Positions 1 to 64,000 of a stretch of 64,000 nucleotides of DNA are shown piece after piece. How positions within the stretch are numbered: the stretch's first letter is position 1; each line of letters begins with the position of its first letter. The DNA lies in the NCBI GenBank assembly GCA_036675025.1, contig JAKFFN010000101.1, positions 3,975 through 67,974 of the forward strand, in the 5' to 3' direction. The notes beneath the pieces are model-generated. The model was given only the letters and a program-made list of their open reading frames with translations. It had not been told where the DNA came from and searched no databases. The stretch comes from Candidatus Sumerlaeales bacterium. Its GTDB lineage: Bacteria; Sumerlaeota; Sumerlaeia; Sumerlaeales; Sumerlaeaceae. Both the position numbers and the translations under genes were made by a program.

Positions 1-855
1 CGCCACGGATTTCTCAGCTCTACGGATGCCAACCGGCTGGCAGATCTGCACAAAATGTTCTCGGATAAGAAAGTCGATGCCGTCATGTGCCTGCGGGGCG
101 GTTATGGCACGTCGAGAATTGTTGATGCTATTGACTATGACCTGGTGCGGAAAAACCCGAAAGTGTTTATCGGGTTCAGCGATATCACAATGCTGAACCT
201 GGCGTTTCTAAAGAAGTGCCGCCTGGTGAGCTTTAACGGTCCTATGGCTGCATCCACATTTGCCGATACCCCTCCCAGCCGCTTTGGGGTGGCAAGTTTC
301 CTTCGCACGGTTAGCCATGCTGAAGCACCAGGTTCAATCTGGCAGGATCATGACGATCGCAGCTTCCGCGTCATTCGCAGCGGCGAAGCCCGTGGTCGCC
401 TGACCGGTGGTAACCTGAGTCTGCTGGCGGCCAGCATTGGCACGCGCTATGAGATCGACACTCGCAACCGCATTGTCTTTATGGAAGAGGTGGACGAGAA
501 GCCGTATCGTATTGATCGTATGCTGACCCAGCTACTTTCAGCAGGAAAACTGCACGACGCGGCGGCTATTGTTATTGGCCGGAATGTGCCGGATGACGAT
601 TTTGTCGAGGCCGAAGCCAAAGCCGCAAAGAAGGGCGGCAGGATGGTAAAGCCTCTCCCCCGGAAATTGCCGCGGAATTTTGAACCGCTGATGGACGACG
701 TGTTTTACGATCGCCTCCGACCTTTGGGCATTCCAGTTTTGTCGGGCCTTCCGTTTGGTCATGTACATGATTACGCCACTCTGCCACTCGGCGTAACTGC
801 CGAGTTGACGACGCGCACGGGAGACCTGGTAATTGAGGAAGCAGCAGTAAAGTAA
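1..855 (+). CDS. LD-carboxypeptidase (peptidase S66, muramoyltetrapeptide carboxypeptidase), 5'-partial
   Basis: Frame 1 is open from base 1, so the N-terminus lies upstream of the window. The track ORF 55..855 has S66 family features: MCLRGGYGTSRI, GFSDITMLN, and a C-terminal GHxxD region. Confidence 0.8.
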   Translation, partial: RHGFLSSTDANRLADLHKMFSDKKVDAVMCLRGGYGTSRIVDAIDYDLVRKNPKVFIGFSDITMLNLAFLKKCRLVSFNGPMAASTFADTPPSRFGVASFLRTVSHAEAPGSIWQDHDDRSFRVIRSGEARGRLTGGNLSLLAASIGTRYEIDTRNRIVFMEEVDEKPYRIDRMLTQLLSAGKLHDAAAIVIGRNVPDDDFVEAEAKAAKKGGRMVKPLPRKLPRNFEPLMDDVFYDRLRPLGIPVLSGLPFGHVHDYATLPLGVTAELTTRTGDLVIEEAAVK

Positions 856-864
856 CTGCAGGTG

Positions 865-1224
865 CTATTGCGTAGGCGTGGTGACCGCGTTTTCGGGAAC
901 CGTGTTCACATCCACCATGGTATCAGTTAACGTGGTAACGGCCTTACCGAACTGTTCAGCCTGCTGAACTGCGGTTGTCGCAGCTTCGCGGGCCTTGGAA
1001 GCAGCCTCAGCCGTCTTGTCTATGGCCGTATTAGTTGCATCCTTGATTTCCTCTTTGGACATGGGCTCAACCCGGATGTTGATGGCCTTTTTGCCCGACC
1101 CCTCTGCCTCCGGAACAGATTCCGTCTGCGTTTCTACACGGCAGGCGCACAGGGTAAGAGAGAAAACTGCAAGTGTGGTATAGGCGATTAATCTGTTCGT
1201 CATCATAAAATCAGGTACAAACAC
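865..1224 (-). CDS. small secreted lipoprotein, function unknown
   Basis: 119 aa. N-terminal signal with a lipobox-like LTLCAC. No recognisable domain. Confidence 0.5.
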   Translation of the reverse strand: MFVPDFMMTNRLIAYTTLAVFSLTLCACRVETQTESVPEAEGSGKKAINIRVEPMSKEEIKDATNTAIDKTAEAASKAREAATTAVQQAEQFGKAVTTLTDTMVDVNTVPENAVTTPTQ

Positions 1225-1457
1225 GCCTGTTTTGGCAATTCATCTGAAAACTTGCCTCACCGGCAAAATAAATCTCGAGCGGACTGGGAAAAGCACTAAT
1301 GTACTTAAGATACAAACCAGGGTTAGGGGCGTTTATAACGCCGTACCCTGGTTAATAGGGGAGTCTATCCCCTGAAGACGGCTTCAAAAATCACCGCCCT
1401 TGAAAACCAATTATGGCACCCGGGGGCAGCACCCTCGGATTGTTGAAACTACATGCT

Positions 1458-1553
1458 TTATTTCTTCTTCGCGGCCGGCTTTTTCGTAGCAGCTTTCTTT
1501 GCCGGTGCGGCTGCGGCTTTCTTTGCAGCGGGTTTTTTTGCAGCGGTTGCCAT
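1458..1553 (-). CDS. 31-aa Lys/Ala-rich basic micro-protein (histone-H1-like tail peptide), candidate
   Basis: Hand-translated minus-strand ORF ATG(1553)..TAA(1458) gives MATAAKKPAAKKAAAAPAKKAATKKPAAKKK. Upstream GGAAGGGTGGTGA is SD-like. The ORF is below the track's size cut-off. The track ORF 1453..1752(+) is its poly-F/A antisense shadow. Confidence 0.35.
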   Translation of the reverse strand: MATAAKKPAAKKAAAAPAKKAATKKPAAKKK

Positions 1554-1748
1554 CAGTGATCACCACCCTTCCGGTGTGATATGCGTTTCACCACTTCTGC
1601 GGAAGTTGTGGGTGGGCAGGGGCTGGATGTCAAGAGGGAATCAGAAAAAATTAACTCTTGCCGCATGGCATCCTGTTTCGCTTGGTAGAAGCAATTGCCG
1701 GGGATACAGTCTGGTAGCACCCCCGACATCTGGGAATGATAATAACGA

Positions 1749-2027
1749 ATGAGCACAGCAAAAGGCGAAGTAGTAATAATGAACGACGCAGGCATGCACC
1801 TGCGTCCGGCGGCGGCATTTGTGCAGGCGGCCAATAAACACAAGGACTGCGAGATTTTGGTAGTGTCTGGCGGCCAGCGCGTGAACGGCAAAAGCATCAT
1901 GGGCCTCGTTATGCTTGCCGCCTCCAAAGGCACCCCGCTTTCTATCGAAGTCACGGGTGACGGATCAGACCAGGCGCTTCAAGAGCTGGTTGAACTCGTT
2001 AATGACAAGTTTGGAACAGAGAACTAA
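1749..2027 (+). CDS. ptsH: phosphocarrier protein HPr
   Basis: 92 aa. MHLRPAAAFVQ and GKSIMGLVMLA motifs align with HPr (His15 region and the Ser46 region KSIMG). Confidence 0.9.
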   Translation: MSTAKGEVVIMNDAGMHLRPAAAFVQAANKHKDCEILVVSGGQRVNGKSIMGLVMLAASKGTPLSIEVTGDGSDQALQELVELVNDKFGTEN

Positions 2028-2115
2028 TCCCGCTAGAATCAATACTCCCCTTTCCTGAGCAGCGGATTCCCGTGCATTTATTTCCATTTCCTACCGAACC
2101 CTGAAAGGTACCACG

Positions 2116-3510
2116 ATGAAAAAAGATATGATAGCCATTGTACTTGCGGCGGGTCAGGGAACCCGAATGTACAGTGGCCTGCCCAAAGTGCTGCACAGCG
2201 TAGCCGGGCAACCCATGATTGATCACGTGCTGGAGGCGATACAGCCCCTCGAACCCAAACAGATTTACGTTGTTACCGGTTTTATGGCTGATGCAGTGAA
2301 AGCCCACGTTGGCCGTCGTGCCACGTGTGTGAAACAGGACAAACGTCTTGGCACCGCCCATGCAGTTAAACAGGTGCTGCCCCATATCCAGGATTTCCGC
2401 GGCGATGTTCTCGTAACCGTAGGCGACGCCCCGCTCATCCAGACTGAAACTATCCGCGACCTAGTAAAACGCCGGCGCGCGCACCAGGTATCAGCCACCG
2501 TACTTACCACAGAACTCGAAAACCCTACCGGCTACGGCCGCATCGTCCGCAATCGTGATGGCACGGTGCGAAAGATCGTGGAAGAAAAAGATACCAACAC
2601 CTATGAAGTGGCCATCCAGGAAGTAAACACCGGTATCTACGTGTTTGATTGCCAGAAGATGATCGCATCGCTGCGAAAGGTCGGCAACAAGAACGCGCAG
2701 AAGGAATACTACCTTACTGATACCATCGAAATCCTGGGCCGGATGGGCGACGAAGTTGAACCAGTGGTGGCCGCGGATTCATCGGAGACAATGGGCATCA
2801 ACAGCCGTGCAGAACTTGCGCGCGCTGAAAGCAACCTGCGCCGCCGCATCGCCCTTGCGGTAATGGAGCAGGGTGTCACGGTTATCGACCCGGCAACCAC
2901 CTATATCGACAAGCAGGTGCGACTTGGCCGCGACACGGTTATTCGCCCGTTTACCATATTGCAGGGGAAATGCGAAATCGGCGAGCGCTGCGATATCGGC
3001 CCGAACGCCTACATTACCGAGAGCACCATCGGCAGCGACTGCCAGGTTAAGTTTGCGTCTGTCGAAAAGGCTGTCATTGAAAATGACGTATCTGTAGGGC
3101 CCTACTCCAGCATCCGACCCCAGACGGTTATTTCCAGCGGCGCGCGGATAGGTACTTTTGTTGAAGTGACGCGCAGTCACATCGGCAGTGACAGTGACGT
3201 GCTTCACCTGACCTATATCGGTGACGCAAAAATCGGCGATCGCTCATCTGTTGGCGCTGGCAGCCTGACTGTGAATTTCGACGGCAACCGACACCGGCAG
3301 ACGGTTGTTGGTGATGACGTATTCCTTGGCAGTCGCAGCACGCTGGTTGCGCCGCTTGAGATTGGTGATGAACAGCGCTTTTCTGCCAACGAAACACTGA
3401 CGGGAAAAATCCAACCGCAGAATAATGGCAGCGCTGCGAAACCCGCCAGGCCGGCAAAAAAAGCCACCAGTGCCAAGCCTGCTTCACCGAAAACAAAATC
3501 CAGAAAGTAA
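2116..3510 (+). CDS. glmU: bifunctional UDP-GlcNAc pyrophosphorylase / GlcN-1-P N-acetyltransferase GlmU
   Basis: N-terminus LAAGQGTRM..LPKVLH (nucleotidyltransferase), then left-handed beta-helix hexapeptide repeats. There is an extra C-terminal K/A/P-rich tail (KPARPAKKATSAKPASPKTKSRK). Confidence 0.95.
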   Translation: MKKDMIAIVLAAGQGTRMYSGLPKVLHSVAGQPMIDHVLEAIQPLEPKQIYVVTGFMADAVKAHVGRRATCVKQDKRLGTAHAVKQVLPHIQDFRGDVLVTVGDAPLIQTETIRDLVKRRRAHQVSATVLTTELENPTGYGRIVRNRDGTVRKIVEEKDTNTYEVAIQEVNTGIYVFDCQKMIASLRKVGNKNAQKEYYLTDTIEILGRMGDEVEPVVAADSSETMGINSRAELARAESNLRRRIALAVMEQGVTVIDPATTYIDKQVRLGRDTVIRPFTILQGKCEIGERCDIGPNAYITESTIGSDCQVKFASVEKAVIENDVSVGPYSSIRPQTVISSGARIGTFVEVTRSHIGSDSDVLHLTYIGDAKIGDRSSVGAGSLTVNFDGNRHRQTVVGDDVFLGSRSTLVAPLEIGDEQRFSANETLTGKIQPQNNGSAAKPARPAKKATSAKPASPKTKSRK

Positions 3511-3521
3511 ACTCTGTACCG

Positions 3522-4466
3522 GTGAAGCCACCCATGATAACTGCTCTCCTGACAGCCCTGATACTCGCTTCGACACCGGCTGATGCGAAGGACGAACCTG
3601 CCTATTCCCACAAGCGTGATGTTGTCTATGGGCGCAAGTTTGGAACGGCGCTCACCATGGATATCTTCGAGCCGCGCACAGAGGCCAATGGGGCGACTGT
3701 GCTGTGGGTGGTTAGTGGCGGCTGGTATTCATCGCATGACGCTATCAACCTGGACAATCCGATCTGCCCGGTAAAGCCGCTGCTTGCTCGTGGCTACCGC
3801 GTGTGTGCCGTTGTCCATGGCAGCAATCCGCTGTTTACAATTGAAGATGCCATTGATGATATCCAACGGGCGGTTCGGTACGTACGCCACACGGGAGGGA
3901 AAAACGGCCAGACGACAATGCCCCTGGGCATCATAGGCGGATCAGCTGGCGGGCATCTCTCTTTAATGGCCGGTACCGCGGGTGACGATGGCGACGCGAA
4001 GGCGAAAGATCCCGTTGCGCAGGCCTCGAGTCGCGTGCAGGCGGTGGCGTGTTATTTTCCGCCCACGGATTTCCTCAACTACGGCGCGCCGGGTATCAAT
4101 GCTCGTGAAACCACCGTGGGCAAAATGTTCGTTGCCCCATTTCAGTTCAAAAGATTAGATAAAGAAACCAAATCGTTTGATGTCGTAACCAGCAAGGGAC
4201 TTATCCGCGACATTCTTTCCGAAGTCTCGCCGATCACGCATGTGTCTGCAGATGATGCCCCGGCCTTGATAATCCACGGTGATAACGACCTGCTGGTGCC
4301 GTATCAGCAGGCGGAACTGTTTGTTGATAAGATGCAAAAGGCCGGCGTTGCAGCCGAACTAATCCGCCGTCCCGGTGCCGGGCACGGGTGGTCGACTTTA
4401 GCCAGGGACAATGAGCTGCTGGTGGACTGGCTCGACAAACACCTGCTTCATCAGGCTGACAACTAG
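3522..4466 (+). CDS. secreted alpha/beta-hydrolase (esterase/peptidase S9-like)
   Basis: Signal peptide MKPPMITALLTALILASTPADA. Nucleophile elbow GGSAGGHLS. Late HGDNDLLVPY block typical of the esterase/dienelactone-hydrolase fold. Confidence 0.75.
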   Translation: MKPPMITALLTALILASTPADAKDEPAYSHKRDVVYGRKFGTALTMDIFEPRTEANGATVLWVVSGGWYSSHDAINLDNPICPVKPLLARGYRVCAVVHGSNPLFTIEDAIDDIQRAVRYVRHTGGKNGQTTMPLGIIGGSAGGHLSLMAGTAGDDGDAKAKDPVAQASSRVQAVACYFPPTDFLNYGAPGINARETTVGKMFVAPFQFKRLDKETKSFDVVTSKGLIRDILSEVSPITHVSADDAPALIIHGDNDLLVPYQQAELFVDKMQKAGVAAELIRRPGAGHGWSTLARDNELLVDWLDKHLLHQADN

Positions 4467-5800
4467 GTCACGTCCAGGGAATCTTCTTCCTCAAAACTTC
4501 CCTGGGTCTGCTTGCCCGGCCTCTCTTCAGGAGAGTCGTCCTCAAGTTCATCCACGTCATCCAGCTCGTCCTGGATTTCATCTTGCTCAGTTTCGTCAGC
4601 TCCGTTTTTTTCCGATTCGGTCTCGGCTTCAGCCTCGACTTCGTCATCAGGCACAACTGCGGTATCATCCCCGGAAGTTTCATCTGCTGGTTCGAAATCC
4701 GCTACAACAGCATCCGGATCCGCACCTGCCGATTCATCCGCTTCACTCAATACTTCTGCATCATTCGAAGGCAGTTCCCCAGCATCCGAAGCCGCCTCTT
4801 CGCCCTGTGCCTCTTCTTCCTCAGGATCAGCGGCCGGCTTCGCTTTTGCTTCTTCAGCCACCACCCGCTTCAGCTTCTGCTCTTCTGCAAACCGGTTTTT
4901 CAGTTCCGATATGGACGGAAGATCAGCCACGCTTTTAAGTCCGAAGGACTTCAGAAACTGCTCCGTCGTTACATACAGCTGCGGGCGGCCGATCACTTCC
5001 CGTCGGCCGCTGGCTTCCACCAGGTTCAGGTCTTGAAGCGTGCGTAGCGGAGCGCCACTTTCCACGCCGCGGATGGTCTCGACTTCACCCTTGGTGATGG
5101 GCTGCCGGTATGCAACAATAGCCAGCGTCTCGAGCGTCGCAGGCGAAAGAGCGCTGCGCCGCTTGTGCTTGTGCATCCGGAACATCCACGGCGCCACGTG
5201 CGCGCGGGTGCTCATCTGGTACCCACCGGCAATTTCCACTACCTGCAAAGCACCGGGGCGATTTTCATAATCCCATTGAAGCTCCAGCAGAAGCCCTCTC
5301 ACGCTTTTCGGGTGCAGGTTGTTCATCAGCTTGCTCAGCTTGGCCACCGTAAGGGGCTCATTACAGCTGAATAGAAAACCCTCAACCACGGATTTCGCCT
5401 CAGCTACAGACGAAAACCGCAGGCTCTCAGACTCTTCCTGGTCTTCCTTCTGGTTAGCCTTTGGGGTCTGGTAAACCAGTTCTTTTACTAGCGGACGATC
5501 ACCTTCAAACTCCACAGCCGCTTCGGCGCCGATGTCGCCTTCCACATCCTCGTCCGGAATTTCAACAGCAGCGTCTTCAGATGCAGGCAATAGCTCAGAA
5601 TCAGGCTCTGCCGCGACTTCTTCAGCGGGAGCATTCTGCGCCGGCAAACTTTCCTCTTCACTGTATGCCGCCACTTCATCATCACGAAACTCTTCTGCGA
5701 CTTCGCTCGCCTCCGTTACGGCCTCCTCTTCTTTGGAAGTCTCATCCGCAGCGTCTTCAGCCTTCTGGTCTTCTGTCTCGTTGTCATTCTTCAATATCAT
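4463..5800 (-). CDS. scpB: segregation and condensation protein B (ScpB) with long acidic N- and C-terminal extensions
   Basis: Central region LSPATLETLAIVAYRQPITKGEVETIRGV matches the ScpB winged-helix. Flanked by >100 aa of D/E/A-rich low complexity on each side. Overlaps the scpA stop by 17 nt. Confidence 0.85.
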   Translation of the reverse strand: MILKNDNETEDQKAEDAADETSKEEEAVTEASEVAEEFRDDEVAAYSEEESLPAQNAPAEEVAAEPDSELLPASEDAAVEIPDEDVEGDIGAEAAVEFEGDRPLVKELVYQTPKANQKEDQEESESLRFSSVAEAKSVVEGFLFSCNEPLTVAKLSKLMNNLHPKSVRGLLLELQWDYENRPGALQVVEIAGGYQMSTRAHVAPWMFRMHKHKRRSALSPATLETLAIVAYRQPITKGEVETIRGVESGAPLRTLQDLNLVEASGRREVIGRPQLYVTTEQFLKSFGLKSVADLPSISELKNRFAEEQKLKRVVAEEAKAKPAADPEEEEAQGEEAASDAGELPSNDAEVLSEADESAGADPDAVVADFEPADETSGDDTAVVPDDEVEAEAETESEKNGADETEQDEIQDELDDVDELEDDSPEERPGKQTQGSFEEEDSLDVT

Positions 5801-6530
5801 ACTCCATTTGTCCCTCAGACGCCGTCACCACGATCTTTTCAAACGAGGCCTCCTGCTGGATGCGAAGTCGCTTCATGCGGCACAGCTCCAGCATGGCCAG
5901 GAATGTTACAATTACTTCGTCGCGATTAAAACACCGCCGGAACACCTCTTCAAGGTCAACCTGCTTTTGTGTTCCCACCAGGTCTTCCAGGTAGGTAATC
6001 TTATCCTCCACTGCGAACTTTTCGTTCATGTGGGGGTTGTAGGTGGGGTTATCTACGAAACGCAGCACGCGGCTGAAAGCCTTGTACAGCAGGGCAATGT
6101 CGACCGACAGCTCTTCTTTTTCTTCCGTCACGATTTGCACGGGAGGATTGTTGCGGAAAACCAGCCTTGCGGCATGTTCCTCACGCTGGCGCAGTTCACT
6201 TGCCGCTTCCTTGAATTTCCGATACTCTACAAGCTGGCGCACCAGCTCCCGCGCGCTCAGGATCTCATCAATTTCCTCTTCCTGCTCTTCCGATTCCTGG
6301 TGAACAGGCAGGAGCATACGCGCCTTAATGCGAATCAACGTGGCGGCCATCACCAGGAACTCACCCGCCAGTTCAAGATCCAGCTCACGCATCATCTCGA
6401 TGTATTCGAGGTATTGCCGCGTTATCTCGGCAATACGGATATCGTGAATGTCCATCTCGTTCACCCGGATCAGGTGAAGGAGCAGGTCAAACGGACCTTC
6501 GAAAACTGGCAGTTTAATGGTATAGGTCAT
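5784..6530 (-). CDS. scpA: segregation and condensation protein A (ScpA)
   Basis: N-terminus KLPVFEGPFDLLLHLI is the ScpA/kleisin signature. Operon with scpB. Confidence 0.9.
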   Translation of the reverse strand: MTYTIKLPVFEGPFDLLLHLIRVNEMDIHDIRIAEITRQYLEYIEMMRELDLELAGEFLVMAATLIRIKARMLLPVHQESEEQEEEIDEILSARELVRQLVEYRKFKEAASELRQREEHAARLVFRNNPPVQIVTEEKEELSVDIALLYKAFSRVLRFVDNPTYNPHMNEKFAVEDKITYLEDLVGTQKQVDLEEVFRRCFNRDEVIVTFLAMLELCRMKRLRIQQEASFEKIVVTASEGQMEYDIEE

Positions 6531-6542
6531 GGGTATGGACGC

Positions 6543-7040
6543 TTACAATTCATCACCGGTATCATTGATGTCCCTGAGTTTCTCCAACATAGCAAGCACC
6601 TCGAAGTCGCGAATGCGCCCGGCGCTTCTTTTGAGTTCAATAAGTTTGTCTAGCTGGACCACCTGCACCTGACAACCGCATAATTCTACCATTGTGCTGG
6701 CTTCCAGCAGTTCATCATAATCCTTCGCCCCCGGTATATCTGCTAACAGGTCAATGGCCCCTAGGTCGCTCACAAGCGTAAAGTTCAGCCCCTTACTTAC
6801 CGTCTCTTCATCCAGCACAAATGGCAAACCTTGAACAGCACCGCGAAGATACGGATTAAAGGGCTTCAGTGCTTCCACCACCGCCCGTATATTTACAGGA
6901 GTTCTACGATACACCACGTCCAAGTCGCTGGTGTATTTGTCAAGGCCGTGCACAGTGGCTGCAACACCGCCAATAACAATGAATTCGACCTGACTGGCAC
7001 ACAGCTTCTGTATCAACTCGCAGGGGTTAAACGGGATCAT
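6543..7040 (-). CDS. Pol-beta-superfamily nucleotidyltransferase (AbiEii/MenT-like minimal NTase)
   Basis: 165 aa. IGGVAATVHGLDKYTSDLDVVY fits the G[GS]x9-13Dh[DE]h NTase motif. Start is translationally coupled (TAATG) to the upstream small ORF. Confidence 0.6.
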   Translation of the reverse strand: MIPFNPCELIQKLCASQVEFIVIGGVAATVHGLDKYTSDLDVVYRRTPVNIRAVVEALKPFNPYLRGAVQGLPFVLDEETVSKGLNFTLVSDLGAIDLLADIPGAKDYDELLEASTMVELCGCQVQVVQLDKLIELKRSAGRIRDFEVLAMLEKLRDINDTGDEL

Positions 7041-7243
7041 TATTGGCCGGTACTTCCGGACCGCTTAGACTGCCGCATTGCTTCCCCAGCCTTGCGGGCC
7101 TCCCCGGCAAACTTAGCCATCCGTTGCAATTTCTGAAGGCGCTGATCCGGTGTTAGCTTCAGGTTTTCCTTTATAAGAGAAACGTCGATCTCTTTCTTAT
7201 AAAGGTCAATAATGTCATCAATAGATGAGCGCCCGTCAGGCAT
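7040..7243 (-). CDS. small 67-aa protein partnered with the NTase (possible antitoxin/regulator)
   Basis: The track ORF 7040..7279 starts at a GTG that overlaps the trpS stop. An internal ATG at 7243 is preceded by GGAGG (7251-7255) with a 7-nt spacer, so I take that as the start. Product MPDGRSSIDDIIDLYKKEIDVSLIKENLKLTPDQRLQKLQRMAKFAGEARK... Confidence 0.5.
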   Translation of the reverse strand: MPDGRSSIDDIIDLYKKEIDVSLIKENLKLTPDQRLQKLQRMAKFAGEARKAGEAMRQSKRSGSTGQ

Positions 7244-7278
7244 GATCTGGCCTCCTGGATTCTGCTCCTTCGAATCCA

Positions 7279-8337
7279 CTAAGCGTTCTTGGCAACAGGC
7301 TGCTCAAGCATCTGCTCCACAGATTCCACCAGGCTCAGCCGCTCGCGCAGAATCTCCATTGTCTTCTGCGCTTCCTCGCGGGCGCGCTTGTTGCCGGCGT
7401 TCAGGATGTCCATCACCTCGTCCGGACGCGCCTCAAAATGAGCCCGACGCTCACGCATTGGTTCCAGCATCTCGTTCATTGCCCGTGCCAACTCGCGCTT
7501 GTTATCCACGCAGCCGATTGTCGCAGTGCGGCAGCCGTCATGCATTTCCTCGGCCTTGCCAGAATTAAACACCGTCTGATACGCGCACACGTTGCAGTTT
7601 TCCGGGTGGCCGGGGTCACTCTTACGGATACGCTGCGTATCAGTAATCATGCTGCGCACCTTCTGCTCCACCACATCAGCGGGATCATCAAGGTAGATGC
7701 CGTTATCGTAGCTTTTGCTCATCTTGCGACCATCCAGGCCTAACACCTTGGGCACGGAGCTCAACAGCGCGTCCGGTTCAGGGAAGATGGGATTGAGCGG
7801 GCGGTTGGTGCCCGACTCGATAGGTCCGCCGTGGAAGAAATTAAGCCTGCGTGCGATTTCACGCGTCAGTTCCAGGTGCGGGATCTGGTCCTCCCCTACC
7901 GGAACTCCCTCCGCGCGGTACACGAGGATATCTGCCGCCTGCAGCACCGGGTAACCCAGGAAACCGTACGTCTCCACATCCTTGTTTGCCAGTTGCACAA
8001 CCTGGTCTTTATACGTAGGGTTGCGCTCCAGCCAGGCCAGGGGCGTAAACATCCCCAGCAGCAGGGCCAGCTCGGCGTGTTCCTTTACCATCGATTGCAC
8101 GAAGATGGTGCTGCGGTTCGGATCGAGACCGGCAGCCAGCCAGGCAAGCACGCTCTCGCGCATGTTCTCGCGCAGGCGCGAAGGGTCAGCGTAGTCACTC
8201 GTAAGGGCATGCCAGTCAGCCACCATGAAGAAGCAATCGTGCCCCTCTTCCTGCAGCTTGATCCAGTTTTTCAGCGCCCCCAGGTAATGCCCCACATGGA
8301 GCCGCCCGGTTGACCGCATACCGCTTAAAATACGCAT
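7279..8337 (-). CDS. trpS: tryptophan--tRNA ligase
   Basis: Class I aaRS with HVGH-like motif (RLHVGHYLGA) and KMSKS. The length and C-terminal extension are compatible with TrpS. Confidence 0.95.
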   Translation of the reverse strand: MRILSGMRSTGRLHVGHYLGALKNWIKLQEEGHDCFFMVADWHALTSDYADPSRLRENMRESVLAWLAAGLDPNRSTIFVQSMVKEHAELALLLGMFTPLAWLERNPTYKDQVVQLANKDVETYGFLGYPVLQAADILVYRAEGVPVGEDQIPHLELTREIARRLNFFHGGPIESGTNRPLNPIFPEPDALLSSVPKVLGLDGRKMSKSYDNGIYLDDPADVVEQKVRSMITDTQRIRKSDPGHPENCNVCAYQTVFNSGKAEEMHDGCRTATIGCVDNKRELARAMNEMLEPMRERRAHFEARPDEVMDILNAGNKRAREEAQKTMEILRERLSLVESVEQMLEQPVAKNA

Positions 8338-8347
8338 CGATAATCCT

Positions 8348-9022
8348 TCATATCCCGATAAAGCTTCGCAGGGGAAAAATTACCCCGCGGATAGCCCAGC
8401 CCAGGAAGAGTTGCACTGCAGTAATATTGATAAGTAAGTACAGCAAAATAAAGGAAAACCTCTCCATTACGTCCCAGGCGGGGTAAAGTTTCGGCCGCCC
8501 GCTGATGACGTAGTGGAATAGCACCCGGCTGCCATCCAGCGGCGGAATCGGCAGCATATTAAATATCGCCAGCAGCACGTTAATACCGATAAACATCTCG
8601 CCAAACCGCAAGGCTGCGAAATGCCACTGCTCAGGCGGCGCGATAAAGGTTCCAGTTTTCAAAACAAGCGCGGCAATCAGCGCCAGGGCCAGGTTCGATC
8701 CCGGCCCCGCCAAAGTAACCAGCACATCCCAGTATGGCTTCTTGAGCCGGTTGATGTTAACTGGCACCGGCCGCGCCCAGCCAAGCAACGGCATATTGGC
8801 TAATGCCAGCAATACCGGTACGATAATGGTCCCGAAAACATCAATGTGCGAGATCGGGTTAAGGGTGATTCGACCTTGCAGACGCGCAGTGTCATCCCCG
8901 CCAATGTCGGCCACCAGCGCATGTGCGCATTCATGCACCGACAGACTGAACAAGATGATAGGAAACGCAAGAAAAACGATGGGATCAAAACTATCCATTT
9001 GGCAATGTGATATGGCAGCCAC
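8348..9022 (-). CDS. site-2 protease family (peptidase M50) membrane metalloprotease
   Basis: HECAHALVA HExxH in a TM helix. Multiple TM segments. LDG motif. Confidence 0.8.
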   Translation of the reverse strand: MAAISHCQMDSFDPIVFLAFPIILFSLSVHECAHALVADIGGDDTARLQGRITLNPISHIDVFGTIIVPVLLALANMPLLGWARPVPVNINRLKKPYWDVLVTLAGPGSNLALALIAALVLKTGTFIAPPEQWHFAALRFGEMFIGINVLLAIFNMLPIPPLDGSRVLFHYVISGRPKLYPAWDVMERFSFILLYLLINITAVQLFLGWAIRGVIFPLRSFIGI

Positions 9023-9181
9023 GTTGCATTATGCGCATGTAAAGTAATAATAGACAGGCCTTTCCGGTGTAACTTACCCCACCGATCTACTGGATCGCGA
9101 ACACAGAAAACGAACGGCAATCACCTCGTCAGTTTTGCCAGCACTTCCGGTCCGAAGAAGATCCCAACACTCAGTAATCAA

Positions 9182-9643
9182 CTATAGCAGGCGTATCATC
9201 GTTTTGTGAGGAATCCCGGCATCTTCGTAAACATCGCCTTGAGCCGCGAACCCATGTTTCTCATAAAACCCGAGCGCGTGCAGCTGGGCAGACAAAATGA
9301 CATGAGCGTAGCCCTGCAATTTCGCTTCTGCAATAAGAGCACTTAGCAATGCGCCGCCGCAGCCAGTCCCCCGCGCCCCGGCCAGCACTGCCATTCTTCC
9401 AACCCGGGCAACTCCCGAATTCCCAGGGTCTGTGAACAAACGCGCCGTACCGCACGCCTTTCCCTGCTCATTATACGCTATAACATGAAAAGCCACCGGG
9501 TCAATCGAATCCAGTTCCTCTTCCGCAGGCACCTTCTGTTCATCAACGAACACCTTGAAGCGGATCTGCCTGGCATGCTCAGCTTCCGGAGAATCCCACT
9601 CCACCGGTCGCACCGTGTATGTCACGCAGTCGCGCTTTGGCAT
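9182..9643 (-). CDS. GNAT family N-acetyltransferase
   Basis: Acetyl-CoA binding motif RVGRMAVLAGARGTGCGGALL (Q/RxxGxG/A). Confidence 0.8.
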   Translation of the reverse strand: MPKRDCVTYTVRPVEWDSPEAEHARQIRFKVFVDEQKVPAEEELDSIDPVAFHVIAYNEQGKACGTARLFTDPGNSGVARVGRMAVLAGARGTGCGGALLSALIAEAKLQGYAHVILSAQLHALGFYEKHGFAAQGDVYEDAGIPHKTMIRLL

Positions 9644-9648
9644 TCCAC

Positions 9649-11166
9649 CTACTCTACCGTTACTCCATCACCTAATGCCGCAAGCCGCGGCCGGATAAAG
9701 ACTGTATCGAGGATCAATGGCCGCTCCCCTACTTCTGTTACTCTTAACAGAAGGCTCGCTGGTTCAGGCACCGTGAAATTGACCTGTGTATATGAGATGC
9801 CAACACGCGAATTAATCCAGCGATCAATCGGCATGGCCGCAGAAACGGTCCCGTCCTCACCCACTGCGACAAGTTCAAGCTTGGCCTCACCCGTTAATGC
9901 GGGCGCAGTGGTAGTCCCGTCTCCCGCGTAGATTTCTATGGCATAGCTGCCGGCGGCAAGTCTGGAAGATAATTCGATGTCCGTGGAACGGGTGATGAGC
10001 ACCTGCTTCTCTGCCGCATACTGGGCATCAACGGTTGCAGGGGTAAGGCGCAGTACCTCCACGCCTGATGTCTGCTGCACTTTTTCGGCCAGCGAAATTT
10101 CTACAGGCCCTGGCAGCGACTCCGCCTGCGTCTCCGGATACCACTCGCGAATAACCTGCTCGTAAACGTAGTCCGTCACCATCTGGCCGCCCCACCGGTT
10201 CAGATGATCCTGGTCTTCAAAGTACGTGTTATCCAGCTTCAAATCCCTTGCCATTGGCAGCACACGGATGCCTTTGCTGGCCACGAAGTTCAGCGCGTTC
10301 ACGAATCGATCATAACCGTCGGCCTGGTCGAAGTTCGTATGTGCATAGGGTGACGTCGGCACCTCAACCACCACCATCTTCACACCCTGCTCCTGGCAGT
10401 ACTTGCCCAGTTTAATGAGCTCGCCGATTTCGCCTTCATCAGGAATCCAGTAGTTATGATAGGCGTTGTACGGCAAACCCGCCGGATCAAGCGCCCAGCT
10501 CTTTGGCATAGGTCCAAACGCCTGGCGCCGTACAGTTGGCACAATCACACCGCTGCCGATGGTGGGATCCTCCGGCAGCATGGCGATGTCTCCATGCTGC
10601 AGAGAGAATCGTGCTCGATGACGCGCCCGAAAAAGCGAGCTGGCATTTTCCAGCTCAACCAACACTCGATCAATCAACCCTTCGGCGCCAATATCGCGCA
10701 CTTTCCGGTACGTCCAGAATGGCCCCTCCCGCGGGCGTTCGGGGTGCATGCCCCTGGCATTGCTGTTCGTATCCGGCGGTGAAATTCCATAGACCACATG
10801 CGAGGGCTTAAACTCTGGATGGATATAATTTCTAAACAGAAAGTTCTGCCGCTCCGGGCGCTGATCAGGAAAGCCGAAATTGTAGGCCACCATGCTGCCG
10901 CTCGTAGCTTCTTCCCACTGGTGTACGTCAAACACACGGCCCACAGAGGTGCTCAGTACGACCAGGTCCAGACGGCCTTTCTCTTCAAACAGGTCCCGTG
11001 CCTTCTCCATTTTCTTTTCAAGCCCGGGGCTTTCCCAGCCGCTGTAATCATTAAACCACTTCCCCGCGCGGAAGGTGATTTCCAGCACCAGCAGGAAAGC
11101 CGCGGTAAGCACCAACACTGGTACGAAGCGGCGAACCTGGATATGTAAGGTTTTAAAGCTGAACAA
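9649..11166 (-). CDS. membrane-anchored SGNH-like O-acyltransferase partner (AlgJ/AlgX/DltD/PatB-like)
   Basis: N-terminal TM anchor. Block-V-like DQDHLNRWG. Sits immediately downstream of an MBOAT gene, as in algI-algJ, dltB-dltD and patA-patB pairs. The C-terminal ~150 aa may be a carbohydrate-binding beta domain. Confidence 0.6.
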   Translation of the reverse strand: MFSFKTLHIQVRRFVPVLVLTAAFLLVLEITFRAGKWFNDYSGWESPGLEKKMEKARDLFEEKGRLDLVVLSTSVGRVFDVHQWEEATSGSMVAYNFGFPDQRPERQNFLFRNYIHPEFKPSHVVYGISPPDTNSNARGMHPERPREGPFWTYRKVRDIGAEGLIDRVLVELENASSLFRARHRARFSLQHGDIAMLPEDPTIGSGVIVPTVRRQAFGPMPKSWALDPAGLPYNAYHNYWIPDEGEIGELIKLGKYCQEQGVKMVVVEVPTSPYAHTNFDQADGYDRFVNALNFVASKGIRVLPMARDLKLDNTYFEDQDHLNRWGGQMVTDYVYEQVIREWYPETQAESLPGPVEISLAEKVQQTSGVEVLRLTPATVDAQYAAEKQVLITRSTDIELSSRLAAGSYAIEIYAGDGTTTAPALTGEAKLELVAVGEDGTVSAAMPIDRWINSRVGISYTQVNFTVPEPASLLLRVTEVGERPLILDTVFIRPRLAALGDGVTVE

Positions 11167-11181
11167 GCGGGTCTGTTTTCC

Positions 11182-12591
11182 TCAGAACTGGAAGTAAAAA
11201 AATGGCTGGTAATCCTTCGTCCACGTTAACATCAACAGGCCTATGAAAGCGGCATACACGGCTGCCCTGAGAAGCACCGGCTTATCGATAAGCCAAGTGT
11301 GACGATCATGTACGTACTCCGGCACATCAATAAACAGCATGACTGCGACCGCATACACCGTCAGCCGCACGCGATCAGGCTCTGGTGTATAGCTAAACTG
11401 CATGAGTTTACGGTAAAACTCCTGCGTCTGATCCCACCCCGGAAGAATCGCAAGGATGTGGGTGAGAACCATCATCTGAAACGTGGCAAGCCCCAGCAGC
11501 AAGATCGTCACCGGGTAGAGTCCGATGCGCTTTGTCATCTCAAGGAAGCGGTGATAAAGCGGTGACGACAGCTTTCCGATGCAAAGAAACACGCCGTTGA
11601 TAAAGCCCCAGAAGATGAAATTCCACGTGGGCTTGTGCCACAGCCCGCAAAGGGTAAAAGTAATGAGTAAGTTTCTGTAAGTGTTAAAGGTTCCGCCGCG
11701 GCTGCCACCCAGGGGTATGTAAAGATAATCGCGCAGCCAGCTGGCCAGCGAGATATGCCACCGGCGCCAGAAGTCAGTAATTCCGACAGAGAAATAAGGC
11801 CACAGGAAATTCTCCTGCAGCCGGAATCCCATAAAAAGCGAGACCCCCCGCGCAATGTCAGTATATCCGGAGAAATCGCAGTAGATACGGATGGCGAACA
11901 GGTAGCAGCACAGCAGCAGCGTCCAGCTGGAGTAGGCGCCGGGATTGGTAATCGGTTCAAGAATGGCATTGGCAATCACGTCAGCCACGGCTACCTTCTT
12001 TACCAGGCCCACCAGGATAAAATAAGTACCTTCAGCCCAGTTGCGGGTATCCACACGCCGTGGTGCCAGTATCTGTGGCAGCATATAGCTCGCGCGCAGG
12101 ATCGGCCCCGCCACCAGGTGCGGCCAGAACGAAACAAACACCGCAAAATCCATCAGGCTGCGAACCGGCTTCAATTGACCGCGCCCGATGTCTATGGTAT
12201 AAGACAGCGTCTGGAACGTATAGAAAGAGATGCCCAGGGGCAGCACCACGTCGAGGGTCCACCAGTCGGCGTTCCACCCGATGTGCGCGAACAGCGCCTG
12301 GAAATTATCGCGGAAAAAGTTGAAGTATTTGAAGAAGCCCAGCAGGCCGAGCTGGCTGATTACGCTCGCATACAACCATTTGCGTCCGCCAGGCCCGGGG
12401 ATTTTTAAGCCGCAATACCAGTCAATTACCGTCGACAGTGCCAACAGCCCGCAAAACCGCCAGTCAAACCACCCATAAAAGAAATAGCTGCTCGCCACGA
12501 GCAGGACATTTTGCCACTTATGGTTAAGCACATAGTACAGTGCCAGCACGACAGCAAAGAAAACGAAAAACTCTGGCGTATCAAATACCAC
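11182..12591 (-). CDS. MBOAT family O-acyltransferase (AlgI/DltB/PatA-like)
   Basis: Polytopic membrane protein with the conserved MBOAT histidine region (WRRWHISLASWLRDYLYIPLGGSRGG). Confidence 0.9.
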   Translation of the reverse strand: MVFDTPEFFVFFAVVLALYYVLNHKWQNVLLVASSYFFYGWFDWRFCGLLALSTVIDWYCGLKIPGPGGRKWLYASVISQLGLLGFFKYFNFFRDNFQALFAHIGWNADWWTLDVVLPLGISFYTFQTLSYTIDIGRGQLKPVRSLMDFAVFVSFWPHLVAGPILRASYMLPQILAPRRVDTRNWAEGTYFILVGLVKKVAVADVIANAILEPITNPGAYSSWTLLLCCYLFAIRIYCDFSGYTDIARGVSLFMGFRLQENFLWPYFSVGITDFWRRWHISLASWLRDYLYIPLGGSRGGTFNTYRNLLITFTLCGLWHKPTWNFIFWGFINGVFLCIGKLSSPLYHRFLEMTKRIGLYPVTILLLGLATFQMMVLTHILAILPGWDQTQEFYRKLMQFSYTPEPDRVRLTVYAVAVMLFIDVPEYVHDRHTWLIDKPVLLRAAVYAAFIGLLMLTWTKDYQPFFYFQF

Positions 12592-12703
12592 GTTAAGCGG
12601 CTACCTCAAGTGTGTGCATAATGCGGGTGAGCGTGAGCACGGGGCCGACAAGCGCAATAAAAAACTGGTTCCATATTGTGGCGCTGCGAGAGATAAGCGA
12701 CAC

Positions 12704-15034
12704 TTACTTCTCACGCTTCACCGTAAGCTTCTCCAGGTCAATCTCCAGGTTTATGGTCGATCCCCTTCGAGAATCTTCCCACGTCAGGTTCAGCTTGTTA
12801 TCCACCTGGATATCCTTCCAGGCTGATGAGCCGACCTCGCCACGATTTTTCTGGGCGCCAAGATATGTCACTACCCTCTGAACCTCACTACCGTCGCCAG
12901 ACAGATGAACTTCTGCTTTCAGATGCCACTCGTCAAACAGCGGTTTCTTGCCGTTGCCCAGCGGCACCGGATACACGTCCGTCTGGGTAAACTTTACCAG
13001 TTCGCTCGAACCCAGCGCATGGATCTTACCATCCAGGGTCACATCGCCCTTTGTAAGTGTAAAGCTATCGTCGGTCTTCGGGAAATCAGGAACATCAAAT
13101 TCCGTCCGCCCATGAAACAGCAGCGTTGCCGTAGATGCTGTAGTTTTTATCTCATCAATCAGCACCGCCCCAGCATCCGGCAGAAAGATTGTCCAGCGCC
13201 GGTAAAGCTTAACAAATTCCGGGTAAGCATTCGTGGCATCTCCCACCACGTACGCCAGGTTTTCCTGTTCGCCATGCGCCACGTAACTGCCGGTGGTTTC
13301 TTTGGACCGCAACTGGCCGACCCCGTCGAAAAGAATCGAGTTATGTGACTGCGTGGTCCAGTAGTATTCCTTGCAGAACGGGCTGCCATAGAAATCACGC
13401 GTGCCGGTGTTCACCAGCAGTGGTTCACCGTACGCTGCCATTACTATGGCGTTCTGATCATTATGGCTATGGCTGACATTGCCGTAAGGCGAGCAGCGCA
13501 TTGCCACGTGGATACTGTTGGTTGTATGCGCAAGGTCAGAATGGAAGAGGGCATAGCCCACTTCTTTAAAAAGCTTTAATAGCGGGGCATCCGCTGGCGG
13601 CGCCGCGGCAGGCTTTTCCATTTGCGACCGCAGGAAAAGAAACGGTCCCAGGCCCACGGGCGCATTTACCTGCTCCACATACCACTGCCAGGCGCTGTTC
13701 TGTCGGTACAGCGCATACGCCGCCAGTGGACGGCCAATGGTATTAGGATGAGGCGGCTTCTCAGAGAAATCACCGAAGCCGGATACCGGGCTTCCCGGCG
13801 GGCAGACGTAAAGAGGGAAGTCGCCAACGTTCGCATAAAAGGGCTTCCGGGTCCCGTCTATGCCCAGGCTGTCGCGCATAAGGTCCAGCCACCAGGTCAC
13901 CCGGTCGTTGTAGGAAGACCAGTAGTGAATCCCCTCAGCCCAGCCGCCATTCTCCCCGCCCCAGAACGGGTACCATCCATAGAAGATCGTCATGGCATAG
14001 TTCATCCACTTTTCGGCCTCGGGAATCTCTCCATAAAAAGCCAGGCCTGCCTCACCTAGGAAATGAAACATGCGGCCGAAGTGACTGTTATAGGCAAACT
14101 GCTCATACGGCTTTTTGCGCATATAATCATAGGTTTCCTCGCCGCGGCCTCGCATGTGCGTCAATATCTGCTCTTTATCAGAATTGCTCAGAAGCGGATA
14201 AAGCCAGTCATAAGCGCGCGAGATGGAATGCAGCATGGGCATTCCCACCTCGTCATTGATCTTCATGCTGCTGGGGCCGAGGGGATCCCACCGCACATAC
14301 TCCATCAGGTGCGCCTTGGCTTTGTCCCCATACTGTTTCTCCCCGGTCAAAAGCCACGCGAACGCCAGCGCGTCCATGTGAGCAGTCGCCGCGCTGGCCT
14401 GGCGCAGATATTCGCCCCACTCTCCTGCGTTCCATTTGCCGCCGGTCCACGGCTTAGGCTCAACCATTATCGGTGCGGTCAGGCTGCGGTCGGCTGACTG
14501 GATAAACTCGGTAAATGCCTGGTTATCCGGCGTTGCTGCTTTGCGCAGCTCTGCCAGTTTCTCCGGCATCATAAACATCCGCGGGTGCGCCGCAGAGATT
14601 ATTGAGCTTAGCTGCTGGTGCGAAGGCCGCGGAAACTCTACCGCAGAACTACCTATGGTAAAATCTCGAACGCTGCTCCAGCCAGAGCCCTCAGCGGTAG
14701 CCGTAGCATACCTGTAGCGCCAGTAATAGGTCCCGGGGCGCAGTGTCTCGGTATGCGTGTACATCAGCCAGGGCCAATCTCGCACAGTAAACACGGGATC
14801 AGAAAAATCCAGGGAACGCGCAACCTGCAGCGTCCATGAAGTCGCTCGAGGTTCATTCAGCCACGCAATTGCCGGCGGATTTACTGCCGGCGCATCACCG
14901 GGCGGGGGAAGATAACCAACTTCTTCCTCAGAAGCAACGCGGTTGCTGACTTGAACTGCTGCGCAGCTGGCGCCATGGCAGATCAGGACGCAAAAAAGGA
15001 AGAGTAGTGCGATAAGGCTTGGGATAGTTCTCAT
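12704..15034 (-). CDS. secreted heparinase II/III-like polysaccharide lyase family protein
   Basis: Signal peptide. An alpha/alpha-toroid-like N-terminal region, then a C-terminal Hepar_II_III-like block (HSHNDQNAIVMAAYGEPLLVNTGTRDFYG). Confidence 0.7.
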   Translation of the reverse strand: MRTIPSLIALLFLFCVLICHGASCAAVQVSNRVASEEEVGYLPPPGDAPAVNPPAIAWLNEPRATSWTLQVARSLDFSDPVFTVRDWPWLMYTHTETLRPGTYYWRYRYATATAEGSGWSSVRDFTIGSSAVEFPRPSHQQLSSIISAAHPRMFMMPEKLAELRKAATPDNQAFTEFIQSADRSLTAPIMVEPKPWTGGKWNAGEWGEYLRQASAATAHMDALAFAWLLTGEKQYGDKAKAHLMEYVRWDPLGPSSMKINDEVGMPMLHSISRAYDWLYPLLSNSDKEQILTHMRGRGEETYDYMRKKPYEQFAYNSHFGRMFHFLGEAGLAFYGEIPEAEKWMNYAMTIFYGWYPFWGGENGGWAEGIHYWSSYNDRVTWWLDLMRDSLGIDGTRKPFYANVGDFPLYVCPPGSPVSGFGDFSEKPPHPNTIGRPLAAYALYRQNSAWQWYVEQVNAPVGLGPFLFLRSQMEKPAAAPPADAPLLKLFKEVGYALFHSDLAHTTNSIHVAMRCSPYGNVSHSHNDQNAIVMAAYGEPLLVNTGTRDFYGSPFCKEYYWTTQSHNSILFDGVGQLRSKETTGSYVAHGEQENLAYVVGDATNAYPEFVKLYRRWTIFLPDAGAVLIDEIKTTASTATLLFHGRTEFDVPDFPKTDDSFTLTKGDVTLDGKIHALGSSELVKFTQTDVYPVPLGNGKKPLFDEWHLKAEVHLSGDGSEVQRVVTYLGAQKNRGEVGSSAWKDIQVDNKLNLTWEDSRRGSTINLEIDLEKLTVKREK

Positions 15035-15105
15035 GCTGTCGCATGCAAAACACCATATCAGCTAATAGCAACCGATTTGAAGACCCGGTAACGGGCAGTA
15101 AAAAA

Positions 15106-15366
15106 TCAGGCCTCTGCGAGGGAGTCCGCAAGCACCGTGGCAGTATTATTAACCACCTCAATAAACCCGCCCGTAAGGCTGATTACACGGGTGCCATCAG
15201 AGCCTGTAACAGTGAGGTTGCCTTTACCGAGAGCAGAAATCAGCGGTGCGTGGTCAGCAAGTACGCCAAAGTATCCGTCGAGGCCGGGAGCCTGTATTGA
15301 AGTGACAAGCTCATCTACGACCTTCTTTTCCTGAGTAAAAACCTGCAGACGAAACTGTTTGGCCAT
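15106..15366 (-). CDS. atpC: F-type ATP synthase epsilon subunit, N-terminal beta-sandwich domain only (86 aa), orphan
   Basis: GVLADHAPLISAL..GGFIEVVNNTATVLAD aligns with AtpC. It lacks the C-terminal helical hairpin. No atpD lies upstream. Confidence 0.75.
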   Translation of the reverse strand: MAKQFRLQVFTQEKKVVDELVTSIQAPGLDGYFGVLADHAPLISALGKGNLTVTGSDGTRVISLTGGFIEVVNNTATVLADSLAEA

Positions 15367-15511
15367 CCTGGTAACTGATCCCTGTAAAGTTCTACGGCCG
15401 CTCCCCTAGTTGGGATCAACCTTATGCCTTACACAATTTTACCGGATTTGTATTGCCGGATTAGATAAAACTGTTTTCTCGTGCAGCCCAAAGCGTCTTT
15501 AGGATGATTTT

Positions 15512-16201
15512 ATGACTGATTTGGACAACCAGGAAAACCTTTGGGATTATTACCAGAACGAGACCCCTGACTATTTTACCGGCGCCCTGCCGCGGTATAA
15601 GTTTCTTTTAAAGGCCATACCCGCCGGCGCTGCCGCCCTGAACATTGGCGTAGGATCCGGCCGGTTTGAAGACCTGGCGCAAGAGAAGGGGGTAGATATT
15701 TACGCTCTCGACCCTGTCCCCAAGTCCATTGAAACGCTGCAGTCGCGCCTTGGCCTGGGTGAAAAGGCACGCTCCGGCTACAGTCAGGATATTCCTTTCC
15801 CCGATTCCACTTTCGATTTCGTTGTTGCTTCAGAGGTCCTTGAGCATCTGTCCCCCGAAATCACCGCGGCTACACTTAAAGAAATTCGCCGGGTACTGAA
15901 ACCCGGCGGAGCTTTTATCGGGACCGTTCCCGCCCGCGAGAACCTGCAGGAGCAGATTGTCGTCTGCCCCGGATGCTCCCTCCGGTTCCACCGGTGGGGT
16001 CACCAGCAATCCTTTTCAATAGAAAGCATGCGTCATCTTCTGTCGAAAGAACTGAAGCCTGTCCAGGTCGAAGAAAAGCTTTTCATCGCGTACAGCCTTC
16101 TCAACTTTAAAGGCCGCATTGTTGGCGCAGTGAAATACCTGCTGTTCAAACTGGGTGTCATGGGCTCAAATCAAAACGTCTATTTCCGCGCAGTGAAGTA
16201 A
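15512..16201 (+). CDS. class I SAM-dependent methyltransferase (type 11)
   Basis: LNIGVGSGRF (motif I), DFVVASEVLEHL, LKPGG. Contains a CPGC zinc-ribbon-like insert. Confidence 0.8.
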   Translation: MTDLDNQENLWDYYQNETPDYFTGALPRYKFLLKAIPAGAAALNIGVGSGRFEDLAQEKGVDIYALDPVPKSIETLQSRLGLGEKARSGYSQDIPFPDSTFDFVVASEVLEHLSPEITAATLKEIRRVLKPGGAFIGTVPARENLQEQIVVCPGCSLRFHRWGHQQSFSIESMRHLLSKELKPVQVEEKLFIAYSLLNFKGRIVGAVKYLLFKLGVMGSNQNVYFRAVK

Positions 16202-16221
16202 AGGCTCTATCAGTCCGCCTT

Positions 16222-16773
16222 TCACCATGTTGCGCTGGCGTCTCTCAGCCTTTTTTGCATCAGGTGTTCGGTGTTTCCAGGCTGCAGGCAGTCTTCCATG
16301 CTCGCAATCCGGCGATACCTCTGCATGGCGTAAAACCCCTGAGCAGCTTTGTTGAAATCGCTCACCATCAGATACATTTTATGGATTCCACTGCGGAGCG
16401 TCTGGTTTTCTGCCGCCCGTAATAATTGGCTGCCAACTCCTTTGCCATGACCTTCCTCAAATACCGCCAGCGCGTGCACATAGCCACCGTCTGGAATTGC
16501 CTTCCATTCGCACGGCCAGGCCACCTTATGATGGGCTGCAAGTGGCATTCCGAAACCACGTTCAAAAGCCATTTCTCCAAACCCATACCGCCGGAATACG
16601 ATAACCCCCAGCACACGCCCGGCCTCATCCCACACAAGCACTTCGCGCTGTTTGTCGTCCTTTATAGCTTTCGCCACGGCTTCCCCGGCAATATCCAGCC
16701 GCTTCCATGGGTCCATTTCGCCCAGTTTGTCGCACAGCAGATCAAGCTCTTCAGCCAGGGCCGGGCGAATCAT
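16222..16773 (-). CDS. GNAT family N-acetyltransferase
   Basis: VHALAVFEEGHGKGVGSQLL acetyl-CoA motif. Overlaps the next gene by 4 nt (ATGA). Confidence 0.75.
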   Translation of the reverse strand: MIRPALAEELDLLCDKLGEMDPWKRLDIAGEAVAKAIKDDKQREVLVWDEAGRVLGVIVFRRYGFGEMAFERGFGMPLAAHHKVAWPCEWKAIPDGGYVHALAVFEEGHGKGVGSQLLRAAENQTLRSGIHKMYLMVSDFNKAAQGFYAMQRYRRIASMEDCLQPGNTEHLMQKRLRDASATW

Positions 16774-18044
16774 AATTCATCCACCGACGGCACTGCGAGT
16801 GTTTTGCCACCCTGCATGGCGCTTTGGTGGGCCATGATCCCGGGAATCGCCATGTTCAGCGCGAGGTCCACGCCCATGCTCGGCGGCCTGCCCTTAACCA
16901 ACGCGTCAATAAACTCATGAGTTAGGAACGTGTGAGAACCGTCATGGCCGCTGATGTGCCGCAGCGGTTCCGGAAGGATGTCAGTCTGCCACCACAGCTT
17001 CTGGTCATGTTTTTCATAGCGGGCCAGCCGCTCTCCGCTATCCTGCGCCGCCTTCACCACCTCATCAGACCTCCGGATGATTGGTCCCTCGCCGTTGGGA
17101 TGCGGCGCGTAAAAACTCATTTTCTCGCCCAACCAGATTGCCCGCTCAGTGTTTGCCAGTGCACCACGCCAGTAGACCGCCGCCCTTAGTGTGTTTCCCT
17201 TATCCGTTTTGAAAAAGGCAGTTTCTCCCCAATAAGGATTATTGAAAGCGTTGTCCTTCAAGATTGGCGAGTCATCGCCCCAGCCATGGCACGTTACCTC
17301 CGTAAGCCTCTCCCCTGTCACCGCCATCAGCTGGCCAGTGCAGTGCGTGGAATAGAGCATCGGCGGCAAACCGTATCGCCACGTGCGTTTGCCCGCGTCA
17401 TCCACAAAAAGCGTTTCGAGCCCGGGATGATGATACTCAGCCTCGCAACAGAAGATGTTTCCAAACTTACCCTCGCCATGCCATTTGCGCGCAGATATCA
17501 CCGACTGGTGATAATAGCTCGTCTCGGCCATGAAATACAACAACCCGCTCTTCCGCACTCCGTCCCTAAGTTGCCTCGCCCCCTCAAGAGTCATGGCTGC
17601 CGGTGATGCTGCTGCCACATGTTTGCCGTGCTCGAAGCACAACAGGCAATGGCGCACCAAGTCAGTCGCCCCTGTGAACACCGCTATGGCATCAAGTTCA
17701 GGATCCTTTACCATTTCCTCCAGCGATGCATATCCCCGCTCGCAGCCGTAGACTTCCTTCATATAGGCCAGCCGCTCAGGGATCAGGTCTGTTACCGCGC
17801 GCACGTCGCATTGCGGATGCTCATGCCAGTATAACTGCGCACCAAAATGCCCCCCAGCTACGCCCAACCGCACCGGCGCCTTCACAGGATCAGTTCGTCT
17901 ACCAGCGGCACCAGCACCTGGTAGCGCAGCGGGGTTATCGGCGCGCACATCACTTACCACTGCGACGGCCCCCGCCGCCACAGCGCCTGCCTTAAGAAAA
18001 TCTCGCCGACTGATTCCGTCAATGTTGTCGATCAAGTTGGTCAT
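16770..18044 (-). CDS. Gfo/Idh/MocA family oxidoreductase with Tat signal
   Basis: Twin-arginine signal SRRDFLKAGAVAAGAVA. Rossmann N-terminus and a GFO_IDH_MocA C-terminal domain. Confidence 0.8.
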   Translation of the reverse strand: MTNLIDNIDGISRRDFLKAGAVAAGAVAVVSDVRADNPAALPGAGAAGRRTDPVKAPVRLGVAGGHFGAQLYWHEHPQCDVRAVTDLIPERLAYMKEVYGCERGYASLEEMVKDPELDAIAVFTGATDLVRHCLLCFEHGKHVAAASPAAMTLEGARQLRDGVRKSGLLYFMAETSYYHQSVISARKWHGEGKFGNIFCCEAEYHHPGLETLFVDDAGKRTWRYGLPPMLYSTHCTGQLMAVTGERLTEVTCHGWGDDSPILKDNAFNNPYWGETAFFKTDKGNTLRAAVYWRGALANTERAIWLGEKMSFYAPHPNGEGPIIRRSDEVVKAAQDSGERLARYEKHDQKLWWQTDILPEPLRHISGHDGSHTFLTHEFIDALVKGRPPSMGVDLALNMAIPGIMAHQSAMQGGKTLAVPSVDEL

Positions 18045-18382
18045 CAGTTGTAAAATGTTGGCGGAATCGTTTACTCATATACAAGAGATTTGTTGGGGGC
18101 CACAAACATTCCATTTGTGTGTTTCTGCGGTCGCTTAAAAGAAGGACCTGGGCTTGTCGCAAAAACATAAAAGTGAAAATCACCGGCCTACCACAACCCG
18201 GCGGCAAATTCCTAATTCTGCAAGTCGACGGCGAAGAGCCGCTCCCCGTCCCCCTCGGCGAGTAAGGCAGAAACGAATCCGGCGGTGCGATCGAACTCCA
18301 ATCGCACCGCGATACTCTCTCGCTAGGCTGAATCGACAGACCAATCACAAGGGGGCCACGCCCCATCGTTCTGCGCTTTTTC

Positions 18383-18438
18383 TTTCTGGTTTTTACTTTC
18401 TACTTTCTACTTTCTACGTTCTGCTTTCTACATTCTAC
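18383..18438. repeat. tandem heptanucleotide repeat (TTTCTAC)n, ~8 copies
   Basis: tttctgg tttttac tttctac tttctac tttctac gttctgc tttctac attctac. Abuts and overlaps the stop of the PhoD-like gene. Confidence 0.8.
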
Positions 18439-20864
18439 TACCCTTTAGCCACCTGATCAAACCCAAACGTCATCGGCCATCCCGCATACTGTTTCGCCTC
18501 CGGCGCGGCCGGGTCCGCGTCCCACCGCCAGCAGTGTAGGGTGTACTCGCGGGTATCGAGATCTACGTCAACTATGCCGTAGCCTTCCGCCTTCAGGTTG
18601 CGATCCCCGATTCCCTGGCCGCGCCCCTTAATGTGCTTGCGATACTCCTTAAAGGTTATCGACGGGTTCGCCACCGCCAGAACTCGCATCTTGTTGCCGA
18701 ATCCATCCTGGAAATCGCCCGTGTTGGGCGTTTCCCCGGCGTTTGCCAGCGGCTGAGCCGGCTCAAACCACCGTGTCCAACTCGTTGATCCCGCCGGACC
18801 GGAAAACTGGATCGGGCCATCCGTGTACGTATCATCGCCCAACCTTATTACCGACCCCAGGTGCTGATCGCCAGCCAGAATGAGTACGTTCGCATCGCGA
18901 AGCAGCCGCACCGCATGAATGCGCGCCAGCGGCGGATATCCGTTGGAATCGAAATCCACTACCGCAAGACCGTCAGGACTTGTCTGCGCACAACCCAGCA
19001 GCGTCGCAGTCAGGCAGATGCGCGCATCTGCATCCTTAACCTTCTGTCCCCATTCCTTAACAAACTTTTCCTGCCTATCACCCAGCAACTCTGGCACATG
19101 CATGTTCAGGCTTTCACCCTGGATCGGCGCCGTTTTAAACTTCCGATCTTCCAGCAGACAGAATTCCACGCCCCCATACTTGAACGCGCAATAGTAGACG
19201 CCAATTCCCTGCTGAACCGGCCGCGGGTCATACGGGTCCGGGTTATGCCCACATTGCGTCGCCTGAACCATGTTCACCCACGAAGCCGCACGTACGTAGC
19301 CGCCAAGGTCCTGGTTTCCATCCGGCGCCTGCCGTCCGCCGTTGCCCCAAAGATTGCCGTGGTAAACGTCGTGATCATCCACCAGCACGAGGGTCGGGCG
19401 ATCCCGTGTAATTTCCCGGTACGACCACAACCACAGGTAGTACTTGTACAGGTAATCAAATATCGGGTTTTCATCCCGCACCTTTGTTGTCGGATTTGTC
19501 TCGTAAAACTGATCCCCCACAAACGCCAGCATGTCCGGGTTGAGTTTCTTCGAGCCCTCTACGATCTCCGTGTAAGGCATGTAAATGCATTGGGGCGTGT
19601 AGCGTCCCAAGTCCTGTGAGTTCGGCAACTGCCTGCGTCCGCCGCCGCCGTCGAGATTCCGCGCTGCTGCGATGGTGCAGCTGTACAGCCCGATGCGAAG
19701 CTGCCGGCCTGCGTGGCGCGGGTCACGCCGCACCGTTCCTTCATAATAGGCTTTCCGCCCCTGCCCCGTGCCGTCGTCTTCATACGCCACCCGGTATTGC
19801 CAGTCCTTGCTGTCGTCCCAGTTGTCCAGACGAAAGGTCGCACAGTACCCTCCCGCAATCTCCTTCCGCGCGACTTCCCGCCAGGTCCCCTGCCCCGCTT
19901 CCCGCACCTCCAGAGTCACATGCTGGGGATCACTGGCAGAGATCGGCATCAGTTGCGCCGTCATCTTCATGACATTTCCATTTAGCGAAAACAAAGTACC
20001 CAGCACCGGACCAACCGCACGCTCCCCAGACCGTCCGACCTTGTCGCCATCTGCCGTAACATCTTTAAACCAGTATCGGGCGCCATCCGGACCCGAAGTC
20101 GCTGCGGAAACCAGCATGATCCCGCCGAGCAATTCCTCTTCCTTTACTCCTTCCAGCACCGCACTTGAGACAACAGCATCTCCATCCTTTGCCGTCAGCG
20201 TCAATGCATACTCCCCGCCGCCGGGCGCCACCTGCAGTGTCAGCGTCAATGGCTGACCGCTATACGCCACCGTACCAGCCATTTTTGTTGAAGGAAGTTC
20301 CTTATACTCCTGCCACTTGTCTTCGCTCGTGTGCTCCCGAAAAGCCGCTTTGCCGTCGGTATCCACCACGCAAAGCAAACCGCCGCCTTCGCCCGATGCT
20401 TTCTGCACGAGCGCTGCCGCCCGGTAATCAAGCTTGCCGGCGCCTGCGCCTACCAGGAATCCGCCAAAGCCTTTTCCCTTCGGAGAGATTCGGCCGAGAG
20501 TAGCCGTAATCGTTGCCGATCCTTCGCCCGGCTTCAGGTCGCGGGTTATCAAAGATACCGTCCGCAGATCCGGCCCCTTTTCGTCGGACACGCACTCAAT
20601 CCGGCCTTCTATCAGCCGCCAGTCTTGAAGCCTGTTCCCCCAAAAATGCGGGCCAAGCCACTCCCGCTGCACGTAGTCAGGCAAAGCTTTTGTGTCTTCC
20701 ACGGCATTAAGAAGCGCGGCATTTTCTTTCCCGACTGCTCCCCCTGCTGCACTGGTTTCACTACCAGTTGTCTCCGCTTTGGCTCCAGGAATAAGGACTG
20801 GAACAATAGCTCCTGCCATAGCCATTTTTAAAAAGTCACGACGACGAATTGGGAAATTGCTCAA
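18438..20864 (-). CDS. Tat-secreted PhoD-like metallophosphatase with large N-terminal extension
   Basis: RRRDFLKMAMAGA Tat signal (PhoD is a classic Tat substrate). AFVGDQFYE and LVDDHDVYHGN match the PhoD metallophosphatase motifs. Confidence 0.7.
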   Translation of the reverse strand: MSNFPIRRRDFLKMAMAGAIVPVLIPGAKAETTGSETSAAGGAVGKENAALLNAVEDTKALPDYVQREWLGPHFWGNRLQDWRLIEGRIECVSDEKGPDLRTVSLITRDLKPGEGSATITATLGRISPKGKGFGGFLVGAGAGKLDYRAAALVQKASGEGGGLLCVVDTDGKAAFREHTSEDKWQEYKELPSTKMAGTVAYSGQPLTLTLQVAPGGGEYALTLTAKDGDAVVSSAVLEGVKEEELLGGIMLVSAATSGPDGARYWFKDVTADGDKVGRSGERAVGPVLGTLFSLNGNVMKMTAQLMPISASDPQHVTLEVREAGQGTWREVARKEIAGGYCATFRLDNWDDSKDWQYRVAYEDDGTGQGRKAYYEGTVRRDPRHAGRQLRIGLYSCTIAAARNLDGGGGRRQLPNSQDLGRYTPQCIYMPYTEIVEGSKKLNPDMLAFVGDQFYETNPTTKVRDENPIFDYLYKYYLWLWSYREITRDRPTLVLVDDHDVYHGNLWGNGGRQAPDGNQDLGGYVRAASWVNMVQATQCGHNPDPYDPRPVQQGIGVYYCAFKYGGVEFCLLEDRKFKTAPIQGESLNMHVPELLGDRQEKFVKEWGQKVKDADARICLTATLLGCAQTSPDGLAVVDFDSNGYPPLARIHAVRLLRDANVLILAGDQHLGSVIRLGDDTYTDGPIQFSGPAGSTSWTRWFEPAQPLANAGETPNTGDFQDGFGNKMRVLAVANPSITFKEYRKHIKGRGQGIGDRNLKAEGYGIVDVDLDTREYTLHCWRWDADPAAPEAKQYAGWPMTFGFDQVAKG

Positions 20865-20982
20865 TGGATTTACCCCTTGAAAATTTGGACGCGGTCGGCA
20901 TCAATGCCCGCAGTAAAAGCGGCGTCGGAGGCCTGCTGCCTGCGACGCCGCGATAGTTCTCAATCACACAAAAAGGCAGCCA

Positions 20983-22506
20983 CTACTCGGCATTCTGCCG
21001 CGCCTTTGCGCGCTTGCCTTTGCCACCTTTCTTACCTTCACCTTGCTTTGCACTTGTCGTTTCCTGCGTCTGACCCTGGTCTTTGTCCTGCTTCTCCATG
21101 GCTCGTTTGTAGGCTTTTCCGCCAATATCTGTTGCCTTTAGCGGACCTTTCATTTCCCAGCTGTCGCCTTTGGATTCCATCCAATTCTTAAGAATCCCCT
21201 CTAGCTTTTCCACGCGGGGCTTCATGGCCGCATCAGCATAAAGATTATTTTTCTCTTCCGGGTCTTTTGCTATATCGTAGAACTCAGGAGCCTTGCCAGT
21301 ACTCTTCTGCCACACGATAAGCTTGCTGTCCTGCGTGCGCACTGCCCGGTAGGCAACTCCCGGGAATTTCCAGTTCTGGTAATCCGGCGCTTCCGTAATC
21401 GACCAGGTAATATCATGCGGTTCGCCATCTGCCAGCACCGGCGTCAGGTCTCGGCCATGCCATTCCTTCGGCGGCTCTGCGCCCGACAGCTTTACAAATG
21501 TCGGCGGCAGATCCAGGCTCGAAGCAACAGCCGTGGTCTTGCCCTTGGCCTTAATTACGCCCGGACCCCACACCATCATTGGGACACGAATGCTGTCTTC
21601 AAAAGGCACCGCTTTGCCCTGCATTCCGCGATTGCCCATCATAAAACCGTTGTCGCCCATAAAAGCCACAACCGTGTTACTCGCCATGCCGGTCTCATCA
21701 AGGGTCTTCAGGATCCGTCCCAGTTCAATGTCGACCGAAGTTATAGCAGCCACGTAATCCAGCCACTTGCTGGCATCGCTGCCAGTGGTTTCACCTTCAT
21801 ATGTCGGAGGCAGAACATCTTCCAGTTTCTTCCCGGCATAAGGCGCAGTCGCAGCTTCCGGGTTAGGCTGAAACGGACTGTGAGGCGCTGTCATGGCCAC
21901 CCACAAAAATAGGGACTCAGTTGTGTCCGAAGAGTTGTGTCTCTTAATGATGTCGACAGCGGAATCACCAAATGCTACCTGTGTGAAACCTTCGTGCGGT
22001 GTCTGCTCGCGACTTTTGCCATGGGCAAGTTTCAGGTCTTTATAAGCCCCTGCCCCGGGCGGATACCAGGTTCCCATTTCTTCAAAGCCCACGTTCCAGG
22101 GATCAGCCGGAATGTGCCACTTACCTACCAGCGCCGTATGATAGCCGTTAGCCGCCATCACTTCCGGCAGGCAATTATACTGGTCAAACCCATGAGGCGA
22201 AACCGTATCCAGCCGGGCCGACTGGTTGGAATACCTGCCGTTAGCGTGGCTGCCCAGGCCCGTAAGCAGCGCCGCGCGCGAAGGCACGCACTGCGGGTTA
22301 TGGATTGTCGCCTCTCGAAAATACACACCCTCACTGGCCAAACGGTCCATGTTCGGCGTATGCATGTTAGGGTTGTCCGCCGCCCCCAGCGCATCCCAGC
22401 GGTGGTCGTCAGAGATCATAAAAATAATATTCGGCTTATCCTGGGCGAGAACAGGAACTGCAGCCATTAGCGCGAGACATGTAAGCGTAAATCGGGGAAG
22501 CTTCAT
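20983..22506 (-). CDS. sulfatase (formylglycine-dependent arylsulfatase family)
   Basis: C-x-P-x-R formylglycine motif QCVPSRAALLTG. MISDDHRWDALG metal-binding N-terminus. The track start is TTG at 22557; I prefer ATG at 22506 (MKLPRFTLTCLALMAAVPVLA signal). K/G-rich C-terminal tail. Confidence 0.85.
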   Translation of the reverse strand: MKLPRFTLTCLALMAAVPVLAQDKPNIIFMISDDHRWDALGAADNPNMHTPNMDRLASEGVYFREATIHNPQCVPSRAALLTGLGSHANGRYSNQSARLDTVSPHGFDQYNCLPEVMAANGYHTALVGKWHIPADPWNVGFEEMGTWYPPGAGAYKDLKLAHGKSREQTPHEGFTQVAFGDSAVDIIKRHNSSDTTESLFLWVAMTAPHSPFQPNPEAATAPYAGKKLEDVLPPTYEGETTGSDASKWLDYVAAITSVDIELGRILKTLDETGMASNTVVAFMGDNGFMMGNRGMQGKAVPFEDSIRVPMMVWGPGVIKAKGKTTAVASSLDLPPTFVKLSGAEPPKEWHGRDLTPVLADGEPHDITWSITEAPDYQNWKFPGVAYRAVRTQDSKLIVWQKSTGKAPEFYDIAKDPEEKNNLYADAAMKPRVEKLEGILKNWMESKGDSWEMKGPLKATDIGGKAYKRAMEKQDKDQGQTQETTSAKQGEGKKGGKGKRAKARQNAE

Positions 22507-22582
22507 TGTCTGTATCATAATGATCATGGCACTAAACACGCGACAAGCCCACAGCAAGAACTAGTTGAGGTTGCTGTCGCTT

Positions 22583-23197
22583 TTATAGACCAAAGTTCGA
22601 CGGTTCAAGATCGATGAGTTCAAGCCCGAGGTTCTTTTCGGCAATGTAACCTTCAGTCCGCGTTACAAGGTTGATCTCTTCCAGCGCCAGCTTGAAGGTT
22701 TCCTCAAAAAGCTCCGCGAATTCCGTAGCCGACTTCGCCGCCTGCGACGAGAAAAAAACCTCGCTCGTCTCGTAGTTCCACACCATTTCAAAGAAGTTCG
22801 TGATCGGCGTGATGGAATTCAGCAGCTTCATCTTCACCAGGTCACGCACTTCATTTATCTCTTCTTTTGAAAGCTTGCGGCCGCTGCGTTCGCTTTTTTT
22901 TGCCCGGATCGCCTCAGTGATCTGCGCCTTCAACATCGGCAGCGACACGTTTTTTTTATCTCGGCGGATGCCCAACAGGATGTACTTACCCAGCACCACC
23001 TTCTCCACCGGCAGCGAAGAATCAAGAGGATCAAACGGCTGAACCCACCCGATAGACAACTCCGGGTTTGTCTGCGGGTTAATCTCCCGAAAAGCAAAAC
23101 GCGCCAGGTTCTGCGCCAGGGTTTGCTGAAAATCCCGCGGGATATCGTCAACCACGCGAAACTTGCGATAGGTAAAGGTGCCAGAAAACAGAGCCAT
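22583..23197 (-). CDS. conserved hypothetical protein
   Basis: Probable start MALFSGTFTYRKFRV (the track start is an upstream GTG). No confident family assignment. Confidence 0.4.
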   Translation of the reverse strand: MALFSGTFTYRKFRVVDDIPRDFQQTLAQNLARFAFREINPQTNPELSIGWVQPFDPLDSSLPVEKVVLGKYILLGIRRDKKNVSLPMLKAQITEAIRAKKSERSGRKLSKEEINEVRDLVKMKLLNSITPITNFFEMVWNYETSEVFFSSQAAKSATEFAELFEETFKLALEEINLVTRTEGYIAEKNLGLELIDLEPSNFGL

Positions 23198-23321
23198 AAT
23201 AGTTGGGGTTATGCGAAGCCCGAAGGAGCGGGTCAATGGGAAACAGCAGGCCCCGGAAGGCAGCACAAAAAAAGAGGCCCGCCGCTAGGGGGCGAGCCTC
23301 TTCTAAGGTTATATGCCTGGT

Positions 23322-24689
23322 TTATGCTGCAGGAGTTGTTGGCGCATCTGCCGGCGTAGTAGCCGGGGTCGCCTGTGGAGTTACAGCAGGTGCAGCCTCC
23401 GCTGCCGAAGTCGTTTTAGCGTCTTCAACCCGCGCTTCCGCCGCAGCCTGCGGCTTTTCCGGAGCCGCAGCCTCTGACGCCTTTGCCTCAGCGCTGAGCC
23501 CTTCCGTCAACTGCTTATCAGCCGCCACAAACTTCCCGTTCTTTACCTGCGCCATCTGCACCGGGCGCTTTGTGTCACCCTCTTCATCGAAATAGGTTTT
23601 CCCGACGACTCCGTCATAAGCGGTCTCAGGCGAATTTACGCTCTGCAGATACTTGAGAACCGCATCCCGCGTAAACCCGTTCTTTTTCAACCCCTCGCAA
23701 ACCATGCTGAGCGCGTCATAGCTGAGCGCCGACCATGCATCAGGCTCGCGATTATTGCGTTCTTTAAACGCCGCGGCAAATTTCGCGGCCTTTTCCCCGC
23801 CCAGTTCCAGCAGGAATGGACACGAGATGATCGCCCCCTCAGCGGCATCACCCGCCAGGTTGATAAACTGCGTCGAAAATACGCCGTCCCCGCCGATCAG
23901 CTGCGTCTGAATCCCCATGTCGCGGGCCTGCCGCGCAATGTTGGCTGCCTGCGTGTAAAGCCCTGCGACCAGGATAATATCCGGCTGCGGCTGCGTTCCC
24001 TGGATGGTCGTCAGCTGCGACCGGAAATCTGGCGCGTCTCTGTTGTACGCCAGCTCAGTTACAACATTGAGTCCCAGCTCCGATGCCCGCTCCTTAAAAC
24101 TCTCCTTCAGGCCAGTACCATAGTCATCATTATCAAAGAGTATGGCTGCGTTCTTCTTCCCTAGTACCTGCGAGGAGTACGTCGCCAGTGATTGTCCCTG
24201 GAAGTCATCCGTAAAAATATTGCGGAACGCGTAGTCAGTATCCTTCGTCACCTCAACGTTAGTACTTGCCGGGCTGAACATCACCAGTCCCGCCTGGGTG
24301 TAAATCCCCTTACCAGCCAGCGAACAGGAGCTGTTAAAGTGGCCGATCACCGCCAGCACGCTGTCGTCGCTGGCCAAAGTTGTTGCCACAGTCTGTGCTT
24401 GCTCAGCTTTTCCGGCATCATCTTCGTAGATCAGTTTAAGCTTGCGCCCATTGATTCCGCCCGCTGAATTCAATTCTTCTTCAAAAAGCTCAGCTCCCAG
24501 TCTCATTTGGGCCCCAAACTCGCTGCTGTCACCGGTAAATGGCGCTGCAACCGCTACCACGAATTCCTCACCGTCAGAACTCGCTCCACTGTCAGCTGAA
24601 CCGCCATCTTTACCGCCACCGCAGCCTGTAAGCAAAGCAACGGTTGAAAAACTTACAATTAACACATTAATGAATGGAAAAAAGCGCAT
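23322..24689 (-). CDS. ABC-type branched-chain amino acid binding lipoprotein (LivJ/LivK family), orphan
   Basis: Lipoprotein signal ..LLTGCGG. Periplasmic-binding-protein type I fold motifs. A/P/T-rich C-terminal tail. No permease or ATPase genes adjacent. Confidence 0.8.
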   Translation of the reverse strand: MRFFPFINVLIVSFSTVALLTGCGGGKDGGSADSGASSDGEEFVVAVAAPFTGDSSEFGAQMRLGAELFEEELNSAGGINGRKLKLIYEDDAGKAEQAQTVATTLASDDSVLAVIGHFNSSCSLAGKGIYTQAGLVMFSPASTNVEVTKDTDYAFRNIFTDDFQGQSLATYSSQVLGKKNAAILFDNDDYGTGLKESFKERASELGLNVVTELAYNRDAPDFRSQLTTIQGTQPQPDIILVAGLYTQAANIARQARDMGIQTQLIGGDGVFSTQFINLAGDAAEGAIISCPFLLELGGEKAAKFAAAFKERNNREPDAWSALSYDALSMVCEGLKKNGFTRDAVLKYLQSVNSPETAYDGVVGKTYFDEEGDTKRPVQMAQVKNGKFVAADKQLTEGLSAEAKASEAAAPEKPQAAAEARVEDAKTTSAAEAAPAVTPQATPATTPADAPTTPAA

Positions 24690-24867
24690 ATATGTTCGAC
24701 TCTCTTGATTCGTGTTTAATTTGTTAGTTCATGACAAATGGAGTACGACAAGGATTTTCCACCTCATCTAGCTTATCAACAGCGCCTTAGTGCCGGTTTT
24801 GCATATACTAAAATTGTGAACAAACACTTATTGTTCCACCGCGTGCGGAAAGGTAGATAGAAGAAGT

Positions 24868-26784
24868 ATGTCGCAACTGCTCGTTATCAAAGGCCCGAAT
24901 CTTGGCGTCTCATATGTGCTGGGAGAGCGCACACGAATTGGCAGGCTGGGGGAAAACGAAATTCAGGTTCCGGATCCGAACGTATCCAGGACCCATGCGG
25001 AAGTTGTTCAAGATGGCGAAGAGTTCGTCATATATGATCGCGGATCAAAAAACGGCGTTCTAATTAATGGTAACGAAGTTGCCGAAAAGCGCCTGGTGAA
25101 AAACGATGAGGTCACCATCGGTGGCTCCACCTTTATCTTCAATGGCGACTTTGCCATCCACAATTCCCGCTTTACCGACAATTCAGTCTACATCTACAAA
25201 GGCACGCCAAAGAAATCCCTGTTTGATGATGCCATAACCATCGATGCTCTCAAAGAGTCTCCTTCTGATTCAGGTTTTGCCCTCGTAAATCTGGCCAGGG
25301 CCTTTGCTGAGGAGCCGGCAACGCTGCCCAGCCTGGCCGAGCGTATTTGCGATGTAACTCAAAAGCATTTTGCAGCCGACCACGTTGTGCTTTTTCTGCA
25401 GGATCACCCCACAAGCGAAATGCGGCCGTTCGTCGCAGTACCCCAGAATGAATCCGTCTACCTTGGAAACGGGCTGATTACCAGCGCCCTTGATAGCAGA
25501 AAAGCTATCAGCGTTGTTGATACCGTGCCCTCACCCCCGGGACTTGATATGGAGCCTGCGGCTGGCAGCGATATGGCCGGAGCCTCACATCGCCCAAAGA
25601 AATCGACCACAGGCGCTTCAGAGCAGGCAATTATGTGCGCTCCCCTGCTTACCGGCGCCGACGCCAGCGGCATGCTTGTGGTTTCCAGGCACGGCAGCGA
25701 AGCCTATTCAAAAGAAGACCTGGCCCTGCTTCAGGCCATTGCCTCTATCGCCCGCCTCAGTCTTCATTCCGTCCGCGAAATCGAGCGAGCCACACGCGCT
25801 GCGGCACAAGCTCAGGCCCCGATGGATGCCGAGCAGCGCACGGCCAGCACCCGCAGCCTTCGCATTCAGGAAATCTATAATTCCGCCAAGCGCAGCGCCG
25901 ACGGCGAAGGCACCGTACTCATTACTGGTGAACGTGGAACTGGCAAAGAAACCCTGGCCCGTTACATCCATGAATCCGGATCTCGCGCCAGCGGCCCCTT
26001 TGTCTGCTTTAACTGTTCCGGTATTCCCCCAGAGCAGTTTGAACGCGAATTTTTTGGTTATGAAAAACAGGCATTCGAAGGTGCTGTCTCAACGACTGCC
26101 GGGAAAGTTGAAGAAGCCCAGGGCGGCACATTATTCCTCGATGATATTGGTGAACTGGATCTTTCCCTGCAGCCGCTGCTACTGCGCTTCCTGCAAGATC
26201 GCGCCTTCTATCGCCAGGGCGCCAACCGCCCTATCGAGGCAGACATCCGCGTGATTGCCGCAACCAACGCAGACCTTGCTGCCGCTGTTCGCGCAGGAAA
26301 GTTCCGCGAAGATCTCTGGTACAGACTCAATGTGGTCCCCTTCCACATGCCGCCCCTGCGTGAACGCCGCGAAGACATCGGTCCTCTCCTCGACTTCTTC
26401 ATCAGCCGCCATGCTACGGCCCTGAATCGTAAAGTGCTGGGTGCCAATGACAGCACTGTATCGCTGCTGCAGAAGTATGACTGGCCCGGCAATATCCGCG
26501 AACTCAGCAACGCCGTGGAACGGGCCGTACTACTGGCTGAGGGCAAAGTTCTCGCGACTTCTGATTTCTCTCACATAGAAGAAGCCCGCAGGCGCCTGAA
26601 TTCCCAGGCTGACCTCGAACGCAAGCGCGACACCAAACCTCTCGCCGAAGTGGAGCGTCAGCACATCATCATCGCCCTGAAGAAGCACAACTTCAACCAG
26701 GCCCGCGCCGCAGAGGCACTCGGCCTCCACCGCAATACCCTTCGCAACAAGATTATCGAGTACGGTATCGAAATCTCCAAGTAA
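24868..26784 (+). CDS. FHA-GAF-AAA+ sigma54-dependent transcriptional activator (Fis-family HTH)
   Basis: N-terminal FHA ([22 protein letters not shown]...NGVLING), a central GAF-like region, Walker A GERGTGKE, a GAFEGA variant of the GAFTGA loop, and a C-terminal Fis-type HTH ([17 protein letters not shown]). Confidence 0.85.
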
Positions 26785-26829
26785 CAACCGTACCGCTTCT
26801 GCAGAAATCGTGCGATCTTGATACTCAAG

Positions 26830-26864
26830 CCATGCACGTGCATGAACTCCGTGCACGTGCATGG
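26830..26864. other. 13-bp-stem hairpin built from two copies of the palindrome CATGCACGTGCATG
   Basis: CCATGCACGTGCA-tgaactccg-TGCACGTGCATGG, 46 nt after the sigma54-activator stop. No U-tract. Confidence 0.6.
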
Positions 26865-26935
26865 CCCTTCCATTCCTACCGCCTGGCCTAAATCTCAACA
26901 TCCATACGCCAGCCATCCCGCTCTGCTTATCTTCT

Positions 26936-27027
26936 CACGCGGCGCAGCCGCCCTTCTCACCTTCTCACCCTCTCACCTTCTCACGGCGCGAAGCGCCCCT
27001 TCTCACCTTCCACGCGGCGCAGCCGCC
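26936..27027. repeat. compound repeat element: 17-bp direct repeats flanking (CTTCTCACC)x5 and a GGCGCGAAGCGCC palindrome
   Basis: CACGCGGCGCAGCCGCC at both ends. The internal nonamer-like copies are ccttctcac, cttctcacc, ctctcacc, ttctcac and ccttctcacc. Ends ~80 bp upstream of lysA. Confidence 0.7.
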
Positions 27028-27104
27028 GAAGCTGCATTTATCCACAAATCTCCCGCGCGTGCCGCGGTAGCACTTTCTGCTAATCGGCCAAGGAGACCAG
27101 AACA

Positions 27105-28382
27105 TTGAGCTTACCATCCCGCGAACGCCTCGAAGAAATTGCCGCGAAAGTCGGCACACCATTCTGGCTCTACGACGCCGGTGCTCTGCGCCGCCGCATT
27201 GACAACGTTCTGGCCGTTTGCAAACCTGGTGACGTTCAACCGCGATACGCCATGAAAGCAAACAGCGCCACCATCGTGCTGAAGGAAATGCAGAAGCGCG
27301 GCATCTGGATAGATGCAGTAAGCGGTAACGAATGCCTCCGTGCCCTCCGCGCCGGTTTTAAATCCGGATCAAATCCGCCCGAAGTCATGCTCACTGCCGA
27401 TGTCTTCCGCGACAATGCCCTGGAAGTAGTCCATGAACACCAGTTCCAGGTCAATATCGGTTCCCCCGGCATGATCCGTGAGCTGGCCGAGGCTGAGTAT
27501 CGCGGCGACATTGCCATCCGCCTCAACCCCGGGTTTGGTCACGGTCATGTAAATGCCTGCGACACCGGCGGCCCCAGTTCAAAGCACGGCATCTGGTGGT
27601 CTCATGCCGCTGAATCAGTAAATCTCGCCCGCAAGTATAACCTTAAAATCAATGTTCTACACGCTCACATCGGTTCCGGCCCCAGGATGGAAGAACTCGT
27701 CTCAAACCTCAGCCGCCTGGCCGACGAATTCGCCAGGGTTGCCCCGGATTTCCCGGACCTTAAAGCCATCAGCCTTGGCGGCGGCATCCCCCATAACTAC
27801 CGGGAGGACCAACCGGAGCCCGATCTTACCAGGCTTGGCGAAGTTTTCGCCCACGCCCGCACCGTTCTTAACCGCGCGGCAGGTCGCAACATCCGCATTG
27901 AGATTGAACCGGGCCGCTATTACGTTGCCCCCATGGCCACCCTCGTCAGCCGCGTTGCCGATGTTAAAAAGACCGAGTCCAACGAGAAAGGTAAAGGTCA
28001 CGAATTCGTCATGGTCGATGCCGGCTTCGTAGATCTTGTGCGCCCTGCCATGTACGGCAGCTATCACAAAATTACTGTCCCCGGGAAGGAGAACCTTCCC
28101 GCCGAACCTTTCGTGGTGGCCGGGCCGCTCTGCGAATCTGGTGACGTCTTTACCCGCGATGCCGATGAACTCCTCGCACCGCGGGCTCTCCCCCGCCCCG
28201 TCCCGGGCGATCTGCTCTGTCTTCACGACGGCGGCGCTTATGGCTATACCATGGCCAGCAACTACAACAGCATCGGTCGCGCACCACAGGTCTGGCTCGA
28301 AGAAGACGGCACCGCCACCCAGGTCAGCCGCCGCGAAACCGTCGAAGACGTCCTCAAAGCAGAAACCAACCGACCGCTGTAA
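27105..28382 (+). CDS. lysA: diaminopimelate decarboxylase-like PLP-dependent (fold III) decarboxylase
   Basis: TTG start with AAGGAGACC SD. AMKAN PLP-lysine motif, GGG loop, CESGD and GAYGYTMASNYN C-terminal motifs. An ODC/CANSDC-type paralog cannot be excluded. Confidence 0.7.
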   Translation: MSLPSRERLEEIAAKVGTPFWLYDAGALRRRIDNVLAVCKPGDVQPRYAMKANSATIVLKEMQKRGIWIDAVSGNECLRALRAGFKSGSNPPEVMLTADVFRDNALEVVHEHQFQVNIGSPGMIRELAEAEYRGDIAIRLNPGFGHGHVNACDTGGPSSKHGIWWSHAAESVNLARKYNLKINVLHAHIGSGPRMEELVSNLSRLADEFARVAPDFPDLKAISLGGGIPHNYREDQPEPDLTRLGEVFAHARTVLNRAAGRNIRIEIEPGRYYVAPMATLVSRVADVKKTESNEKGKGHEFVMVDAGFVDLVRPAMYGSYHKITVPGKENLPAEPFVVAGPLCESGDVFTRDADELLAPRALPRPVPGDLLCLHDGGAYGYTMASNYNSIGRAPQVWLEEDGTATQVSRRETVEDVLKAETNRPL

Positions 28383-28400
28383 AGATGGATTTCAGCACGG

Positions 28401-28481
28401 TCCTACTGCTCCTATAAATCTTATTGGTCTTATAGGTCCTATTGGTCCTATTGGGCCTATTGGGCCTATTGGGCCTATTTG
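28401..28481. repeat. tandem nonamer repeat (YCCTATTGG)n, ~9 copies
   Basis: tcctactgc tcctataaa tcttattgg tcttatagg tcctattgg tcctattgg gcctattgg gcctattgg gcctatttg, immediately after the lysA stop. Confidence 0.8.
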
Positions 28482-28643
28482 CCCGCCTCAGATTTTCCTC
28501 CGCCGCACGCCGAGATGTCTTGACTACTCCCGCTTTTAATTTACAGTTAAATTTAAGTAGGCAATTCATCTATTATCCACGTAGTCCTTTGAGATAAATT
28601 GGCATTTCTCAGTGGCTACGATCTCAACCTTGAGGAGGAGATC

Positions 28644-29306
28644 ATGTACTTGTATCGAGGCAAGACCTCTTGCAGCGGAAGCGCCTTTACACTCATTGAG
28701 CTGCTTATCGTGGTGGCAATCATAGCCATCCTGGCCGCAATCGCGGTCCCAAACTTCCTGGAAGCACAGACCCGCGCAAAAGTAAGCCGGGCGCGGGCCG
28801 ATATGCGAACGGAAGCAACGGCACTGGAAACCTACAGAATAGATTACAACCGGTTCCCGCGTCCGGTGGAGGCCTTTGTCGACACACCGAATTGGTACCA
28901 TTTCGCGGCTCCGGAATGGCATGAACACATGCCATCCATAATGACCACACCGGTAGCCTATTTAAGCTCCCTGCCCCTCGATCCGTTTAAACCCAAAGTT
29001 GCATCCCATCGCGAATGGTTAAAACCCTTTGAAGGACGACACTATTATTCGAGCACCGAATACTTGCTGAAACGATTGCCAACGTACTGGCTCTACCTCC
29101 TTCAACGACAGCTTGCCGGCGAATATGTATTTTTTTCCTATGGCCCTGATCAAAGCTATTACAATGAACCTCCGGGAGGTACTCCCAAAACAGAAGGACA
29201 ATATATTGATTATGATGCCACCAACGGCACAGTCAGTCGTGGCAATATTATCCGAAGCCACAAAAACGGTGACGTTTTTGGAGTAGAAGCGCGCCTTAAA
29301 TATTAG
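28644..29306 (+). CDS. GspG-like pseudopilin (prepilin-type N-terminal cleavage/methylation domain protein) with extended C-terminal domain
   Basis: ATG preceded by GAGGAGGAG. FTLIELLIVVAIIAILAAIAVPNFLEAQTRAKVSRARADMRTEATALETY matches the T2SS GspG N-terminal helix. ~220 aa versus ~140 for GspG. Confidence 0.8.
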   Translation: MYLYRGKTSCSGSAFTLIELLIVVAIIAILAAIAVPNFLEAQTRAKVSRARADMRTEATALETYRIDYNRFPRPVEAFVDTPNWYHFAAPEWHEHMPSIMTTPVAYLSSLPLDPFKPKVASHREWLKPFEGRHYYSSTEYLLKRLPTYWLYLLQRQLAGEYVFFSYGPDQSYYNEPPGGTPKTEGQYIDYDATNGTVSRGNIIRSHKNGDVFGVEARLKY

Positions 29307-29371
29307 GGTGATTGCTCCCCATGATAGAGTTCCATTGTTTATACTACGAGAATTGAACCTGAGCCGTTTTT

Positions 29372-29395
29372 GCCGTCCCGGGACTTTTTGTTTTA
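29372..29395 (+). terminator. weak terminator-like element between the two pseudopilin genes
   Basis: The GTCCCGGGAC palindrome followed by TTTTTGTTTT. Confidence 0.3.
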
Positions 29396-29543
29396 GGTCA
29401 GACCTATACACTTGACTGTCATAGTTCTTATCTCGCTAGCTCAACTTGTTAACTTATCTCAAGTCGCCAACTTCCCCAAATCTCATTCTCCGATATCATT
29501 CAGTATCACTGACTTCCCAACTTCCCACGAAGGATGATTTGTA

Positions 29544-30179
29544 ATGAATTCTCGCGCATTCACGCTCATTGAGCTACTTATTGTCGTGGCCATTATCGCC
29601 ATATTGGCAGCCATCGCAGTCCCCAATTTTCTCGAAGCACAAACTCGCGCCAAGGTCAGCCGAGCCCGCAGTGACATGCGCACTGAGGTGACGGCATTGG
29701 AATCTTACCATATTGATCATAATACCTACCCGCGCCAGATAGAAGCTTTCGTTTCCACGCCAAGCTGGGACTACGCTCAGCCGCCCCTGTGGCATGAGCA
29801 CATTCCTTCCAGCCTTACGACACCTATCGCTTACCTCAGCACTATCCCGACTGACCCGTTTAAACCCCTGGTGGCCGATTGGCGTCTTTGGCTGAAACCG
29901 TTCGAAGGACGACATTTCCTCTGGGTTTCAGACGTGGCACTGAAACGCACACCTTCGAGTGCTTTCTATAAACAATCAAAAGAGATTGGTGGCGCCTATG
30001 CGATGTTCTCGTATGGTCCGGATCGCAAGTATTACAACGAACCACCCGGCAAAGCAGCAAAGACGGCTGGCCAGTGGATTGACTATGATTCCACCAATGG
30101 CACCGTAAGCCTGGGTAACATCATCCGCAGTCAGAAAAATGGTGAAGTGTTCGGCGTAGTGCCGTCGTTCCTGTACTAA
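29544..30179 (+). CDS. GspG-like pseudopilin paralog
   Basis: About 65% identical to the upstream gene, with a near-identical N-terminal helix. Synonymous divergence indicates an old tandem duplication. Confidence 0.8.
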   Translation: MNSRAFTLIELLIVVAIIAILAAIAVPNFLEAQTRAKVSRARSDMRTEVTALESYHIDHNTYPRQIEAFVSTPSWDYAQPPLWHEHIPSSLTTPIAYLSTIPTDPFKPLVADWRLWLKPFEGRHFLWVSDVALKRTPSSAFYKQSKEIGGAYAMFSYGPDRKYYNEPPGKAAKTAGQWIDYDSTNGTVSLGNIIRSQKNGEVFGVVPSFLY

Positions 30180-30228
30180 CTTAGACTCCCTGCAATATCT
30201 CAGTTGGTTAGTTGATAGCATTGAGCAC

Positions 30229-30276
30229 AAAAAATCCCCGGGACCGCCATTGGCAGTCCCGGGGTTTATTTTTTTC
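30229..30276. terminator. bidirectional rho-independent terminator between pseudopilin gene 2 and rpoC
   Basis: AAAAAATCCCCGGGAC-cgccattggca-GTCCCGGGGTTTATTTTTTT. A 9-bp GC stem with an A-run before and a T-run after. Confidence 0.7.
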
Positions 30277-30292
30277 ATAGAGCGGCTTTCAG

Positions 30293-33200
30293 TTATACAG
30301 CCGTATCCAGTTCTTCAGTATCTTCGGCTTCTTCGCCGCCATCGGGTCCGCTTCCGTTGCCGGTCGGGTTAACGTCGATGTTACGGTATTCAGGCAGACC
30401 AGTACCCGCTGGAATCAGCAGGCCCATGATCACGTTTTCCTTCAGACCGCGGAGGAAGTCGTAACGACCACGCACCGCTGCGTCGGTAAGAACGCGTGTG
30501 GTTTCCTGGAATGATGCCGCAGAGATGAACGACTCAGTTTCAAGAGAGGCTTTGGTAAGACCCAGCAGCTTCGCGCGGCCTTTGGCCTTGGTTCCACCCT
30601 TCTCTTCCGTAAGACGGTTCTCTTCTTCGAACTCCCAGCGATCCACCTGCTGTCCGTAAAGGAAGCGCGTGTTGCCTACTTCTTCCACTACGGTCTTCTT
30701 CAGCATCTGGCGGATGATGCTCTCGATGTGCTTATCGTTAATGTTCACCTTCTGGAGGCGATACACTTCCTGCACTTCGCCCAGGAGGAACTCCATCACG
30801 GCCTTCTCGCCCTTAACTTCCAGCACGTCATGCGGGCTCGGGGTTCCGTCTGTGATGATGTCGCCAGCCTGCACTCGTTCACCATCGCGCACCACCAGGT
30901 GGCGGCTTACGGGGATCGAGTAGAGCTGCTCGTCACCATTGTCAGCGGTAATGGTGAACTTGCGTGCACCTTTCGCACTGCCCTTGATGTGGATAACACC
31001 ATCAATGCGGGCGATAACAGCAGAGTCTTTCGGCTTACGGCCTTCGAACAGTTCGTCAATGCGTGGCAGACCACCCGTGATGTCCTTGCTCTTGGTACGT
31101 GAGCGCGGAATACGGGCAAGCACCTCGCCGGCGCCAACCGTGTAACCGTCCTCGAGTTCGCGGCTGAGAATCGTGCCGGAGCTGAGGGCGTACTGGGCAA
31201 TGACTTCGCCCTTCTTGTCCACGATCTGCACCGACGGATGACGTTCATCCTTATGCTCTGAGATCAGGCGCTGAGTAACTTCTGTCTCCGGGTCGAACTC
31301 TTCCTTCAGCGTGAGACCGACTACGATATCCACCAGCTTTAGCGTGCCTGACTGTTCAGACAGGATGGGGGTGAAGTGAGGATCCCACTCAACCAGGCGA
31401 TCACCGCGCTTGACCGGCGAACCTTCGCCGACAAGGATGCGGGCGCCGTAGGGGACGCTGGGCAGGGTCTGAACAACGTTGCCGTTATCATCCTGCACAA
31501 CCATCGAGCCGCCACGGCCGATAACAACCTTGAAGCCATCCTTGTGGTCAACAGTCGTCATATCACGGAAGATGATCTTACCGTCGCTGGAAGACTGGTA
31601 CCAGCCCTCAACGTCAACCGAAGCCGTACCACCAATGTGGAAGGTACGCAGGGTCAGCTGGGTACCAGGTTCACCGATGGACTGCGCTGCGATGATGCCG
31701 ACGGCCTCGCCCAGTTCCACCATGCGGCCGGTGGAGAGGTTACGGCCATAGCACTTGCAGCAAACGCCTCGCTTTGTCTGACACGTAAGAACGCTGCGGA
31801 TCTGAACGGAACCGATACCGGACTTTTCGATCTGCTTTGCCTGAACATCGCTGATCATATCGTTCTTCTTAACGATCGTCTTGTTCGTCTCCGGATCCAC
31901 AACCTTCTGCACGGCCACACGGCCGGCAATACGATCGCTCAGCGGTTCCAGTTCACGTTCACCCGTACGCGTTACCTCGATGATGGCGCTTACGCTGATG
32001 CCGTCCTGGGTGCCACAGTCTTCCTCGGTGATGATCAGGTCCTGGGCCACGTCGCACAGGCGGCGGGTCAGGTAACCAGCGTCAGAGGTCTTCAGAGCCG
32101 TATCAGCCAGACCCTTACGTGCACCGTGGGTGGAGATGAAGTACTCAAGCACCGTAAGACCTTCGCGGAAGTTCGAGATGATCGGGCTCTCAATAATTTC
32201 ACCTACGTCACCGGTGATCTTCTTGGTAGGCTTCTGCATCAGACCGCGCATACCGGCTAGCTGACGAATCTGGGCTTCGTTACCACGAGCGCCAGACTGC
32301 GACATGATAAAGACCGGGTTTAGACCCTTCTGGTTCTTCTGCATGAGGCTCATCATCTCGGCTGCCACGGCGTCGGTTGCCAGCGACCATTCGTGAATGA
32401 TCTTCGAATAGCGCTCACCATAAGTGATCAAGCCCTTGGAGTAGTGCTTCATCACCTGGTCAACCTTCTTACGGGCTGCCTCAAGGATTTCGGCCTTGCG
32501 GGGCGGGATTACCATGTCGCCGATGGCGATGGAGATGCCTGCGATTTTCGCCTGCTGGTAACCAAGGTTCTTCATGGCGTCCAGCATCTTGGCGGTGCGC
32601 TTTGGCCCTGACAGTTTGTGAGCGACAGCTACAATCTGGCCAAGAAGGCCTTTAGTCATAACCGTGTTGCCAAAAGGCAGCTTGCTGTCGAAGTAGTTAA
32701 TCTCGTCCGGCAGAATCGCGGAGAACATGCAACGACCCGGGGTCGTCTTTATCTTCGCGCCGTCTGACATGCGGACCATAACTTCTTCGTGCAGCGTAAC
32801 CTTCTTGTGGTTAAGAGCCATAATGGCCTCTTCACGAGAAGCAAACTGCGGCATCAGGCGCTGCTTTTCCTTATCCGTCTTGGCCGCTGCATAGCGCTCT
32901 TCGTTGGGCACCATCTTGGTAATGTAGAACAGACCCAGCACCATGTCCTGTGCAGGCGTAGCAATCGGCTTACCGTTTGCAGGCGAGAGAATGTTGTTCT
33001 CTGCCAACATCAGGTTCATAGCCTCAAGCTTGGCCTCAGTGCTCAGCGGCACGTGCACAGCCATCTGGTCACCGTCGAAGTCGGCGTTGAAAGCCGTACA
33101 AGACAGCGGGTGAAGACGGATAGCCTTACCCTCAACCAGCTTCGGCATGAAAGCCTGAACGCCCAGACGGTGTAGCGTAGGTGCGCGGTTCAGCAGAACC

Positions 33201-34480
33201 GGGTGATCCTTAATAATGTCGTCAAGGATGTCGTAAACTTCCGGGGCTTCACGCTCCATCATCTTCTTGGCGGCCTTGATCGTGTTCACATAGCCGCGCG
33301 CTTCAAGCTCACGGATAATGAACGGATCGAACAGTTCCAGGGCCATCTTCTTTGGCAGACCGCACTGGTTAAAGTTCAACTCGGGACCAACCACGATTAC
33401 GGAACGGCCGGAGTAGTCAACGCGCTTACCGAGCAGGTTCTGACGGAACCGGCCCTGCTTGCCCTTCAGCATGTCGCTGAGCGACTTGAGCGGACGGTTG
33501 TTGTGGCCTTTGGTCGGGCGCGTACGGCGGCTGTTATCAAACAGCGCGTCGACGGCTTCCTGCAACATGCGCTTTTCGTTGCGCAGGATGACCTCAGGAG
33601 CTTTCAGTTCCATCAGCTTCTTCAGACGGTTGTTACGGTTGATAACACGGCGGTAAAGGTCGTTAAGATCAGAAGTCGCAAAACGGCCACCATCAAGGTG
33701 AACCAGCGGACGCAGTTCCGGCGGCAGAACCGGCAGAACTTCCATCACCATCCACTCAGGGTTGTTATCGGAGCCGCGGAAAGCCTCCACAACCTTCAGG
33801 CGCTTAATGATCTTGTTACGGCGCTGGGCGCTGGTGGCCTGGCGCATTTCGATAGCCAGCCGGGTAGCCAGTTCCTCGATGTCAATCTTCCGAAGCATTT
33901 CGCGGACAGCTTCCGCACCAATGCGCAGGTCAATCTTGTCACCGTAGACTTCGCGGTACTTGCGCACCTCGTCGTCCGTCAGGATCTGCTTTTCCTTCAG
34001 CGGAGAATCACCTGGGTTCACCACGATGAAGTTCTGGAAGTAAATAACCTTACCCAGGTCCTTCACCGAAATGTCGAGCAGGCTGGCGATACGGCTGGAT
34101 GTGCCCTTGTAGAACCAGATATGGCAGACGGGAGCAGCCAGTTTGATATGACCCATGCGCGTACGGCGCACTTTGCTCTCGATAACTTCCACACCGCAGC
34201 GATCGCAAACGATGCCCTTATACTTGATACGCTTATACTTGCCGCAGGCGCATTCCCAGTCCTTGGTCGGGCCGAAGATACGTTCGCAGAACAGGCCGTC
34301 TTTTTCCGGCTTAAAGGTACGATAGTTAATGGTTTCCGGCTTCTTGACTTCACCGAAGCTGGAGAGGTCCATGTCGTCAAAACGCGCAGTGCTCAGGCCA
34401 ATGCGGCGCTCAGCAGCACGGCTGTTACGGCGCGACCACGCAAGGATGCGGTCCGGAGAGGCAATGGTGATTCGAGCCAC
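30293..34480 (-). CDS. rpoC: DNA-directed RNA polymerase subunit beta'
   Basis: [30 protein letters not shown], the NADFDGD catalytic motif and all conserved beta' blocks. Start ambiguous: the track uses GTG at 34480 (see findings). Confidence 0.95.
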
Positions 34481-34810
34481 AGCATGCAGGGCGTTGAGGT
34501 CAACTTCTTCATCACGCTCGGTGCCCAGCGGGATCGAGCGATAGCGCTTTACCGGACCTTCGTCGTATGTACGTACGCCTTCAAATGCCAGTACCTCACG
34601 CGGAGTCTTCGACTCACGCTTGGTGGTACGGGCCTTTGCAGTACGTGTCTTTGCCGCTTTAGGTGCTGCTACTTCTACGTCAGCAGCTTCAGCTTTGGAT
34701 GCCTTCTTGGTAGCGATGGTAGTATCCTGCCTTTCCGGGTCGCTTATATCTTAAAACTGGTTTCGGTCATTGAGGGTTAAAGAGGGAGAGGAAACTGCAA
34801 GCCTGGCGGC

Positions 34811-37800
34811 TTACAGCTCCTCATCCTCGAAGTCGTCTCCGCCACGCTCTGCAAAGCTCACGTCTTCTTCCACGCCGCTCAGCAGTGAGTCGTAGGGGCT
34901 TTCGCCTTCATCCTCGTCTAGTATCGATTCATCTTCTGTAAGGAGTTCCATGTTAAGGCCAAGGGCCTGCAGCTCTTTCACAAGAACGTTGAAGCTCTCC
35001 GGAACGCCCGGCTTCAGGTGATTTTCACCCTTGATGATGGACTCATAGATCTTCGTACGGCCCTGAACGTCATCAGACTTAACCGTCAGAAGTTCCTGCA
35101 GCGTATAAGCTGCACCGTAGGCCTCAAGGGCCCACACTTCCATCTCACCGAAGCGCTGACCACCGAACTGCGCCTTACCACCCAGCGGCTGCTGGGTAAC
35201 CAGCGAGTACGGACCAATCGAACGAGCATGCATCTTGTCGTCGACCAGGTGAGCCAGCTTCAGGATGTACATAACACCCACAGTCACCAGGCGGTCAAAG
35301 GGTTCACCCGTCGCACCGTCAAACAGACGAACCTGTCCGGTCGGGTTAACATCCAGCAGCTTCTCTTCGTCAGAAAGACTGGAGAACTTGCGCTTGTCGC
35401 CCTTCTGCTTCATGATGTGCTCACGGGCACGAATCAGTTCCGCTTCAATCTGCGCTTCCTCGGCACCGTCGAATACCGGCGTCGCGTAAGACACGCCCAG
35501 GGCAATAGCCGCCCAGCCAAGGTGTGTTTCCAGAAGCTGACCAACGTTCATTCGCGAAGGAACACCCAGCGGGTTCAGCACGATGTCAACAGGTGTGCCA
35601 TCAACCGTGTACGGCATATCTTCCATCGGCATGATCTTGGCCACAATACCCTTGTTGCCGTGACGTCCGGCCATCTTGTCGCCAACCTGGAGTTTACGTT
35701 TTACCGCCACGTAAACCTTCACCAGTTTGATAACGCCCGGAGGCAGCTCGTCGCCCGTCTTGATACGGTCGACCTTGTTGCGTGCAACGTCGTCAATCTC
35801 GGTAACGCGAACAGAGTGCTTCTGGTAAAGACGCTTAACATCAGCGCCCGCCTGACCGTCCACAGGCAGCATGCCCGTGCGCAGGCTGCGCTTTACGTAG
35901 TTAACCGCCGACTCTGTAACCTTCTGGCCCGGCTTCAGTTCCACCTGGCCGGTTTCAAAGTTAATCACCGGCTTCTCGATGGTCTTGAGCAGTTCCTTCA
36001 GGTTCTCCGTAAACTCGATCTCGACATTCTGCAGCTCAACATCACGTTCCTTCTCGATGCTTTCGATGCGGATCTTGTCCTCACGGTCGCTCTTGGTTCC
36101 ACGTTCCTTGCGGCTGAACGCCTTGATATCCACAACGGTGCCATAGGTGCCGGGCGGCACCTTCAGCGAAGCGTCGCGTACGTCGCCGGCCTTTTCACCA
36201 AAGATCGCGCGCAGAAGCTTTTCTTCCGCCGTCAGCTCGGTCTCACCCTTAGGCGTAACCTTACCCACCAGGATGTCACCGGGGATAACTTCAGTTCCGA
36301 TAAGAACATGACCATTTTCATCCAGCTTGGCCAGGGCCTCTTCGCTTACGTTCGGGATGTCGCGGGTAATCTCTTCCTTACCCAGCTTCGTATCCCGGGC
36401 ATCCACTTCAAACTCTTCAATGTGGATCGACGTAAATACGTCTTCCTTCACCACACGCTCAGAAATGATGATAGCATCTTCGAAGTTATAGCCGCCGAAA
36501 GGCATGAAAGCCACACGCAGGTTCTGACCAACCGCCAGTTCGCCCTGGTCGATACCCGGACCATCAGCAATAACCTCATTCATATCAACCTTCTGGCCCG
36601 CCGAAACAATTGGCTTCTGGTTGATACACGTGTTCTGGTTCGAGCGCTTGTACTTGGTCAGGCGATAAGTATCCAGCTGGCCGTTCTCGTTACGAAGAAC
36701 AATCTCCGTAGCCGTTACGCGCTCAACCGTACCCTCATTGCGGGCAACCACACAGGATCCGGAGTCAATGGCGCACTTGTGCTCGATACCGGTACCAATC
36801 GTGGGAGCGTCAGTGAACAGCAGGGGCACGCCCTGCCGCATCATGTTCGATCCCATCAAGGCGCGGTTGGCGTCGTCGTGCTCAAGGAACGGAATAAGCG
36901 CCGCGGAAACCGAAACCAGCTGCTTCGGGCTCACGTCCACGTAGTCTACTTCGTTAACAGTAACCTTCGGGAAGTCGCCCCGATGGCGACTCAGCACCGT
37001 CTCGCTCTTAAAGCTCTTGCCGTCTTCGGCCACCTCAGATGCCTGCGCCACGATGTACTCATCTTCCACGTCGGCCGTCAGGTACTGCGTAGCCTTCTGC
37101 ACCACGCCATCCTTAACCTTACGGTAAGGCGACTCAATGAAACCGAACTCATTAATGCGGGCATAGGAAGCCAGCGATGAGATAAGGCCGATGTTCGGGC
37201 CTTCCGGCGTTTCAATCGGGCAGATACGTCCATAGTGGGTGTGGTGAACGTCGCGGACTTCAAAGCCTGCGCGATCGCGGCTCAAACCACCCGGTCCCAA
37301 TGCGCTCAGACGACGCTTGTGCGTCAGCTCGCTCAGCGGGTTGGTCTGGTCCATAAACTGGCTGAGCTGGCTGCGACCAAAGAAGTCTTTAACCGAGCTA
37401 ACCAGCGGCTTTGCGTTGATCAGGTTATGAGGCAGCAGGTTTTCCAGGTCCACGATAGCCATACGCTCGCGGGCCGTCTTTTCCATTTCCGTCAGGCCCA
37501 GGCGAACCTGGTTCTGCAGAAGCTCACCCACGCTGCGCACGCGGCGGTTACCCAGGTGATCGATATCGTCGATGTCCAGGTCTTCCTCAGCAATCTTCGA
37601 AAGGTGCTTAACAATAGCAACCACGTCAGAAAGCTGCAGCGTGCGGCTGCTCTCGTCTTCCAGCTTGAAGCGGCGGCTGATCTTGTGGCGGCCTACCGCA
37701 CCCAGGTCATAGCGCTTCTCGTTGAAGAACATGTCGTCAAACAGGCGCCTTGCGCTCTGCAAGCTGATCGGGTTGCCCGGACGCATGCGCTTGAAGAACT

Positions 37801-38941
37801 CGATGAGGCTCTCTTCATAGGTGCGCACCTTGTCTTTCGACATCGTGCTCATTACTACGTTAGGCTCTTCTTCGTTAACTTCAACCAGGTGGATCTTGCG
37901 CACACCGGCCTTGCCGAACTTGCGCAGCTGCGCCGTCGTGATCTTCTCAAACGTATCAGCCAGGATTTCACCCGTGCCCTGGTCCACAACATCGCGGCCC
38001 AGGATGCGGCCGATCAGATGCTCATAACCGATAGCCACGTTCAGGTGAACTTCCTTGATGCCGTGGCTCTTCAGCGCTTCCGTAGCCTTCTTCGTTACCT
38101 TGGCGCCCTTCTGCACCAGCAGCTTGCCGGTTTCAGGGTCCAGCACTTCTTCAATAAACTCATTGCCCAGGAACTTCTCAACAAGGTCTGTTACCTTAGA
38201 GGCACCCTTGGAAAAGTCATCCAGCGCAACTTCCTTCGTAGCAAAAAACTCAGATACGATCTGTTCGTCGTCCATCAGGCCGAAGCAGCGCATAAACGTG
38301 GTTGCCGGCAGCTTGCGCTTACGGTCAACCATTACATACATAACGTTGTTAATATCGACTTCGAACTCTACCCACGCGCCGCGATAAGGAATAACGCGCG
38401 CGCTGAACAGCGTCTTGCCGTTCGGGTGAATCGATGACGAAAAGCTTACGCCCGGGGAACGATGCAGCTGGGAAACGATAACGCGCTCGGCGCCGTTCAC
38501 AATGAACGTACCCTGCTCAGTCATCAGGGGAATTTCCCCCATGTACGTTTCCTGCTCTTTAATGTCTTTAATGTCGGTTTCGTTGGTTTCGATATTCGTC
38601 TCGCGCACGATCAGCTGCAGCTTAACCTTCAGCGGCGCAGCAAACGTCATCCCACGGTCGATACACTCTTTCTCAGAGTATTTCGGCGCACCAAACGAGT
38701 ACTCCACAAACTCAAGCGTGGAAGGCGTGCTTGCGCTGGTTACAGGGAATACGCTGGTAAAGGCTTCCTGGAGCCCGGCATTCTCGCGGACATCCGGCGG
38801 AACGTTGAATTGCAGGAACTCTTCATAGCTCTTCTTCTGGGTTTCCAGGAGATAAGGCATCTCCATGGTTTCCGGGATCATCGCAAAATTGATACGGTAC
38901 GAGCTGTTAGGCTCACGGCGGCTACCATTTTTCGAAGCCAT
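34811..38941 (-). CDS. rpoB: DNA-directed RNA polymerase subunit beta
   Basis: 1376 aa with conserved beta blocks throughout. Acidic C-terminus DFEDEEL. Confidence 0.97.
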   Translation of the reverse strand: MASKNGSRREPNSSYRINFAMIPETMEMPYLLETQKKSYEEFLQFNVPPDVRENAGLQEAFTSVFPVTSASTPSTLEFVEYSFGAPKYSEKECIDRGMTFAAPLKVKLQLIVRETNIETNETDIKDIKEQETYMGEIPLMTEQGTFIVNGAERVIVSQLHRSPGVSFSSSIHPNGKTLFSARVIPYRGAWVEFEVDINNVMYVMVDRKRKLPATTFMRCFGLMDDEQIVSEFFATKEVALDDFSKGASKVTDLVEKFLGNEFIEEVLDPETGKLLVQKGAKVTKKATEALKSHGIKEVHLNVAIGYEHLIGRILGRDVVDQGTGEILADTFEKITTAQLRKFGKAGVRKIHLVEVNEEEPNVVMSTMSKDKVRTYEESLIEFFKRMRPGNPISLQSARRLFDDMFFNEKRYDLGAVGRHKISRRFKLEDESSRTLQLSDVVAIVKHLSKIAEEDLDIDDIDHLGNRRVRSVGELLQNQVRLGLTEMEKTARERMAIVDLENLLPHNLINAKPLVSSVKDFFGRSQLSQFMDQTNPLSELTHKRRLSALGPGGLSRDRAGFEVRDVHHTHYGRICPIETPEGPNIGLISSLASYARINEFGFIESPYRKVKDGVVQKATQYLTADVEDEYIVAQASEVAEDGKSFKSETVLSRHRGDFPKVTVNEVDYVDVSPKQLVSVSAALIPFLEHDDANRALMGSNMMRQGVPLLFTDAPTIGTGIEHKCAIDSGSCVVARNEGTVERVTATEIVLRNENGQLDTYRLTKYKRSNQNTCINQKPIVSAGQKVDMNEVIADGPGIDQGELAVGQNLRVAFMPFGGYNFEDAIIISERVVKEDVFTSIHIEEFEVDARDTKLGKEEITRDIPNVSEEALAKLDENGHVLIGTEVIPGDILVGKVTPKGETELTAEEKLLRAIFGEKAGDVRDASLKVPPGTYGTVVDIKAFSRKERGTKSDREDKIRIESIEKERDVELQNVEIEFTENLKELLKTIEKPVINFETGQVELKPGQKVTESAVNYVKRSLRTGMLPVDGQAGADVKRLYQKHSVRVTEIDDVARNKVDRIKTGDELPPGVIKLVKVYVAVKRKLQVGDKMAGRHGNKGIVAKIMPMEDMPYTVDGTPVDIVLNPLGVPSRMNVGQLLETHLGWAAIALGVSYATPVFDGAEEAQIEAELIRAREHIMKQKGDKRKFSSLSDEEKLLDVNPTGQVRLFDGATGEPFDRLVTVGVMYILKLAHLVDDKMHARSIGPYSLVTQQPLGGKAQFGGQRFGEMEVWALEAYGAAYTLQELLTVKSDDVQGRTKIYESIIKGENHLKPGVPESFNVLVKELQALGLNMELLTEDESILDEDEGESPYDSLLSGVEEDVSFAERGGDDFEDEEL

Positions 38942-39354
38942 ATTAAGACAGATTCCTCCTTGGCCGCTCCATCAGGAGTCCGGCACGGGCGAAGCAGGTT
39001 TTGGCAAAGGGTCCCGGGCACGCGCCATCCACAACGCTCACGCGCATAGACGCAAATCCTCCAAGGCACACGGGTTCCAAAGCAAGTAATCCTACCCCAG
39101 CCAGGCTTCCCATATTCTCAACAAAATTCGGGCCAACCGGGAGATGAAAGGCATCTCCCCTATGGAGTGGTGTTAGCCCTACCCTCCCCATCGACGAATG
39201 CAAGCATTTTTCTAACGGGGTCCGTCACCTTCTGCATCCAAGCTGCCCAGCCCTGCACTTGCGACCCTTGATACCGTGGCGAACTCTGGAGTAACTTGCT
39301 CCAGGCGCGAAACACGCAAAAGCTGTCGGCTGCGTCTTTCCTTGATTTCGAAAC

Positions 39355-39383
39355 TTGACAATTCCCCCTGCCTTGTTAAGTTT
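39355..39383 (+). promoter_or_regulatory. candidate sigma70-type promoter for the beta-helix gene
   Basis: TTGACA at 39355-39360. A weak -10-like TAAGTT ~16-17 nt downstream. In a 565-bp divergent region between rpoB and the beta-helix gene. Confidence 0.25.
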
Positions 39384-39507
39384 CTTTTGGTGGCCCGGAG
39401 CCCTCAGTTGCGACTCTGCAAAGACATCAAGAGACAGCCTCATGCTGAGACGCACAAGATTCAAATCTTTTGTTAGCAAATATCAAGCAAGTCAAAAGGA
39501 GTTCAGC

Positions 39508-40449
39508 ATGAAGCACATCATCATCGCGGTCTTACTGGCGTTTCCTGCAGGACAATCCTGGTCAGGCTCCCTTACTCCGCCTGGTCCTCCTGCACCTACA
39601 ATGAAGCCGCTCGACGACATAGAACCGCGCCGGCCCATTCGACTAGCTGATCTCCCCTTGTCGATAAACAGTTCGGGCAGCTTCTACCTGGCAGAAAACA
39701 TTAACTTTGCTACCCCCGGAGTAGTTGCCATATCTGTAAACGCTCCGGTTGTTACTATTGATCTGAATGGGTTTACCTTGAGCGGCCCGGGATCAAACAC
39801 TGGTGCAAGTGGCTTCGGCATCTCCGTAAATGCAGCCGACAAGCTCGTGGTTAAAAACGGTACCATTCAAAACTGGCGTGGAAATGCCATCTTCGCTTTT
39901 CCCGCCCTGGACTGCACAATTGACAACGTCACGGTTCAGCGGAATGGGCAGCACGGTATCTTTCTTACGACGGGGACGATAACAAACTCTACGGTTATCC
40001 GCAATGGTGACAATGGAATCTTGCAGGTTAATGGCAGCGCCATAGTCAAAAACAGCATCTGCTCTGATAACAGGCTTACCGGGATATCCTCTTCCAAAGG
40101 GAACATAATCATAGAGGATAACATCTGCAATGGCAATGGAGCAGGCGGCATCCTGGCTTCAGAGGCAAGCGGACGCATAATTGGCAATACCTGCACAGGC
40201 AACAATGACGGCCTACTGCTAGAAGGTTCTCAAAGCTATGTTGATGGTAACAGCGTCTATAATAATACCATGAACGGAATACGAAGCTATACGTTTATCT
40301 TCAAAGATGATCACTCCGTTGCCGTGAGAAACACAGCAGCAGGAAACGGCACAAACTACTCCTTCTCAACAACAACCAAATCTGGTCCTATCGTGACCAC
40401 CAACGGTGTTATCAGCAGTACAAATCCCTGGGCAAACTTTGTCCACTAA
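39508..40449 (+). CDS. secreted right-handed parallel beta-helix repeat protein (pectin-lyase fold, NosD-like PbH1 repeats)
   Basis: ATG after AAAAGGAG. Signal MKHIIIAVLLAFPAGQSWSGS. Repeated GNxCxGN/NGxxG turns (NICNGNGAGGIL, GNTCTGNNDGLLLEG). Confidence 0.75.
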   Translation: MKHIIIAVLLAFPAGQSWSGSLTPPGPPAPTMKPLDDIEPRRPIRLADLPLSINSSGSFYLAENINFATPGVVAISVNAPVVTIDLNGFTLSGPGSNTGASGFGISVNAADKLVVKNGTIQNWRGNAIFAFPALDCTIDNVTVQRNGQHGIFLTTGTITNSTVIRNGDNGILQVNGSAIVKNSICSDNRLTGISSSKGNIIIEDNICNGNGAGGILASEASGRIIGNTCTGNNDGLLLEGSQSYVDGNSVYNNTMNGIRSYTFIFKDDHSVAVRNTAAGNGTNYSFSTTTKSGPIVTTNGVISSTNPWANFVH

Positions 40450-40463
40450 AGAGGGTATCTGGA

Positions 40464-41003
40464 ATGAAACCGTCCACCCTTTTGGCAAGCCTGTCTTTCA
40501 CAGTCTTATTTCCATTACTCACCACAACTGCGGCATACGCCACTACCAACATCGATCCGGCATTTGTCGGCAAGAAGTTTGGCTGGAGCGAAAACGGCGG
40601 GTGGACGAATCTACAGGGCGACCTCGCCAATGGTGTGCATGTGGGCCTGGCGCACCTACAAGGCTTCGCGTGGCATGAGAACTTTGGCTGGATCAATTTC
40701 GGCAGTGGTAACCTGGCAGAAGAACAGCAGTACACGAATGCTACGCGCGATGACTTCGGGGTCAACATTGACACTGAGGGCAAGCTCTTCGGCTTTGCCT
40801 GGGGTGAAAACATCGGCTGGATATCTTTCGATACTCTCGCCGCAAGCGGAGCCCGGGTGTCTATAGTTTCCGCTACTGGCCGCTTCACCGGTCATGCCTG
40901 GTCGGAAAATGTAGGCTGGATTTCGTTCGATACAGTTGATCCTCTCCATGTTGCCCATACCCTCAGCGATACTGCCGCGAACGACTGGAACCTGTTCGAG
41001 TAG
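40464..41003 (+). CDS. secreted Trp-rich repeat protein (4 x G[FH]AWxENxGWIxF repeats), family unknown
   Basis: Signal peptide. Four tandem ~30-aa repeats (FGWSENGGWTNL, GFAWHENFGWINFG, GFAWGENIGWISFD, GHAWSENVGWISFD). Only 14 nt downstream of the beta-helix gene. Confidence 0.6.
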   Translation: MKPSTLLASLSFTVLFPLLTTTAAYATTNIDPAFVGKKFGWSENGGWTNLQGDLANGVHVGLAHLQGFAWHENFGWINFGSGNLAEEQQYTNATRDDFGVNIDTEGKLFGFAWGENIGWISFDTLAASGARVSIVSATGRFTGHAWSENVGWISFDTVDPLHVAHTLSDTAANDWNLFE

Positions 41004-41377
41004 AAGCTGGCCACACCTTAAAATAAGGGGACATCCAAGATAAGTATTAATGGTTAGGAGACAAGGAGATCTCCTACGGCGTAAGGTTGTGACTCCCCCC
41101 CCCCGTTAAATTTGTTCCCGATCTACCAAGTTGTGATTGGCTTTTTGTCTTCTGGTCTTAGTGGTGACAAGCTGACAGGCTTGCAGCCAGACAGGAAACT
41201 TAAATCTCCGCCGTACCCGCTTCTGTCAGCCCGGTCGGAAAATTCCTCATTGCCAAGGTGGACGACATTAACCTCTCCGGTGATCCAAACCCGTCAGACA
41301 ACGTGCTGGTTTCGGGCCGTTGTCTTAAGACGACCTGTCAAGCAAACCCTCACAATGCAAAGGCAGTACGGTTGAAA

Positions 41378-41665
41378 GCGACAACTAGGATAGCCCAAAT
41401 CAAAGTAACCGATCCGCCAGGATCGAACACCGCCGCCTTGGGTAGACGCCACCCTTCCGCCCCTGTCGCGAAGCGACAACTAAGATAGCCCAGGACAAGG
41501 TGAACGATCCGCCAGGATCGGACGCCGCCGTCCTGGGTAGACGCCACCCTTCCGCCCCCTGTCGCGAAGCGACAACTAAGATAGCCCAGGACAAGGTGAA
41601 CGATCCGCCAGGATCGGACGCCGCCGTCCTGGGTAGACGCCTCCTCCCGCCCCAGCCCCGGCAGG
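41378..41665. repeat. three tandem copies of a ~97-bp unit with nested inverted repeats (candidate structured RNA or REP-like element)
   Basis: Unit GCGACAactaagatagCCCAGGACaaggtgaacgatccgccaggatcggacgccgccGTCCTGGGtagacgccacccttccgcccccTGTCGCgaa. Copies B and C are identical for 73 nt and copy A is ~85% identical. Ends with a GCCCC-ggca-GGGGC hairpin. Confidence 0.75.
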
Positions 41666-41728
41666 GGCGATACCCATTCTTCCGCCAACACATAATCATC
41701 TTAGCCTCAAAATTCTCATTGCACAAGC

Positions 41729-43168
41729 GTGTCAGACCTAAAACTATGGTCGTCTTACCATTGTGTAATCTGGACTCTTTGCGTGGCTGAAAAAATCTCC
41801 ACATCCATTCCCGGCTTCATAGACCTGCTTCTGGATGCCGTCTGTATCGTAGACGAAGAAGGCCGATATGTCTACGTCAGTGCGGCCTACGAGCAGATTT
41901 TTGGTTACACGCCCGAGGAAATCATTGGCCGCAGGATGATCGATCTGGTGGCGCCGGAAGACCGCGAACGAACATTGGCTGCCGCCAATAACGTAATGGC
42001 TGGCAATTCCCATCTCCATTTTGAAAACCGTTACATCCGGAAAGACGGCCGCGTCGTCAACATCATGTGGTCAGCCCGCTGGTCCCAGGCAGACCGCCTT
42101 CGCATAGCTGTCGCGCGGGACATCACCGACCTTAAACACGCGGAGGCATTACAGTCTGCCACCTACGCCATTTCCGAAGCCGCACACACGGCCGAAGATC
42201 TTCCCGCGCTTTTCAAACAGGTCCAGGCAGTTCTCGCCCGTCTTCTCCCGGCTGACAACTTTGCTGTCGGGTTACTCGACGAAACCACCGGTAACCTCTC
42301 TCTCAAACACCTCGACACTAACAGTTTCCCGGCAGCGTATGCCGACATCGCCGCTTGTCGTACCCTATGCACATACGTAGCAGAAACCCACCTTCCGCTG
42401 CTTCTGACCCCACACGATAAAGATCACCCCATGTACCCGCTCCTGTCGCACCACGGCGAAGCGTGCTGGCTTGGCGTCCCACTTACGACCCACAACAAGA
42501 CTATTGGCGCCCTTGGCCTGATGAGCATTTCGGGAGACTGTCATTATACCGCCCGGCACAGAGACCTGCTCCAGTACGTGAGCACCCAGGTAGCCACCGC
42601 TATAGAACGCAAACAGCTTCACGAGCGGCTGCAATATCTTGCCCAGTATGATTCGCTTACAGGCCTTCCCAACCGGGCACTTCTGCATGATCGCCTGGAC
42701 CACGCCCTGGCTCTCGCCCGCAGGAATCACGGGAAACTGGCAGTTCTGTTTGTTGATCTGGATCAATTTAAATCTGTAAACGATCAGCTTGGCCATGCCG
42801 AAGGCGATGCGCTTTTGCAGGAAATTGCTTTGCGCCTGAAAAAGTGCGTCCGCGAATCTGACACCGTCGCACGCCTTAGCGGTGACGAATTTGTCATTAT
42901 ACTTGAGAGCCTGAAGGCGACCTCCATTTCTGACGATGCCGGTTCCAGTTCCACTGTTGGGGCTAATAAAATCATCTCGAAACTCAAAACATCAATCAAT
43001 GAACCCATCGTACTAGGCAGTCACACCATCAAGATGACGGCAAGTATCGGCCTGGCCCGGTTCCCCGAACATGGCGATACTCCAAATCAACTGCTAAAGC
43101 ACGCCGACAAGGCCATGTACCAGGCAAAGCGGCAACACCGGATTATCTACTCCGATCCGATTCATTAA
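41729..43168 (+). CDS. PAS-GAF-GGDEF diguanylate cyclase-like protein (SGDEF active-site variant)
   Basis: PAS (VCIVDEEGRYVYVSAAYEQIFGYTPEEIIGRRMIDLV). GGDEF domain with RLSGDEF in place of GG[DE]EF. Start uncertain. Confidence 0.8.
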   Translation: MSDLKLWSSYHCVIWTLCVAEKISTSIPGFIDLLLDAVCIVDEEGRYVYVSAAYEQIFGYTPEEIIGRRMIDLVAPEDRERTLAAANNVMAGNSHLHFENRYIRKDGRVVNIMWSARWSQADRLRIAVARDITDLKHAEALQSATYAISEAAHTAEDLPALFKQVQAVLARLLPADNFAVGLLDETTGNLSLKHLDTNSFPAAYADIAACRTLCTYVAETHLPLLLTPHDKDHPMYPLLSHHGEACWLGVPLTTHNKTIGALGLMSISGDCHYTARHRDLLQYVSTQVATAIERKQLHERLQYLAQYDSLTGLPNRALLHDRLDHALALARRNHGKLAVLFVDLDQFKSVNDQLGHAEGDALLQEIALRLKKCVRESDTVARLSGDEFVIILESLKATSISDDAGSSSTVGANKIISKLKTSINEPIVLGSHTIKMTASIGLARFPEHGDTPNQLLKHADKAMYQAKRQHRIIYSDPIH

Positions 43169-43176
43169 CCCACGCT

Positions 43177-43880
43177 TCTTCAGGCAACAAAAGCCCTCCC
43201 CGAAAACACACCCTTAGCCACCCCTTCCCAGGCAACAAAAGCCCCCCGAAAACACACCCTTATGGAGTGCTGGTGGCTTGCCACCGCTATGGAAAACCTG
43301 CCACCACGCGACACTGCGAAACCACCCGCCACCCCAGCAAGGCGCAATGCGCGCCCTGCGTCTGTCCTAAAAGGAACCAACCCATAACCGCCCCAGAAGA
43401 ACATACATGTTCGCCGTTCCCGAAGGAAACCAACCCATAATAGCCCCGGGTGAAACGGAAGGACCTCCGTTCCCGAAGGGAACCAACCCATAATAGCCCC
43501 GGGTGAAACCCGGGGTTTCGGATACCCCATAAACTGACTCCGAAGGAGTCCAACACTAAAGCGCCAAAAAGAAGTTTAACCCATCCCGACTTGTCCGACT
43601 TTTACACGCCTCCGCCCCCCGAAAACACACCCTTATGGAGTGCTGGTGGCTTGCCACCGCTATGGAAAACCTGCCACCACGCGACACTGCGAAACCACCC
43701 GCCACCCCAGCGAGGCGCAATGCGCGCCCTGCGTCTGTCCTAAAGGAACCAAACCATAACCGCCATAGAAGAACATACATGTTCGCCATTCCCGAAGGGA
43801 ACCAAACCATAATAGCCCCGGGTGAAACCCGGGTTTCGGATATCCCATAACCTGACTCCGAAGGAGTCGAACACAAACCG
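43177..43880. repeat. nested macro-repeat: two ~270-320-bp direct copies (period ~371 bp, ~95% identical) with internal ~50-bp sub-repeats and conserved hairpins
   Basis: CCCCGAAAACACACCCTTA occurs 3 times. ttcccgaagg(g)aaccaa(c/a)ccataatagccccgggtgaaac occurs 3 times. Hairpins CCCCGGG-tgaaa-CCCGGGG+TTTCGG and GACTCC-gaa-GGAGTC are conserved in both copies. Confidence 0.8.
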
Positions 43881-44133
43881 CGATTATTCCAGGAACCGTT
43901 GGTCTCATTCGATGCCAACGCTATCCGGTGACGCGCAACGCCTGTACCTTTGCCGAGCGTCGCTATGGCAATCCAGAATCTGTTTTTGCGCCTTTTGTGC
44001 TTTTTTGCGGCTAAGATTAAGGGTCGTTAAGCGTCCCTAAGGGTCATTGCGGGAATTCCCCTGGCGGTTTCGTCATGCTCAAATGCGTGCATTCGTTAAA
44101 AAACCGTACCAGCCAAAAGGAGAAACGCCCGCC

Positions 44134-45402
44134 ATGCTCACCTTGCACCCCATTTCCGCCAGGCACTTCGATAGTTATGTACTTAATACATCGACCCGCC
44201 GACTTGATGTTGTTAGACTTACGGAATTAACCTCAAGTTTTTTTCGCCCCTGTGGAAAACTTAAAAAACTTTTTTCGAAATTAAATCGCGTTCTTACAAA
44301 CGTAACCACTGTAAAATCAACGCTGGAACCCGTTATAAATCCGTTTTGGCCCACATTCGCAACACTAACAAAATCAACGCTGAAGGCCGTCAAAAATCCG
44401 AATAATTCTTACAAAGCATATTTCAAAGATTTTCCACAACTTCCACAACTTCCCATTGATTGCTCTGCCATCGTAAAGGTCTATAGCTCGGTGCATCAGC
44501 CAAACTTCCATAGCTTCTGCTGGCGACAGGATCATCTCCGATTTGAACTCCAATCCGACGATCCTGCCGTAGTCTCCCGCGTCCGCGAAGTTTTACGCTT
44601 CTGGAACGCCGAAGCACCACCCGTGTCGGGAGACGAAACACAGTCCTTGCGTCCATCCCTGGTATCCACTGTAACTCTTGCCTCCGATGGCTATCACTTT
44701 ACCGGAAGCCAGGCAACGGAACCTGTTAAGCTGAAAGACATTGCCGCCGTAATCCGGGCCGCTGAGACCGATGCCGCCATTGCAATTCTTAACCAGACTG
44801 ATCACTTTCTCACAGTCCACGGCGCCCTGCTCGCGCGGGATGATGATGCGGTTTTAGTTGTCGGTCCGTCCCAGTCTGGCAAGTCTACCACCTCCTGCGC
44901 TCTTTGGGCCGCCGGCTGGCAGCTGCTGGCGGATGACGTTACGATCCTTCACCCGACCGATGCCACCGCCTCTCCCCTGCTGCGCCGCGTAAGTCTGCGC
45001 CACCCGAGCCGCCAGCTTCTCGGCGATGCGTTCTGGCAGCGCATGACGGCAGCAAGCACCTGCGACCCGACCCCGGAAGGTTACGTGTTCCACCCCGATG
45101 AGATCGAGGGAATATCCCGCGCCCGCAGCGCGCGCCTGCGTGCCATCATATTCCTGCGTCGCCTGGGGGCCAATGATCCCGGACCGGGCCGCCTCTTACC
45201 TGTTATTGAAGCGCAGGCGCTGCTCGCCCTCTCGCCCTACACCAATGTGATCCGCCACGGAGGCATGGGCGAAGCGATGACGCGCCTGGCGCCGCTGCTG
45301 AACCAGGTGCCCTGCTACGATATGGGCCGTGGCTCGCTGCCCGACATGGTGGAAACCATCGAGACCCTGCTTACGCCGGAGGCTGCCTTTGAGCGCCTGT
45401 AG
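44134..45402 (+). CDS. HprK-related P-loop kinase (RiPP/lasso-type tailoring kinase family) with low-GC N-terminal extension
   Basis: VLVVGPSQSGKSTTSCALWAAGWQLLADD resembles the HprK/P Walker-A-to-ADD block. It lacks the HprK RGLG signature. ATG 44134 has AAAAGGAG SD. Alternative GTG start at 44491 gives ~303 aa. The track TTG at 44047 is rejected. Confidence 0.6.
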   Translation: MLTLHPISARHFDSYVLNTSTRRLDVVRLTELTSSFFRPCGKLKKLFSKLNRVLTNVTTVKSTLEPVINPFWPTFATLTKSTLKAVKNPNNSYKAYFKDFPQLPQLPIDCSAIVKVYSSVHQPNFHSFCWRQDHLRFELQSDDPAVVSRVREVLRFWNAEAPPVSGDETQSLRPSLVSTVTLASDGYHFTGSQATEPVKLKDIAAVIRAAETDAAIAILNQTDHFLTVHGALLARDDDAVLVVGPSQSGKSTTSCALWAAGWQLLADDVTILHPTDATASPLLRRVSLRHPSRQLLGDAFWQRMTAASTCDPTPEGYVFHPDEIEGISRARSARLRAIIFLRRLGANDPGPGRLLPVIEAQALLALSPYTNVIRHGGMGEAMTRLAPLLNQVPCYDMGRGSLPDMVETIETLLTPEAAFERL

Positions 45403-45403
45403 C

Positions 45404-47596
45404 ATGACCCGCCCGGCGGTAGCACCCACCATCGCCATTCTCGTGACCCGCCGGTGCAACATGACCTGCAGCCACTGCAGCGTGGAGAGCGCGCCGCGGG
45501 TGAACACACCGGATCCCACCGAAGAAGAACTCTACCGCCTGATCCGCGAATCGGCTGCAGCCGGCGTCCACGCTGTGCAGTTTACCGGCGGCGAACCCAT
45601 GATGCGCCAGAAACTGGTTTTGCAACTCATGGAAAAAGCTCACCGCCTCGGCCTCGCCAGCGGCCTGACCACCAACGGCTTCTGGGGCAAGAACCCGCGC
45701 ACCGCCCGGACGACGCTGCGCCACATGATTCGCCACGGCCTGCAGTACATGACCGTCAGCTATGACCGTTACCATGCGGAGTTCATGGGCCCGCAGCCCA
45801 TCCTGAACATCGCATCCATCGCCCGCGACCTCGGTTTCTTCTTTAACGTGAACGTGACCCGCACGCTCCACGATGAGAACCTGGACGAGTACGCCCGCCT
45901 CTTTGGCAATCTTCCCAATGTGCGCATGCGTCTTTACGATGTGCAGCCCGTCGGACGTGCCCGCAACTTTGATCTGCCAAATCTCCGCGCTGAAACCGAA
46001 GGTTTTTGTAATGCCGCAGCGCAGGCCACCTTCACTGAAGATGGGCGGATGATCGCGTGCAATGGCCCGGCTTATTTTGACTCAGCTGAATCGCCCCGGC
46101 ACATTGGAGACACCCGCAGCGAGTCCGTTGCTGATCTGCTCCGCCGTCACTGGGAAGATCCCATCCTGGATACCATCCGCACCTTTGGCCCTGCCGGCCT
46201 GCGCGATGAACTGAAAAAAGAGGAGCAGTTTGCTCCAGCCTTCGACCGTCGCTTCGCCGGACAGTGCGACCTGTGCCAATGCATTACCACGAACCCGGCA
46301 ATGGTCAGCCACCTGCGCAGCCGCCTGGCTGACACCCGCCACCAGGCCATGCGCGTGGCAAAGTGGAGCCTGATAAATGCCGCCCGCGCCTCCGGCGAAC
46401 TCACCCGCGACCACGCGAATGGACCTGGCATCTGCAGCGTCTTCTATGATAGAACTACCACCGGCCAGTGGCCTGCTCATGCGGAAAAGCTGTTTGGCCG
46501 CGCCGATATCGATTGGGACCATATCGCCCACTACCTGGCCGGGTGTGGCCTGGCTAATGCGCTTTCCACGGCAGCAGGTCAGCAGGAGCTGGCACGCTGG
46601 GCCCCCGGTTATTTTACCGAGACACTACAGAAGCGCGCGATGCGGGATGCTCTGCGGGAACTCAGCCATCGCGAAACATTCGCTAAGCTGCACGAGGCGC
46701 TGAGCGCCCTGAACCTGCGAGGGGTGCTGCTAAAAGGGGCCGCGCTCTACCTGGGTGAGAAGGCCGCAAACATGAACCCGCTGCGCATCCCGGGTGATAT
46801 TGATCTATGGATCGAAAATCCCGCGGCAGCCGCGAAACTGCGCCGTTATCTGATCGAAGATGGCTTCAAGGGCGACCCCGATGCGCCGCGAACCGGACCC
46901 CATCACCTGGCGCCTATTGTCTGGAGAAACTCTCTCGTCGAAATCCATACCGGCGTGATGCCTTCTTTCTGGGGACTGCCGGAAAAGCAGATGTCGGCGG
47001 ATGCCCGGCCACTCCCCGGATGGTCCCCTTTCTTTACGCTTTCGCCGGAAGACATGCTACTCCACGAAGTCATCCACAGCACCACTCACCTGTACAGTTT
47101 CGGCCTGAAGCTGGCGATCGATATTTTCCGGATACAGCGCCTGGTTGCAGGTGACAACTCGCTCTCTGCAGCCATTGATTGGCAGACGGTAATTAGTCGC
47201 GCCAATGCCACCCATTGCCCCATGGCCTTCTGGATTCCGCTGGTGGCGCTCAGCCGCGGCCTGGCAGGCCAGCTGCCGGTTCCGCCAGAAGTGCTGGACC
47301 AGGCTCCGCATGGAGAACGTTTCCGCAGGCTGGGCCTTGTGGCGTATAAACGGCTCTTCACAGCCACCGACGATGCCGATAAGATGAACCCGTTTACTCG
47401 AAACGGCATCTTCCTGATGCTGCACAACGGCACGATCAGTCGCCTGAGGTATTTAGCAGAACTGACGCGCGACGACGCGGCCGAATCGCGCCGCACCCAC
47501 CTGGGCAGCTCCGGCGGCCAGGGTTGGCGCAACCTGAAAACTCACCTGCGCCACGCCTGGCTAGACCTGCGCACCTACCGCCGGGCTATCAAGTAA
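45404..47596 (+). CDS. radical SAM / SPASM-like domain protein fused to PF14907-type nucleotidyltransferase
   Basis: ATG 1 nt after the kinase stop. CNMTCSHC radical-SAM cluster motif. Cys-rich auxiliary region (C-x16-C, CDLCQC). The C-terminal ~350 aa resemble the uncharacterised nucleotidyltransferase family found in lasso-peptide clusters (GDIDLWI..). Confidence 0.75.
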   Translation: MTRPAVAPTIAILVTRRCNMTCSHCSVESAPRVNTPDPTEEELYRLIRESAAAGVHAVQFTGGEPMMRQKLVLQLMEKAHRLGLASGLTTNGFWGKNPRTARTTLRHMIRHGLQYMTVSYDRYHAEFMGPQPILNIASIARDLGFFFNVNVTRTLHDENLDEYARLFGNLPNVRMRLYDVQPVGRARNFDLPNLRAETEGFCNAAAQATFTEDGRMIACNGPAYFDSAESPRHIGDTRSESVADLLRRHWEDPILDTIRTFGPAGLRDELKKEEQFAPAFDRRFAGQCDLCQCITTNPAMVSHLRSRLADTRHQAMRVAKWSLINAARASGELTRDHANGPGICSVFYDRTTTGQWPAHAEKLFGRADIDWDHIAHYLAGCGLANALSTAAGQQELARWAPGYFTETLQKRAMRDALRELSHRETFAKLHEALSALNLRGVLLKGAALYLGEKAANMNPLRIPGDIDLWIENPAAAAKLRRYLIEDGFKGDPDAPRTGPHHLAPIVWRNSLVEIHTGVMPSFWGLPEKQMSADARPLPGWSPFFTLSPEDMLLHEVIHSTTHLYSFGLKLAIDIFRIQRLVAGDNSLSAAIDWQTVISRANATHCPMAFWIPLVALSRGLAGQLPVPPEVLDQAPHGERFRRLGLVAYKRLFTATDDADKMNPFTRNGIFLMLHNGTISRLRYLAELTRDDAAESRRTHLGSSGGQGWRNLKTHLRHAWLDLRTYRRAIK

Positions 47597-47597
47597 C

Positions 47598-48536
47598 ATG
47601 GCAAAAACACCCACGCCCGGCGACCACATCGGCGCAATTGATTGCGGCAGCAATGCCATCCGCTTCAGCATCTACAGGCTGGATGATAACCTGAAGCCCA
47701 AGGCCATCATGGCGCGCCGATATCCGGTCCGCCTTGGCGCCGGTACTTTTGCGAACGGCCGCCTGGCACCTGCCGACATTGATGCAGCAGTTGAGGCATT
47801 TCAGCACATCAAAGCACTGGCTGAAGAACACAACGTGAGTGTTTTACCAGCCGTAGCCACCAGCGCCATCCGCGATGCCGCTAACGCCGCCGAACTTGTG
47901 AGCCGCCTTGCCGATGAAACCGGGATTACCCTCCGGCCTATCAGCGGCGAAGAAGAAGCTGACCTCATAGCTGCCGGGGTCAACGCCACGGTAGACACCG
48001 ATCAGAACCGTACCATTTTCGACGTCGGCGGTGGAAGCACTGAGGTCATTCGCTGCCGTCCAGATGGCTACATCCTGGAAAAGGCCAGCCTGCCTCTTGG
48101 TGCTGTTCGCTTCGCCCAGGAAGCCGGCATGCCGGACCTGTACGACGATGAAGATATTATGACCCTGCGGGAGAAAATCGGGCAGGTGCTGCGGAATCGA
48201 TTTTCAGAAGGTACCGACCATGGCGACTTCGGCATTGCCATTGGCGGTACGGCCCGCGCGATTGCCCATTTTGCGGCGAGTAAAAACTTTATCACAGACG
48301 AACAGCGACTGACTCTCCAGGGAGTAGTCGACTCGTTTCACGCCCTGATAAGATTACGCCCGGAGGAAATGGTTGCCGGCACGGGCATCGACCAGAGCCG
48401 TGCCATGATCATCGTCCCGGGTGTGCTGATCCTCATGGGCGTGATGGCGTTCCAGGGCCTGGAAGAAGCCGTGGTAAGCGATGCCGGGGTTCGTGAAGGA
48501 CTGGTCAGCCGCTTTCTCTCAGGCAGCAGCTTCTAG
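47598..48536 (+). CDS. Ppx/GppA family phosphatase (N-terminal ASKHA domains only)
   Basis: IGAIDCGSNAIRFSIY actin-like ATPase fold start. 312 aa with no C-terminal HD-like domain. Starts 1 nt after the upstream stop. Confidence 0.85.
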   Translation: MAKTPTPGDHIGAIDCGSNAIRFSIYRLDDNLKPKAIMARRYPVRLGAGTFANGRLAPADIDAAVEAFQHIKALAEEHNVSVLPAVATSAIRDAANAAELVSRLADETGITLRPISGEEEADLIAAGVNATVDTDQNRTIFDVGGGSTEVIRCRPDGYILEKASLPLGAVRFAQEAGMPDLYDDEDIMTLREKIGQVLRNRFSEGTDHGDFGIAIGGTARAIAHFAASKNFITDEQRLTLQGVVDSFHALIRLRPEEMVAGTGIDQSRAMIIVPGVLILMGVMAFQGLEEAVVSDAGVREGLVSRFLSGSSF

Positions 48537-48543
48537 CCGGCGC

Positions 48544-50772
48544 TTACTCGTCCTCTTGCGGTTCCGGCGGGGCGGTCAGCAGCGTGCCGGTAGAGGGTGG
48601 TTCGCCCTGGTACATCCCGGGCGCGCTTGTGGGAACATCTTCCAGCGATAGCAGTTCTTCCGCCACGGTGCTGAGACCATCTTCAAATGCCGGTGCCTCT
48701 GTAGGTGTGGTCGTCAGATCAAGAACCAGCGGGGCCGTTGTCACGGCTGTATCTGTGGTTACCCCTGCCTGGGTTGTCAGCGGATCAAGCACTGCAAGGG
48801 GTCCGGTTGTAGGCTGCGCCAGTTGTGCCGTTGCGGTTGATTCGTCGGTATCAGACGGAACGATTTCAGGCGCCGCAGTAACTGTCGGTGTGGTTTCTTC
48901 GGACGGCGGTGCGGGGAACAATGACGCAGCCGCTTCACCGTCATAGATCGCTATGCGAGGCACACCCTGGGCCTCAAACAGGCGCATCGGTTCTTTGGTG
49001 CGAAAGAGGCTGCGCTCGCGGCTCCGCATGAAACCCTGGCGCACCTGCAGAATTACGTAGTCAAAAGGCGGCTCATCAGGAGAAAAGTCCACCTTCGCCG
49101 GCAGCCTTCCCCATTGGCGCAGGTTTTCAAATGCCAGTTCATTAAGCGCCAGGGTTTTGACTTTATCGCCCGGCTTCAAAATCGTGTTCAGGTAATCAGT
49201 CACCTCTTCGTTAACAGCCTCGCCCCAGTAGGAGGTTTCAAAGCCGCGTTCGTAGGCGCCCTTGGCACGACCAACACTCCAGTTAAAGTAATTCAGCTGG
49301 TTTGGATGGGAGAAGTAAAGGTCTGCCACGCCGTAGCCTGAGAGGAGCAGCAGCACAATTGCCGCCACATAGCCCGTCTCGCGCACCGCAACGTCTCCAC
49401 TGCGCCGGCGTCGCAGCCGTCTCACGCCGTCAAATAGAAGAGAAAAGCCGCCACCGGCGACAAGAGCCAGGAATGCAAATGCCGGAAAGAACAACCGCTC
49501 ACCGTCGTAGCGCGGCGCGGTGGGCAGCATACTCAAACCAATCCAGCAGGCTGCGAGCACAACAAACAGTATCGTCGCCGGTCGCCGCACGGATGAGAAA
49601 AGCGCCCGGAGCAGACCCAGGATCATAAAGACGATGATCCAGACCGGCACCACCACGGCCACCATATGCAGCGGATAGTAGAACGGTGCGTCGGGTCCAT
49701 TATAGCCCCAGATTCGCCCGAGATAATACACGGCGGTCTTTTGGTGCTCCAGATAGAACAACAGGTAGGCAAAGAAGCGTTTGAATCCGTCGTACCAAAG
49801 CCACGGCCATACGGCCAGCATTATGACAGGTGCGATAAAAGCCATGGCAAAGATATTAGAAGCATAATCACGCCGCTTATAAAGCTGTCCCCAGATCATC
49901 AGCGGTATGGGCAGCATCAGTGCTGAAACCTTAGTGGCCACCGCCAAACCGAATGCCACTCCTGTAAACAGGGCAAACGGCCAGAAGCGGTTAGAGACCA
50001 GGAAACAGTAGACGGTAAGGACGATAAAGAAGGTTAGGGGTGTTTCAGAGGCGGCAATGTGGGCGTGACCGAAAACTCGCGGCATAAGTGCATACATAAG
50101 CGCAGCGGCAAAACCCCCGATGCGGCCGTATTCGCGGGTGCCCAGTAGAAACAACAGTCCCACTGTCAGACCGAAGAGCAGAGCATGCGGCAGGCGCATT
50201 GCGATCATCGGATCGTTTACAAAATCTTTGAGGTAAGTGAGTCCGGCACCGATCAGCAGCTTAGGCACCGGCGCCACTTCAGGATGCAGCGGATCATGCC
50301 CGTCCAGGAATCTGCCCCAGTGTCTGTCGACGGCGTCGTGCTGGAGCATCACGTCATCGCCCAGGTTAATCACGCCAACCATCCAGGCAGCAGCTCGCTC
50401 GGCCGGCCTGAGGTAGAGTGCCTCATCCCAGCTATGGCCAAATCCGTTATACGTCATGACGACGGATGTAAAAGCCAGAAGCGACAGCAGCAGGGCGATC
50501 AGGAGGTCAGAAAAGCGGGTTCGTCTTTTGTAAAATTCGACAGTTTCCCGCGGTTCTCTCTCCGGCTCGTATCCTTCCGGCCTGTCATGGATGCTGCTGG
50601 CCTCGATGTTTCCCTGGCTCACGAGGAAATCGGAAACCGTATCTGAAGCCGTGAGTTTATACGCACCAGTTTCTTCACGTTTCAGACCGCTTTGCCAGTC
50701 GCCCGATCTGGGTGGAAGCTTAGGCTTATCTCCCCCGGCAGCGCCAGCTTCCGGTGGTTTTTTATCTGTCAT
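48544..50772 (-). CDS. polytopic membrane glycosyltransferase (ArnT/PMT, GT39/GT83-like) with long cytoplasmic/periplasmic tails
   Basis: About 13 predicted TM helices. An N-terminal loop with acidic residues typical of the PMT_2 family. Long T/P-rich C-terminal extension. Confidence 0.55.
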   Translation of the reverse strand: MTDKKPPEAGAAGGDKPKLPPRSGDWQSGLKREETGAYKLTASDTVSDFLVSQGNIEASSIHDRPEGYEPEREPRETVEFYKRRTRFSDLLIALLLSLLAFTSVVMTYNGFGHSWDEALYLRPAERAAAWMVGVINLGDDVMLQHDAVDRHWGRFLDGHDPLHPEVAPVPKLLIGAGLTYLKDFVNDPMIAMRLPHALLFGLTVGLLFLLGTREYGRIGGFAAALMYALMPRVFGHAHIAASETPLTFFIVLTVYCFLVSNRFWPFALFTGVAFGLAVATKVSALMLPIPLMIWGQLYKRRDYASNIFAMAFIAPVIMLAVWPWLWYDGFKRFFAYLLFYLEHQKTAVYYLGRIWGYNGPDAPFYYPLHMVAVVVPVWIIVFMILGLLRALFSSVRRPATILFVVLAACWIGLSMLPTAPRYDGERLFFPAFAFLALVAGGGFSLLFDGVRRLRRRRSGDVAVRETGYVAAIVLLLLSGYGVADLYFSHPNQLNYFNWSVGRAKGAYERGFETSYWGEAVNEEVTDYLNTILKPGDKVKTLALNELAFENLRQWGRLPAKVDFSPDEPPFDYVILQVRQGFMRSRERSLFRTKEPMRLFEAQGVPRIAIYDGEAAASLFPAPPSEETTPTVTAAPEIVPSDTDESTATAQLAQPTTGPLAVLDPLTTQAGVTTDTAVTTAPLVLDLTTTPTEAPAFEDGLSTVAEELLSLEDVPTSAPGMYQGEPPSTGTLLTAPPEPQEDE

Positions 50773-50776
50773 AAAG

Positions 50777-52513
50777 TTAAATTGTTGTCCGTCTCAGGTC
50801 TTTCACTTCCATTTCGACACGCGGAACAGCCCAGTAGTTGTTAACTGAGGGTGAAAAAACGACATCCATTTCCGCACCCACGGCCTGATTCAATTCGCAT
50901 GCCAAATGGCCCATGTTGAACCCGATACCCTCTATGACCACGCCCTCACGGGCAAACTGCAGCTTTAAATGCTTATCCCCCACTACCCGCGGCTGCGCGT
51001 GAAGCTTGATTCCGCGCGACGCGAGCACGGGATGGGGGTTACTCTGGCCAAAAGGCTCCAGGTAGCGGAGGTGTTCCATCATCTGGAGGTCAAGCAGGCG
51101 GCAATCAACCTCCGCATCGATGACCAGCGGCGGGCATAAGTCGTCGCAGCTGCCGTCATTTCGGGCATAGCTGTTTATTGCATCACGGAAGGTGCGAACG
51201 TTTTCAGCCAGCAGCGTGAGGCCCGCAGCGTTTGGATGTCCACCGTAGGCGACAAGGTGTTCGCTGCAGTGGGTCAGGGCTTCAAACAGGTTGAACGATC
51301 CAAAGCTGCGCGCGGAACCTTTTACACAATCGGTCTTGTGCGTGAGCACAACCACCGGTCTGCCAACCTCATCCATGATCCGGCTGGCGACTATCCCGAT
51401 GACTCCCAGGTGCCAGCCGTGGCCATCGACGACTACAACCGGCTCTTCGTCCAGGTCAATTTGCTCATATACAAATTTCAGGCAATCCGTCAGGATGTGG
51501 GATTCCATCTTGCGGCGCGACTTGTTGCAGTTTTCCAGCTCTTTTACGATGCTGGCAGCCTCGTCCAGATCATCGGTAATCAAAAGCTGCACGCCGATTT
51601 CCGCGTGGCTGGTGCGACCCGCGGCGTTAAGGCGCGGGGCGATCTGGAAACCAATGTGAGTAGTGGAAATCGGCCCTGTAAGCTTCAGATGATTTCGCAG
51701 GGCCTGCACACCTACATTGCTGGATTGTGCAATTCGGGTCAGGCCGTGAGATACCAGTACCCGGTTTTCACCGGCGAGCGGCGCATAGTCAGCTACGGTG
51801 CCGATGGCCACAAGATCGAGCAATGACCGGAGAAACGCTACCGATTCCTCGGTCGATCTGCCCATGGCTTTGAGCAGGGCATGGATGAACTTGAATGCAA
51901 CTCCGGCACCGGTAAGGTGCTTGCAGGGGTAAGGGCAGTCGCGGCGGTTTGGATTGATAATAGCCAGCGCATCAGGAAGCTCGTCACCCGGCTGATGGTG
52001 ATCGGTTATGATGACATCCATACCAAGCTCGCGCGCCCGTCGCACCTGCTCGATGCCGCTGATTCCATTATCTACTGTAATGACAAGATGAAAGCCGCGA
52101 GCTGCAAGCTGCTCAAGCGCCGCTATGCTCATCCCATAGCCCTCGTCCACGCGGTGTGGAACGTAAAAAGTGCAATCTGCCCCCGCATGGCGCAAGCCTC
52201 GCAGCATGATGGAGGTGCTGGTGATTCCGTCAGCGTCGTAATCGCCGAACACGACAATGCACTCGCCCTGTTTAATAGCGCGTACCATCCGCTCTACGCC
52301 GGCTGTCATGTCAGCCATTAGAAACGGGTCATGCAGGGTGCTGAGCTGTGGCTTGATAAAGCCCATCAGCTCGTCATGCTCGAGGGCGAGACCGCGATTA
52401 GCCATTACTGACGCGACAACAGAATGCAGCCGATACCGCTCAGCCAACGATCGCGCCTGTTCAGCCTGGTGGTCTCGAAACTCCCAACGGTATGTTTTTA
52501 CGCGGCGGCTCAT
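50777..52513 (-). CDS. recJ: single-stranded-DNA-specific exonuclease RecJ
   Basis: DHH motifs (DYDADGITS, ITDHH) and a DHHA1 domain. Confidence 0.9.
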   Translation of the reverse strand: MSRRVKTYRWEFRDHQAEQARSLAERYRLHSVVASVMANRGLALEHDELMGFIKPQLSTLHDPFLMADMTAGVERMVRAIKQGECIVVFGDYDADGITSTSIMLRGLRHAGADCTFYVPHRVDEGYGMSIAALEQLAARGFHLVITVDNGISGIEQVRRARELGMDVIITDHHQPGDELPDALAIINPNRRDCPYPCKHLTGAGVAFKFIHALLKAMGRSTEESVAFLRSLLDLVAIGTVADYAPLAGENRVLVSHGLTRIAQSSNVGVQALRNHLKLTGPISTTHIGFQIAPRLNAAGRTSHAEIGVQLLITDDLDEAASIVKELENCNKSRRKMESHILTDCLKFVYEQIDLDEEPVVVVDGHGWHLGVIGIVASRIMDEVGRPVVVLTHKTDCVKGSARSFGSFNLFEALTHCSEHLVAYGGHPNAAGLTLLAENVRTFRDAINSYARNDGSCDDLCPPLVIDAEVDCRLLDLQMMEHLRYLEPFGQSNPHPVLASRGIKLHAQPRVVGDKHLKLQFAREGVVIEGIGFNMGHLACELNQAVGAEMDVVFSPSVNNYWAVPRVEMEVKDLRRTTI

Positions 52514-52662
52514 CAGTTCTGGTTCAACAACTGCACTGGCTTATCCTTCGCGCGAGGGGCAATGTCTATCAGAAATGCCGGTGCGGGTCCATTTTCTAGT
52601 ACATTTGATCCATTTTCCTGTTGCACAAGCCCCCAGGCAAAGGCTGTTTTGTACCGGTTGTG

Positions 52663-53496
52663 ATGAAAACATTTTCTCTTCAGTCTGGCAGTTGCGGGAA
52701 CTGCTATTATTACGAATCCGGCGAAGTGCGACTGCTGTTTGATGCGGGCATTCCGTTTCGGCGTGCATGTGAGCGCATGGCAGACCGCGGCATAGACTGC
52801 GGTACGTTTAATGGTTTGTTCATTTCCCACGACCACTCAGATCATACGGCGTGTGCAGGAGTGTTTCATCGCAAGTTGAAAACCCCGATTTTCTGCGCAC
52901 GGGATACCCACGAGGTCATGAGCAACCGGCTCGGGAAAGTCGCACCGTCAGCTTTTGAGTATTTTGTGCCAGGTGACACCGTTAGAGTAGGCCATGTAAA
53001 CGTGCAAACAATTCCAACGCCTCACGACGCGGCTAATCCCTGCGCTTTCATTGTGGATGACGGGCAGTACAGGGTTGGTATTCTTACAGACCTCGGGCAC
53101 TGTTTCCCGGCCCTGAAGAAGTGCCTGGCCGAGCTGGACGTGGTTTTCCTGGAAAGCAACTACGACAGTCAGATGCTGGAGAACAACCCGTTTTATCCGT
53201 ACCACCTGAAGTCTCGCATCAGCGGCGACCATGGGCACCTGGAAAACAGCGAAGCGTCCGAAATGGTACGCGACTGCTGCAGCGATCGGCTCCAGGTATT
53301 ACTGCTGAGTCATCTCTCGCAGGACAACAACCGTCCCGCGCTCGCAAAAAAAACAGCCAGCAACATTCTAGCGGGGCGTCCGGAAATCGATGTTCAGGTT
53401 GCGCCGCGAGATGCGGCGTCGAATGTTATTTGCGCAGGGAGCCTCTCCAGTCGCCCCCGTGCAACACAACTTTGTCTGCTTGAAGGAATTGCTTAG
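52663..53496 (+). CDS. MBL-fold metallo-hydrolase
   Basis: HxHxDH motif (SHDHSDH). ATG at 52663 (MKTFSLQSGS..) preferred over the track TTG at 52621. Confidence 0.8.
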   Translation: MKTFSLQSGSCGNCYYYESGEVRLLFDAGIPFRRACERMADRGIDCGTFNGLFISHDHSDHTACAGVFHRKLKTPIFCARDTHEVMSNRLGKVAPSAFEYFVPGDTVRVGHVNVQTIPTPHDAANPCAFIVDDGQYRVGILTDLGHCFPALKKCLAELDVVFLESNYDSQMLENNPFYPYHLKSRISGDHGHLENSEASEMVRDCCSDRLQVLLLSHLSQDNNRPALAKKTASNILAGRPEIDVQVAPRDAASNVICAGSLSSRPRATQLCLLEGIA

Positions 53497-53505
53497 AACA
53501 AGCTC

Positions 53506-53907
53506 TTACCAGAATGTAGAAACTGACTTATAAGCGCGGATTACTCTGTCTGCTGTTATTAATGGTAGTTTTTCAACCAAAGCCGTGGCAACGATAGTTC
53601 GGTCGCAGGGATCGTAGTGATTGAAGTTTTCCAGAGAAGCGGTCTTTAAAGCGATTTTGCGAGTAACAGGGATGACATCTGCGCGAACTTGTTGCTGTGC
53701 GTCTTGCACCCATTCCTCGAAGGGCGAATCCAGTTTAACCCGCTGGTTCTCTACAAGCATCGCAGCTTCAACAAATGAGATAGCTGACAGGAAGAAAACG
53801 GGCCTTTCCTTTTCCGGGAGGAGTTGCAGTTTTCGTACTTTGGGAGGTAGGCGGTCTGGGCTCAACGGCATCCACAACCATACGTGCGTATCCAGCAGAT
53901 ACTGCAT
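53506..53907 (-). CDS. vapC: type II toxin VapC (PIN domain)
   Basis: MQYLLDTHVWLW N-terminal PIN acidic residue. Conserved D/E positions. 3 nt downstream of the antitoxin gene. Confidence 0.85.
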   Translation of the reverse strand: MQYLLDTHVWLWMPLSPDRLPPKVRKLQLLPEKERPVFFLSAISFVEAAMLVENQRVKLDSPFEEWVQDAQQQVRADVIPVTRKIALKTASLENFNHYDPCDRTIVATALVEKLPLITADRVIRAYKSVSTFW

Positions 53908-53909
53908 CT

Positions 53910-54158
53910 TCAGTCGTTATCAGTCCCGTCCGGAAAATCCGGATTCCACTCACTCACCGACTCGACGATGTCCCCGAGAATTTGCGCCCGACCTTTCATT
54001 CCACCAAACCGCATTGGCCGGGCCGATTGAGGCGGAGGCAGTACTTGTGCGATTGGTTCACCACGCTTGGTAACAAGAACAGGGATCCCGGAAGTATAAA
54101 CCTCCTCCAGAATCTCGGCAGCACTGTTCTTGAATTTGGTAGCAGGTACAGTCTTCAT
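53910..54158 (-). CDS. Phd/YefM-family antitoxin
   Basis: 82 aa. KFKNSAAEILEEVYTSGIPVLVTKRGEPIAQVL matches the Phd/YefM fold. Confidence 0.75.
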   Translation of the reverse strand: MKTVPATKFKNSAAEILEEVYTSGIPVLVTKRGEPIAQVLPPPQSARPMRFGGMKGRAQILGDIVESVSEWNPDFPDGTDND

Positions 54159-54252
54159 GCAACTAATTACGACTTAAGAACAAGCTAATTTAACAAGCTT
54201 TTTCAGCGGGTTTGAACAATCTGTCACAACTGTAGCGTAAACGGTCTTGCCC

Positions 54253-57144
54253 TTACCCCAACAGCGCCAGCTTTTCCTTTAGCTGATCCAGCTCGTTTTT
54301 CTGCGCAGTCAGCTTTTCCTGTTCCTTCTGGATAACGTCAGCCGGTGCCTTTGATGTGAAGTTGCTGTTTGCCAGCTTGCCAATTAGCCGCTCACACTCC
54401 TTCTCCAGCCGCGCCACTTCCTTTTGCAGACGCTCCTTCTCCTGCCCGCGCAGTTCCTCAGGCAATTCAACAAACACCGTTACTCCCGCAGCCACAGCTG
54501 TCGCTGAAAAGGCGGGAGGTTCGGCAGAATCTTTAACCTTCAGGCTCTTCACATTGGTAAGGGTCGTAAAGAAATCGCCGCGTTCCAGCAGAAGCTCACG
54601 CGCGCCAGCATCTGGCGTTACCAGCAGAATGGACGCCGCCACACCCGGCGGAATGCGCATCTCACCGCGGATGTTTCGGATGGCGTAAAGCACCTCCTGC
54701 AACACGCCCACCTGGGCTTCAGCCTTTTCATCCTTCAGCGCCGCAGTGTCAAAATCAACCCAGGCGCTGATCATGATGCTGCTCGAATCCAGCGCCGTCA
54801 GGCAACGCTGGCCCAGAGTATCAGAATGCCCGCCGTTCGGGTGCACAACGCCTTCGATAATATCTTGCTGCGACGCACTGAACTCCGGCGGAGCCACCCG
54901 GTCTGCCATGTCAACGCCCGGCGAGTTAAAGCCAAGATCATCGCGAACCATCCCCCGGAGTACCTGCCATATCTCTTCCGAGATAAAGGGGCAAACCGGG
55001 TGAACCAGCCTCATGGCCGCCTCCAGCAGGGTAAACAGCAGCGCCTGTGCGCTGGTGCGGCTTTGGATTTCCTCGGGGGTAGCGCTCAGGTTGTTCGGAT
55101 TCGCATAGAGCCGCGGCTTTACCAGTTCCAGGTAGTAGTCACAGAAGTCATTCCAGAAGTACTCACGGAAAGTTTTTACGGCCTGGTCGAAATCAAACGC
55201 CTCCAGCGCCGCATTATACGTCTTTACCGTCTCCGCAAATCGCGAGAGTATCCAGCGATCTTCCAGTGCAAGTTCTTCACGATCATGTTCCACCAGAGGC
55301 CCGGCGCATTTAATGTTCTGCTCCTGCAGATCGCCAAGGTTCTGGAGGATCAAACGCGAGGCGTTCCAGATCTTGTTCATGAAGTTGCGGTAGCCTTCCA
55401 GCTCTTTCGGGCTGAAAGCAATGTGCTGTTCGCGGCCGGCATAGGCGGCCAGCGTAATGCGCAGCGCGTCGGTACCGTTTTCTTTAATGAGATCCAGCGG
55501 GTCAAGCGCGTTGCCCTTACTCTTGCTCATCTTCTTGCCGTGTTCGTCACCCACAATCGGGTTAAAGTAAACATCGCGGAAGGGCGCTTCATCCATAAAG
55601 TGCTCGCCCATCATGATCATGCGGGCGACCCAGAAAAAGATAATATCCTTAGCCGTTACCAGTGTGGCGGTCGGATAGTACTTTTTAAGTTCATCGGTCT
55701 GGTCGGGCCAGCCCAATGTAGAGAACGGCCAGAGCGCACTGGAGAACCAGGTATCCAGAACGTCATCGTCCTGCCGCAGACCATCTCCTGCAGCCGCTCT
55801 GGCACGCAGGACCTCGTACTCTTCATCCGTCGTCGGCACCACAACTGTGCCATCAGCTTCGTAGAACGCAGGGATCTGGTGTCCCCACCAGAGCTGTCGC
55901 GAGATAGCCCAATCGCGCAGATTATCAATCCAGCGGAAATAGTCCGCCTTTCGCGCTTCCGGGTAGAAATTGATTTTGCCATCAGCCACGGCGGCCCGTG
56001 CCTTGACGGCCAGAGGCTCAATCTTCACGAACCACTGCAGGCTCAGGTACGGCTCAACCACACTCGCACAGCGATAGCACGTGCCAATGCGCTGCGGGTG
56101 TTCTTCAATCTTCTCCATCAGGCCCTGCGCTTCAAGGTCAGCCACCACCTTTTTGCGCGCCTCGTAACGGTCCAGCCCCTGGTATTGCCCACCGTTTTCA
56201 TTAATATGTGCGTCCGGTGTAAGTACGTTAATCTCTTCCAGATTGTGGCGTTTGCCAGCCTGGTAGTCATTGGGATCATGGGCCGGAGTAATCTTCACCA
56301 TACCTGTCCCGAATTCGCGATCAACGAAGTCATCGGCAATTATCGGGATACGGCGATTGATCAGCGGCAGTACGCAGAACTTGCCGATCAGGTCCGTATA
56401 GCGCTCATCTTTGGGATTAACAGCTACGGCCGTGTCACCCAGCATCGTCTCCGGACGCGTGGTCGCCACTACAGCATAGCGCCCTTCCTGTCCCTCAATG
56501 GGATACTTGATGTGCCAGAGCTTGCCCGCAGAATCCTTATACTCCACTTCGTCATCTGCCAGGGTGGTGTTGCAGCGCGGGCACCAGTTCACCAGGTAAT
56601 TGCCGCGGTAAATCAGCCCCTGCTCATAGAGCTTAGCAAACACAGTGCGGACAGCGCGGTTCAGGCCCTCGTCCATGGTGAATCGCTCGCGGCTCCAGTC
56701 GCAGGACGAGCCTAGCGTTTTCAGCTGGTTAACAATAATGCCGCCGTGCTTTTCCTTCCACTCCCAGACCTTCTCCAAAAACTTTTCGCGGCCGAGAACC
56801 TCACGTGGACGCTCCATGCCTTCCGCGCGCAGCTTGTTCTCCACCACATACTGCGTGGCAATAGAGGCGTGGTCAGTGCCCGGAACCCACAGGGCATTGT
56901 AGCCGGCCATGCGTTTCCAGCGGATCAGGATATCCTGAAGCGTATTGTTTAGGGCGTGGCCCATGTGCAAGATGCCAGTAATATTTGGCGGCGGAATGAC
57001 GATACAATACGGCTCGCCCGGCGCATTAACGTCGGCCTTGAAATAGCCATGCTGTTCCCAATGGGGATACCAGCGGGCTTCAGTAGCGTGAGGATCGTAG
57101 CGGGTAGGAAGTTCCCGCGTGGCGGCAGTTTCGTTGGTCGTCAT
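54253..57144 (-). CDS. valS: valine--tRNA ligase
   Basis: HMGH, KMSKS and the editing domain. C-terminal coiled coil (KEQEKLTAQKNELDQLKEKLALLG). Confidence 0.97.
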   Translation of the reverse strand: MTTNETAATRELPTRYDPHATEARWYPHWEQHGYFKADVNAPGEPYCIVIPPPNITGILHMGHALNNTLQDILIRWKRMAGYNALWVPGTDHASIATQYVVENKLRAEGMERPREVLGREKFLEKVWEWKEKHGGIIVNQLKTLGSSCDWSRERFTMDEGLNRAVRTVFAKLYEQGLIYRGNYLVNWCPRCNTTLADDEVEYKDSAGKLWHIKYPIEGQEGRYAVVATTRPETMLGDTAVAVNPKDERYTDLIGKFCVLPLINRRIPIIADDFVDREFGTGMVKITPAHDPNDYQAGKRHNLEEINVLTPDAHINENGGQYQGLDRYEARKKVVADLEAQGLMEKIEEHPQRIGTCYRCASVVEPYLSLQWFVKIEPLAVKARAAVADGKINFYPEARKADYFRWIDNLRDWAISRQLWWGHQIPAFYEADGTVVVPTTDEEYEVLRARAAAGDGLRQDDDVLDTWFSSALWPFSTLGWPDQTDELKKYYPTATLVTAKDIIFFWVARMIMMGEHFMDEAPFRDVYFNPIVGDEHGKKMSKSKGNALDPLDLIKENGTDALRITLAAYAGREQHIAFSPKELEGYRNFMNKIWNASRLILQNLGDLQEQNIKCAGPLVEHDREELALEDRWILSRFAETVKTYNAALEAFDFDQAVKTFREYFWNDFCDYYLELVKPRLYANPNNLSATPEEIQSRTSAQALLFTLLEAAMRLVHPVCPFISEEIWQVLRGMVRDDLGFNSPGVDMADRVAPPEFSASQQDIIEGVVHPNGGHSDTLGQRCLTALDSSSIMISAWVDFDTAALKDEKAEAQVGVLQEVLYAIRNIRGEMRIPPGVAASILLVTPDAGARELLLERGDFFTTLTNVKSLKVKDSAEPPAFSATAVAAGVTVFVELPEELRGQEKERLQKEVARLEKECERLIGKLANSNFTSKAPADVIQKEQEKLTAQKNELDQLKEKLALLG

Positions 57145-57292
57145 AACTCCCGATTATATCTCCATACCGGGGCGACATTCGCAGCCAATAGAGACGTGCT
57201 AACTTATCCGTGCAATGCAACAGGTGCGCTGATAAGGTTGACAATCCAATCCGCCTGCCCCCCAGAGGAAAGGTCATCATCGCCAATCTTCT

Positions 57293-58120
57293 TTGAGGTC
57301 GCCCATGCTCTACCGCAGATTTCTATCATCCCCAGCCGACACAGAATCTCCAAGCTGCTGTACAGAACACCTGGACCGGCTCCTGTTTGGTGACCCCGGA
57401 AATCCCTTAAAGAATTGCGACCGCTCAACCCTGCGCCCGTACGTGGAATGGCGGTATCAGCATCTGGAGCCGGCGCTTTTTGAAACATGGCAGCCCGGCA
57501 ATATACCTTTTATTGGCGACAGTCTTTCAGACATAGCCAGGTGCTATGACTGCCTGCCAGACCTCCCGGGTACCTTTAACTGCGGCATCCTCGGCTCCCG
57601 GATCTGCGACGCCCACTTCATTATCGATCAGTTGGAAGAGTCATTCCGGCACCGGGATCGAACCTTCCAGCCATCTCACCTGGTAATCCTGATTGGCACA
57701 AACGACCTTCTCCGCAGCGTCATCGACACCTTTAACAGCTTTCCCGATGCCACGCGCGAGCAGTATTACAGTCTGTTCAACCGCCTCGTCAAGTTTCGCG
57801 ACATCAACCAGTGCGAGATCATTTTCCGCTCAATTCCTCCAGGAGAGCCCATGGATCCGCCGCCTGAATGCCCCTGGGCTTACCATAAAAACGTGGAGGA
57901 GTTTAACCGGGCCGTGCGAGAGGCGAATGCGTTCCTCTATGAAACCTGTCACGATGACCGCTACGGTTTTAAGTTTATTGATGAGTATGATTTCTTCTGG
58001 GACAGTGAAACCGGCACCATCCGCTATCCCCTCTATCGCGGCAACGGAGATTACCTGCACTTTGGCTGCGAGGGCTACCGGCTGGTGTTTGACAATCTGC
58101 GGCGGTATCTTTACAAGTAG
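57293..58120 (+). CDS. SGNH/GDSL hydrolase family protein
   Basis: FIGDSLSD (block I GDS) and LVILIGTNDL (block III). Start codon uncertain. Confidence 0.65.
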   Translation: MRSPMLYRRFLSSPADTESPSCCTEHLDRLLFGDPGNPLKNCDRSTLRPYVEWRYQHLEPALFETWQPGNIPFIGDSLSDIARCYDCLPDLPGTFNCGILGSRICDAHFIIDQLEESFRHRDRTFQPSHLVILIGTNDLLRSVIDTFNSFPDATREQYYSLFNRLVKFRDINQCEIIFRSIPPGEPMDPPPECPWAYHKNVEEFNRAVREANAFLYETCHDDRYGFKFIDEYDFFWDSETGTIRYPLYRGNGDYLHFGCEGYRLVFDNLRRYLYK

Positions 58121-58308
58121 AAGAACCACAGCAATCCTGAATCGCGGCGCTATTGAGCCTTGGAAACTTTTCCCTTGTACATCAACCGGCGTGAGTTATC
58201 AATTTCCTTATCAGCACAAGAAAAGTGTTGGACAGCGGCTGATTGAACCGTTTAATCGGCCAACTTGTCTAAAGTCTAGTAATTGAGTCTGGAGGGCGGC
58301 TGACGGCT

Positions 58309-60261
58309 ATGGCGCCTAGAAAATGCCTGGGTATTGATGTTGGCACCACGAGTGTTAAGATTGCAGAGCTTACGGCTGAAAAGCGTGGAGCACGCGTAAC
58401 CAGAATGTTCCGCGGTGAGGTTCCGCTTCCGCCGGGTCCTCTTGATGCTGCGCGCATGGAAGAAATTGCCAAGGTTGTCCGGCAGATCATCAGCGCCAAC
58501 AAGATATCTACGAAAGATGCCGTTTTTTCTGTCCCCGGCCAGAACGTGTTCATCCGGCGCATCCGGTTTCCGCGCACTAATGAAGAGCGCATGCACCGCA
58601 TCGTTGCCTACGAGGCTAAGCAGCAAATCCCTTTTCCGCCTGAAAACTCCCTGATGGAGTACCAGGTTTTTGACTACGGTGATTCAGCCGAGGTCGAAGT
58701 ACTGCTCGCCGCGATTAAGACGGATATTGTTACGGACTTCATGAAGCTCGTAAACAAATGCGGTCTTCGCCCTGTCATGATTTCGGTTACATCGCTGGCC
58801 CTGTTTAACTTCCACGTGTTTGATAGCACCCCGTTTGCTGAGATGCTCGAGGCCATCAAGGAATCGCAGGAGCCAACCACAGCGGTTCCTGCCGCTGCCG
58901 CAGCCGAGCCAGCCAAAGAGGGCAAAAAGAAGGGCATGAAGCTTCCGAAGATGTCGTTCGGGAAGAAGAAGAAGCTTGATGCGGAAGACGTTGCGTCTGC
59001 TGAACCTCCCGAGGAAAGCGAAGTTCTTCACATTGAAGACTTGCCACCCGCCGATGACATGTTCGAAGAAGTTAAAGCGTATATTAACGTAGGCAGCCAG
59101 ACTTTCGACCTCGCTATTGCACGCCATGGTAAGCGCAAAATGCTGGGCTTTACGCGCAGTGTGCCATGGGCCGGCGGCGAACTTACTCGGCTATTGATGC
59201 AGCAGTTAAACATAGACGCGGCCCAGGCCGAGCAGCTTAAACGGACCGAAATCAGCCTGCCGAGCAGCGCTGACCTGGAACCAACAGCCTCAAATCCAGC
59301 TTCGGAAATCGCTAATAAGTGGGCCGAGCGAATGGTCCTGGAAATCCGGAAGTCCTTCGACTTCTACATTGCTCAACCCGATGGCATGGCAGTAGACAAC
59401 ATCGTCCTGAGCGGTGGAGGCGCCGAACTACCGGGTTTGACCAGTTTTATGGAAGATCGCCTGGGCGTGCCCGTAGAACTGCGCGAAGAGCCGCAGAATC
59501 CGGACCTTACCGTTTCTGAACGTCCAGAAAAGGAGTCGCTAACCTCGTTCCTTGTGGCCTTCGGTCTTGGCCTCAGCGGCCTTGGATATGGCCACGTAAG
59601 GTCCGACTTCCTGCCGCGCGATCTTAAGGTCGTCCGTGAGTTCAAAAAGAAGAAGGTTGAGCTCGCAATAATGGCGGCCATTCTGCTGGCCATGGTCGGT
59701 CTCAGCACTATGATCGGTACCAGCGAGATCAGCAACATGCGCAGCTGGCTGACCCAGAATGAGGGACAGCTCTCACAAGCCAGGACCGACGCCGGATTAC
59801 TATCAGCAGCCCGGGCTGACCGCCAGAGCGCAGCCACAAAGATAGAAGCTGTTGGCGCAGCCTTGGGCGACCGCAGCTTCCTCCTACAGTTAATGTCGAT
59901 TCTGGAAAGCCTGAAACCTGCCGGCGTTGCTTTTGATCGAATGGAGCTGCAGCCCGATGGCACCATTCGCATCGGAGGCACGGCCCAGAACGATCCGGCC
60001 TACACCAGCTTCCTTAACGCCCTTGCCACCACGCCTGATCTTATTGATCCTGCAAGTGTGACCACCACGCGCGCCGCTGCCGCAAATCCAGCTGCAGGCG
60101 CAACCCAGGTGGCTTTCTACATCACGGCTAAGATTCCCTGGAAGCAGACCCGTCTGGCTCCCGCACGCGTCACTCTCACCCCCGGCAACTGGACCCCCAC
60201 GCCTGCTTCCACTGGCACGCCGGGAATGGGAATGGGCATGATGGGTGGAATGATGATTTAA
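58309..60261 (+). CDS. type IV pilus assembly PilM-PilN fusion protein
   Basis: N-terminus CLGIDVGTTSVKIAEL (PilM actin-like ATPase) through IVLSGGGAELPGLTSFMEDRLGVPVE. Then a TM segment + coiled coil (PilN-like). RBS GGAGGG. Confidence 0.75.
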   Translation: MAPRKCLGIDVGTTSVKIAELTAEKRGARVTRMFRGEVPLPPGPLDAARMEEIAKVVRQIISANKISTKDAVFSVPGQNVFIRRIRFPRTNEERMHRIVAYEAKQQIPFPPENSLMEYQVFDYGDSAEVEVLLAAIKTDIVTDFMKLVNKCGLRPVMISVTSLALFNFHVFDSTPFAEMLEAIKESQEPTTAVPAAAAAEPAKEGKKKGMKLPKMSFGKKKKLDAEDVASAEPPEESEVLHIEDLPPADDMFEEVKAYINVGSQTFDLAIARHGKRKMLGFTRSVPWAGGELTRLLMQQLNIDAAQAEQLKRTEISLPSSADLEPTASNPASEIANKWAERMVLEIRKSFDFYIAQPDGMAVDNIVLSGGGAELPGLTSFMEDRLGVPVELREEPQNPDLTVSERPEKESLTSFLVAFGLGLSGLGYGHVRSDFLPRDLKVVREFKKKKVELAIMAAILLAMVGLSTMIGTSEISNMRSWLTQNEGQLSQARTDAGLLSAARADRQSAATKIEAVGAALGDRSFLLQLMSILESLKPAGVAFDRMELQPDGTIRIGGTAQNDPAYTSFLNALATTPDLIDPASVTTTRAAAANPAAGATQVAFYITAKIPWKQTRLAPARVTLTPGNWTPTPASTGTPGMGMGMMGGMMI

Positions 60262-60306
60262 GCTGCATCCCCACCAAATTCACAAAGCAAACCGTACAGG
60301 TAACCA

Positions 60307-60849
60307 ATGAGCGAAAAATCCGCACAAACAAAAAAGAAGTTAGCTAAGAATGCCGACAAGATCGTCATTGCCGTACTGGCACTGATCCTGGCTGGGCTGG
60401 CCTATGCATGGTGGCAGGAGCAGAATAATGCCCTGGGCGATGCAAGCGCGACGGGTAAGCCGGCAGCACTGACCGATCAGTTGGCTGAAAGCCCCGCCTT
60501 GAACATGCTCAGCAACATGTCGGCCAATCCAACACTGGAAAATGCTCCAGACATCCAGCGGGTGGCGCAATTAAACATGTTTGATTATACGGCCATTGAA
60601 GCGGAGAAAAGTCTCGAAGCCCAGTCGGCCCAGCAGCTTGAACAGGCCAAACAGCTCATTGAGAGCGGCCAGACCGACCAGGCGCGCGAACTTCTGCTGC
60701 AGGCGAAGGATGGCCTGGCCTGGCACCCTGACTTTAAGCAGACTCTGGATAAGGTGACAACTCCCACTGGCGAAGCCGCAATGACTGTGGACCCCGCAAT
60801 GTCACCCGATGGCACCATGCCGGCCGACGGCAGCGCACCGCCAATGTAA
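60307..60849 (+). CDS. single-pass membrane protein, possible pilus-assembly (PilO-position) component
   Basis: One TM helix (IVIAVLALILAGLAYAWW). Assigned only from its position downstream of pilMN. Confidence 0.4.
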   Translation: MSEKSAQTKKKLAKNADKIVIAVLALILAGLAYAWWQEQNNALGDASATGKPAALTDQLAESPALNMLSNMSANPTLENAPDIQRVAQLNMFDYTAIEAEKSLEAQSAQQLEQAKQLIESGQTDQARELLLQAKDGLAWHPDFKQTLDKVTTPTGEAAMTVDPAMSPDGTMPADGSAPPM

Positions 60850-60938
60850 TTGCGCTGGATCATTTCCAGCTCAAAAAGAAAAGCGGCGCGTTCCTCATTT
60901 TAGTGAACGCGCCGCAATTTTTTCATAACCACGGAAAG

Positions 60939-61604
60939 CTAGTCCAGCGGGACCTGCTTGGCTCCGGGGAAATTCGGACGAAAATCCGACGGTGAAAGCG
61001 AAGGATTGATCTCAAGGCTGCCGGTGTTCAGGCGCACCGTAAGGTCTGTATTGTCCGGCTGACGCATGGTAAACCGCGCGGGATAAAGTGACTGCTTGTC
61101 CACTTCCATGGCAATCGACTTAAAGCTGGCTTCAGCCGGGTTCCGAGGGATCAGCAGAACACCGTAACCGTTTTCCAGGCTCGATACTTTATAGACTTTG
61201 TTCACTTCGTCGGCCTTCGCACCAAACCCCAGAAGCAGATAGTTCAGGTCGCGCACGTTACTGTCGCCTTTGAACTGGTAGGTATTAACCTGGTTAAATT
61301 CCGGCACGTATTGATAGTACATGCGGTCGGAAATCAGCTGCACTGACGGCTTCTGACCCTGCTCCGCCTGGTAGACCGCCCGGAAGTAACTCGGCTTTAA
61401 AATCTGGAAACTGGCCGGAATGGTGGATTCCGTTTTAAACGTCGGATCTTTGCGGCTCTGGCTGAAGCTGCCAGCCACACTCTTAACATTGGCAAACTTT
61501 GATTCCATCTGGCGCAGAAGGTCGAGACCTTCGCCCTGGGCAACCGCCGTTGCTGATACCAGGCATGTAAGCAGAACTAAAGCGGTGAGTTTGAAGCTTT
61601 TCAT
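60939..61604 (-). CDS. LolA-like outer-membrane lipoprotein carrier family protein
   Basis: Start ATG 61604 (MKSFKLTALVLLTCLVSATAVA signal) after an AAAGGA SD. Composition and length fit the LolA/LppX fold. The track start at 61733 is rejected. Confidence 0.55.
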   Translation of the reverse strand: MKSFKLTALVLLTCLVSATAVAQGEGLDLLRQMESKFANVKSVAGSFSQSRKDPTFKTESTIPASFQILKPSYFRAVYQAEQGQKPSVQLISDRMYYQYVPEFNQVNTYQFKGDSNVRDLNYLLLGFGAKADEVNKVYKVSSLENGYGVLLIPRNPAEASFKSIAMEVDKQSLYPARFTMRQPDNTDLTVRLNTGSLEINPSLSPSDFRPNFPGAKQVPLD

Positions 61605-61820
61605 TACTGTTAGAGATCCTTTCAAAGGTGAAGCATATAATCCGCAATCCTGACAGTCAGGACACTGGATTGTTGCAGTTGACCTGCAAATAACATTTTG
61701 TATTCCATACAAGATTAAAGTGGCGCGAACCACTCTCCGCGATCCGCTACCGGCAGCACCTGCGAGTGTGCGCCGTAAAGCACGCCTAGCTGTGAATAGG
61801 GACTAAAACTGCACACTTTC

Positions 61821-62132
61821 ATGGTAACGCAACAGCACCGGGGCAGCGCAGAGATTGATATAGCGGCCCGTTCTACAAAAAACGTCTATGGCATGGCGGT
61901 TGCGCTACCAATTCCACTAGATAACGGAAAGGCGGGCGAAGAGATGAAACAATACCAGCAACATGCGGATCAGCATAATACAAACTTCAATAGCGTTCCG
62001 GTAGTTCGCCTGGATTCGGGAGCAATTCGAATCCCGGTTGAACTCATTGATAGCGTAATTGTGCCTTCCGGGAAAAAGACAACGCTACGGATCACAGTGA
62101 AGAAGGGTTCATACTGGGCATGGCGTTCCTGA
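61821..62132 (+). CDS. hypothetical protein
   Basis: ORF only. A bidirectional terminator lies downstream at 62173-62210. Confidence 0.25.
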   Translation: MVTQQHRGSAEIDIAARSTKNVYGMAVALPIPLDNGKAGEEMKQYQQHADQHNTNFNSVPVVRLDSGAIRIPVELIDSVIVPSGKKTTLRITVKKGSYWAWRS

Positions 62133-62172
62133 ATTCATTACCGTTTCACCGCAACAAATCTTACTTTTAACT

Positions 62173-62210
62173 AAAAATCCCCCGAGGGCCAAACTCGGGG
62201 GATTTTCTTT
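62173..62210. terminator. bidirectional rho-independent terminator
   Basis: AAAAATCCCCCGAG-ggccaaa-CTCGGGGGATTTTCTTT. Lies between convergent genes. Confidence 0.65.
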
Positions 62211-62228
62211 CATATCTGTTGAGCACTA

Positions 62229-63467
62229 CTACTGAGTGTCAGTGGTTGAAGCATCCATTGAAACCGGCCCGGGAGCCAGAACCAGGGGTGCGTTGGCAGC
62301 TGCCTGTTCCGCCGATGGAGGCGGTGCTACGGCCTGAGGAGCAGGCGTAGGAGCTGCCGCAGCAGTTGCAGCACTCGGGCGGCTTGCCGTTGCACCAGGC
62401 GTAACCGGCAACACAATTTTCCACTCATCATCTACTTTAATAAGATCAAATGTATGGCGAATCGTGCGCCCGTCTTCATAACCCAGTTCGGCTTCCACTT
62501 CGGCACCTTCACCACGAACAGCGCGGTTCACATAGGTAACCATGTTGACAGTTCCGTTGCCTGTTAGTGCGTCCAAAACAGCTTTCTGGCTCCCACTTGC
62601 TGCGCTCATCTCGCTTTCAAAGTACTTTTGCACTGTCGGCGCCAGCTGATCATGGGCCTTGCTATAGGAGCCATCATAGGCATGCTGTATAAATTCGGCC
62701 ACTACACTCGTTGCTTTGTCCAAGTTCTGCAACTTTGCTTCGCGCTCTTTTTCTATTTCGAGCTCTTCTTTGCTCTTTGTTGGCTTCTTGGAATCTTCGT
62801 CTTCTGCTTTTTCTCCGGCCTTACCTGATTCGACTTTCTTTGCGATCTTCTCAAGCGCCGAGGATTTCGAGCTGCTGTCGCTGGACGAATCTGAGGATTT
62901 CTTTTCAGAATCCGAATTGCGGCTGGACGAGGAGGAGGTGGGTTTCTTGCTCTCCGAGTCACTGCTTGAAGAGGAAGATTTGCGCTCATTGGAGTCAGAT
63001 GAAGAAGACCGGGAGCTGCTGCTGCCCGAGCGGCTGCTTGAAGATGAAGACCGGCTTCCGCGGTTATCATCATCGTCGTCACTGGAACTGCGGCGTCCGG
63101 ATGCCGGTGTCGGCGTAGGCGTGGGACGTCCTGGTGCCGGAGCTGCCTGCTGCGGCGGGTAATAGGGATTCGCCTGCATATTATAGGGCGGATACCCCGG
63201 GTATTGCTGCGCGGGCTGCTGCGGTTGCTGAGCCTGCTGCTGTTGCTGGGGGTAAGTAACGCCCGGGCGGTAGCCCTGGGGCGCGGAAGCAGGTTGAGCC
63301 ACTTCGCGAGAAGGATTCTGGATCTGCTGGCGTGTAGACGGTCCGCTGTTCCTTAAGCGCGAAAGCAGGCCGCGGGATTCTTCTGACGAAGCACCTGATG
63401 GCGCTGCACTTTGTGCAATGGCACCTGCGGCCATAGCAATACAAGCGACGATAAGTAGGTTACGCAT
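62229..63467 (-). CDS. secreted low-complexity protein (Q/P-rich, then poly-Ser/Asp/Lys, then DUF4878-like C-terminal domain)
   Basis: Signal peptide MRNLLIVACIAMAAGAIAQS. ~170-aa S-rich disordered region. Folded C-terminal domain (VAEFIQHAYDGSYSKAHDQL...DEWKIV). Confidence 0.6.
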   Translation of the reverse strand: MRNLLIVACIAMAAGAIAQSAAPSGASSEESRGLLSRLRNSGPSTRQQIQNPSREVAQPASAPQGYRPGVTYPQQQQQAQQPQQPAQQYPGYPPYNMQANPYYPPQQAAPAPGRPTPTPTPASGRRSSSDDDDDNRGSRSSSSSSRSGSSSSRSSSSDSNERKSSSSSSDSESKKPTSSSSSRNSDSEKKSSDSSSDSSSKSSALEKIAKKVESGKAGEKAEDEDSKKPTKSKEELEIEKEREAKLQNLDKATSVVAEFIQHAYDGSYSKAHDQLAPTVQKYFESEMSAASGSQKAVLDALTGNGTVNMVTYVNRAVRGEGAEVEAELGYEDGRTIRHTFDLIKVDDEWKIVLPVTPGATASRPSAATAAAAPTPAPQAVAPPPSAEQAAANAPLVLAPGPVSMDASTTDTQ

Positions 63468-63604
63468 TAATAATTTTCCTTTCCGCGAGACATCCCAAAC
63501 TTAAGGATCTCCCCTGCGGACGATCAGTTGAACTGTGATTTACTAAGTGAGAATTTGCCAAATCAACAACGGATTACCTGATGTTGGAAAAGCCCGTCAA
63601 GCTA

Positions 63605-64000
63605 TCATCCACCGGTTTCTACCCGGTCGCCGGCCGGACTCTTCGCCACTTTTACCATTGCCGGCCTCAGTAGCTTCTCTTTGTATATATAGCCAGGCAA
63701 CAGAACTTCGCAAACGTGGTTTTCCGCCACATCCGTACGCTCTTCGGAGGCCAGTGCGTCATGCTGGTTTGGATTAAACGGCTGGTTGAGGGCCTGAACC
63801 TGGTGTAAACCCTCTGCTTCCAGTACACGCTGCAACTGTGTAAAGATCATCTGGATGCCATCCCGTACTGGCTTTACATCTGTCGCATTGGCCGCACTGG
63901 CCAGGGCGCGCTCGAAATTATCTACCACCGACAACAATTTCGACAGCACAGTTTCGCCGGCCAGGTCGCGGATCTGGTCTTTCTCGCGCTGCGTTCGCTT
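63605..64000 (-). CDS. grpE: nucleotide exchange factor GrpE, 5'-truncated by window end
   Basis: LLSVVDNFERAL and the C-terminal PGYIYKEKLLRPAMVKVAK match GrpE. The reading frame stays open to the window edge. Confidence 0.85.
   Translation of the reverse strand, partial: KRTQREKDQIRDLAGETVLSKLLSVVDNFERALASAANATDVKPVRDGIQMIFTQLQRVLEAEGLHQVQALNQPFNPNQHDALASEERTDVAENHVCEVLLPGYIYKEKLLRPAMVKVAKSPAGDRVETGG

Follow-up and report, generated by a model that had tools for sequence, protein, structure and literature searches.

The three tandem repeats at 41376-41653 of the window (the whole 64-kb stretch of DNA analyzed here, from the candidate phylum Candidatus Sumerlaeota, BRC1) are most likely selfish DNA of the REP/BIME kind rather than genes for three small RNAs; we consider it probable that they form a head-to-tail cluster of three REP-like double-hairpin DNA repeats, which belong to the Acido-Lenti-1 family (Rfam RF01687) or derive from it. 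Judged from its sequence, the array is best explained as a divergent member of this known REP-like family that falls short of the formal Rfam threshold, and its 96-nt unit appears to be a family element with an enlarged P1 hairpin, repeated in head-to-tail order, with the 3' hairpin of the family at the end of the array.

The existence of three tandem units, as stated in the original prediction, is borne out by TRF (41376-41653; period 96, 2.9 copies, 91% matches, score 451) and by a repeat search, which returned three unit copies spaced by 95 and then 96 nt. All three have the same orientation and, read on the plus strand, the same order of parts: a P2 hairpin, a linker of about 10 nt leading to ATAG, a P1 hairpin with an extension of about 33 nt, and a C-rich spacer. 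Unit A (41376..41470) is a diverged edge copy with only the 3' half of its junction hairpin (GCGACA, 41378-41383), unit B occupies 41471..41566, and unit C (41567..41647) matches B up to 41641, after which its spacer departs (CTCCTCCCGCCCC). P2 lies across the A/B junction (41464..41478; TGTCGC-GAA-GCGACA, 6 bp with a GAA triloop) and, with the same sequence, across the B/C junction (41560..41574). The linker ACTAAGATAG (41479..41488; equivalents at 41384-41393 and 41575-41584) ends in ATAG, which in all three units stands directly 5' of the P1 palindrome, as an unpaired tag at its foot. In unit B, P1 (41489..41537; -33.4 kcal/mol) consists of an 8-bp base, CCCAGGAC/GTCCTGGG, bearing the extension of about 33 nt with the cap CGATCC-GCCA-GGATCG; P1 of unit C (41585..41633) has the same sequence, and that of unit A (41394..41442) is degenerate. 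The spacer TAGACGCCACCCTTCCGCCCCC (41538..41559) has equivalents at 41443-41463 and 41634-41647, and the array spacers are rich in C and poor in G. After unit C, the 3' end of the array is formed by a terminal GC hairpin (41648..41669; core GCCCCGGCAGGGGC at 41655-41668), also present as predicted. Neither the 96-nt unit nor its parts were found elsewhere in the 64-kb window.

Several details of the units needed revision. The identity of B and C covers 86 nt (41460-41545 equals 41556-41641) rather than 73; between A and B, identity is about 88%, the differences being 11 substitutions and one 1-nt indel; 10 of the 11 substitutions fall within P1, and six are G-to-A changes on the plus strand. 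Each unit had been said to close on itself through GCGACA and TGTCGC; A and B can do so, but C has no TGTCGC partner, and comparison with the family shows that the phasing was off, TGTCGC and GCGACA forming a local 6-bp hairpin over each junction. The proposed inner 8-bp stem (CCCAGGAC/GTCCTGGG) is intact in B and C, with A keeping six of the eight pairs on the plus strand, and the GGACG-ccgc-CGTCC element exists solely as an alternative pairing that the minimum-free-energy fold does not use.

Compared with shuffled sequences, the array folds strongly on the plus strand (z = -5.5) and less so on the minus strand (z = -1.9). Within the array, however, the strand preferences conflict: P1 of B and C is more stable on the plus strand, where it includes a U.G pair (-33.4 vs -30.2 kcal/mol), whereas P1 of unit A, with its substitutions, pairs better on the minus strand (-21.0 vs -13.5 kcal/mol on the plus strand). 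In the family at large (131 distinct metagenome copies), P1 shows rich covariation and its non-Watson-Crick pairs are balanced, with 14 G.U against 12 A.C; this lack of strand bias is more in keeping with a hairpin in DNA than with a strand-specific RNA. The oligonucleotide d(GCGAAGC) is well known for the stability of its DNA mini-hairpin, which would suit a putative single-stranded DNA role for P2. The published RF01687 seed differs in its non-canonical pairs, with A.C at 38 and G.U at 8 (supplementary file of PMC2864571). Taken by itself, this A.C excess would favor the strand opposite to the orientation annotated by Rfam; the excess was traced to a few Lentisphaera subfamilies, and is gone in the metagenome set. 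Counts of gene orientation in the published flanks (PTS 38, STP 10) were set aside, because they are confounded by flanks of apparently unequal length, about 100 nt upstream and about 300 nt downstream.

No structured-RNA family reached its Rfam gathering threshold anywhere in the window. With a small search space, cmscan placed Acido-Lenti-1 at both junctions of the array, on the minus strand, with 11.6 bits, GA-cis (13.6 bits) being the sole match above it in this array; a second repeat region of the window (array 2, see below) scored 19.4 bits, and both values lie far below the RF01687 gathering score of 37 bits. We also rebuilt a model, R1, from the 69 distinct sequences of the published seed (Weinberg et al., 2010). 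With filters off, R1 placed six of its top seven matches over the whole window in the two arrays, all on the minus strand. In array 1 these were separate local matches to P1 with GGCUAU (12.6 bits) and to P2 (10.2 bits), scores that are within background, since a chance match of 13.2 bits was obtained in 80 kb of relatives. Those 80 kb, from six Sumerlaeota relatives, gave background matches and no family copies.

The relation to RF01687 emerges from the order and the sequence of the parts. An RF01687 member has an 8-bp P1, GGCUA at the 3' foot of P1, a U/A-rich linker of about 12 nt, and a 5-bp P2 with a 3-nt loop; the minus strand of the array presents these parts in this order, as CCCAGGAC-(extension)-GUCCUGGG-CUAUCUUAGUU-GUCGC-UUC-GCGAC. 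Its junction reads GGGCUAU-N7-GUCGCUUCGCGAC, preceded by an 8-bp P1 starting with CCCA, and both GGGCUAU and P2 (GUCGCUUCGCGAC; GUCGC-UUC-GCGAC) are identical to Koribacter seed sequences. Set against the Koribacter seed sequence CCCACCUCUUACGAGGUGGGCUAUUGCAUUUCGUCGCUUCGCGACU, the array sequence CCCAGGAC-(extension)-GUCCUGGGCUAUCUUAGUUGUCGCUUCGCGACA has the same 8-bp P1, and also agrees with it in GGGCUAU and in all 13 nt of P2, the linkers being similar. GGCUA(U/A) occupies the position of the array linker in seed sequences and metagenome copies alike, and continuity with accepted members is provided by the loci recovered with the 20-nt junction pattern, in which most R1 matches score 37-64 bits. 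The likeness thus extends to the 8-bp P1, the GGCUA(U/A) with its U/A-rich linker and the 5-bp P2 with a UUC triloop, in the same minus-strand order. The array differs in that its P1 carries an extension of about 33 nt instead of a 4-nt loop, in that its linker, at 11 nt, is one shorter than the usual 12 and has no GCC ahead of P2 (GGC after P2 on the plus strand), and in its host, Sumerlaeota, the family having been described from Acidobacteria and Lentisphaerae. The published seed also includes sequences from Planctomycetes and Geobacter, and its Lentisphaera copies stand in tandem, 69-200 nt apart (PMC2864571).

The junction pattern GTCGCGAAGCGAC-N6-12-ATAGCCC was found at more than 120 loci in JGI metagenomes, against a chance expectation of about 5 that is based on a rough estimate of collection size. 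A search of 92 of the loci with R1 gave 157 matches (E <= 0.01), mostly at 37-64 bits and the weakest at 21; these count as genuine members of the family. The original prediction had named dispersal at dozens of sites as the mark of a REP-type element; such dispersal is seen for the core module, at 120 metagenome loci at least, and not for the whole 96-nt unit, a pattern for which had no match in GTDB representative genomes or in JGI metagenomes. Among viral contigs, a 19-nt pattern had five matches, with about 14 expected by a rough chance estimate, and the one inspected looked like chance; the array 2 pattern had none.

On the GAA strand, family members consist of P2, GGCAU...AUAG, a P1 of 20 nt, a spacer of about 22 nt (for example, GGGTAGGCGTCGAGCCC in L068) and a second short GC hairpin, present 3' of P1 in 83 of 110 copies. 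The core of the terminal hairpin of the array, GCCCCGGCAGGGGC, exactly matches the 3' hairpin of the family member L069. Insertions in P1 also have precedents, eight of 80 copies having P1 hairpins of 29-80 nt, and so do tandem arrays: L088 holds 2.9 copies of a unit of 60-68 nt, with a linker, GCGACAACAGGTAATAGCC, close to GCGACAACTAAGATAGCC of the window, and L029 has arrays with periods of 73 and 390 nt. Family copies stand singly or in inverted pairs, in clusters and in tandem arrays, and many loci hold copies both ways round; by crude ORF calls, they mostly adjoin the 3' ends of genes, on either side and in either orientation, and no class of gene is tied to them.

At seven loci, an inverted pair of motifs surrounds 520-640 nt that encode a protein of about 150 residues with HUH and Tyr motifs, one of the seven genes being frameshifted. 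The four proteins scanned matched PF01797 (Y1_Tnp) with 84-110 bits; two were scanned with NCBIfam models and reached 75-81 bits for the IS200 family, above the cutoff of 55, and 31-43 bits for the RAYT equivalog, below the cutoff of 80. By tblastn, Y1 genes lie beside the motif in 14 loci, with motifs on both sides in all 12 complete cases; in 10 of these 12, the nearest flanking motifs are arranged (-)...gene...(+), whichever the strand of the gene. Loci with RF01687 around Y1 genes are L012, L029, L033, L058, L066, L067, L074, L080, L088, L109, L123 and L131. Homologues are named "REP element-mobilizing transposase RayT" by JGI and IS200/IS605 family by NCBI, the latter from Pyrinomonadaceae and Planctomycetes. 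This adjacency of repeat and transposase is seen in other organisms only: no Y1 transposase gene is present in the 64-kb window, and none was seen in 80 kb of Sumerlaeota relatives. None of the papers searched links Acido-Lenti-1 to Y1 transposases. Di Nocera et al. (2013; PMC3733652) describe, as TIRtrons, genes for tyrosine transposases that have inverted repeats on either side, some of them double palindromes; among these are a sharply defined acidobacterial group of the enzyme (TIRYT) and a TIR family that is repeated in Koribacter.

A second repeat region assigned to the same family (array 2, 43170..43880, plus strand) follows directly after the stop codon of the GGDEF gene described below. 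It consists of a 373-bp higher-order repeat, present twice, with 53-bp sub-repeats and many small hairpins, and contains Acido-Lenti-1-like modules on the minus strand at 43468-43515 and 43788-43834, the former being the best such match in the window (18-19 bits). A 17-nt sequence of array 2 (ATAATAGCCCCGGGTGA) is common to the family members L016, L041 and L073. Moreover, perfect hairpins on the plus strand of the window have a GAA triloop in 12 cases and TTC in two, against a shuffled mean of 1.7 for both loops combined, and eight of the 12 GAA hairpins sit within the two repeat regions. In both regions, a GAA hairpin is followed, 7-10 nt on, by ATAGCCC and a second hairpin opening with CCC. 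From this shared order we infer that arrays 1 and 2 have a module in common, though they cannot be aligned overall; copies of the module form two clusters 1.5 kb apart, with no others in the 64 kb. Elsewhere in the window, on the plus strand of the intergenic region 26790-27100, 8-mers CCTTCTCAC alternate with GC hairpins bearing GNA triloops (GGCGC-GAA-GCGCC once, GCGGC-GCA-GCCGC twice), and two CATGCACGTGCATG palindromes are also found; this may be a further type of small-hairpin repeat of the Sumerlaeales genome.

The array lies in an intergenic region (41003 to 41783) upstream of rpoB. The rpoC and rpoB genes occupy 30293-38941 on the minus strand; they are followed, on the plus strand, by a beta-helix gene (39355-40449), a gene for a 179-residue protein (40464-41003), the array, a PAS-GAF-GGDEF gene (41783-43168) that starts 118 nt downstream of it, the second repeat region, a ScmC/HprK-like gene and a radical-SAM/NTP_transf_5 gene. 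The relatives by rpoB are, where named, Sumerlaeaceae MAGs, and metagenomic ones reach 90-92% identity. In one relative, L001 (rpoB 91% identical), just 284 bp (L001 7619-7902) separate rpoB from the ScmC-like gene, which marks the segment from 39137 to about 44440 of the window as an accessory island of about 5.3 kb (39137..44440, the right boundary being approximate) that holds both arrays. A second relative, L003, has an RHH/MazF-like toxin-antitoxin pair at the same spot (L003 1-990), and more distant relatives carry different content again. On these sequence comparisons, the region upstream of rpoB (38942-44440) is a variable hotspot among close relatives. The rplJ-rplL genes do not precede rpoB in the window, in L001 or in L003. 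The nearest homologues of the GGDEF protein reach only 56-58% identity; those that are named come from proteobacteria.

Further along (44443-47596), the ScmC/HprK-like gene and a gene for a radical-SAM + NTP_transf_5 fusion protein are kept beside rpoB in L001 and look like a RiPP-type maturation pair; the TTG start called at 44047 for the ScmC-like ORF is probably wrong, with the true start near 44443. With the ScmC-like protein as query, no related loci were found in the genome-contig collection. A 15-nt inverted repeat (41698-41712/44003-44017, complementary at 14 of 15 positions) brackets the GGDEF gene and array 2; about 0.2 such pairs are expected in 3.1 kb, roughly chance level, and we gave it no weight.

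Three tandem genes for a trans-acting small RNA, the reading put forward in the original prediction on the model of Qrr redundancy, now seem very improbable. The strong predicted plus-strand structure (z = -5.5) and the covariation of P1 across the family would suit such genes, and the motif was rated as probably RNA, and not cis-regulatory, when first described (Weinberg et al., 2010; PMC2864571), Rfam giving its type as "Gene; sRNA". But the array matches no Rfam family at its gathering score and has neither a promoter-like site nor a plus-strand terminator-like site around its units, which abut without spacing and share a P2 over each junction. In addition, strand evidence is contradictory within the array (A favoring the minus strand, B and C the plus strand) and absent from the non-canonical pairs of the family (14 vs 12), the orientation of family copies relative to their neighbor genes is mixed, and these copies are also arranged as inverted pairs, as clusters and on the flanks of transposase genes. 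The REP/BIME-like element, which had been offered as the other possibility, is the reading that this dispersal, with its inverted pairs, clusters and flanked Y1 transposase genes, upholds.

A selected cis-acting RNA, either a 5' leader of the GGDEF gene or a 3' stabilizer or attenuator of the 179-residue protein gene, its origin from a repeat being incidental, is somewhat easier to entertain, though still unlikely. REP/BIME elements are generally known to stabilize the upstream mRNA, and in E. coli they are documented as 3'-exonuclease barriers or partial terminators. The array also stands between co-directional plus-strand genes, 118 nt before the GGDEF start at 41783; B and C fold slightly better on the plus strand (-33.4 vs -30.2 kcal/mol), with a U.G pair, and the spacers are C-rich and G-poor. 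Against this, no gene class is tied to the family, the GGDEF homologues are so distant (56-58% identity) that no orthologous leader is available for comparison, and near-identical B and C beside a decaying A resemble the dynamics of a neutral array; such an effect on RNA would also be compatible with the REP-like explanation, as a secondary one. Riboswitches and c-di-GMP leaders were considered and dropped for want of Rfam support, and integron attC sites were rejected on the lack of an RYYYAAC/GTTRRRY pair.

Hardly any weight can be given to an unrelated local minisatellite or a protein-coding repeat of 32 residues. The period of 96 is divisible by 3, and long minus-strand ORFs (41350-41691 and 41400-41804) run through the array, but the A-to-B spacing of 95 breaks the reading frame, the substitutions cluster in the hairpin and show no codon pattern, and the sole domain match of the ORFs is a sub-threshold DUF1206 (17 bits, cutoff 26.2). 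With no credible domain match, these overlapping ORFs look like repeat artefacts, as had been supposed. An unrelated origin, for its part, is ruled out by modules held in common with a dispersed family.

As a cluster of REP-like DNA repeats, the array shares with REPs and their RAYT partners a short palindrome, rich in GC, whose 5' foot carries an unpaired tetranucleotide tag: ATAG in the array, GTAG in classic REPs (Nunvar et al., 2010, PMC2817692; Bertels & Rainey, 2011, PMC3116915). Like REPs and BIMEs, the repeats are extragenic and adjoin gene 3' ends, and occur as singletons, dimers, clusters and head-to-tail reiterations that include flanking DNA. As in REPtrons and TIRtrons, family members flank a Y1/HUH transposase gene, of about 150 codons, in inverted orientation (PMC3733652). 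The differences are also clear: the unit is a double hairpin (P2 and P1) with a long spacer, 96 nt in all, whereas classic REPs have 20-40 nt; the tag is ATAG or TTAG and not GTAG; the three local copies are direct repeats rather than alternating ones as in classic BIMEs; the transposases of the family pass the IS200 cutoff but fall below that of the RAYT equivalog (31-43 vs 80 bits); and, unlike a REPtron, the array has no transposase gene nearby. The subterminal hairpins of IS200/IS605 elements and the MITE-like PATEs offer a further possible analogy, in that a Y1 HUH partner would recognize single-stranded DNA hairpins; PATEs resemble the present repeats as non-autonomous copies bearing hairpins. 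The left and right ends of IS200/IS605 elements are, however, distinct hairpins on the same strand, whereas here a single motif stands on both sides of the gene as an inverted pair, as it does with RAYT/TIRYT.

By analogy with these systems, a Y1 enzyme working in trans on hairpins in single-stranded DNA would have seeded the copies, the ATAG tag and the foot of the palindrome serving as the putative site of recognition and cleavage, as in GTAG-tagged REPs and their RAYTs. The local triplication may then have arisen through replication slippage or unequal recombination; B and C, being identical, suggest that a duplication took place very recently, and A, at the edge, would be decaying. As it lies between co-directional genes, the array is probably transcribed within an mRNA, in which, between the 179-residue protein gene and the GGDEF gene, hairpins of -33 kcal/mol could block 3' exonucleases or partly terminate transcription, as REP/BIME elements do in E. 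coli. There is also a slim chance that a REP copy with an enlarged P1 has been exapted as RNA, as a co-transcribed leader of the PAS-GAF-GGDEF gene. If so, a c-di-GMP synthase would have its read-through or translation tuned by three hairpins of -33 kcal/mol and by spacers rich in C (CCUCC-like), and the copy number of the array would be a heritable rheostat.

For the locus itself, the array is of little importance: it is best taken for repeat DNA that lies in an accessory island, not for a new RNA regulator, and its annotation as three sRNA genes is unwarranted. The presence of the array does imply that the Acido-Lenti-1 family, or a derivative of it, reaches the candidate phylum Sumerlaeota, where it marks a variable hotspot next to rpoB. 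For the family, our observations indicate that what Rfam files as an "sRNA" with no known function has the behavior of a DNA repeat of the REP/TIR type, associated with Y1 transposases. The whole of Acido-Lenti-1 may be the repeat that a Y1 transposase of the RayT/TIRYT type recognizes in DNA, which is likelier than the exaptation of an enlarged copy as RNA, and its range may span Acidobacteria, Planctomycetes, Lentisphaerae and Sumerlaeota. Such a reading would re-label Acido-Lenti-1 and would explain its odd genomic distribution.

Follow-up and report, generated by a model that had tools for sequence, protein, structure and literature searches.

Nested tandem repeats with candidate Acido-Lenti-1-type double-hairpin modules in a Sumerlaeota genome

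Acido-Lenti-1 (RF01687) is a structured element that occurs in multiple copies in Acidobacteria, Lentisphaerae and a few other taxa (Weinberg 2010, PMC2864571). The motif consists of a CC...GG hairpin, then a linker that begins CUA(U/A)U, then a short hairpin whose loop is of the UUC type (Weinberg 2010, PMC2864571). In Lentisphaera its members form tandem arrays whose periods are 74-200 nt (Weinberg 2010, PMC2864571, supplement), and in the published Lentisphaera flanks the macro-units repeat a short-hairpin sub-element of the UAUGCCGUACCUUCGG type within each unit (PMC2864571, supplement). The literature searched, including the description linked from Rfam, gives no function for the motif and says only that it is "sometimes near group II introns"; no later papers about it came to light. 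Since Acido-Lenti-1 has no known function, a match to it names an element without explaining what the element does.

Other described systems share single features with the region reported here. The REP/BIME elements of enterobacteria are known to influence mRNA stability and transcription attenuation in cis. Like the present region they are intergenic, hairpin-forming, repeated, non-coding and gathered in composite clusters, and they vary between strains. REP elements, however, occur as hundreds of dispersed copies, usually in alternating orientation, and are tied to RAYT transposases, whereas the units described below run head-to-tail in one orientation at two loci known from 64 kb. In type III toxin-antitoxin systems, too, a structured RNA unit (ToxI) is repeated directly and in tandem upstream of a protein gene, but the units there are about 34-45 nt long and immediately precede a ToxN/AbiQ endoribonuclease gene, whereas the RNA strand proposed here is antisense to the neighbouring genes. 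A type III system was rejected: the neighbours are a PAS-GAF-GGDEF gene and an HprK/ScmC-like kinase, with no ToxN-like domain. The CsrB/RsmZ-type sponges resemble the region in their many short hairpins and in the repetition of a short motif within one RNA.

The DNA analysed was a 64,000-nt stretch of a Sumerlaeota genome, referred to here as the window; the genome was assigned through its rpoB homologues to Candidatus Sumerlaeota (BRC1), family Sumerlaeaceae. It contains, at 43170-43881, a repeat region that is real, non-coding and structurally organised, and the most fitting label for this region is a divergent variant, in a new phylum, of a motif family that is known but unexplained. On balance, comparison of its sequence and predicted folds with the published motif favors a non-coding, minisatellite-like nested tandem array of Acido-Lenti-1-type double-hairpin modules. 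The coordinates of the features are collected in Table 1.

The original prediction had described two direct copies, ~95% identical and about 371 bp apart, an internal partial duplication of ~50 bp in copy 1 and a third occurrence of a 19-bp motif at 43199. These claims were upheld with small adjustments. The macro-copies are 92-96% identical, start 373 nt apart and are separated by a 49-nt unique spacer; identity is 96.3% over 216 nt (43241-43456 versus 43614-43828) and 91.8% over 98 nt (43467-43564 versus 43786-43881). The internal duplication is one extra 53-nt subunit in copy 1, found by TRF and visible as an indel in the alignment, and the copy-2 equivalent of the subunit array occupies 43742-43828. 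The 19-mer CCCCGAAAACACACCCTTA occurs at exactly three sites (43198, 43244 and 43617; zero expected by chance), and the 15-mer GGAACCAAMCCATAA at five sites in 64 kb, all of them within the repeat region, a count that none of 100 shuffles reached. The segments 43170-43209 and 43218-43257 are 75% identical and add a third nesting level, giving periods of about 48 nt, 53 nt and 373 nt, one inside another. A CRISPR array was rejected, as the units are contiguous and nearly identical and lack variable spacers.

Table 1. Features of the two repeat loci and their neighbouring genes (window coordinates).
Feature	Position	Strand	Remarks
Second tandem array	41365..41653	-	Three units, each about 96 nt; precedes the GGDEF gene
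Best second-array module	41560..41633	-	Flexible profile 38.3 bits; covariance-model partial matches 12.6 and 10.2
PAS-GAF-GGDEF gene	41729..43168	+	Upstream of the repeat, between both arrays
Partial third copy, left end of macro-repeat	43170..43216		Includes the third 19-mer, 43198-43216
Macro-copy 1	43241..43564	-	324 nt; highly conserved half 43241-43370 plus module half with three 53-nt subunits
53-nt subunit array in copy 1	43371..43500	-	TRF period 53, 2.5 copies
Truncated module, copy 1	43416..43462	-	Hairpin-1 5' arm lost at the duplication junction; linker intact
Acido-Lenti-1-like module, copy 1	43469..43515	-	Rfam RF01687 19.4 bits; rebuilt model 18.2; flexible profile 29.2
Hairpin GACTCC-GAA-GGAGTC	43536-43550 (copy 1), 43854-43868 (copy 2)		
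Macro-copy 2	43614..43881	-	268 nt; layout of copy 1 with two 53-nt subunits only
Acido-Lenti-1-like module, copy 2	43788..43834	-	Covariance model 10.1 bits; flexible profile 28.8
HprK-related / ScmC-like kinase	44491..45402	+	Homology-supported GTG start; open frame back to 44047; annotated start 44134

Two stable hairpins had been predicted in each macro-copy, and both are indeed kept in both copies. The first, CCCCGGG-TGAAA-CCCGGGG, lies at 43497-43515, and its copy-2 version (43816-43833) is one G shorter. The TTTCGG tail that follows it had been called terminator-like; it is not a T-run, and the terminator scan passes over it. The second hairpin, GACTCC-GAA-GGAGTC, is followed on the minus strand by AGUUUAUGGGG and for this reason looks like a diverged fourth subunit.

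The modular, double-hairpin anatomy of the minus strand was absent from the original prediction. In a module, a conserved single-stranded linker, CUAUUAUGG, joins a GC-rich hairpin to a second hairpin whose loop is UUC. Written out for the minus strand, this is CCCCGGG-UUUCA-CCCGGGG, then CUAUUAUGGGUUG, then GUUCCC-UUC-GGGAAC. In the truncated module of copy 1, hairpin 2 (GUUUCC-UUC-GGGAAC) still pairs by means of a U-G wobble. The UUAUGGG linker is kept in the other subunits, where it lies between GAACAU-GUAU-GUUC, GUUCC-UUUU-AGGAC and GACUCC-UUC-GGAGUC.

A second tandem array, at 41365-41653, had not been flagged. Two of its units are 99% identical to each other and the third is 76% identical. 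Its module reads CCCAGGAC-(33-nt insert that contains an inner hairpin)-GUCCUGGG / CUAUCUUAGUU / GUCGC-UUC-GCGAC; the same module is found again at 41464-41537, and a degenerate version occupies 41368-41442. In hairpin 1 of the diverged third unit, one G-C pair is changed to A-U, another is changed to G-U and one pair is broken. The two arrays have no similarity by blastn, and the second differs from the first in the sequence of its linker and in its 96-nt period. Together they bracket the PAS-GAF-GGDEF gene, with the modules of both on the minus strand. Several further intergenic tandem repeats were seen in the 64-kb window.

In a permissive Rfam search of 1.2 kb, the best match in the region was Acido-Lenti-1, RF01687, at 43468-43515(-) (19.4 bits, E=0.1). 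This is short of the gathering score of 37 bits, and the module is not a formal member of the family. The whole 64-kb window had no match to Rfam at gathering score, and Acido-Lenti-1 was unlisted there even at E<=10. The Rfam scan suggested with the original prediction returned no family at threshold, the sub-threshold Acido-Lenti-1 match being its best. Rfam matches of 18-25 bits are ordinary noise in permissive searches of 64-69 kb (the window and the loci of relatives), and the 19.4-bit match taken alone is at noise level.

The comparison was extended with a covariance model rebuilt from 69 distinct published seed sequences, with which the whole window was searched unfiltered. The top match in the window was again 43468-43515(-), with 18.2 bits and E=0.006. 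The next matches, 41482-41537(-) and 41578-41633(-), fell in the second array on the same strand, and hairpin-2 matches adjoin them at 41465-41477 and 41561-41573. Because Infernal penalises a long loop insertion heavily, a flexible profile was also written, with position- and pair-specific log-odds derived from the same 69 seeds; it allowed the hairpin-1 loop 3-45 nt and the linker 10-16 nt. The freedoms of this profile (the long loop and the longer linker) were chosen after the modules had been seen, and the null distributions were obtained with the identical scheme.

With this post hoc scheme the 69 seeds themselves scored 33.6-52.2 bits. The two array-2 modules (38.3 and 38.3 bits) scored within the seed range, and the two array-1 modules (29.2 and 28.8 bits) under it. 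The next best score in the window on either strand was 18.7 bits. Control DNA from 260 other loci (1.89 Mb, or 3.8 Mb counting both strands) reached a maximum of 22.8 bits, with none at or above 25, and the maxima of 15 dinucleotide shuffles of the window were 17.1-22.6 bits. The stems, the CUA linker and the UUC loop each added to the score. The four modules that score form two recently duplicated pairs and thus amount to only two independent observations, at two loci within the 64-kb window. No module was found in about 120 kb of other Sumerlaeota DNA. The occurrence of the same module type in a second, sequence-unrelated array points to a dispersed family in this genome, as far as a 64-kb window can indicate.

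The likeness to Acido-Lenti-1 extends from the module to the layout of the arrays. Both have two hairpins, the first starting with CC and ending with GG, followed by CUA(U/A)U; the linker of about 12 nt and the 5-6 bp second hairpin with a UUC-type triloop are also like those of the modules here. The architecture looked for, an 8-bp CC/GG hairpin, then a linker that starts with CUA, then a 5-bp hairpin whose loop has 3 nt, was found with the deviations given below. Several Koribacter seeds have exactly the hairpin 2 of the second array (GUCGCUUCGCGAC). In both cases the modules form multi-copy tandem arrays, near-identical within an array; the stems of Acido-Lenti-1 covary between loci, and here identity within arrays is 96% in array 1 and 99% in array 2 while the loci differ from each other. 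The nested macro-repeats of the published Lentisphaera flanks are of the same style as array 1. The differences are a 14-nt linker and a 6-bp hairpin 2 in array 1, a 33-nt structured insertion in the hairpin-1 loop of array 2, a subunit period in array 1 (53 nt) below the published 74-200 nt, a host phylum (Sumerlaeota/BRC1) beyond the described range and an Rfam score of 19.4 bits against the gathering threshold of 37.

The high identity within the arrays and the lack of any between them indicate that each locus expands locally, and the architecture common to both loci and across phyla implies some constraint. Under this model, the arrays would grow by replication slippage or unequal recombination, and their units would be homogenised by gene conversion. 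A G-to-U change in the linker is common to both copy-2 subunits and absent from all three copy-1 subunits. The macro-copies also differ by unevenly spread substitutions, with 1 in 130 nt in the module-free half and 11 in 138 nt in the module half (Fisher p=0.0055). The shared linker change and the uneven substitutions indicate gene conversion, selection or both.

The rival that survives best is that the region is neutral: a recent local duplication of spacer DNA without function, whose likeness to Acido-Lenti-1 is a coincidence of generic GC-rich and C-UUC-G hairpins. No homologue was found in any collection searched, as this would predict. An exact-pattern scan of 185,579 species genomes, the window's own genome not among them, gave 12 single matches against roughly 17 by chance; a metagenome scan gave only unrelated repeats among the matches listed, which is a weak negative; and blastn of the region against 258 retrieved loci gave nothing real. 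In viral contigs the 19-mer had zero matches and the 15-mer matched only at chance number, and plasmids and phages yielded nothing by distant blastn. The original prediction had also suggested comparison with related strains. There was no such spacer at the kinase gene of L013 or L259, the two relatives with a readable upstream gene: in L013 the GGDEF gene and the kinase are just 82 bp apart, and in L259 (rpoB 91% identical) the kinase is directly divergent from rpoB, the GGDEF gene is absent there and the window segment 39136-44750 has no counterpart. The presence of other intergenic tandem repeats in the window and the sub-threshold Rfam score would likewise fit neutral DNA. Nevertheless, two sequence-unrelated arrays in 64 kb fit one profile on the same strand, the array scores lie 6-15 bits over the maximum of the 3.8 Mb of control DNA and the shuffles, the sequence-specific CUA linker contributes to the score besides the stems, and the substitutions between copies are uneven. 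A neutral origin is considered unlikely. Of the three candidates offered in the original prediction, a satellite-like element came closest, in that the region is a nested tandem array and is missing at the kinase gene of both relatives.

Another of those candidates, duplicated small-RNA genes, found no support. It would make the macro-copies two tandem genes for trans-acting small RNAs on either strand, for example a protein sponge with UUAUGGG (minus strand) or GGA (plus strand) as its repeated site. The copies are well conserved, with one 130-nt half 99% identical, and are rich in hairpins with conserved single-stranded linkers; the plus strand has a mild excess of GGA (15 versus 8.4±2.5 in shuffles, p about 0.009). 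The GGA triplets, however, lie within stems and not in loops. No sigma-70-like promoter was found in 42900-44400 on either strand, and the same interval held no convincing terminator, only two weak minus-strand sites inside the repeat, fewer than shuffles give. The copies are divided by a unique spacer, not by a repeated promoter. Neither Csr/Rsm nor any other sRNA family was matched in Rfam at threshold, and a tRNA/tmRNA scan found none. A Csr/Rsm sponge was rejected on the lack of an Rfam match, the placement of GGA in GAAGG(A/G) stem halves and the lack of a promoter and terminator. Since the units are framed by neither a promoter nor a terminator, they probably do not serve as independent genes for trans-acting sRNAs, and this explanation is judged distinctly unlikely.

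The evidence as to strand bears on a further alternative, in which the region is part of a long plus-strand UTR, either the 3'UTR of the GGDEF gene or the leader of the kinase/radical-SAM operon, with C-rich, G-poor Rho-loading sites and hairpins that act as pause or stability elements. Every flanking gene is on the plus strand, which is strongly biased to C over G and A over T, with a GC skew down to -0.35, and folding z-scores are better on this strand (-2.2 to -6.0). The negative GC skew, however, also covers the neighbouring coding regions, and the z-score advantage may only reflect the poor folding of C/A-rich shuffles. Counts of wobbles versus mismatches were 4 to 1 for the minus strand, a weak indication. 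The strand evidence is thus in conflict, with folding pointing to plus and wobble counts to minus; only the motif match is orientation-specific, and it is specific to the strand opposite to that of the proposed UTR. In the relatives, moreover, the genes are 82 bp apart or there is no GGDEF gene. The earlier suggestion of a 3'UTR/terminator module of the GGDEF gene was not supported as stated, as the hairpin has no U-tract and the motif is on the opposite strand. A plus-strand UTR is very unlikely to account for the region.

The repeats could also act as DNA, as protein-binding sites like iterons or operators, with TTATGGGTTGG recurring every 53 bp, about five helical turns. The 11-mer core does occur five times with 53-bp phasing within each copy, but the adjacent genes include none for replication or partition and no obvious cognate regulator, and array 2 keeps the hairpin architecture in spite of a different period (96 nt) and linker, which argues for structure and not a shared DNA site. 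This possibility is regarded as extremely unlikely. A sigma-54 promoter, a retron, an integron attC site, MITE terminal inverted repeats and a riboswitch were also rejected on reading the sequence, their defining features or neighbour genes being absent.

No convincing protein had been predicted within the repeat, and this held in the Pfam and protein searches and in the broken state of the frames. Pfam gave nothing for eight ORFs on both strands of the repeat region. A 120-aa minus-strand ORF of copy 2 had a sole match among 5.8 billion proteins, and that was its paralogous frame in copy 1 of this contig. The two frames share 64% protein identity, well below the 92-96% of the copies as DNA, because indels shift the frame. 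Hypothetical protein P0016, apparently annotated within the repeat, is very probably spurious. The 41-aa ORF said to be shared between the copies but broken by a 1-nt indel was found as described: it lies at 43262-43387, and its 71-aa counterpart in copy 2 (43635-43850) has a divergent C-terminus due to a 1-nt deletion at 43369. That the region encodes small peptides, such as RiPP precursors for the enzymes downstream, is close to refuted: the position upstream of a YydG-like radical-SAM / ScmC-like kinase pair and the shared 36-aa N-terminal ORF segment, with one synonymous difference between copies, would suit it, but there is no Shine-Dalgarno sequence ahead of the ATG of the 41-aa ORF, the frameshift between copies alters the C-terminus, neither Pfam nor the protein search returned anything beyond the paralogous frame, and relatives with the same enzyme pair do not have the repeat region.

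If the region is, as favored, a nested array of Acido-Lenti-1-type modules, any function would most likely be that of cis-acting structured elements in the manner of REP/BIME. Such elements would affect transcript ends or stability, or would insulate the flanking genes from transcription antisense to them. This analogy is put forward with low confidence. Something of a long shot is the broader possibility that Acido-Lenti-1-type arrays are a multi-phylum class of tandem structured-RNA (or single-stranded-DNA) modules with a dedicated partner. If this were true, the arrays might, for example, be processed to unit-length small RNAs or be recognised by a mobile-element or defence enzyme, and the position of a c-di-GMP signalling gene between two like-oriented arrays might reflect cassette-like mobility or antisense control.

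Divergent modules in the candidate phylum Sumerlaeota would widen the range of Acido-Lenti-1. As the modules are under the Rfam threshold and one type tolerates a 33-nt insertion, the Rfam model probably under-detects the motif. The case also points to the nested tandem array, and not the single 46-nt motif, as the natural unit of Acido-Lenti-1, which provides a handle for phylogenetic profiling of a partner protein.

The repeat had been placed immediately upstream of the kinase/radical-SAM cluster. It ends about 250 nt before the annotated kinase start, and the gap is about 610 nt when measured to the homology-supported start. Homologues of the kinase have just 290-331 aa, and on the annotated 422-aa protein their alignment starts at residue ~127; the N-terminal extension has no similarity to the small ORF upstream of the kinase in relative L015. 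Downstream of the kinase are a YydG-like radical-SAM protein fused to NTP_transf_5 and then Ppx. The homology-supported start leaves about 1.3 kb (43169-44490) between the GGDEF gene and the kinase, and this gap before the kinase/radical-SAM cluster is repeat DNA and not a missing precursor gene.

Comparison of the window with two relatives, L259 and L013, placed the arrays within a variable region adjoining a core gene. A segment of approximately 5.6 kb (39136-44750), containing a beta-helix/NosD-like gene, a 179-aa ORF, the PAS-GAF-GGDEF gene and both arrays, was without counterpart in L259, the closest relative having a long contig (rpoB 91% identical). The kinase/radical-SAM pair of L259 is directly divergent from rpoB. 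The second array, which the original prediction had left unflagged in its description of the repeats, consists of two units that are 99% identical and a third with 76% identity, and carries the best-scoring Acido-Lenti-1-like modules (double hairpins with a linker, resembling RF01687) in the window.

Features of the arrays, the kinase upstream region and other tandem repeats (window positions).
Feature	Position	Strand	Remarks
Second tandem array	41365-41653	minus (modules)	3 units of ~96 nt, 5′ of the GGDEF gene
116-aa ORF	43180-43530	minus	Inside copy 1 of the nested array; protein P0016
31-nt direct repeat pair	44313-44343 and 44370-44400		Within 44047-44490
TTCCACAAC x2.4	44432-44453		Within 44047-44490
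Short-period tandem repeat GGTCCTATT x9	28399-28479		
Short-period tandem repeat CTTTCTA x8.3	18382-18439		

The 116-aa ORF inside copy 1 of the nested array between the GGDEF gene and the kinase is present in the NCBI-derived protein collection as P0016 and was thus apparently called as a gene. Its sole relative was a frame-shifted paralogous ORF in copy 2, and P0016 is therefore very probably a spurious gene call.

The ScmC/HprK-like kinase and a YydG-like radical-SAM protein fused to NTP_transf_5 are encoded by a conserved gene pair (44491-47596), conservation being defined by the relatives recovered in the kinase search (L013, L014, L015, L018 and L259). The pair looks like a peptide-modification cassette; no precursor gene for it was identified. 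The kinase ORF reads open for 125 codons 5′ of the homology-supported start (44047-44490). No homologue has an equivalent of this low-GC stretch (0.41), which lacks stops in the kinase frame but has 8 in each of the others (P about 0.0014). It could represent an N-terminal extension specific to the lineage, or a leader fused to the kinase; alternatively, it could be regulatory DNA in which the frame is open by chance.

One pattern match, at 5855-5882 of L005 (OZ242288.1, a Candidatus Binatia MAG), fell within a CRISPR array resembling type I-E. There, a match to the module linker and stem at 20/21 positions (AACCCATAATAGCCCC.GGTG) was formed by the end of a CRISPR repeat together with the first 21 nt of a spacer. 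Since 14 of the matching nucleotides were imposed by the search pattern itself and the remainder of the spacer did not match the module, the resemblance is probably due to chance.

A further intergenic array of hairpins and repeats was observed at 26939-27030. Read on the minus strand, it is made up of GUGAGAAG octamer repeats (TRF, CCTTCTCA x4.1) in alternation with GC-rich hairpins (GCGGC-UGC-GCCGC and GGCGC-UUC-GCGCC). This array is of a different family from the nested array. Tandem repeats seem unusually abundant in this stretch of the genome.

Follow-up and report, generated by a model that had tools for sequence, protein, structure and literature searches.

A low-GC orphan open reading frame in frame with an HprK-like kinase gene of a Candidatus Sumerlaeales bacterium: a probable incidental 5' extension

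The kinase locus and its neighbourhood

The window analysed here, that is the whole stretch of 64,000 nucleotides from a Candidatus Sumerlaeales bacterium, contains an annotated ORF of 422 aa (44134-45402), recorded in NCBI as the same protein under P0001, whose 5' part is a stop-free segment of low GC content and whose 3' part is the core of an HprK-like kinase. Upstream lie a PAS-GAF-GGDEF gene and a repeat-rich non-coding stretch, which holds two units in tandem, at 43241-43560 and 43614-43877, each of about 270-320 nt and ~95% identical to one another, while downstream the kinase is followed by a YydG-like radical SAM (rSAM) enzyme fused to an NTP_transf_5 domain, the likely start of which (ATG 45404) is placed 1 nt past the kinase stop. 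The features of the locus are collected in Table 1.

Table 1. Coordinates of the features at the kinase locus, as positions of the window.
Feature	Position	Strand	Details
PAS-GAF-GGDEF gene	41729..43168	+	L001 orthologue has 47% identity and ends 82 bp before the kinase start
Repeat-rich non-coding stretch	43169..44133	.	Between the GGDEF gene and the orphan ORF
Shine-Dalgarno-like AAGGAG and ATG 44134	44117..44136	+	AAGGAG at 44117-44122, 11-nt spacer; opens the annotated 422-aa ORF and the orphan ORF
Low-GC (40.6%) stop-free segment	44134..44490	+	119 codons, in frame with the kinase; from composition and stop counts
Part common to P0017	44134..44415	+	Frame 0 at 44134-44346; frame +2 at 44361-44396; frame 0 at 44401-44412
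Direct repeat, copy 1	44313..44343	+	AAAATCAACGCTGGAACCCGTTATAAATCCG
Direct repeat, copy 2	44370..44400	+	84% identical to copy 1, 57 nt downstream
9-nt tandem repeat TTCCACAAC, x2.4	44432..44453	+	Encodes PQLPQLP
HprK-like (ScmC / HprK_rel_A-type) P-loop kinase core	44491..45402	+	303 aa from GTG 44491; from family match and alignment
Radical SAM (YydG-like) fused to NTP_transf_5	45404..47596	+	Conserved kinase partner

The assignment of the kinase is based on profile and structure comparisons. In particular, the best NCBIfam match of the ORF is TIGR04352 (HprK-related kinase A), found over residues 217-412 with an E value of 2e-23 and 82.7 bits against a cut-off of 200, and limited to profile positions 88-280; TIGR04249 (ScmC) reaches 28.4 bits against a cut-off of 125, Hpr_kinase_C matches weakly, and PF27840 (ScmC) is listed for P0001 in a precomputed table. 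Since the scores are under the family cut-offs, the kinase is best regarded as a superfamily relative and not as an equivalog. The P-loop GPSQSGKST (Walker A) is invariant in 15 sequences, and an AlphaFold (AF2) model of the 422-aa ORF, built on 15 sequences, gives the kinase core (residues 125-417) a pLDDT above 90, with PEPCK (E 1e-7) and HprK/P (E 1e-5) retrieved by Foldseek. A limited literature search on the names HPr-rel-A, ScmC and PF27840 found no relevant paper.

The homologues of the kinase also bear on where it starts. Indeed, all 14 of them (45-64% identity) have lengths of 260-331 aa, their alignment to the ORF, limited to its C-terminal ~68%, begins at about residue 120-128, and the segment is absent from 14/14 protein homologues and from 16/16 genomic loci. 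In the alignment of kinase homologues that the initial annotation had proposed as a check, the N-terminal ~120 aa are conserved in 0/14 homologues and a uniform homologous domain, which would have refuted its reading, is not seen. The number of residues that precede the first conserved Trp is 8-18 in the homologues and 10 when counted from GTG 44491, which is the only canonical start codon where the homologues start and is preceded by a weak AAGG only, 11 nt upstream. From this alignment, GTG 44491 is the most likely start of the conserved kinase.

Synteny with relatives places the segment within a larger block that these relatives lack. In L001 the order of genes is a GGDEF gene (47% identity), an 82-bp gap, a 297-aa kinase (60%) and the rSAM/NTP_transf_5 gene (68%). 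In L021, whose RpoB is 91% identical to that of the window, stretches 34238-39136 and 44752-47586 of the window have collinear counterparts, about 5.3 kb of the window are represented by about 400 nt, and the kinase has no N-terminal extension. It follows that the low-GC stretch forms the end of a block specific to this lineage, which also includes the two tandem repeat units (43241-43877), and the segment itself, equally lineage-specific, is foreign in composition. AT-richer DNA directly upstream of the kinase is also present in other relatives (0.42 in L003 and 0.42-0.48 in L002). As for marks of a known type of mobile element, the window has no tRNA genes that could represent an integration site, and no terminal inverted repeats of the MITE type are found at the ends of the element, the only inverted pairs being a 20-nt one that is internal (80% complementarity) and a 13-nt one located within the 5' end of the kinase.

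Composition and coding signals of the segment

The segment (357 bp) has a GC content of 40.6% vs 55.0% for the 64-kb window, with minima of 37-39% in 150-nt windows at 44150-44400, and it includes the lowest 300-nt GC value of the whole 64 kb (0.387). Patches of 37-45% GC are also present in other intergenic regions of the same genome. The kinase frame (+0) has 0 stops over the segment while the other five frames have 8, 8, 6, 3 and 9, and the GC content at third codon positions (GC3) is 0.37, as compared with 0.68 for the kinase core and 0.71 for the rSAM gene. These values agree with the initial annotation as to the drop to roughly 40% GC, the kinase frame as the only open one and the AT3-rich codons, while the flanks, which it had put at 58-60%, are only roughly so, measuring 49-55% upstream and 56-69% in the kinase core.

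The lack of stops is beyond what composition predicts, with a probability of 0.002 in mononucleotide shuffles and of 0.004 in dinucleotide shuffles, in which 5.1 stops are expected. The start signals are also gene-like. Indeed, AAGGAG is found before real genes of the window, and the site at 44117-44122 is one of 4 in the window that precede the start codon of an ORF of at least 80 codons. The other signals are of a different kind. The base composition of the segment is independent of codon position (chi-square 7.0, p 0.32), the chi-square value being below that of 99.3% of same-size windows from real genes (median 32), and G occupies 18.5% of first codon positions vs a median of 37% in the genes of the window. 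In parallel, the codon-usage score is -0.07, as compared with 0.33+-0.14 for the genes of the window and an intergenic mean of -0.32+-0.22, thus under 99.8% of gene windows and somewhat above the intergenic mean; frame 0 is the best-scoring of the six frames by this measure, at about 1.2 sd over the intergenic mean. Given the codon-position, codon-usage and GC results, the missing stops and the Shine-Dalgarno sequence with its ATG are the only gene-like properties of the segment: of the marks of bona fide coding sequence, an open frame beyond chance and a ribosome-binding site are present, and periodicity and a G-rich first position are lacking. In composition and periodicity, the segment is non-genic.

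Neither the predicted structure nor database searches point to a known domain or element. AF2 gives residues 1-120 a pLDDT of 28-57, which is weak evidence as the alignment has no depth there, and draws a strand-strand-helix-helix pattern in the N-terminal segment at a pLDDT below 50. The segment has no significant match in Pfam, NCBIfam, PHROGs, PADLOC or PDB, no DNA match in plasmids and only chance DNA matches of 50 nt in phages (E 0.03); blastn-short against the window and L001-L020 returns the self match alone, and blastp against six-frame translations returns nothing. A structured RNA was considered and rejected, as no Rfam family is matched by the segment and no excess RNA folding energy is found (fold z +0.58). 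No sigma-70-like promoter was found either, with a consensus that may not match the promoter type of the host.

Repeats inside the segment

The two copies of the 31-nt direct repeat are identical at 26/31 positions, with a spacing of 57 nt, while the best direct repeat in 500 dinucleotide shuffles reaches 22/31. They encode the peptide modules TVKSTLEPVINP and TKSTLKAVKNP, which include Ser/Thr and, in the window copy, share one reading frame. Both modules and the PQLPQLP motif had been reported in the initial annotation and are all found in the translation; the direct repeats that it described are likewise present, with the second copy 3 nt away from where it had been placed (44370-44400 as measured). 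A 15-mer related to the 9-nt tandem repeat is found at 44503-44517, inside the kinase 5' end and in another frame. The 31-nt motif has no further site in the window with up to 3 mismatches allowed, and the degenerate DNA pattern of the repeat has no exact match in JGI metagenomes.

A single free-standing relative

Searches of 5.8 billion clustered proteins, together with an exhaustive HMMER scan of 1.84 billion representatives, returned a single true relative of the segment, P0017, which is a stand-alone ORF of 120 aa on a different NCBI contig and is not attached to a kinase. A repeat protein of 2000 aa (P0018, E 5.6e-4) was rejected as a relative, its score being a summed low-complexity match. 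No additional copy came from a profile of both copies run against the protein collection, nor were further copies found via peptide patterns in viral contigs and JGI metagenomes.

The two copies share their first 9 residues (MLTLHPISA), from which they can be aligned over 71 residues at 69% identity. Past residue 71, P0017 reads NSNEINRGGRQK, which matches frame +2 of the window (NTNKINAEGRQK, 44361-44396), that is the second DNA repeat, and after this repeat it is back in frame 0 (NDSY vs NNSY in the window). Module 1 of P0017 is thus read in frame 0 as ISTLEAVKNN, while the DNA of module 2 is read in frame +2 as NEINRGGRQK / EINRGGRQKQ. Since the second module is in another frame in P0017, the repeat is conserved as DNA and not as a peptide module. 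The C-terminus of P0017 (RWQATSSP) corresponds to a reading, in reverse, of the repeat unit that neighbours the segment in the window (43263-43286 and 43636-43659), an inverted copy of which abuts the P0017 ORF. Therefore, the element exists independently of the kinase and travels with the same repeat family.

Despite the two frame changes, P0017 stays open for 120 codons, and the open frames in the window and in P0017 suggest selection, at least against stops. The 22 replacements over the first 71 residues have a mean BLOSUM62 score, taken at the protein level, of -0.86, to be compared with -0.57+-0.33 in a neutral simulation and with -0.15 to -0.45 in kinase orthologues. The replacements are thus no milder than random mutation would give, the score being inside the neutral range and lower than that of the orthologues, which is a weak test given the few replacements.

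Precursor and PqqD genes in relatives

In lasso systems, HPr-kinase homologues phosphorylate the C-terminal Ser of the precursor and nucleotidyltransferases decorate (glycosylate) that phosphate (PMC8498205), and because these enzyme classes tailor lasso precursors, the earlier expectation of a peptide substrate at this locus was reasonable. Indeed, some distant relatives of the kinase, from Sumerlaeaceae and Gemmatimonadota MAGs (L005-L010), have small ORFs before the kinase gene that encode a leader of the form Y-E-x-P-x-[IV]-E...DLEREVxYAG followed by a short core, and in L006-L009 a PqqD-family gene is located between the precursor ORFs and the kinase; the PqqD-like protein of these distant relatives gives weak lasso_PqqD matches.

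The segment resembles neither family. With an HMM built from 7 precursors, which scores its own training sequences (L005-L010) at E 1e-19 to 1e-27, no match is obtained in the window (six-frame translation), L001-L004 or L021-L023, and on this basis the segment was rejected as the remnant of a precursor. No PqqD gene is present between 43169 and 44490, and hhalign of the N-terminal segment against the PqqD profile gives a probability of 0.3%, so that a remnant of PqqD was rejected as well. Four close relatives are likewise without PqqD, and none of them has an extension of the kinase. An ORF like the segment is absent in all examined relatives of the two-gene module. A multi-core RiPP would keep its modules as peptides in related copies, and module 2 of P0017 is out of frame; a borosin-like fusion would have its substrate in common with the homologues of the enzyme, and here the segment is found in 0/14 homologues and 0/16 loci.

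Interpretation and alternatives

Collectively, these data are best explained by an AT-rich, repeat-associated orphan element that probably sits upstream of the kinase-rSAM module as an incidental in-frame 5' extension, and not as a substrate or leader. The element would be the last part, on the kinase side, of a repeat-rich block that came to lie between the upstream genes and the kinase-rSAM/NTP_transf_5 module by insertion, a step that would have separated the kinase-rSAM operon from the GGDEF gene, and would bring its own Shine-Dalgarno sequence, ATG and stop-free ORF. Gene callers give a protein of 422 aa because the orphan ORF is in frame with the kinase and runs on into it, the in-frame junction itself being presumably incidental. 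The kinase would then be made from GTG 44491, or would bear an unstructured basic N-terminal tail that is tolerated and not functional, and the AT-rich element may now provide the kinase-rSAM operon with its promoter or 5' leader. The horizontally inserted N-terminal extension that the initial annotation offered as its second choice fits this picture, the segment being lineage-specific, foreign in composition, located at the end of a repeat block and present elsewhere as a free-standing copy.

The stop-free frame, the Shine-Dalgarno sequence with its ATG and the 120 open codons of P0017 count against an incidental extension, as do the weak AAGG before GTG 44491 and the codon-usage score of frame 0, the highest of the six. 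Judged from the reading frames, the missing stops may leave some limited room for the translation of a tolerated or young N-terminal tail.

The same properties could be read as signs of function. If translated from ATG 44134, the extension might be a functional, recently acquired domain of the kinase, with a possible role in docking or regulation and in replacing a PqqD/RRE partner; the stop-free frame, the strong Shine-Dalgarno sequence at ATG 44134, the weak one at GTG 44491 and the strand-strand-helix-helix pattern (pLDDT <50) are consistent with this, as is the lack, in the clade of the window, of the PqqD gene found before the kinase in L006-L009. However, the hhalign probability for PqqD is 0.3%, the four close relatives that lack PqqD have no extension in its place, coding periodicity is absent and the replacements look neutral, and the frame is not conserved in P0017, which has no kinase attached, thus making a functional domain unlikely. 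The segment could instead be purely non-coding regulatory DNA, either a promoter or a 5' leader, in which the 31-nt repeats would be a pair of operator-like sites and the open frame a coincidence. A GC content like that of other intergenic patches, the lack of periodicity, the direct repeats conserved as DNA in both copies and the AT-richer DNA just upstream of the kinase in L003 and L002 would all suit such a role, but an open frame with a p value of 0.002-0.004 counts against coincidence, no sigma-70-like promoter or notable fold (z +0.58) accompanies it, the window has no further site of the repeat motif within 3 mismatches, and the degenerate pattern of the repeat has no exact match in JGI metagenomes; we consider purely regulatory DNA distinctly unlikely. 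A more elaborate proposal combines mobility with function, in that a young mobile small gene, with at least two copies located beside the same repeat units, would have been captured as a translated N-terminal module of a RiPP-type kinase, either as a substrate whose Ser/Thr-containing repeat modules are modified in cis by the kinase and the rSAM enzyme or as a replacement for the PqqD recognition element, and we rate it as very improbable.

The multi-core precursor or leader with KSTLxxVxNP modules, fused to or directly preceding its modifying kinase, was the reading that the initial annotation preferred. It draws on the phosphorylation of precursor Ser by lasso kinases and the decoration of the phosphate by nucleotidyltransferases (PMC8498205), on a partner enzyme that is a YydG-like peptide rSAM, on the precursor genes found upstream of the kinase in distant relatives and on modules that contain Ser/Thr and are mutually in frame in the window copy. 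It is not supported by any of the present tests, as the segment is found in no kinase homologue, the real precursor and PqqD families are different, the YExPxxE...DLEREVxYAG HMM finds nothing in the window, L001-L004 or L021-L023, no such ORF is present in relatives of the two-gene module, module 2 is in the other frame in P0017, and composition and periodicity are non-genic. Moreover, no stop codon separates the segment from the kinase and a tailoring kinase with a substrate at its N-terminus is without known precedent, so that a precursor, fused or preceding, appears highly improbable. An artefact of assembly or sequencing, either a homopolymer indel or a chimeric join at the repeats of this metagenome-type contig, might hide a stop, and the true arrangement would then be a small ORF followed by the kinase. 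In its favour, the segment has T7, A6 and T6 homopolymer runs and is flanked by repeats, P0017 differs by two compensating frame changes, and a TAA in frame +2 about 90 nt before GTG 44491 would yield an ORF of ~89 aa; the 422-aa protein does stand on the NCBI record (P0001), though from the same assembly, and we hold an artefact to be extremely improbable.

The orphan 5' extension, which we favour, matters mainly for annotation and is a curiosity rather than a discovery. Since the protein is probably a 303-aa kinase with an orphan 5' extension, the 422-aa record should serve neither as evidence of a RiPP precursor fused to its enzyme nor as the basis for a novel arrangement of domains. Of more interest than the segment itself is the uncharacterised system of the kinase and the YydG-like rSAM/NTP_transf_5 enzyme, as distant relatives of this pair have a precursor family and PqqD while neither is found nearby in the clade of the window, which raises the question of the substrate. 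Were the segment nevertheless translated and modified, which is unlikely on the evidence presented here, it would be, as far as we are aware, the first case of a tailoring kinase that carries a substrate as an N-terminal fusion.

Comparison with known systems

The closest relatives by family are the HprK_rel_A/ScmC kinases of the HPr-rel-A and SynChlorMet cassettes, with which the window kinase shares a core (~125-417) with a P-loop and the PEPCK/HprK/P fold, as well as the pairing with an NTP_transf_5 domain and a radical SAM enzyme of the peptide type. Unlike them, it scores 82.7 bits vs 200 and has no adjacent PqqD gene, and the window has a fused rSAM-nucleotidyltransferase and a 119-aa AT-rich N-terminal extension that is unique to this genome. 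A second comparison is with the lasso tailoring pair represented by the paeninodin kinase, an HPr-kinase homologue, and the pseudomycoidin nucleotidyltransferase PsmN, since the enzyme classes are the same as in the window pair and both a leader peptide of the YxxP type and a PqqD-like protein are encoded next to the distant relatives of the window kinase. In contrast to this pair, the genes examined in the window include no lasso cyclase or protease and the gene tables of the relatives' loci list none, the window yielded no precursor, and the function of the window pair is predicted from sequence.

The only well-known precedent for a substrate fused to its own modifying enzyme is provided by the borosins, such as omphalotin with its enzyme OphMA, in which the core forms the C-terminal part and is conserved along with the enzyme family. 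The extra segment of the window is instead N-terminal, missing in every homologue and without conservation at the peptide level, and we know of no described tailoring kinase with a substrate at its N-terminus. The segment is also comparable to over-extended gene starts and ORFan 5' extensions created by the insertion of intergenic or repeat DNA, in which a called ORF is made longer by an in-frame ATG further upstream, in DNA that is non-homologous and non-genic in composition, and the alignment of homologues points to an internal start. What sets it apart from these is a run of 119 stop-free AT-rich codons (p about 0.004), a strong Shine-Dalgarno sequence and a second copy that forms an ORF of its own.

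Divergence of the kinase/rSAM module from a close relative

The window and L021, a relative's locus with conserved flanking genes, encode RpoB proteins that are 91% identical (81% nt for rpoB), and the approximately 5.3 kb that precede the HprK-like kinase core in the window correspond there to about 400 nt (L021:4913-5310). This extra block encodes a beta-helix and a GW-repeat protein and also includes the GGDEF gene as well as repeats. Between the two loci, the kinase proteins share only 45% identity, and the aligned DNA of the kinase and of the YydG-like radical SAM (rSAM)/NTP_transf_5 gene about 67%, as compared with 81% nt for rpoB; thus the module together with its upstream region is evolving, or being exchanged, much faster than the core genome.

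A 15-mer (AACTTCCATAGCTTC) within the 5' end of the kinase gene is 87% identical to the 9-nt tandem repeat region directly upstream (44429-44452), the frames of the two being different, and may be a trace of slippage or microhomology where inserted DNA meets the kinase gene. At the other end of the kinase gene, the longest ORF for rSAM/NTP_transf_5 starts from GTG 45329, with a 74-nt overlap. An alternative start, ATG 45404, lies 1 nt past the kinase stop, and its product is collinear with the orthologue in L001, another locus with conserved flanking genes (730 vs 732 aa, 68% identity), which suggests translational coupling of the two genes.

Repeats and ORFs upstream of the segment

Within the two tandem units upstream of the low-GC segment there is a 53-nt sub-repeat (GGAACCAACCCATAAYAGCCCC...), along with several GC hairpins whose loops are of the GAA type. 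Their + strand RNA folds better than shuffles (z -3.3), while the - strand does not (z -1.1), and Rfam gave no family match except a weak one to Acido-Lenti-1 (19 bits, E 0.32). A copy of the unit also adjoins the ORF of P0017, the stand-alone relative of the segment on another contig. The units may represent either a repeat element specific to the genome or a structured RNA of unknown kind.

A separate tandem repeat with a 96-nt unit closely precedes the PAS-GAF-GGDEF gene, which starts at 41729; the repeat appears by eye to be rich in hairpins and has no match in Rfam. The N-terminus encoded by the GW-motif ORF resembles a signal peptide, its sequence contains a motif of the type GW(S/H)EN(x)GWI(N/S)F four times, and Pfam gives no match.

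Coordinates of the features in the window and in loci of relatives
Feature	Location	Remarks
Extra block	window 39137-44490	
GW-motif ORF	window 40464-41003	179 aa
96-nt tandem repeat	window 41376-41653	2.9 copies, 91% identity
Tandem unit pair	window 43241-43560 and 43614-43877	about 270-320 nt each, about 95% identical
15-mer	window 44503-44517	
Precursor-like ORF(s)	L005:3566-3796	
Precursor-like ORFs	L006:3345-3650	two copies; PqqD-like gene between
Precursor-like ORF(s)	L007:3500-3655	PqqD-like gene between
Precursor-like ORF(s)	L008:3489-3725	PqqD-like gene between
Precursor-like ORF(s)	L009:3516-3671	PqqD-like gene between
Precursor-like ORF(s)	L010:3712-3981	

Precursor-like ORFs in distant relatives

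Upstream of the HprK-like kinase, the loci L005-L010 of distant relatives carry small precursor-like ORFs that form a conserved family (Y-E-x-P-x-[IV]-E-x-V...DLEREVxYAG, then a 5-12 aa core). In L006-L009 a PqqD-like gene separates these ORFs from the kinase. Downstream of the kinase, the YydG-like rSAM/NTP_transf_5 gene is confirmed in L007 only, and L005 carries an oxidoreductase and a glycosyltransferase in its place. A literature search by family names returned no relevant paper, and the ORFs with their kinase look like an uncharacterised RiPP class.
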